25,323 nt of DNA from Candidatus Helarchaeota ASGARD archaeon Hel_GB_B (lineage in GTDB: Archaea > Asgardarchaeota > Lokiarchaeia > Helarchaeales > HEL-GB-B). This document shows positions 1-25,323 of the stretch, piece after piece (the first letter of the stretch is position 1; each line of letters opens with the position of its first letter). The notes beneath the pieces are model-generated. The model was not told where the DNA came from. It was given only the letters and a program-made list of their open reading frames with translations, and made no database searches. The stretch lies in contig SUPR01000048.1 in the NCBI GenBank assembly GCA_005191425.1, forward strand, positions 1 to 25,323, in the 5' to 3' direction. The translations under genes were made by a program, and so were the position numbers.

Positions 1-167
1 AAATCTATACAAACAATTAAACAAGTTAAATTATTAATTTTAATTCCTATTTCTATTATATTCCAATCTTGAGATAATTCCTTTCTTAATTTTAACATTT
101 GACTTTTAAATTATATTTTCTAAAAAAGGAGTAAAATTTGAATGAATATTTGGAATCAAAGATATAA

Positions 168-527
168 TCAAGATTGTTTTTCTGAGCCTGCTGTTAGGCC
201 AATTACTCCACCAATAGCAATAAGGATAATATCAAATAGCCAAGTAGTTGTGAGCCATCTAGAATATCCAGGAACGACCCACGGGGTAAACATTCCAATT
301 ATAATCATGCCAGCAACAATTAATGTGAGAATACCGACTTTTGTGTTATCTAGCAAGAGAAAAATACCATCAATAGTTGCAATAATAAATATAGATAATT
401 AATAAAGCAATGGGACAAGTTTTAGCTCAGCATATGGGAACATATATAAAGATACCACAAATATGAAAAAAAATCCACTGCCTATAAGGTCTATAATTCC
501 CCCAACTATTCTAAGTGTTTTTGTCAT
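168..527 (-). pseudogene. Small ~4-TM membrane protein (119 codons) interrupted by one in-frame TAA
   Basis: Manual translation from ATG at 527: MTKTLRIVGGIIDLIGSGFFFIFVVSLYMFPYAELKLVPLLY*LSIFIIATIDGIFLLLDNTKVG...IGGVIGLTAGSEKQS*. The only break is TAA at 399-401; the tracked ORF 168..356 is its 3' half. Confidence 0.7.
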
Positions 528-609
528 TTTATTATATACCTTAATTTATTCTTATATTTAAAAAATTTGGATCGTAAAAATGATCTTTTCCGACAAAAAA
601 TACATACAA

Positions 610-913
610 ATGAATGAATTAAATTCTTCCTATAAGATAAGAAATTTTGATGAATATAGAAAATTTGGATAAATCACCCAAATCAATATACGCGAAATGG
701 ACTGATAATAAAAAATTAAAGTGCCCGATATATGGTATTAATATAAAATATATATAAAATGATGATGGTAAGAGAGTATTCGCTTTATATGATATTATTA
801 AATTATATACTTGTTATTATTCTTGTGTCAATGGAAATTACGATTATAATGATCCTCATACTCTTCCACAATCAATAATACACCTTTATAAACATTTTGG
901 ATTGGACATTTGA
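610..913 (+). pseudogene. Possible decayed small ORF
   Basis: ATG at 610 closes at 670-672. The +1 frame from 668 reads DKSPKSIYAKWTDNKKLKCPIYGINIKYI*NDDGKRVFALYDIIKLYTCYYSC...HFGLDI* with one internal TAA (755-757). Protein-like, but no family recognised. Confidence 0.25.
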
Positions 914-1317
914 TGATTTGTAATTATCAATTACACGTAGATTTTCATAACACGTATAGTCCAATTTCAAGGCATTTATTTCATTATTTTTCAGCTAAAA
1001 TAGCCCAAATACCGTGAAATCTATTATTGAGACACTTCTAGTTGCAAATTCGAATCACGCAACTGAGGAAACTAAGAGGCTTGCTAAGAAAAATGGTAAG
1101 ATATTTCTAATGATGGTCGGGTAAATACTAGGCAAAAAAGGACATTCATTATTGATATTTATTGATATCTTGACTAATAGAATATTATAAATGAAGTATC
1201 TGGAATCTATAAATTCTAGAAGACTATCTAAAATAATAATAAAATTCAGAAAAAGTGTAATATACCAAAAAAGCAGAGATATCAGACCATCAAAATAAGA
1301 GAAAATTTCTTTATTTG

Positions 1318-1761
1318 TTATGTTTTCCAAATCTCAAAATTTTCTTTTATGAAGTCAATGTCATCAAATAAATATATTCTTGATAATGCAGGCTTTATTT
1401 CACCAATCATTTCAAAATCTTTGTGCCCGTTCTTTTTGTTTATTTTTTCATATATCAATATTTTTGGAATTTGTTTGTTTTTTATCTTCAAATTGCTATT
1501 TATTTTGTTCATTTTATTATTTTTGGATTTTCTTGATAAATTTGTAATAATTCCAATTCTATAGAAAACATGTCCTGCGTGCTTCATAAGACATTTTAAT
1601 TTATAACACAATAATTTTTTATGTTTTACACAATAATATACATAATCTCCACTATTTAATTCATTTTTACACGACATACACCGTAAATCTATGTTTTTAA
1701 CAAATATTTTATCGTTTAAATAAATCCTGATTTGATATTTGTCATTTTTAATTGTTTTCAT
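1318..1761 (-). CDS. B-box-like zinc-finger protein
   Basis: CMSC-x12-CVKH-x4-C-x4-C-x3-H-x2-H (CMSCKNELNSGDYVYYCVKHKKLLCYKLKCLMKHAGH): eight potential Zn ligands ending in HxxH. Starts 25 bp downstream of the 1787..2320 gene on the same strand. Confidence 0.65.
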   Translation of the reverse strand: MKTIKNDKYQIRIYLNDKIFVKNIDLRCMSCKNELNSGDYVYYCVKHKKLLCYKLKCLMKHAGHVFYRIGIITNLSRKSKNNKMNKINSNLKIKNKQIPKILIYEKINKKNGHKDFEMIGEIKPALSRIYLFDDIDFIKENFEIWKT

Positions 1762-1786
1762 TTTTTAAACACAAACTGAAAATTAT

Positions 1787-2320
1787 TTAAATAAAAGCAA
1801 ATAATATTGCCATTATAAATAAAAATACTATTCCAATTGTTATACCAAGCAGAGCTATTGTTAACCATTTTAATTTTTTATTATTAATTTCCCAATTATT
1901 GATTAAGCTATCTGAAAAATTTTTTATTATTTCTGACCTAAGTTCATTAACTTCTGTATTTAACCAATATTCAATTTGTTTGGCATTTATTAGAATAAAT
2001 GGGCTGTTATATTTTCTAAGTTTAAGTGTAAGCAAAGCACTTATCCCACCAATTATAAAGAATGTTATACTTATTAGAAAAATAATGAGCATTAATATAT
2101 TTTCAAATATGTATGAATTGAGCCAGACACCCGTAATAATGCTCGAGATTATACCAGAAAATCCCAGAACTAAACTCGCTTTATTCTCTAAAGTATCCTG
2201 TCTTTTCTCTTCATAATCATAATAATATTTATAAAATTTAACTAATTCTAAAAATGTTTCACTGGTTTCTGACTTCATTATCTTATTTAATTTCTTGCCG
2301 TTATTTGATTCAATTATCAT
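1787..2320 (-). CDS. 3-TM membrane protein resembling the Pycsar effector (DUF5706-like) fold
   Basis: EEKRQDTLENKASLVLGFSGII before TM1, a second TM, a soluble helical segment, then NNKKLKWLTIALLGITIG before the last TM. This (D/E)xKA...K-x3-l layout matches my recollection of PycTM-like domains. Confidence 0.6.
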   Translation of the reverse strand: MIIESNNGKKLNKIMKSETSETFLELVKFYKYYYDYEEKRQDTLENKASLVLGFSGIISSIITGVWLNSYIFENILMLIIFLISITFFIIGGISALLTLKLRKYNSPFILINAKQIEYWLNTEVNELRSEIIKNFSDSLINNWEINNKKLKWLTIALLGITIGIVFLFIMAILFAFI

Positions 2321-2407
2321 TTACACACCCAAATAAATATACTTTAAATTCTCATAATAACTATATAGTTATAAAATAATTTTTATAATAATATCTATCA
2401 TAATCAT

Positions 2408-2431
2408 AACTGCAATAAAAACTGCAATAAA
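2408..2431. repeat. Perfect 12-bp tandem repeat (AACTGCAATAAA x2)
   Basis: Read directly at 2408-2419 and 2420-2431. A related near-repeat TATTATTAG(T/A)CTGC lies at 2460-2473 and 2478-2491. Confidence 0.8.
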
Positions 2432-2599
2432 TTTAGTAATATATATTACTTAATGTAATTATTATTAGTCTGCAATATATTATTAGACTGCTAAAAATTC
2501 TTAAAGATCGATTTTAAATGATAAGTTTTCGACTTTAAATTTTTCGGGCTGGAATTTTTATCCTTTTGCTGTCTTAGTCTTGGGAGAGTTTAGGAGACC

Positions 2600-3520
2600 G
2601 CATCACTTGAGATATATTTAACCAGCTCGATACAATCGCAATAGTTAGTATTATAATATATCTTAATAAAACTTCCTTTTCAATATTAGTAAGCCTTACA
2701 ATTTTCTTTATATCTTTTCTATATCGGGATATACTTATCTAAAGTAGTCTATTTTGATAATTTTTTTGCTTTATTTATAGTTTTTATAGTATATTTTTTA
2801 CTTTTTTTTCTCCTTGGGTTTGGTTATCCTACTGCAGTTAAGCTCCTCTTTCAATTTAAAATAGTTGTCTTCACTATTACAACCTGCGATTGCCAGAAGA
2901 TGGCAGGGATATATCTCCATCTCTTTCAATAAATCGATTAATGAGTCCATTAATTTTTGATCCGATTAGTTTACTTTCACGACAATGCAAAAGATACCAA
3001 GTTTGATATCAATATCAGTTATAATATGATCTTTATACCCAAAATATCACCTACCATTATGCTTTGAATAGCCCAAAATAGTATTAGTGTCAGAACAGTT
3101 CTCTCCTCCTTTTGTCGGTGGCCTAGAATATGGTTCGATGGAGAATGAATCCACAGCAAGTTTATTAAAATTCAGGAAACCAGATGACCGTAGTTTGTTA
3201 ATAAACTGTAAATTTATTTGATATAGTATATCAATATTAAGTTCATGAAAGATCTTTTTTAGAGTAGGTGTATGTGGGATTTTATCTGAACCGAGTCCTA
3301 TTATTTTGGTTAAATCTTTATCAAGTTTCAGCTCTGCTACTAAAAAACTGTAATTGTTTGCGTATAATAGGAGCTGACGTATTCATTTGGATAATAATTA
3401 AATTCCATTTCTTATAAGTACTAAAATTACTGGACAATATAATATATGGCAGTCCACTTTATCAATTTTTCCGCTTAAAATGAAGACCTAAAACTGAGTA
3501 TTTTACTCCTTCATGATATT
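2600..3520 (-). mobile_element. Decayed DDE transposase (IS5/IS4-superfamily, DDE_Tnp_1-like) pseudogene; boundaries approximate
   Basis: Minus-strand frame reads FLVAELKLDKDLTKIIGLGSDKIPHTPTLKK...KLAVDSFSIE (first Asp at 3149-3151)...GYSKHNGR*YFGYKDHIITD...N*SDQK...LLAIAGCNSE (eroded DxGYxS). Stops at 3047-3049 and 2966-2968, frameshift near the A8 run at 2802-2809. No intact terminal inverted repeats found. Confidence 0.8.
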
Positions 3521-3849
3521 AATATTTACTATCCTTCATTATATCACTAAAACCCCTTATAGTCCCTGTAGTCCCTATAGGTATATTAATACTAAAAAAT
3601 ATTTCCGAACATTAAATTCTCTGAAAAAAGAATGAAATTATTTATATATTATTATTGTATAAAAGATTTTGAAAAATCTCGAAATAAAAAAAATTTAAAT
3701 AAAACATGAAACATTAATAAAACGATTATAGAATTAAAAAGAGATAAAATTTAATATCAGACGGGATTTGTAAAAATTTAGTAATATATAGATTATCAAT
3801 ATAAATAAGTTTAGAATATTTTGTAATATTATATGTATCTCTATTTCGG

Positions 3850-5052
3850 TTGAAGAAGATTAAAAAAATCAATTTTATAATATCAGGAATTATATGGTTA
3901 ATGTTAACATTAAACATGTCGAATATATTTTTAGGAGTCTATATTTTTAATATACACCCTACAAATAAACCATCAACAAATTTTGACGTCTATCAAATGA
4001 ATTATTACATAGAACCGTATCAAAAAGTTTGGAATATTAAATATTCAGGTGGAATAAACGGGATCACGTGGGAGCTGGCTGATTGGTATAATCCTGATTT
4101 TGTATATGGTCCAATAGAGGAAAATCATTGTCGATATGCTAATGGGTCGAGAATTTTAATTACTAGTAATCAATTCACTATAGATTATAACACAGATGTC
4201 TTCTTAATTAATGAATCTGAATCCGTCATAAAACAACATTTTCAAATAATATTTGTGTATTACGGAGTAGATAATACGTGGCACAATAATGGAATGGATT
4301 TTCGCGGATATTATATAACTACTGGAAATAATAAGACAAGTGATACGGTATTGGATGATGGAGATGGTGCTTCTTTTGTCAAAGCTACGTTTCAATATAC
4401 TAATATAAATTATACTATAACAACTGAATACACATTACTTAATTGGAATGTCAGCGTCTCGGATTACAAATTAGTTGAGAAAAATAATAATAGTCCACAT
4501 TATGGCTCAGAAATTGAAATGTCAATTTTAATCGTTTATCAAGTAAATATAACGTCTGATCAAGTCGAAATAAATACTGATTGGTATATTGATTTTTTAA
4601 ATTGGACTTTAATTAATACGCCAGAAAACTTATTTCTATCTACAAATCGAGTATATACTTGTAATAATGTTGGAGATTTAAACAACGAGGAACGAATTGG
4701 AATGTTTACGAATGGTGGAATTACGACCTCAACTTTTCGACTTGAAAATGATTATAACTTAATCTATAATGATTCGAGCTCCAAGGATTTTAACGTATCT
4801 TCACTAATTGAGAATGATGGCACTTCCAATGGTCTGCCTGAAAATAATTATTGGCATTTTATACTTTGGTTCGAAGGACTTGGTGATAACGTGTCTAAAC
4901 TTGAATATGACCCGATTATCACTTTATACATAAAAAATATGCAAAATATGCCGATGAATTGGCTATTTATTACCGTCCTATCTATTTCAATTACAAGTGT
5001 TATTGGTGTTGTTGTAATTGTCCTCTGGAAAAAAAATTGGTTAAGAAAATAA
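3850..5052 (+). CDS. Type I membrane / cell-surface glycoprotein of unknown function
   Basis: Basic N-terminus plus hydrophobic signal segment, Asn/Thr/Tyr-rich beta-type ectodomain with about a dozen N-x-S/T sequons, LEYDPII motif, C-terminal TM (WLFITVLSISITSVIGVVVIVLW) and short basic tail. TTG start. Confidence 0.85.
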   Translation: MKKIKKINFIISGIIWLMLTLNMSNIFLGVYIFNIHPTNKPSTNFDVYQMNYYIEPYQKVWNIKYSGGINGITWELADWYNPDFVYGPIEENHCRYANGSRILITSNQFTIDYNTDVFLINESESVIKQHFQIIFVYYGVDNTWHNNGMDFRGYYITTGNNKTSDTVLDDGDGASFVKATFQYTNINYTITTEYTLLNWNVSVSDYKLVEKNNNSPHYGSEIEMSILIVYQVNITSDQVEINTDWYIDFLNWTLINTPENLFLSTNRVYTCNNVGDLNNEERIGMFTNGGITTSTFRLENDYNLIYNDSSSKDFNVSSLIENDGTSNGLPENNYWHFILWFEGLGDNVSKLEYDPIITLYIKNMQNMPMNWLFITVLSISITSVIGVVVIVLWKKNWLRK

Positions 5053-5064
5053 CCATTTTAAAAA

Positions 5065-5700
5065 CTATAAAATTAAATTTATGAATCTTCTAAAGATTTC
5101 TCGGGCCTTATAGAAATTCCCAAAGCCATCTAATTCATTAAATTAGCCACTAAATCTTTTGAGTTTATATTTCCGTTATCTTTCTATGAATGTTTCGGTA
5201 ATACCCTTTTTAGAATATTGATCCACTTGATGTTTCCATTTTTCAAATTATTCATTATATGTGGTGAGCTACTTTCTGTACACGTCATAGATCATATTAC
5301 AAAAACAATTATGCGATTAAATTTCATGAGTAATTTTTTGATTACTTCGTATACTCTTTTTTTAAGGTATCAATTTCTTGTAGTGATTTAATAATTACTT
5401 CTGAAGTATTAAATACAGCATTAATACGACATTATTCTACGAAATTGAATTAGTCTGAAATGCAGAGCCCTCAATATAATAACGCCCTTATCCTCAAAAG
5501 TATTAAGAGGATATTCCTTCATATTATCAATAAAATGTTCAGCATTTTTAGCGAATCAAGAGAATGTAGCCCTATTTTGATTAGCTAAATTTTGGAAGAA
5601 ATGCATAGTTTTATAATAAAGTATGTATTTTATTCTAAAAATTCATTTTGATTCTTAAATTAATTGATACATCGTTTGCAATATCTGTTTCATACCCTAA
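5065..5700 (-). pseudogene. Heavily decayed gene, possibly a transposase remnant; 5' boundary uncertain
   Basis: Minus-strand fragments with many stops, ending IYDVYRK*...KHQVDQYSKKGITETFIER*RKYKLKRFSG*FNELDGFGNFYKAREIFRRFINLIL*. Loosely resembles the C-terminal IE..KR..G pattern of IS1595/IS6-type transposases. Confidence 0.3.
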
Positions 5701-5890
5701 AGTATCATAAAGGCACGAGGATTGTTTTTTAGGATCTTTATTTAGTGGAGTTTGCTGTTAAGAAAAAAAAATTGTTTAACAAGTAAATCAATTATATATA
5801 TCAAAAGAGAATTTTAATATAAGAAATGAACCAAGATATAAAACAAGAAATGAAGAAATTTTATTAAAATAAAAAAGCGGGGTTTAAAGG

Positions 5891-6529
5891 ATGCAAAAGG
5901 CAAAAATCTGCCCTGTTTGTGGAAAGAAGTTGATGAATCCGAATTCAAAGAGGCATATCAATTCAAAATATCATCAAGATGCTTTAAAAAAGAAAAAAAG
6001 GTTAGAAATTAAAGTTGGACAGAAGACGGTAAGCAAAAAAGTAGTATCAGATAAAGTATCTACTTTAGATAAAACATCTCAAATAAGATTAGAAATAAAC
6101 GAAATAAAAAATCAATTAGTTCAATTTATTAATACGCTAAATCAGTCAATAAATTATTATAATAAAAAGATAGAAGCGTTTAGTAAAAGTATTATTGATA
6201 TAAATTCGCGTATTTATCGAATTGAGGATTATCTTAAATTAAAACCATTGAAATCCAATAAAAAGAGCATTTTTATCAATAAGAATCAATTAATTAAAAT
6301 TATGAAAGAGATTGCAAAAAAGGATGAGGGAAAATACATAACATTTTATGATTTAAGAGAATATATTAGGGACAGATATAATGTAGAAAACGAGAATTGG
6401 GAAGATTTAATCGAGAAATTGAGAGACGAGGGAAAAATTCAATTTTCAAAGGGTGCCAAGTCTAACGATATGGACGAAGGATATAAAGACAGTTTTAATA
6501 AAGTATATTATTATTTTAAATTAAATTAA
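5891..6529 (+). CDS. C2H2 (U1/matrin-like) zinc finger - coiled coil - winged-helix protein
   Basis: C7-x2-C10-x11-H22-x5-H28 (CPVCGKKLMNPNSKRHINSKYH). Heptad-like segment IRLEINEIKNQLVQF...RIYRIEDYL. C-terminal wHTH-like segment ITFYDLREYIRDRYNVENENWEDLIEKLRDEGKIQF...VYYYFKL. Confidence 0.85.
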   Translation: MQKAKICPVCGKKLMNPNSKRHINSKYHQDALKKKKRLEIKVGQKTVSKKVVSDKVSTLDKTSQIRLEINEIKNQLVQFINTLNQSINYYNKKIEAFSKSIIDINSRIYRIEDYLKLKPLKSNKKSIFINKNQLIKIMKEIAKKDEGKYITFYDLREYIRDRYNVENENWEDLIEKLRDEGKIQFSKGAKSNDMDEGYKDSFNKVYYYFKLN

Positions 6530-6544
6530 ACGAGTAATGAGAAA

Positions 6545-9082
6545 ATGAGCAATGAGTATAACTTGGATAAGTTAATTTTGAAGTATCAAGATAAAAACCC
6601 CTTTCCAACAAATGTAATTACCAAGAAAGGAACGAATTTAAGGGTATTTATCGGCAGACAGGTGGAGATGAAGGAGATAGGTAGGGTTTTCAAAAAGATT
6701 TCAGATGAGAGAGGTATTTGTAAAGTAATTATTATTGAAGGGGAAAGCGGAGTGGGGAAATCTACATTATTCAAACGAATATGTGATTTCATAAAGGTAA
6801 ATGATTTAAAAGATTTAGATTTGAATAATTTTAAAATAAACATAGCTTGGATAGAAGCCCCGCAAGATTCAAGCAAATTTACGTTCGAGTATATTTATAT
6901 GTATTCAATTCAGGGGTTCTCAGAACCACCTGCAGATATGGGATCAGATATAATAAAAAGAACCGTAAAATATTTACATGAAGGAGCAATATATTACACA
7001 TTTAATTCGGAGGAAAGAAAGTTTGTAGACGTATTATACTCTTACTTTTTTCATAGAAAAATGACCCCAACGGAATTTTTTAAACGCGATTATGACATAA
7101 ATGCTACTGATTTTAATTTCAAAAAATTAATTGAATTAATTGGTACCCATAAGCGGACAATTAGGCGATATTTAAAAGATTTTGAGATTGATTACAAATA
7201 TTTTTTAAAGTTTTTAAAAACGGCACACCCAAATAATAAAATTTCAGATGAAGCAAAAGATGATATTGAGGCTGAAATAGTTCATGATAAAAATTTTCTA
7301 AAATCAGAAGAAGATTTCAAAGCAATATTTAAGAACATGATTAATATTTATAAATGGACTTATGATGAATATAATTCGGTAGTAGTTATTGCAATGGACT
7401 CATTCGAGCAATACCGTTTTGAAGATTTTGATCGGATATTCACTTTTTTATTAAATATACGAAATAGCGACCTCAAAAACTTTATCCTCTTTATTATAGG
7501 GACCGATCAATTTTGGAATGATTTTAAGAATTTCCTAGAGGATAAAAAAAGTGGATATATACAATTTCAAGATTTAATTGGGTTGGACCTAAAACTTGAG
7601 CATTTAACTTTTAATGAGACTACCGAAGTTATCAGAAAATATTTAGAATATTATTATAAAGAAATTGGCGGTACTCCTAGCTCTAATCCATTCTATCCCT
7701 TTAATACCAATTCTATTGAATATTTATACAGCAGTTGTGGCGGAAATATCAGAAAAATCTTAATAAAACTCAGAGATGTGTGGGAGTTTTACCTAAAAAA
7801 CAATAAAGTTCCAAAAATCCAAAATAAATTCCAAGCTATGAAAAATTTTAGGGAATCTAGCTCGATCGAACTCTCTTACGCTGAAATTGAGATCCTTTAT
7901 AATTATTTTAATGACCAATCAAATTTTTCAACTTGGGGCACTCGCTCGAGTTTGGTTGAACAAGGAGTTCTCAATATGCTTAATTTTTTTAAAAATCATT
8001 ACCCTGAAATCGCTGAAATACACAAAAATCCTGAAATCATAGTAAGTGGAAGACGAGTTCGCCCAGATATTTATTTTATTCTATTTGGAAATCTAGGAGA
8101 ATCAGAACAGAAAAGAATCGAAATACAAGTCAAAATGTACGAAGAAAAAAGTCCCGTAAAATTAGAGGAAGCTAGCACATCTGTCGATTTACTTCAAAAT
8201 TTCAAATTAGAATACCTTTACTTTTTAACTACATCACCTCTACACTTAATATTAAAACAACGATTAAAAGAATTCGGACAGCGGGTCGGCGGATTTAACC
8301 CCTTAAATAAAGAGCAAATAGCTTACCTCACGCTAATATTACCAAATCATTTTGACCAGATTTTTAAAAGGGAAATAACCCTTGATGATTATCAATATCT
8401 ATTTCAAAAAATCTTTAATTTTTCATTTGACTTTTTTCTTGACTATATGAGATTAATTCCTAAAAATACTGGCATTAGAACGCTTGAAGTAATAATTCCT
8501 GAAACATCGATTAACGAGTTAAGAAGTAAATTTGAAACTATACAAGTTAGTATCCCGCAAGATTTAAGCGTAAATGAACTTGTAAAATCAAAAACAGTAC
8601 CAATAGAAACGACGCAACCACCCAAAATTCCTGCTCAAAATGATCAGTTATTGCCACCTAAACCTATAGAACTTTCATCTATAGATTCTCAATCTTCTAT
8701 TACTACATATTTAAAATCTACTTCTCCAGCCATTGACGATATATTAACCCCATCCACCACGCAGACCTACAACTCTGAACCAACACCCAATACCAACCCA
8801 ACTCTTAAACACGAAAATCTTGAGACTATTATTCCTCAAAATCTCAAAAATGTTGTAATTAGTACTCTTATTAAAATGGCTAATAGAACTGGTAGATATA
8901 AAAATCGAGCTACACTCGCTTGGCTTAAAAAGGAACTGGCTGATGATTTCACTCAAGATAAAATTGGTAATGGATTTAAATGGCTTAAAAATAGCAACCT
9001 AATCAATTTCGAAAAAACCTCCATATATCTAAACGAAAATTCTAAAATTTTAATTGATAAATACAAAAGTCTCGTTAAATAA
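6545..9082 (+). CDS. P-loop AAA+/STAND-like ATPase fused to an Mrr-like PD-(D/E)xK endonuclease and a C-terminal winged helix
   Basis: FIGR pre-motif; Walker A GESGVGKS (aa 66-73, nt 6740-6763); Walker B VVVIAMDSFE (aa 279-288); lid YPF...CGGNIRKIL. Nuclease motifs E472...PD508...EIQVK530 followed by YLYFLTTS. Pro/Thr/Ser-rich linker (~8600-8815). Terminal wHTH-like ATLAWLKKELADDFTQDKIGNGFKWLKNSNLINF. Confidence 0.9.
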   Translation: MSNEYNLDKLILKYQDKNPFPTNVITKKGTNLRVFIGRQVEMKEIGRVFKKISDERGICKVIIIEGESGVGKSTLFKRICDFIKVNDLKDLDLNNFKINIAWIEAPQDSSKFTFEYIYMYSIQGFSEPPADMGSDIIKRTVKYLHEGAIYYTFNSEERKFVDVLYSYFFHRKMTPTEFFKRDYDINATDFNFKKLIELIGTHKRTIRRYLKDFEIDYKYFLKFLKTAHPNNKISDEAKDDIEAEIVHDKNFLKSEEDFKAIFKNMINIYKWTYDEYNSVVVIAMDSFEQYRFEDFDRIFTFLLNIRNSDLKNFILFIIGTDQFWNDFKNFLEDKKSGYIQFQDLIGLDLKLEHLTFNETTEVIRKYLEYYYKEIGGTPSSNPFYPFNTNSIEYLYSSCGGNIRKILIKLRDVWEFYLKNNKVPKIQNKFQAMKNFRESSSIELSYAEIEILYNYFNDQSNFSTWGTRSSLVEQGVLNMLNFFKNHYPEIAEIHKNPEIIVSGRRVRPDIYFILFGNLGESEQKRIEIQVKMYEEKSPVKLEEASTSVDLLQNFKLEYLYFLTTSPLHLILKQRLKEFGQRVGGFNPLNKEQIAYLTLILPNHFDQIFKREITLDDYQYLFQKIFNFSFDFFLDYMRLIPKNTGIRTLEVIIPETSINELRSKFETIQVSIPQDLSVNELVKSKTVPIETTQPPKIPAQNDQLLPPKPIELSSIDSQSSITTYLKSTSPAIDDILTPSTTQTYNSEPTPNTNPTLKHENLETIIPQNLKNVVISTLIKMANRTGRYKNRATLAWLKKELADDFTQDKIGNGFKWLKNSNLINFEKTSIYLNENSKILIDKYKSLVK

Positions 9083-9330
9083 CTAATTAGTCATAAGAAT
9101 TCCTGATAATTTATTTGAACAGAGGAATTAAAACATAATCTTATTTTTTATAAATAATTGAAATTTTGTTGGACGTTTGTTTAAATCGATGTTTCCTTTA
9201 AAATTGTTAATTAGGTACATTTTAATAAATGGTAATTTTTTAATAAATTGTTATTCAAGTCTATCAAAATGTTTGGTCCCATAGGAGCAGTTCATGATAA
9301 ATTAATTTTATGAGCAGGAGAGATATTTAG

Positions 9331-10224
9331 ATGGACGAGATTGACATTTTTTATGATATGGAAACAGGAGACCCGGATGATCCGATAGCAGTATTAATGC
9401 TTGCGTGTAATAAAAGAGTGAAATTAAGGGGGATCAGTATATATCCAGGTTCTAAGGACCAAGTAGGATTTGTGAAGACAATGCTTAAAAATATAGGCTT
9501 AGATGACGTATTGGTAGGGAGTAGAGACCCGAGATCTCCATTAAAGGGCCTCCAAACTTCAAAAATTTATAGAATATTTGCATGCGGGGATTTTAGTTCG
9601 GTGGAGCCGGATGGATTAGGGCATGAAATTTTAGCAGAATTATGCGCCAAATATCCCCGTGGACTGCTAATATCAGGTGCACCATTGGGAAATATATACG
9701 ACCTTTTGACCTATCACCCAGAAATTAAATTTGACAAGATGTTTGTTCAGAGCGGATTTGCAGGCGTTAATTGTATACCAATAGAGCGACAGCACCCTCG
9801 ATATAAGGGGTTAGAAACTTTTCGAGCGCATAATTTCGACTTGTATTTAGAAGGTGCCTGGAAGTTCTTAAATTCACCTAATATTGAGAAAAAATATTTA
9901 ATTTCAAAAGATGTCACTCATTTTGTAATTTATGACCATGAACTTCATAAATTGGTCAAAAAGAAAACAGCAGAGCACCCTGCGTGGCGTCTTATATGGG
10001 ATTCTATGGAATATTATCTTAAGAAACATTCAAGAGGAAAAATATTACATGATCCATTAGCGGTATGTGCAGCAATTAATCCAGAAATAATAAAATTTCA
10101 AGAGGTTAAATGTTTTTATAAAAACAGAGGTTGGGGAAGTATACCGATAAAAGGGACGAATATTTTTATATCCGTAGATTTAAATTATGAAGAATTTTTA
10201 AAGGTTTTTTTAGGTGAAAAATGA
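9331..10224 (+). CDS. Inosine/uridine-preferring nucleoside hydrolase family protein
   Basis: N-terminal Asp cluster DMETGDPDD (DxDxxxDD-like), GAPLGN segment and C-terminal LHDPLAV motif; 297 aa. Confidence 0.9.
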   Translation: MDEIDIFYDMETGDPDDPIAVLMLACNKRVKLRGISIYPGSKDQVGFVKTMLKNIGLDDVLVGSRDPRSPLKGLQTSKIYRIFACGDFSSVEPDGLGHEILAELCAKYPRGLLISGAPLGNIYDLLTYHPEIKFDKMFVQSGFAGVNCIPIERQHPRYKGLETFRAHNFDLYLEGAWKFLNSPNIEKKYLISKDVTHFVIYDHELHKLVKKKTAEHPAWRLIWDSMEYYLKKHSRGKILHDPLAVCAAINPEIIKFQEVKCFYKNRGWGSIPIKGTNIFISVDLNYEEFLKVFLGEK

Positions 10225-11085
10225 TATTACAAGGCATTTTTAAATATTTTATAAAGTTTAATCCATTAATCATAAGAATTACAGCTTTTAGTCTATCTTA
10301 AAAAATATTTTCCATGAGAAAAAACCCGACTTTACTATAGATTCGTATAATTCAGGAATTAATAGACATTCGACGTCCAATTTTGGGTGCATCTCTTTGA
10401 CCATATTTTTTATAATAAATATCCCACAACTTTACAAATAGCCGATATTTGTTGGACATGCCTAGCAACTTTTTTCATACTTTTTAAGTTTTCACAATTA
10501 AAAGCTTTAAAAATTATGTCTCCATTATCAGATATTTTTTCAATTTTGTACACAACAGAAAATCTTTATAATTATATTAACACCAATAATTTATCTCAGC
10601 TTCAAATATAACTTTAACTCGCATAATATAAAGAGAAAAATAGACAAAATACTTCTGTTAATAACCGATCATAGATATTATTATTGTAAGAATTGGTATG
10701 TACCATGCTTCGCTCAAGCTTTAAAGCCCTAGCCTACCTGATACTAACTTGCTGAGGCTAATTATGTACCATATTTAAAACATCTACTTTACTATGCGAA
10801 AATCTCTAGAGCCGGCTAATAAAATGCTTAAATAGATAATAGACTACCTTAATTTAGCAATAGTGCCTATTTATCTTTTGTTTAAATTTGTAAATATGTG
10901 TAAAAAATTAAAATCTGAATTGCCCCTTTTAAAAAACGCAAACTCTATTTCGACATCTGGATTTACAAAAACTCATTGTAAGCGTTATAAAGAAATTTTT
11001 AAAAATGATTATTTAAATTGTAAATTACTATCATTATTTTCCAAAATCGGATAAATTTAATCTATATATTTGATATTAGATATTT

Positions 11086-12300
11086 ATGGAGAATAAGAAA
11101 ATGGAAAATATCCCTCAAAATGAAAGGCTATTTTTAGAAGATTTACAATTGGTAATAGGAAAGCCTATTCCTAAAGTTTCAGAAGTAGGTGATGAAACAT
11201 TTGGATATGTTATCAAAAAGGGACACATAACTGAACTAGGATTACATAAAATTGAAGCTAAATCTTTACCTGAAACAATAGGTGAATTACAGTTCCTTGA
11301 AAAATTGAATTTACGCCATATGCTCCTTAGTAAACTTCCAGATAATTTGTCCAATCTAAAAAATCTTAAATATCTTAACTTGAGTGTAAATAGCTTTTGG
11401 TCCTACCCTGAATGCGTAGATAACTTGGAAAAACTGGAGTACCTTTCATTATATAATTGCACAAGCTTAAAAGATTTCCCTTTTTCAATAAATTTACCAA
11501 ATTTAAAAACTTTAGACATGAAATATACAAAAATAAAAGCCGTGCCAGAAATGATACAATATCTAACCTCCTTAGAATACCTCGACCTCTCAGTTAATTC
11601 CTTAACTGAATTACCAGATTTTATCTCCAATTTACGATCATTAAGATTTTTAAACTTAAAATCTAATTCATTAACTCAATTTCCATCTTCAATTTGTAAC
11701 CTGACATCATTAGAAGAGCTAAACCTCGCTAATAACCAAATTTCCGAAATTCCAAATTGTATTGAGAATTTAAAATCACTTAAAAAATTATATCTCGGAG
11801 CAAATCGAATAACGCATATTCCAAGTGCTATAGGTAATTTGACTTTGCTAGAAGAACTAAATATCAGCCAAAACCCATTAACTAACCTCCCAGATGAATT
11901 CGGTAACTTAAGGTCCCTTACCGGACTGAATGCCGCCCTATGTAAATTACAGAAATTGCCCGATTCATTCGGTAATCTTACTTCCCTAAAGTTCTTATAC
12001 GCTTATTCCAATGAACTAAATGAATTACCTGATTCATTTGGTAATTTACGATCACTTGAATTACTAGACTTACACAAAAATAAACTAACTAAATTACCAG
12101 ATAACCTCGGAAATCTTGAATTTCTCGAACAATTTGATGTTGCTAATAACCAACTTAAAGAACTACCACTGTCGATCATTAATTTAAACAAACTAGAAAA
12201 ATTTTTCCTTGAAAATAACAAAATTAAAAAAATCCCAAAAGATATTAAAAAATGGATCAAAACTATGGAAAAATTAGGACACACTATTAAATTTAAATAA
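11086..12300 (+). CDS. Leucine-rich repeat protein
   Basis: N-cap (ERLFLEDLQLVIGKPIP...FGY...ITELGL), about 14 repeats of LxxLPxSxGNLxxLxxLxLxxN, C-cap IKKWIKTMEKLG. Confidence 0.95.
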   Translation: MENKKMENIPQNERLFLEDLQLVIGKPIPKVSEVGDETFGYVIKKGHITELGLHKIEAKSLPETIGELQFLEKLNLRHMLLSKLPDNLSNLKNLKYLNLSVNSFWSYPECVDNLEKLEYLSLYNCTSLKDFPFSINLPNLKTLDMKYTKIKAVPEMIQYLTSLEYLDLSVNSLTELPDFISNLRSLRFLNLKSNSLTQFPSSICNLTSLEELNLANNQISEIPNCIENLKSLKKLYLGANRITHIPSAIGNLTLLEELNISQNPLTNLPDEFGNLRSLTGLNAALCKLQKLPDSFGNLTSLKFLYAYSNELNELPDSFGNLRSLELLDLHKNKLTKLPDNLGNLEFLEQFDVANNQLKELPLSIINLNKLEKFFLENNKIKKIPKDIKKWIKTMEKLGHTIKFK

Positions 12301-12324
12301 TTACAAAAAGAAAGTGTACAAAAA

Positions 12325-13260
12325 TTGCAAAGATTGTTCGAACAAGAAGAAAAAATCATTAGGGAACTCGAAAATTTTCTGGACGAACCCCTCCCACTTA
12401 TCCCAGATGTAATCTATAATAGCTTCGGTTATACCATGGAAAGCCGACATGTAGTAAAAATTGGACTCTATAATAAAGGATTAAATTCAATACCTACTTC
12501 AATTGGAGAACTACCCATGTTAAGAACCCTAAATTTACGCGAAAACCACCTATCAGAATTACCTCACTCTTTCCAAAACCTAAAATCTCTAAAAACCTTA
12601 ATTTTTTCTCACAACAATTTCACTTATTTCCCTGAACCAGTTTGCTATCTTGAAAATCTATCAAACTTAAACATTAACAATAACAAAATAAAAGAACTTC
12701 CTGAATCCTTTGGAAACCTTGCTAACCTTAAAGAATTTAACGCAAAATCCAATGAATTAATAGGTTTCCCTCAATCAATCGGTAATTTGAAGTCTTTAAA
12801 ACTTTTGGACGCTAGCTCCAATAAAATTGAATCCCTACCCTCTAACTTCCCAAAATTAGAACGACTCCAAAAATTATACCTGAATTCTAACTCATTACAA
12901 TTCCTCCCAGAAAATTTTGGTAACCTAATTAGCCTAAAAGAATGTATGCTGCAAGAAAATCAACTCTCTAAATTACCTGGTTCATTTGGACTTCTTAAAA
13001 GGTTACAAACACTTAAATTGTCTAATAATAACTTGACAAACTTGCCTGAATCACTCGGAAATTTGATTAACCTAGAAGTATTATATATCGACCACAATAA
13101 TTTAACAACTCTCCCGGACTCCTTTTGTAATTTAAAAAAACTCCACACCCTTATACTTAAAAATAATAAATTCACCAATTTCTCTCCTGAAATAAAAAAT
13201 TGGCTGGAATCACTTTTCCGTGATAGAAAAATTCTCAGCTTATTGAACTTGGATATTTAA
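12325..13260 (+). CDS. Leucine-rich repeat protein, paralog of and in frame with the upstream LRR gene
   Basis: Same N-cap type (EEKIIRELENFLDEPLP...FGY...VVKIGL), about ten 23-aa LRRs, C-cap IKNWLESL. The start is TTG only. Confidence 0.9.
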   Translation: MQRLFEQEEKIIRELENFLDEPLPLIPDVIYNSFGYTMESRHVVKIGLYNKGLNSIPTSIGELPMLRTLNLRENHLSELPHSFQNLKSLKTLIFSHNNFTYFPEPVCYLENLSNLNINNNKIKELPESFGNLANLKEFNAKSNELIGFPQSIGNLKSLKLLDASSNKIESLPSNFPKLERLQKLYLNSNSLQFLPENFGNLISLKECMLQENQLSKLPGSFGLLKRLQTLKLSNNNLTNLPESLGNLINLEVLYIDHNNLTTLPDSFCNLKKLHTLILKNNKFTNFSPEIKNWLESLFRDRKILSLLNLDI

Positions 13261-13499
13261 ATTCTGATTTTTCAAACCCACCTACTATTTTACTTCTTAT
13301 TATTATGAAATTTTTGATTTTAAAAGTAATAAGACCCTTTTTTATCTAAAATATTCAGATTAAATTATTGATTAAATTCGGATTTTATACATTTAAAGAT
13401 AAAAATAAATCAGCAAAATTACAAAATGATTTAAATTTAGAATTTAACAGAATAACCTTCTACTTTAATACTATCAATTTTATGGACGATATAATTATT

Positions 13500-13670
13500 A
13501 TGAAAATGTAATATATTCCCAGTTCAGTTAATATTCCACTTAAACGAGGAGCTGGAATTATAGCAGGGGTATATGGATTATCTAAAGAATTAGCAAAATA
13601 TAACAATATAATTTTAATTATAAACTATCCATTAACTAATTAACATAGAAATGTTGTAATTAAAAAATAG
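13500..13670 (+). pseudogene. N-terminal relic of a GT-B / GT4-like glycosyltransferase
   Basis: MKM*YIPSSVNIPLKRGAGIIAGVYGLSKELAKYNNIILIINYPLTN*HRNVVIKK* matches the MKIL...P..GG...v..LakeLak..h.V start of GT4 enzymes. Stops at 13509-13511 and 13641-13643. Confidence 0.55.
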
Positions 13671-13750
13671 AAAATGAAACTTTTTTAATTAAAATTAATC
13701 GTCCACTGTTATTTATTTTTAATTATGCGAATATAAGTTAGATTTCAAAA

Positions 13751-14389
13751 TCATTCCTCTGTATTTCTATTGTATATTATTTTTATTACTGTGGAACTGA
13801 TTAAGAACGCAAGAGAAATTAATTCAATTGTTAATAAGATAGGGATTAAAGAGATTCCGAACGGTGTAAAATTAAATATAAGACCAATTAAGACCACGAT
13901 TACAATACTCAGACCGATGCTTAGTCCAAATGATTGTAAAGTATCAAGGTCTTTTTTATTATAAAAAAGTAGAGATAATAATAAATAACCAGGTAGAAAT
14001 AAAGTTATAATAGTTCCAAAAATTATTCTTAGAATTCCAAGAAAAAGGTACCAAAGATTTTCAGAGTAGATTGAATTTTGAGGGACATAAAGAACTAGAA
14101 GGAAGGAAATTACAATAATTATTAGACTTAGCCAGAATGGTAATGAATTTTTGTTCAAAAAATAATTGATAATGGGATTTTTAGGTGTTTGGTACCTGGG
14201 TATTATAATTTTGGATATATCAATAAGTTTTTGATTGTCCATATCTTTAATGCAATTAATTACCTGATTTTTAGAATAATTATATTCCGAATTAATTTTA
14301 GAAATGAGCTGTTTTATTGTTAGGTCCTTATTATTTTTAAGAATATTAAAAATAATTTTAGAGAGTTTGGGATCGTTTTTATTTTTCAT
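13751..14389 (-). CDS. DUF1616-like membrane protein with N-terminal HTH-like domain
   Basis: LFLPGYLLLSLLF...LDTLQSFGLSIGLSIVIVVLIGLIFNFTPFGI is the DUF1616 signature. The N-terminal 60 aa (IFNILKNNKDLTIKQLISKI...QVINCIKDMDNQKLIDI) look wHTH-like. Confidence 0.85.
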   Translation of the reverse strand: MKNKNDPKLSKIIFNILKNNKDLTIKQLISKINSEYNYSKNQVINCIKDMDNQKLIDISKIIIPRYQTPKNPIINYFLNKNSLPFWLSLIIIVISFLLVLYVPQNSIYSENLWYLFLGILRIIFGTIITLFLPGYLLLSLLFYNKKDLDTLQSFGLSIGLSIVIVVLIGLIFNFTPFGISLIPILLTIELISLAFLISSTVIKIIYNRNTEE

Positions 14390-15158
14390 GGAAATCGTAC
14401 TACAATTTATAGTTATTTTATGATATAAATTAGGTCAAGTTTTTTAATAGGATTTTTGTTATGTTAATTTATCAGCAAATTGATATTTAATTTTTAAATT
14501 TAGATATTAATTGTTTTTAATACAATTAATATAAATCAAGGCGGAATTATTATTTAAAATGTTTTTAATAAGTTGTTTTATGATATAAACAAAAAAATAA
14601 ATATCTTAAAAAGTTTTAATAAGTTTATTAGGATATGGTTTTTAATTAATTGGTAAAGATATAATAATGGTAATATTATGAGAGGAGTGTAAGACATATA
14701 GGTTAATCAAGTTATTAAACTCGAAGTATTAAGAGGTTTGGTGTCTATAGGTTTGTTAAGGAGTTCAGATATTTCGAGAATGTTTTATAGTAAAGGGAAT
14801 TACTTAGATTTGTCATCCTACATTAAGTTGAGCATCTATTATGATAAACAATTTAATTAAGATATGACAAGAAGTTTAACTTGACGGTCTGTAAGAATAT
14901 CAAGGTTATGTGGGATTTAGCAGAATAAAAGATAGGTTAGAAATAAAAAGTCAATTAATAGGTATTATTTTTTAATGTTTTGACATCGATTATATTCTTT
15001 TATTTATATGAGTGTTTATTTTTTGGATTAATCTTAAATTTTTTTTATTTTTACAATTCAAATTGATAAGTTTAAATAATATTTTTGTATAAGATTAGAT
15101 ATAATAATCAATAAAAAGTATTAATTTAAGGATAAAAGAATTGGGGAGAGTAAAAGAA

Positions 15159-16148
15159 ATGAAATTGGATAGAAAGTCGAGTTCAGAGAAGGTAAGATGC
15201 CTATTTAGAGAATTTCAAGAAGAGATATCAGGTCCAGGAGATTTTAAAAGGTTTAATAAGATATTAAAGAGAAATTTTTCAAAAAAAGAGATAAGGAAGA
15301 AAGGAAGATGTTATATAAAAAAAATATTTTTTAAGGTATTTGAAATAGCGATAGAGAGAGATAGTACATTTAGGAGTGCAAGGTTAGTTTTAGATATGTT
15401 TTTAGCCAGGATCAAGCGGGATTGCGGAGTAAAAGTATATATAAGATTGAGAAAGCAGATGAATAAGACATTTCCGAGATTTTTTAAAAATATAATATTT
15501 GAGAAACATAAAATTTACAAAGATATTCCGATATTTAAGATATTAGAACAATTTCAAGAAGTTTTTGGAGATATTTTTGTTGTGCCAAGAGCTAATGAAA
15601 TTAGAAACGCAATCCAAAATGAATGTAAAAAAAGAGGGTTAATGAGGATATTTAATAAAGAAGAATTAATGGAACAATTGGATAAGAGCGATAAATTAAT
15701 AATTTTAATGGATTCATGTTTTATTTTAAGTTCATTCGGGGAAAATAAAGAAGAATTAATGGAATATATGAAGGAAAGTGGGGACAAAATGGTATTTTTA
15801 ATCACGGCAGAGATTTTTGATGAGATAACATTTCATATTGAAATTCTCGATAGGACTTTTTTAAAATTTATGAGATTTGTTTTAATATGTGATGTAAATA
15901 AAGAGCAAATTTTGAATTTGAGAAGAAAAGTTTTAGGTTGCAAGAAATTAAGGAAAGTATATTATAAGCACAATAAAAAAGAATTTATGAATGAGCTGTC
16001 GCTTGTTGTATTGGGTAATGATTTAAAGGGATTTTCATATGTAGTAGTTACACATGATTATAGTTTGTTAGAGGTCTTTAATTATTTTGGTATTTCCTGT
16101 TCATACCAAATGGGAGGAATTGCAGATAAGAAATTGATTACAAATTAA
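15159..16148 (+). CDS. Protein with a C-terminal PIN-like domain
   Basis: LIILMDSCFI, ITAEIFDEI, NELSLVVL and VVVTHDYSL follow PIN motif order. Basic helical N-terminal half. ATG 15159 preferred over TTG 15141 because GGGGAGAG precedes it. Confidence 0.7.
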   Translation: MKLDRKSSSEKVRCLFREFQEEISGPGDFKRFNKILKRNFSKKEIRKKGRCYIKKIFFKVFEIAIERDSTFRSARLVLDMFLARIKRDCGVKVYIRLRKQMNKTFPRFFKNIIFEKHKIYKDIPIFKILEQFQEVFGDIFVVPRANEIRNAIQNECKKRGLMRIFNKEELMEQLDKSDKLIILMDSCFILSSFGENKEELMEYMKESGDKMVFLITAEIFDEITFHIEILDRTFLKFMRFVLICDVNKEQILNLRRKVLGCKKLRKVYYKHNKKEFMNELSLVVLGNDLKGFSYVVVTHDYSLLEVFNYFGISCSYQMGGIADKKLITN

Positions 16149-16354
16149 TAAAAATAAATAGTAAATATAAATTAAAATATTTTTAAAGTTAATTTATAAT
16201 TTTAGAAGGTCGGGAGGGTATAATAGAGATTTTATCAAATTTTTGTATCAATTTCAATATTAAGGGGTTAGAAATTTGTCCTTAAATTTCAAATTTATTT
16301 GAATTTGGGTATTGGAGTAATTATTTCATGAGATTAGATTTTCAATTACGAATA

Positions 16355-16381
16355 ATATTAGAGATATTAGAGATATTAAAG
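16355..16381. repeat. 9-bp tandem repeat ATATTAGAG x2 plus ATATTAAAG
   Basis: Read directly in the intergenic sequence. Confidence 0.6.
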
Positions 16382-16585
16382 AAAATAGAAATAATAAAAG
16401 AGTGGAAAAATTATATAGATTTAACAGAAATAGAGAGTTCCCGTTAATTATTAAAATTTTAAAATGGATTAGAAACGAGTGATCAAAAATTTCAGATATT
16501 ATTTAAAAATTTAGTAGATAAATAATAGTCGAAATAATAAGCGATATTATGAAGTTTTAAGAAATTAGTGTAAGAAATTTGCAAG

Positions 16586-17415
16586 ATGGAGTAAAAAGAA
16601 AAAAGATACAGAAAGGACAATTATAGTAGTTGCGACAGTAATATCAATAGTTATTGGAGCTTTAGTAGTAAGTAGTATTTATTATTATAGCGATAATACG
16701 AAATATTTCTATGAAAATGATTTACCAGCGGAAGAGATGCCAATACTTGCATTATCAATTCAAGGTTCAAGTGATATAACCCCACAGAGACTGAAAATTG
16801 CGAATAATGAATATGATTATATTGTGACCACATTACTTAGTACTGAAGTTAGAGATTCTGTTATTGAACCCAAGCTGCTTTTATATCATTCAATACAGGG
16901 TATTTGGGAGGGACAAACAACGTTTAATTGGACTTTTATCAATAAAAATGAAAATATGTTTATGCACGATAATAATGACCGGATATTAACAATTTATAAC
17001 AATTATTTAATGAACGTATCATTTTGTAAAGCCATCAAATTTGGATGCTTTAAATCATTGGGTAAATTATTATGCCAATACATCAGCGGGGCAGGTAATT
17101 CAATATAATTACGATGGGCTTTTTATGGACTGTGCAGCACATTGTTTGAGCACATGGGTAACTAATGGAATAATCCCAAATGGTTATAATCATTCAGATT
17201 GGTTTAATGGCGTATATAATGCAATAAATTATACCAAGTCCTTATTGAAGGACAAAATTTTAATTTATAATGGAATACACAGTGATTGTGAGGAAAAATA
17301 CGATTCGAAGGCAAGATATCTAAAAATAGTAATAATAGAGATACACAAGTATAAAAAAATAAATTTTTATATGAAATTTTTTAAAAAATATATGATGAAA
17401 AGAAATGGTAATTAA
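16586..17415 (+). pseudogene. Frameshifted, truncated membrane-anchored putative glycoside hydrolase (GHL15-like TIM barrel)
   Basis: Frame of 16737 is open upstream through a signal anchor (KKKKDTERTIIVVATVISIVIGALVVSSIYYY); the nearest ATG (16586) is out of frame. NENMFMHDNNDRILTIYNNYLMNVS shifts +1 near the T4 run at 17022-17025 into FVKPSNLDALNHWVNYYA...YDGLFMD...KILIYNG. Sequence becomes low-complexity afterwards. Confidence 0.65.
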
Positions 17416-18163
17416 AATTGGAGACATTAATATTTGGATTAGCAGATATTACTCAGGCGATATGACAGCATATATATTTACGATTATTATTTTAGTTGTT
17501 TTAGGAATAATCGTTCAACATAAATTAAAAGACAGCAGTTTCAATAAAATTTTAGTATTTTCTTCATTTTGTTGGTTTATTATAGAATTTATTTTACAAG
17601 ATACAGGTACGAGAACTTGGTATACGCCACCTACTATATTTAATATCCCAATCTATTTCCCTTTAACAGCAATTCTTCAAGGCCCAGTAGAAGGCGGAAT
17701 ACCGACATCTCTTGGATATTTGTGTGCAAAATTTGGATATAAAAAACAGTATTATTGGTTTATATTTTGTTTGGGTTTGTCTATTTTTTTCAGTTTTGTC
17801 TTTATATTTGGTATTGGTTTTTCATCTTTTTCTCAAATGACCGTTAATCATAGAGTCTTAAATATCTGGAGTATTGCATTTATTATTAGCACAACTACTA
17901 TTGCACTATTAATTTCTTTAAAATTATTCAAAAATCGTAAGTTTTCTTTTATTGTATTCTTTTTTACTGCATTTATGGGTATTATGATCAATTTAATCAT
18001 GTATTTTTCAGGATTAAGAAATATTGAATATGCAATTCCATTTGATTTGGGTACAACTTCAACTACCTTTTTTTCGTATCCTTTAGGAATTGCTTTATTA
18101 GCCCTACTTTATGATGGAATTTTTGAATTTGGTGGTATTTATTTATTTATTTATATTATATGA
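17405..18163 (+). CDS. Polytopic membrane protein of unknown function with a two-fold internal repeat
   Basis: About 7 hydrophobic segments; the two halves each carry a GxR motif and a later ExG/EGG motif. Confidence 0.8.
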   Translation: MVIKIGDINIWISRYYSGDMTAYIFTIIILVVLGIIVQHKLKDSSFNKILVFSSFCWFIIEFILQDTGTRTWYTPPTIFNIPIYFPLTAILQGPVEGGIPTSLGYLCAKFGYKKQYYWFIFCLGLSIFFSFVFIFGIGFSSFSQMTVNHRVLNIWSIAFIISTTTIALLISLKLFKNRKFSFIVFFFTAFMGIMINLIMYFSGLRNIEYAIPFDLGTTSTTFFSYPLGIALLALLYDGIFEFGGIYLFIYII

Positions 18164-18228
18164 GCAAAAATTTTTAAAATAAAGGAAATATAGAATAAAA
18201 AATTAAAAATATTTTCTACTTTCTAAAA

Positions 18229-19386
18229 TCAATCTTGGATAATTTTTGTATTACGCCCGAGTCCGACCGAAATAATATATGATGGATCAATTTTTTGAGG
18301 GATAAAATTATGGTCAATCCTAAGATAATATCCTTTAAAAGCATCATGCTCGTCAATACCTAAATCTTCTAAATGTATTTTATGCCCACTAGTCTTGAAA
18401 TGATAAGTACCATTTTCTTTAAAATTTTTGATTAAATCGCGTGATGAAATCAAGCTTTGGATAGGAAATTCGATACCACTTTCCCATTGTTTAATGAAAG
18501 CCGATTCATAGACCTCAGGCATATCATTTTTTAGCCAATTTAAGATTATATCTTCAATATGATTTATAAATAATTTATTACCAGTCCAAGCCCCCCAGCG
18601 TTTTGCAAATTTCCGACGACCTGCATTTATAAGGGCATTAATAAGAGGTGGCCAAGGTATAAAATTAAACCAATAATCGTTGAGATTATAAAATTTTTTG
18701 AATGCAGTGGCAAATCCATCCCACATCTGACAATAAGCGGCATAATTGGATAGTTCCAAGATTGCATTTATGGCACCCGAGATATAAATATTTGCTATGT
18801 GATATGTCGAATTGCGCCAGTTTGGAGTCCGTTCATTCCGAATGTCTTTTAAAATAGACATCATATAATGCGCACTTTGAGTTAAATTTTTTGATTTTTT
18901 AGGGATATCTTTAAGTTTATAACCGAGTTTTAAATGCCTACGTTCAAGTAATTCATCGTATGAATTTACAAACCACCAATTGACAGGAATTCCATCCTCA
19001 AGATGACAATTTAGGATAAAAATAGTTTCAAGGCTTTCGTCATCAATAATAACAAAAGTACAATCAACAGAATCTCCAAATAAAAGTCTCATCGTCCCTT
19101 GTTGAGTATCAGACCGAATTGCAACAATTGGTGGAAACAAAGTATAGGTTAGCACTCGCCACGGTTTTTTAATCTTGCCGTCAATAACATCTTTTGCAGT
19201 CAGGATAGCCTCATTAAGTCTGTTCTTAAGTAATTTATAGACTATTTCGGAACCAATTAAAGTACTCTTTTGTTTATTCCAGTAATTTATACCATATTCT
19301 TGAAAAAGCTTCCAGAAAGTCCTGCCAAGCGGCCAAAATGGCTTTGTCCTTATGGAATCAGGTATATCGCCATATGTAAAGACCAT
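18229..19386 (-). CDS. Soluble hypothetical protein
   Basis: 385-aa open frame with globular, Trp-rich composition (FPPIVAIRSDTQQGTMRLLFG; LNCHLEDGIPVNWW); no function assignable. Confidence 0.85.
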   Translation of the reverse strand: MVFTYGDIPDSIRTKPFWPLGRTFWKLFQEYGINYWNKQKSTLIGSEIVYKLLKNRLNEAILTAKDVIDGKIKKPWRVLTYTLFPPIVAIRSDTQQGTMRLLFGDSVDCTFVIIDDESLETIFILNCHLEDGIPVNWWFVNSYDELLERRHLKLGYKLKDIPKKSKNLTQSAHYMMSILKDIRNERTPNWRNSTYHIANIYISGAINAILELSNYAAYCQMWDGFATAFKKFYNLNDYWFNFIPWPPLINALINAGRRKFAKRWGAWTGNKLFINHIEDIILNWLKNDMPEVYESAFIKQWESGIEFPIQSLISSRDLIKNFKENGTYHFKTSGHKIHLEDLGIDEHDAFKGYYLRIDHNFIPQKIDPSYIISVGLGRNTKIIQD

Positions 19387-19824
19387 AAATTGGATTTCGA
19401 GAATTTTTATTTAATTTTTTTTATTCAAAAGTTTTCAATTTCAATAGGTAAACTCAAAAATTTTATTAAGATTTTCCATAGAAATTTTTTAAGATTATTG
19501 AGAAAGAAATAAAATTTGATAATCTATAAAATAAATTGTTATTTATTGTCTAATAACATTCATAATAATGCCACCTTTAAAGATACCTGAACCGCTAATT
19601 TAATTAAACAATATTTTTATCTATTATCCCTAAAATTATTGCCAATGCCTTATTTGTTATAACTCTAATTTCCTTATCTAATTTTTTAATATCGGCTAAT
19701 ACTTAATTTATCAATGTAATAATGTATAAAAAACATAAAAAATTTTTAAGTAATGATGTAAACTAATATTTTTAGTTTTTATTTAAAAGGATAAACTATG
19801 AAATTTTAATTAAGGTAATTAATA

Positions 19825-20877
19825 ATGTGTGAATTATTAGGTATGTCTTTTAACACACCCGTAAACCCAGATATATCATTTAAAGCATTCCGAAAAAGAG
19901 GAGCTAATAACCCAGATGGGTGGGGACTTGCATTTTATCCAGATAAAAGTGCTCGAATTTTTAAAGAACCGATTATAGCAACTGAAAGTCTTTTATCAGA
20001 TTTTATCAAAAAATACCATGAAATAAAATCAAGAATAATAATAGGCCATGTTAGGTTGACAAGCGTAGGGACTGTTTGTTATGAGAATACCCACCCGTTT
20101 TCAAGAGAATTAAATGGTAGAGAATTCGTTTTTGCACATAATGGGACAATATTCAACTGGAATAGATTAGAATTAGGCAGATTTAAACCAATTGGAGAAA
20201 CAGACTCAGAACATATCTTTTGCTACCTTTTATCTAAGATTGAAGAAAAAAAAATTAAAGAGTGGAACAGAGAAAATTTTGAATGGCTAAATAAAATGCT
20301 GTTGGAAATTAATAGTTATGGCTCATTTAATTGTATCTTCTCAGAAGGCAAATTTTTATTTTGTTATCATGATTTAAATGGGTTCAAAGAACTGAAATTT
20401 GTAAAACGAGAATCTCCTTATCCAACAATTAAATTATATGACGAAGACTACGAAATAAATTTGGCAGAAAATAAATCAATAGGTCAATATGGATATATAA
20501 TAGCCTCAAAAAATTTAACAAATGAAATTTGGATTGATTTTAAACCAGGTGAACTCATTATTTTTAAAAATGGACAGATCGTTTATTCAAATCAACATGA
20601 CATTTCTAAATTTCAAAAGTCGTCCCTGACAGACCTTGAAAAGGAAATATTAGAATTTATTAGAAAGAGTCAGCATAAGGTAAAATTAAAAATATTGATT
20701 GAAAATTTAGGGTGGCAAGAGGAAGAGATTAAGTTTTCAATAAATTATTTGATTTGTAATAATTATATATGCCAAGACAGTCGCGATAATGTAAAATGGT
20801 ATCATGAAGATGCAACATTTTATACTAATCCAGAAAAACGGCCAGAAATTGACGAATTAATTAATAATGAAAATTGA
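19825..20877 (+). CDS. Class II glutamine amidotransferase (YafJ/EgtC-like Ntn hydrolase) with C-terminal winged-helix extension
   Basis: MCELLG (nucleophile Cys2), NPDGWG, GHVR, NTHPF, FAHNG, GETDSE. Extra ~85 aa LTDLEKEILEFIRKSQHKVKLKILIENLGWQEEEIKFSINYLICNNYI. Confidence 0.92.
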   Translation: MCELLGMSFNTPVNPDISFKAFRKRGANNPDGWGLAFYPDKSARIFKEPIIATESLLSDFIKKYHEIKSRIIIGHVRLTSVGTVCYENTHPFSRELNGREFVFAHNGTIFNWNRLELGRFKPIGETDSEHIFCYLLSKIEEKKIKEWNRENFEWLNKMLLEINSYGSFNCIFSEGKFLFCYHDLNGFKELKFVKRESPYPTIKLYDEDYEINLAENKSIGQYGYIIASKNLTNEIWIDFKPGELIIFKNGQIVYSNQHDISKFQKSSLTDLEKEILEFIRKSQHKVKLKILIENLGWQEEEIKFSINYLICNNYICQDSRDNVKWYHEDATFYTNPEKRPEIDELINNEN

Positions 20878-21022
20878 ACAAATTAGAAACACTAATTTTT
20901 TAGTTGTTTTTTAATTTTAACTAAAAACAGGAAAAATTTAGATGAATCTTTTTTATTTAATTATTTAACATGAAATATATTATCTATTTTGCATTATTAA
21001 ATAATTAGTGTAAATATTCTAG

Positions 21023-22360
21023 TTAAGATAAGTTAAAACGCTTCATTAAGATAGATTTTACAGTTTTATAGTCTTTAGAAAATGTTTTTAAAATAGACCA
21101 CCAGCAAAATATTCCAGGGATCATAAAGAGCATTCCAATAGTCATTGCAATTGATAAATTTTGCCCAGTTATCTCAAAGAATATCCCAACGAGTAATGGA
21201 CCTAAAGAGCCACCAAGTTCTTCAACAAATCTGTTAATTGCAAAGACAGAGCCACGGGTCTCAGGAAGGTTGATTTTATTGATAATAGGAGGCTGGTTAG
21301 AGTCGTAAATTGCTGATAAGAAAATACCAATTGAAAATAGACAAATAAAAATCATTAAACTGGAATTAGTAAACGCTAATTGTAAGGAATCGGTAGAAAT
21401 AATTGGACTAATCGGTATCCAAAAAATAAATATAAAAAATGGAGTCGTTATAGTGAATTCAAGCGCAATTAGTAATATTCTTGCTTTTATATATTTTCTT
21501 TCAAGAAAATCTCCAATTCTACTCCAAAAATAATTACCTATTAATTGAGAAGGAAAAATAAAAATTAGCATTAAAATACTGATTATTATAGGAGTTAAAT
21601 GTGAAGGGCTCTCTATTAAAAATGGGTATAAATAAGTGGTTATTATTGATATCCCCAAAATAGAAAAAATACCTTCAACAAAAATCAAAATATTAGTCTT
21701 ATTTTTCAAGATACCTATAAACGAATCCCAATTTATTTTATAGCTATATGTTGAGCGATTTTCGTTATTAACATTTCCTAACACATTATTTCCTAATTTA
21801 AATTGGCTTCCTTTGAAAATATATAAAAATAATAAAATTGAAATCAAAAATGAAGCTATCAAAAATGGATATTTCCAATATGGGGAAAAAAAACTACCAG
21901 CTAAAATTCCAAATAGAAAACCAATAGCCACAAAATTCGAAGTCCAACCATAAGTCTTTCCAGATTCTTGACTTGAAACTGCATCACCAATTATAGCTTG
22001 TGCTACCGGTATAAATCCCCCTGATCCAATTCCTAAAAATAATTCTCCAATTAACAGAAAATAAAAATTAATAGAAATCGTTAATAGAATAAGTCCAATA
22101 TCCCAAAAAAATAATGAAATAATTAATGCTTTTTTTCGGGTTATTCTATCGGCTAATGTCCCAAATATTAAACAAGCAACTGATGAACCACCCATCTGGA
22201 ATGTGATTAATAAACTAATTTCGAATGCATGGAATATACCAACTCCAAAATAATAATTAGAAATTATTGTTAGATTGGGTAAAATTATTGTTCTAGAAAA
22301 TTCTTTGATAAAAAATCCAAAAATAATAAGCCAAATCGTAAATTTTTTTTCTACCAACAT
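21023..22360 (-). CDS. Major facilitator superfamily transporter
   Basis: About 12 TM segments; motif A GTLADRITRKK; GIGSGG...IIGD; second-half motif SRIGDFLERK; PETRGSVFA. Confidence 0.93.
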   Translation of the reverse strand: MLVEKKFTIWLIIFGFFIKEFSRTIILPNLTIISNYYFGVGIFHAFEISLLITFQMGGSSVACLIFGTLADRITRKKALIISLFFWDIGLILLTISINFYFLLIGELFLGIGSGGFIPVAQAIIGDAVSSQESGKTYGWTSNFVAIGFLFGILAGSFFSPYWKYPFLIASFLISILLFLYIFKGSQFKLGNNVLGNVNNENRSTYSYKINWDSFIGILKNKTNILIFVEGIFSILGISIITTYLYPFLIESPSHLTPIIISILMLIFIFPSQLIGNYFWSRIGDFLERKYIKARILLIALEFTITTPFFIFIFWIPISPIISTDSLQLAFTNSSLMIFICLFSIGIFLSAIYDSNQPPIINKINLPETRGSVFAINRFVEELGGSLGPLLVGIFFEITGQNLSIAMTIGMLFMIPGIFCWWSILKTFSKDYKTVKSILMKRFNLS

Positions 22361-22549
22361 TAATTTACCTACTTAATTCAAGAATTGAAATTATTCTAAT
22401 AAAAATTTTTATAATTTGATTTTAATTCCATCTGATAAATTCTCGTGCTATCTTCCTTTGATTATATTAAAGCCCAAATAATTAAATACCAAACGAAATT
22501 TACATTATTTAACAAATACTAATAATCTTTTTTACCTTATTGATAAAAA

Positions 22550-23443
22550 TTATATCAGAAATATTCCATTAATAATTAGTCTGATTCCAATATAAATATA
22601 GACAATAGCTAATAGAATTTTAAATTTCTTGGGTGATATTTTTCTTGTTAATATAGACCCAAACTGGGCAAAAATTATACTTGATATTCCTATTCCTAGA
22701 AATGCCAATAAATTAAACCATCCAACCGAAAATATTGGATATTGAGATGCATTAATTATTGAATCATTATACCCTAAAATAAGAAAAGAAATAAAACCAA
22801 TAGACGAGCCTACAACCATAGTAGCCAAAGACATTGTAACAGCAGTTTGAATTGGAATTTCTAAAAGTGTATTAAGAACTGAGAGATAAATTATACCGCC
22901 ACCAATACCAATAAAATGCGCCAGAAAACCAGACGAAAATCCAGATGTATAACTTTTAATTTTATGTAGTTCTGGTAGCGAATTAATAGGTTTGGGTTTA
23001 GTGGATACATAATTATAAGCCCCAATTATACAATAAATACCATATAATGTCTTCAAAATTAACCCGGCTTGAGCCCGAAAATTTGAAAATAATATAAAAG
23101 CAAAAATTGCACCCGTTAAACTTCCAAGTCCAACAGGTATCGCAAAATTTAAATAATGAATATACGGGAATTTTAAATCATTCTTTTTTGTTTCTTTAAT
23201 GTGTTTATAAACACCACTTAATGCAGTAGGTACTACAATCGCCATATTTGTCCCAAAAGCAACAAACGGAGATATCTGGGGAGAAGCACCCATAAAAGTC
23301 TCAAAACAAAACATCATTACAGGCGCCATTATAAAAGACCCACCAACACCAAAAAAAGAACTTGTCAACCCAACTGCTATCCCAGTAATAACCATTATTC
23401 CTAAAATAATAAAAATATTCTCGAATACCAATTTATTAACCAT
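22550..23443 (-). CDS. Sulfite exporter TauE/SafE (TSUP) family membrane protein
   Basis: Repeated SSFFGVGGSFIMAP and AHFIGIGGGIIYLS motifs; A.GT / AVTMSLA; QFGSILTRKISPKKFKILL. Confidence 0.92.
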   Translation of the reverse strand: MVNKLVFENIFIILGIMVITGIAVGLTSSFFGVGGSFIMAPVMMFCFETFMGASPQISPFVAFGTNMAIVVPTALSGVYKHIKETKKNDLKFPYIHYLNFAIPVGLGSLTGAIFAFILFSNFRAQAGLILKTLYGIYCIIGAYNYVSTKPKPINSLPELHKIKSYTSGFSSGFLAHFIGIGGGIIYLSVLNTLLEIPIQTAVTMSLATMVVGSSIGFISFLILGYNDSIINASQYPIFSVGWFNLLAFLGIGISSIIFAQFGSILTRKISPKKFKILLAIVYIYIGIRLIINGIFLI

Positions 23444-23746
23444 TACTTAATTCTATTATTTTATTTGATTTATTCAAGTGTATCTGAATTCTACAACTTG
23501 TGATTCTTTTATAATTTTTATGCAAATTTTTGATATTGATTTAATCTACAAATTAAAATTAAAAAAGAATTAGACATTAAATCTAAAAGTTTTTGAATTA
23601 TAATTTTAATGAACTACATTAATACATTTATTTTCTTATTGATTTTATCAAAAATCTATCAAATTATAACAACTATCTTACCCAACTTTTATATAATAAG
23701 TCTATTTCTCTAAAATCCAAAAATCGTTTTAAAATAAGATATTGAG

Positions 23747-23788
23747 AAAGTTTAGGTTATTCGGAACTGTTGAATGAATCTAAACTTT
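23747..23788. promoter_or_regulatory. Imperfect inverted repeat in a divergent intergenic region
   Basis: AAAGTTTAG (23747-23755) pairs with CTAAACTTT (23780-23788); the stem extends inward through GTT/AAT and ATTC/GAAT around a 9-nt loop. Confidence 0.4.
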
Positions 23789-23921
23789 TATATATTTAAT
23801 AAATTTATTTTTTTCCACAAAAATTTGAAAAATATAAACTAATTAATATGTAAAAAATCCCAAATCAAATTCTATATATATCGATATTAAAGTTTTTTTA
23901 AAAGATATCTATTATAGAGTT

Positions 23922-23928
23922 GAGGAGG
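23922..23928 (+). promoter_or_regulatory. Shine-Dalgarno-like GAGGAGG ahead of ATG 23940
   Basis: Sits 11 nt upstream of ATG 23940; a TTTTTAAAAG TATA-like tract lies about 25 bp further upstream. Confidence 0.5.
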
Positions 23929-23945
23929 CGAGTTAATAAATGAAT

Positions 23946-23979
23946 AATATTTTAAAAAAGAAATATTTTAAAAAAGAAA
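23946..23979. repeat. Exact 16-bp tandem duplication (TATTTTAAAAAAGAAA x2)
   Basis: 23948-23963 is identical to 23964-23979; the period-16 identity extends from 23946. Confidence 0.9.
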
Positions 23980-23988
23980 AAGGTACAA

Positions 23989-25323
23989 ATGTTTTTCACG
24001 ATTTTTTTATTTATTTTTATCATAAATAGTCTAATATTTATAGCATTAAACATTTCTACATTTAGAGAGTTAAAGACGTCCACAAAAGTAAACATAAACT
24101 CCATGACAAGTCAGTCTGTAGTATATAATGTTATCTGGGGCGGAACTGGATATGATGATGGAATTGATATTGAAGTATTTAATGATACATATATTTATGT
24201 CGTAGGATCAATAGAGTATGGAGCAGGTTTGAAGGACATTCTACTTATTAAGTATTATAAAAATGGGACTAAAATATGGAATACCACTTGGGGTGGAATA
24301 TACGAGGACGTGGGCGATAGTATTATGTTTGACCCTATGGGAAATATCTATGTTTCAGGATATACTAATAGTTACGGCGCTGGCGATTTTGATTTCGCTC
24401 TTGTCAAATTTTATCCTAATGGAACTAAAGCTTGGAATACTACTTGGGGCGGTGCCCTTGAAGATAGGGGACTCGATATTACCTATGAGAGCAATGGTTA
24501 TATTTATTATATTGGACTAACAAAAAGTTTTGGAGCAGGTAATTCAGATATAGCTTTAGTAGTATTTGATTTAAATGGTACTAGATTAGGAAATCTAACG
24601 TGGGGTGGACCAAATGATGATTATGGATATAAAATATTATTAGATAGTAATGGATCTATATACATGATCGGGACAACGTATAGCCAGGGTGCTGGTCTTG
24701 CAGATTATTTGCTGATCAAGCTTGATTCTTCAGGAACGGAATTATGGAATATCACTTGGGGTGGAATATATCGAGATTATGGAATTAGCGGGATATTAGA
24801 TACTATGGGAAATATTTATATTATAGGCTATACTTTCAGTTATGGGGCAGGAAATACAGATTTCGGACTTGTTAAGTTTTATCCAAATGGGACTAAGGCT
24901 TGGAATACCACTTGGGGCGGAAAATTCCACGAAGTTGGATTTGACATAGTCTTAGACGAGAATGGAAATATTATTACTACAGGTTATACAAATAGCTCGG
25001 GTGCAGGTGATAAAGATGTTTCAATTGTTAAATTTAAATCAGATGGAGATTTAATCTTGAACATTACTTGGGGCGGTGCTCTTGAAGATGTCGGTTCAGG
25101 TATCACATCAAATGACGGTTATGTTTATTCCGCTGGTTATACGGAGAATTTTGGCGCAAATAACGAAGACTTAGCTTTAATTAAATTTGATCTGATAAAA
25201 CCATGGTCAAATCACCCTTTAGACGCAATATATGCAATGGGAATACCAGCAAATATTACATGGGTTTTATATGATGACCATATAAGTGGTTCATATAGTA
25301 TTTTCTTGAACGGTATTAAATAC
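23989..25323 (+). CDS. Secreted/surface protein with a 7-blade beta-propeller (SBBP-like WGG repeats) and the start of an Ig-like domain; 3'-partial, absent from the ORF track
   Basis: Frame is open from ATG 23989 to the window end. Hydrophobic MFFTIFLFIFIINSLIFIAL; WGG Trp codons at 24136, 24289, 24445, 24601, 24757, 24913 and 25069 (52-aa period) with DxxGNIYxxGxTxSxGAGxxD. Then PWSNHPLDAIY...ITWVLYD. Confidence 0.92.
   Translation, partial: MFFTIFLFIFIINSLIFIALNISTFRELKTSTKVNINSMTSQSVVYNVIWGGTGYDDGIDIEVFNDTYIYVVGSIEYGAGLKDILLIKYYKNGTKIWNTTWGGIYEDVGDSIMFDPMGNIYVSGYTNSYGAGDFDFALVKFYPNGTKAWNTTWGGALEDRGLDITYESNGYIYYIGLTKSFGAGNSDIALVVFDLNGTRLGNLTWGGPNDDYGYKILLDSNGSIYMIGTTYSQGAGLADYLLIKLDSSGTELWNITWGGIYRDYGISGILDTMGNIYIIGYTFSYGAGNTDFGLVKFYPNGTKAWNTTWGGKFHEVGFDIVLDENGNIITTGYTNSSGAGDKDVSIVKFKSDGDLILNITWGGALEDVGSGITSNDGYVYSAGYTENFGANNEDLALIKFDLIKPWSNHPLDAIYAMGIPANITWVLYDDHISGSYSIFLNGIKY

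Follow-up and report, generated by a model that had tools for sequence, protein, structure and literature searches.

Two adjacent genes in the window, the 25,323-nucleotide stretch of Helarchaeota DNA analysed here, raise the question of whether an ATPase with its own nuclease domain and a small companion protein make up a defence system, and whether such a system has been described before. As the original prediction stated, the two open reading frames are co-oriented on the + strand and lie 15 nt apart, the small gene first. No T-run was found between them in the window sequence, and the one that follows the large gene is possibly an archaeal terminator closing the two-gene unit.

5891..6529, + strand: small partner gene, 212 aa (ORF list)
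6545..9082, + strand: large gene, 845 aa, with AAA+ ATPase, Mrr-like nuclease, linker and winged helix-turn-helix (wHTH) (ORF list)
9141..9149, + strand: T-run TTATTTTTT, about 60 nt past the large-gene stop (read from the sequence)

The two frames form an operon-like pair. The pairing is beyond chance, because it recurs in dozens of genomes with its motifs kept at about 20% overall identity. Scanning the window for tRNA genes and Rfam families returned nothing, and the search for terminal or flanking repeats around the module returned AT-rich chance matches only.

Domain structure of the large protein

The AF2 model of the large protein has a pLDDT of 87.2 and a pTM of 0.73, and the conservation figures given below refer to an alignment of 41 homologs. 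The following parts were distinguished.

6647..6856, + strand: first part of the AAA+ core, aa 35-104, with FxGR motif (R38) and Walker A G66-T74 (K72)
6857..7369, + strand: helical insert, aa 105-275 (about 170 aa), following core strand 2
7370..7804, + strand: aa 276-420, with Walker B (D285), sensor-1 strand (T320) and lid with R403 in GGNIRK
7934..8269, + strand: predicted Mrr-type PD-(E/Q)xK nuclease core, aa 464-575, with E472, P507-D508, E526, Q528 and K530
8309..8533, + strand: helical extension past the nuclease, aa 589-663 (AF2 helices, pLDDT above 90)
8543..8809, + strand: disordered P/T/S-rich linker, aa 667-755 (pLDDT 29-40)
8819..9079, + strand: C-terminal wHTH, aa 759-845 (AF2 pLDDT 94-97)

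R38, G69, G71 and K72 are invariant in the alignment, as is D285 of Walker B. The 213 aa between K72 and D285 and the position of the insert in the AF2 model agree with the predicted wide separation of the Walker motifs by a large helical region: DSSP helices 114-272 sit between strands 96-104 and 277-285. The insert is the least conserved part of the ATPase (column conservation 0.18-0.31), and a helical insert at such a position marks the Orc/Cdc6 clade (PMC12839542). The lid, also foreseen, is present, and R403 of its GGNIRK motif is conserved at 97%. The Pfam model AAA_16 matches 39 of the 41 members below its cutoff. In a structure search with the whole large model, the nearest structures of the AAA+ module were Cdc6/Orc1, TnsC/MuB, BrxC and NLRs, with Orc1/Cdc6 outscoring TnsC; whole-model searches of this kind are filled by AAA+ matches and bear on the ATPase, not on the nuclease domain. 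Features of the Orc1/Cdc6 clade found in the protein include Walker A, Walker B, the sensor-2 arginine of the lid, the structural similarity of core and lid, and the helical insert after core strand 2. By sequence and model, the large protein contains an AAA+ module of the Orc1/Cdc6 clade whose ATP-binding site is intact. The residue following the Walker B aspartate is poorly conserved, which points to a switch that works by binding and not to a fast motor. The arginine-finger region (residues 321-351) has no conserved arginine; Q340 and R306 are conserved there or nearby.

The nuclease motif E...PD...ExQxK, described earlier as intact, is indeed present as E472, P507-D508 and E526-x-Q528-x-K530. 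E472 and D508 are each kept in 39 of 41 members (95%) and K530 in 40 (97%), and position 528 is occupied by Q in 30 members and by E in 11, an alternation that genuine Mrr_cat domains share at the equivalent position. The fold of region 467-570 had been named as one point on which the prediction could fail. In the AF2 model, DSSP gives the order helix 464-483, strands 489-494, 509-513 and 523-530, helix 544-551 and strand 557-562, that is, the alpha-beta-beta-beta-alpha-beta core of restriction endonucleases (REases), with D508 and Q528/K530 located on the expected strands. Among the Atlas structure matches, eight of ten were Mrr_cat clusters (TM 0.44-0.51 over 134-164 residues). A profile-profile comparison by hhalign with 11 genuine Mrr_cat domains scored 32.6 (P 2.5e-4) with the motifs in register, versus 7.6-13.4 for controls; the hhalign probability of 43% is above the controls but modest. 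Topology, catalytic residues and both kinds of match thus uphold the predicted REase fold. As for Pfam, Mrr_cat_2 weakly matches 13 of the 41 members (best E 7.9e-4) and Mrr_cat six, all below cutoff, and the Mrr models gave no match to the window's own large protein. The models NA-iREase1 and Mrr_cat_2, run on the window's own genome, left the large gene untouched, and a PDB sequence search with full-length and nuclease-domain profiles returned generic P-loop matches or nothing. By sequence and model, this domain is a predicted Mrr-type PD-(E/Q)xK nuclease with strongly conserved catalytic residues.

R580 and L587 are conserved beside the helical extension that follows the nuclease. The Pro/Thr linker anticipated from the sequence was recovered as a gap-rich region, unconserved across the family, with P (13), T (13) and S (12) making up 38 of its 89 residues and a pLDDT below 50. 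Residues 759-845 fold in the AF2 model in the order helix-helix-strand-helix-helix-strand-strand, a winged-helix-like unit consistent with the proposed terminal wHTH; HTH_45 matches six of the 41 members (Pfam, below cutoff). No kinship of this domain with the winged helix (WH) of the partner protein was detectable by hhalign (probability 3%).

The small partner protein

The proposal that the small protein joins two likely nucleic-acid-binding domains by a coiled coil agrees with its sequence, its AF2 model (pLDDT 82.8) and its WH and coiled-coil matches.

5891..6016, + strand: N-terminal zinc finger, aa 1-42, C-x2-C-x11-H-x5-H (pattern read from the sequence)
6062..6232, + strand: single long, coiled-coil-like helix, aa 58-114 (AF2, coiled-coil match)
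6263..6523, + strand: conserved C-terminal winged helix, aa 125-211 (AF2, WH match)

The zinc finger has the U1/matrin (zf-met) pattern, with a weak Pfam zf-met match (E 0.11), and is modelled as a hairpin plus a helix. Zinc fingers of the U1/matrin type are known binders of double-stranded RNA or hybrids. Divergence and shuffling are rapid among the N-terminal modules of the partner, and other loci have a SAP/Rho_N-like, HhH or different module in place of the zinc finger. A co-fold of the large protein with residues 60-212 of the small one scored 0.01 against a mark of 0.32 and is uninformative on binding.

Distribution and genomic context

In 33 of 36 loci the partner gene immediately precedes the large gene, which bears out the expected co-occurrence; one of the other three has a truncated large gene and two were not assessable. 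Solo small genes exist, but virtually every intact large gene is accompanied by the small one. By analogy, this asymmetry resembles that of orphan antitoxins and immunity genes of toxin-antitoxin systems.

So far, the pair has been seen in Asgard archaea only. At E <= 1e-18, the family occurs in about 45 of 400 Asgard genomes, is missing from many complete ones and comprises about 50 clusters at 50% identity. The family is small and its distribution patchy; several genomes carry two divergent copies, and the copies in L015 and L025 are degenerate. A search of viral contigs by close alignment, which reaches close relatives only, found no relatives, and a word-index-limited profile search of a set of 5.8 billion proteins found no further members. 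The cultured Promethearchaeum syntrophicum MK-D1 has a member (DSAG12_00610); the MK-D1 locus tags are absent from the literature searched. An RNA-seq library of the MK-D1 culture contains the whole pair on a 17-kb contig, which is no sign of expression because genomic DNA may be present in the library (longest record about 90 kb).

Synteny with a congeneric genome is lost on either side of the module. The flanks differ in every locus, and close genomes carry the module at different positions. In L026, L034 and L037, the three of 20 wide loci with a HerA (DUF87) neighbour, the pair is immediately preceded by NurA-HerA-like genes; in L026 these belong to a co-directional four-gene array with gaps of 7, 17 and 24 bp, and the window has no HerA gene. 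NERD-UvrD neighbours and RNase H recur, TFIIB genes are nearby in five loci, and no second REase gene recurs beside the pair. The 108 nearest neighbours matched 160 PADLOC models, versus 80 matched by 108 control genes from the same genomes; the matches of the controls include an R-M pair, CARF, dCTPase and PDC-S09. Gene for gene, known defence genes are not clearly more frequent near the module than in the controls. The window scan revealed no methylase or other self/non-self marker, in line with the reported lack of methylase and other BREX or RM genes, and the Pfam scans of the window revealed no DDE transposase or integrase.

Proposed function and alternative explanations

A defence role of the pair is plausible. 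We estimate at roughly one half the probability that it is a self-contained accessory two-gene Asgard module encoding a nucleotide-gated DNA endonuclease that acts against invading DNA in a restriction-like or abortive manner. ATP-dependent assembly of AAA+ modules on DNA would unite the Mrr domains for cleavage, target recognition would come from the variable helical insert and the small protein, and the latter may also license or restrain the nuclease. This function is suggested by the architecture and motif conservation, by the Mrr-type fold and the nearest relatives of the AAA+ module, by the upstream partner with its solo copies and shuffled heads, by the patchy distribution, synteny breaks and differing flanks, by the NurA-HerA and NERD-UvrD neighbours, and by the fact that Orc/Cdc6-REase-wHTH proteins have been predicted as defence components (PMC10853773). 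It is weakened by PADLOC matches at noise level, by the lack of a clear defence-gene excess and of a self/non-self marker in the window, and by the failure of the window's protein to reach any Mrr Pfam model. A bolder version, which we regard as doubtful, is an Asgard-specific immune system of a new type, where an Orc/Cdc6-like switch with an active Mrr nuclease would be directed by an exchangeable-head reader of nucleic-acid structure. Its targets would be RNA:DNA hybrids or replication intermediates of the invader rather than a sequence or methylation, and the reader would double as an inhibitor keeping the nuclease off host DNA.

The NurA-HerA, UvrD and RNase H neighbours fit DNA repair equally well. 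A rather unlikely explanation is an accessory nuclease of DNA repair or replication conflicts, which, with its nucleic-acid-reading partner, would recognise and cut aberrant structures, for example R-loops, stalled forks or DNA ends, and sometimes hand ends to NurA-HerA. The U1/matrin pattern of the partner zinc finger, the sequence-independent binding expected of the SAP-like and HhH heads and the similar defence-gene load of control regions speak for such a role, but it agrees poorly with a family that is absent from most genomes, many complete ones included, occurs in two divergent copies in some, decays in L015 and L025, lacks conserved synteny even inside a genus and rapidly diverges and shuffles the N-terminal modules of its partner.

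The shifting position of the module between close genomes and the persistence of solo small genes, the large gene being essentially never alone, could also indicate a selfish or mobile-element module, either a toxin-antitoxin-like addiction cassette or a Tn7/Mu-like remnant fusing a TnsC/MuB-like AAA+ with a TnsA-like nuclease. In TnsA, a winged helix comes after the restriction-fold nuclease, and TFIIB paralogs, which recur near the pair, are common on archaeal elements. The window, however, contains no DDE transposase, integrase (Pfam scans) or tRNA, the module has no flanking terminal repeats, the viral contigs yielded no close relatives, and Orc1/Cdc6 matches outscore TnsC, so that this origin seems unlikely. 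It is highly improbable that the pair is a non-catalytic DNA-binding or regulatory complex, such as a chromatin or transcription factor whose restriction fold only binds DNA. An REase inserted between an AAA+ core and a wHTH was reported to be inactive in related systems (PMC10853773), three nucleic-acid-binding modules are predicted in the pair, and TFIIB genes are found nearby; yet E472, D508, (E/Q)528 and K530 are kept at 95-97% among sequences about 20% identical, and the Q/E alternation is that of genuine Mrr_cat domains.

Nearly all cataloguing of defence in Asgard archaea has relied on models derived from bacterial systems (PMC11291487, PMC13700489), which do not detect the pair. If its defence role is true, the pair adds a lineage-specific system in which an ATPase of the Orc/Cdc6 type and an active Mrr nuclease are combined with a partner whose nucleic-acid-binding heads can be exchanged; if it is a repair factor, it still represents an uncharacterised family of ATP-gated nucleases with an obligatory partner. 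The member in MK-D1 makes expression and biochemistry directly testable in a cultured strain.

Comparison with known systems

All matches of the pair to Pfam, NCBIfam and PADLOC models were below cutoff; neither a named system nor a replication factor was matched over the full length, and two papers on the Asgard defensome mention no Mrr/AAA+ pair of such a kind. The description of the pair as undescribed is correct only in part: no named system matched, but the architecture of Orc/Cdc6 ATPase, REase fold and wHTH has already been predicted (PMC10853773).

The weak PADLOC matches to mad8 and SspC cover the ATPase only, and the similarity to BrxC is likewise confined to it. These ATPases have no nuclease, and their PglZ, PglX, Ssp and MADS partners are not near the Asgard pair; neither PglZ nor PglX is among the window ORFs scanned. 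Avs and NLR-like STAND proteins with Mrr-type effectors also join an NTPase switch to a restriction-fold effector. In the Asgard protein, by contrast, the NTPase precedes the effector, a TPR, LRR or WD40 sensor array is lacking, and a separate small partner is obligatory. The NACHT, NB-ARC and nSTAND matches are weak, below cutoff and limited to the P-loop, and the model has no repeat domain. Unlike Tn7 TnsC and TnsA, the ATPase and nuclease are fused in one polypeptide, with no TnsB-type transposase and no element ends.

From Orc1/Cdc6 initiators the large protein differs in its score against the orc1/cdc6 NCBIfam model TIGR02928 (15.2 bits versus a cutoff of 181.3), in its insert, which at about 170 aa greatly exceeds the canonical length, in the nuclease and 90-aa disordered linker ahead of the wHTH, and in its patchy distribution with several copies in some genomes. 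With Mrr and Mrr_cat (PF04471, PF13156) the nuclease shares the alpha-beta-beta-beta-alpha-beta core, the D...(Q/E)xK motif and the glutamate of the preceding helix; no Asgard member reaches the Pfam cutoff of these families, and the Asgard domain is embedded in an 845-aa ATPase, whereas the Mrr domain follows an N-terminal wH reader.

The architecture resembles a computationally predicted defence class in which an REase fold lies between the AAA+ core of an Orc/Cdc6 ATPase and a terminal wHTH; a Cdc6/Orc-clade NTPase with a C-terminal REase is likewise a known effector architecture (PMC10853773). The Asgard pair was compared with this class by its published description, and the available text of the supplement to PMC10853773 names no Asgard members. 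In the 'HerA/FtsK capture' class, the inserted REase is described as inactive, and another, active REase is encoded separately (PMC10853773). The Asgard restriction fold, in contrast to that of Orc/Cdc6-iREase-wHTH proteins, keeps its catalytic residues, with no recurrent second REase gene beside the pair, and HerA is missing from most Asgard loci, the window included. The Asgard partner has a single wHTH, a coiled coil and a swappable head, and the Orc/Cdc6-iREase class has a DndG/SspB-like protein with two to four wHTHs. As in Orc/Cdc6-iREase-wHTH proteins (PMC10853773), AAA+ (35-420), REase (464-575) and wHTH (759-845) follow one another, and as in Orc/Cdc6-(i)REase-wHTH systems, a separate wHTH protein is encoded in the operon, a HerA-family ATPase adjoins the pair in some loci (3 of 20) and the contexts are mobile and variable. 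The pair thus resembles a variant of the already predicted Orc/Cdc6-REase-wHTH conflict systems.

Gene Pair and Domain Architecture

The window has a G+C content of about 28% and carries, on the + strand, two co-oriented genes 15 nt apart, as the original prediction had described them. All the features listed in that prediction for both genes were recovered from the open reading frames (ORFs), the motif alignment and the AlphaFold2 (AF2) models.

5891-6529, + strand: small gene, ORF of 212 aa
6545-9082, + strand: large gene, ORF of 845 aa
about 60 nt past the large-gene stop, + strand: T-run TTATTTTTT, read from the sequence

The short gap, in which a T-run was looked for and none was found, and the T-run after the second stop codon are consistent with the genes forming one putative transcription unit. 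The 840-bp stretch 5' of the small gene (5053-5890) is AT-rich, and no ORF in it reaches 60 aa.

The small protein has the expected N-terminal finger (C-x2-C-x11-H-x5-H), followed in the AF2 model by a single long helix (58-114) and a winged helix (125-211). Only the helix and the C-terminal winged helix are conserved across the partners; the head varies, most loci having a CxxC/H finger there, others a SAP/Rho_N-like module, one an HhH and a few another motif. SAP-like partners, found in a divergent subfamily, are linked to the partner family by hhalign (probability 94.8%, E 4.9e-8).

The AF2 model of the large protein, built with a 41-sequence alignment (pLDDT 87.2, pTM 0.73), reproduces the predicted order of ATPase, lid, linker and terminal unit. 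Walker A (G66-T74, including K72) and Walker B (D285) are 213 aa apart, compared with about 205 in the original prediction, and the stretch between them is modelled as an all-helical insert after core strand 2, the position at which an insert marks the Orc/Cdc6 clade (PMC12839542). The insert shows the lowest conservation within the ATPase module in the family alignment. The lid bears GGNIRK and R403. Across the family the position following the Walker B aspartate is variable (E, N, H, D or S), suggesting that the module may act as a nucleotide-binding switch and not as a fast motor. Residues 667-755 are disordered, with P, T or S at 38 of 89 positions, and the C-terminus is a compact helix/strand unit (759-845). 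In the AlphaFold database (AFDB) the family is represented by three full-length clusters, after which come remoter ATPase proteins with alignments extending beyond the ATPase.

Nuclease Domain

The nuclease motif is intact (E472, P507-D508 and E526-x-Q528-x-K530). In the AF2 model residues 464-575 follow the alpha-beta-beta-beta-alpha-beta order of the restriction core, and D508 and Q528/K530 fall on the strands where they would be expected. Conservation of E472, D508 and K530 reaches 95-97% across family members that are only about 20% identical; position 528 is Q in 30 members and E in 11, an alternation that mirrors genuine Mrr_cat domains. In a structure search of the ESM Atlas limited to 440-665, eight of ten rows were Mrr_cat clusters (TM 0.44-0.51 over 134-164 residues), one of them a bacterial cluster joining Mrr_cat to AAA_22/NPHP3_N. 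When the nuclease-domain profile was aligned by hhalign with 11 genuine Mrr_cat domains from Asgard genomes, the D and QxK motifs lined up and the score was 32.6 (P 2.5e-4), against 7.6-13.4 for reversed, shuffled and unrelated controls. These four lines agree on a predicted Mrr-type restriction-fold nuclease domain, in accordance with the fold originally proposed for residues 467-570. In Pfam scans the only recurrent families were Mrr_cat_2 (13/41) and Mrr_cat (6/41), all below cutoff, and the window's own large protein matched neither.

Distribution and Linkage of the Two Genes

Close homologs (53-54% identity) were found in Helarchaeota MAGs and in sediment metagenomes. Among 1.84 billion cluster representatives, scanned exhaustively with HMMER, only 64 proteins matched; 50 did so at E <= 1e-10, and most are 700-890 aa long. 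All named members are Asgard archaea (Helarchaeota, Hodarchaeota, Promethearchaeota, "Asgard group", Loki's Castle sediment), annotated as hypothetical or "ATP-binding protein"; they include DSAG12_00610 of the cultured Promethearchaeum syntrophicum MK-D1. A culture library of MK-D1 labelled transcriptomic assembles into long contigs that match the genome exactly, one of 17 kb at the locus L031:7900-11600 and the longest about 90 kb, which suggests that the library contains substantial genomic DNA. In the phylum survey 58 of 400 genomes matched, about 45 at E <= 1e-18 and the others by the P-loop only. The distribution is patchy over families and genera, and several genomes have two divergent copies; the window's own genome has no paralog at another site. 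No relatives were found on viral contigs in a search that could reach close relatives only. At many of the family loci a contig end is no more than 1-4 kb away, or the contig itself is just 3-5 kb long. This hints at poor assembly of the regions, perhaps owing to strain variation, though short contigs are common in these MAGs anyway.

The expected co-occurrence across Asgard genomes was borne out: a partner homolog lies immediately upstream of the large gene, co-oriented, at 33 of 36 distinct loci. Of the other three loci, L024 and L045 are interrupted by contig ends or N runs, and L015/L029, counted as one, has a truncated large gene and no partner. Degenerate copies are seen at this last locus, with a large-gene frame of at most 426 aa and no Walker A region, and at L025, where the partner is frameshifted and split over two frames (418-923). 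The reverse search with the small gene in 400 genomes gave 39 strong matches, about 30 of which adjoin a large gene, while three are at contig edges and one is followed by a 474-aa relative of the large protein that covers the ATPase part only, the nuclease domain being missing (L086:263-2221, G080:C246). The five standing alone are four orthologous loci of one genus (L081-L084) and L085. Synteny is conserved at L081-L084: the 3' end of a large upstream gene is followed by three convergent function-unassigned genes of about 260, 262 and 435 aa. Thus, an intact large gene without a partner was never observed at assessable loci, but the partner can stand alone. Such an asymmetry would be expected of a partner that restrains a dangerous enzyme, a role that the small protein may have.

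Genomic Context

No third gene is universal among the family loci. NurA-HerA-like neighbours recur at three loci (L026, L034, L037), the HerA-like gene being upstream in the last two. At L026:9584-15373 (G249:C21), NurA-like (356 aa), HerA/DUF87-like (626 aa), small and large genes follow one another in the same direction, spaced by 7, 17 and 24 bp; the array resembles a four-gene operon version of the module. The divergent subfamily (L033, L039, L042, L044) has SAP-type partners, large proteins of 820-830 aa and a recurrent neighbourhood, in rearranged order, that comprises TFIIB paralogs, RNase H, a NERD-UvrD helicase fusion and a 96-aa gene without annotation. The fusion, which matches PADLOC C3a187 (E 6e-75), and the 96-aa gene recur in L033, L039 and L042. 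Among the neighbours overall, TFIIB paralogs recur in five loci and RNase H in three, and there are two genes of type III CRISPR systems.

In the congeneric genome the pair is alone on a 3.1-kb contig that aligns to 5776-8441 of the window at 85% identity, the similarity starting only at 5776. The window's left and right flanking genes are on two other congeneric contigs with different neighbours, so the region is rearranged between close relatives. Downstream of the pair by 249 bp is an inosine-uridine nucleoside hydrolase family gene (9331-10224), the congeneric ortholog of which (L057/L059, G126:C172; 82% identity) has an in-frame TAA, and 11086-13260 contains two adjoining leucine-rich-repeat ORFs, of 404 and 311 aa, that match the LRR models of Pfam strongly.

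The 108 nearest neighbours matched 160 PADLOC models, compared with 80 for 108 control genes about 50 kb or more distant in the same genomes. Matches among the controls include an R-M pair, CARF, dCTPase, PDC-S09 and mad8-like ATPases. Counted by gene, the difference is small, and this control weakens the "defence island" argument.

Proposed Function

The most likely reading, with a probability of about one half, is that the pair forms an ATP-gated endonuclease module of Mrr type that acts against invading DNA. Assembly of the AAA+ modules on DNA would draw the nuclease domains together. Recognition would come from the variable insert and the small-subunit head, and the small subunit would additionally hold the enzyme in check. 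The analysis establishes the domains, the motifs and their conservation, the linkage of the genes, their patchy distribution and their variable context, while oligomerisation, target, regulation and biological role are inferred.

It is unlikely that the pair is an accessory nuclease of repair or replication conflict, and unlikelier still that it is a selfish, addiction or Tn7-like remnant. A non-catalytic DNA-binding complex seems very improbable.

Comparison with Known Systems

Neither protein has a match above cutoff in Pfam, NCBIfam or PADLOC. Below cutoff, the large protein gives P-loop-level matches to AAA_16, NACHT, nSTAND and orc1/cdc6 (15 bits against a cutoff of 181) and the small protein weak MCM-type winged-helix matches; PDB sequence searches returned P-loops only. 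Neither of the two Asgard defensome surveys mentions a pair of this kind. The view that the architecture is not a named system stands as regards database matches, but the layout resembles a predicted class of conflict and defence systems. The Cdc6/Orc-clade NTPase with a C-terminal restriction endonuclease (REase) domain is a widespread effector architecture, and Orc/Cdc6-REase-wHTH proteins, whose own REase is inserted between the AAA+ core and the wHTH and is described as inactive, co-occur with HerA/FtsK, active REase and wHTH proteins (PMC10853773). Because it has the domain layout of that class, and at a few loci is also linked to HerA, the present family is not categorically new. Yet it belongs to no named system, since its inserted REase keeps the catalytic residues, HerA is usually absent from its loci and its obligatory partner is built differently.
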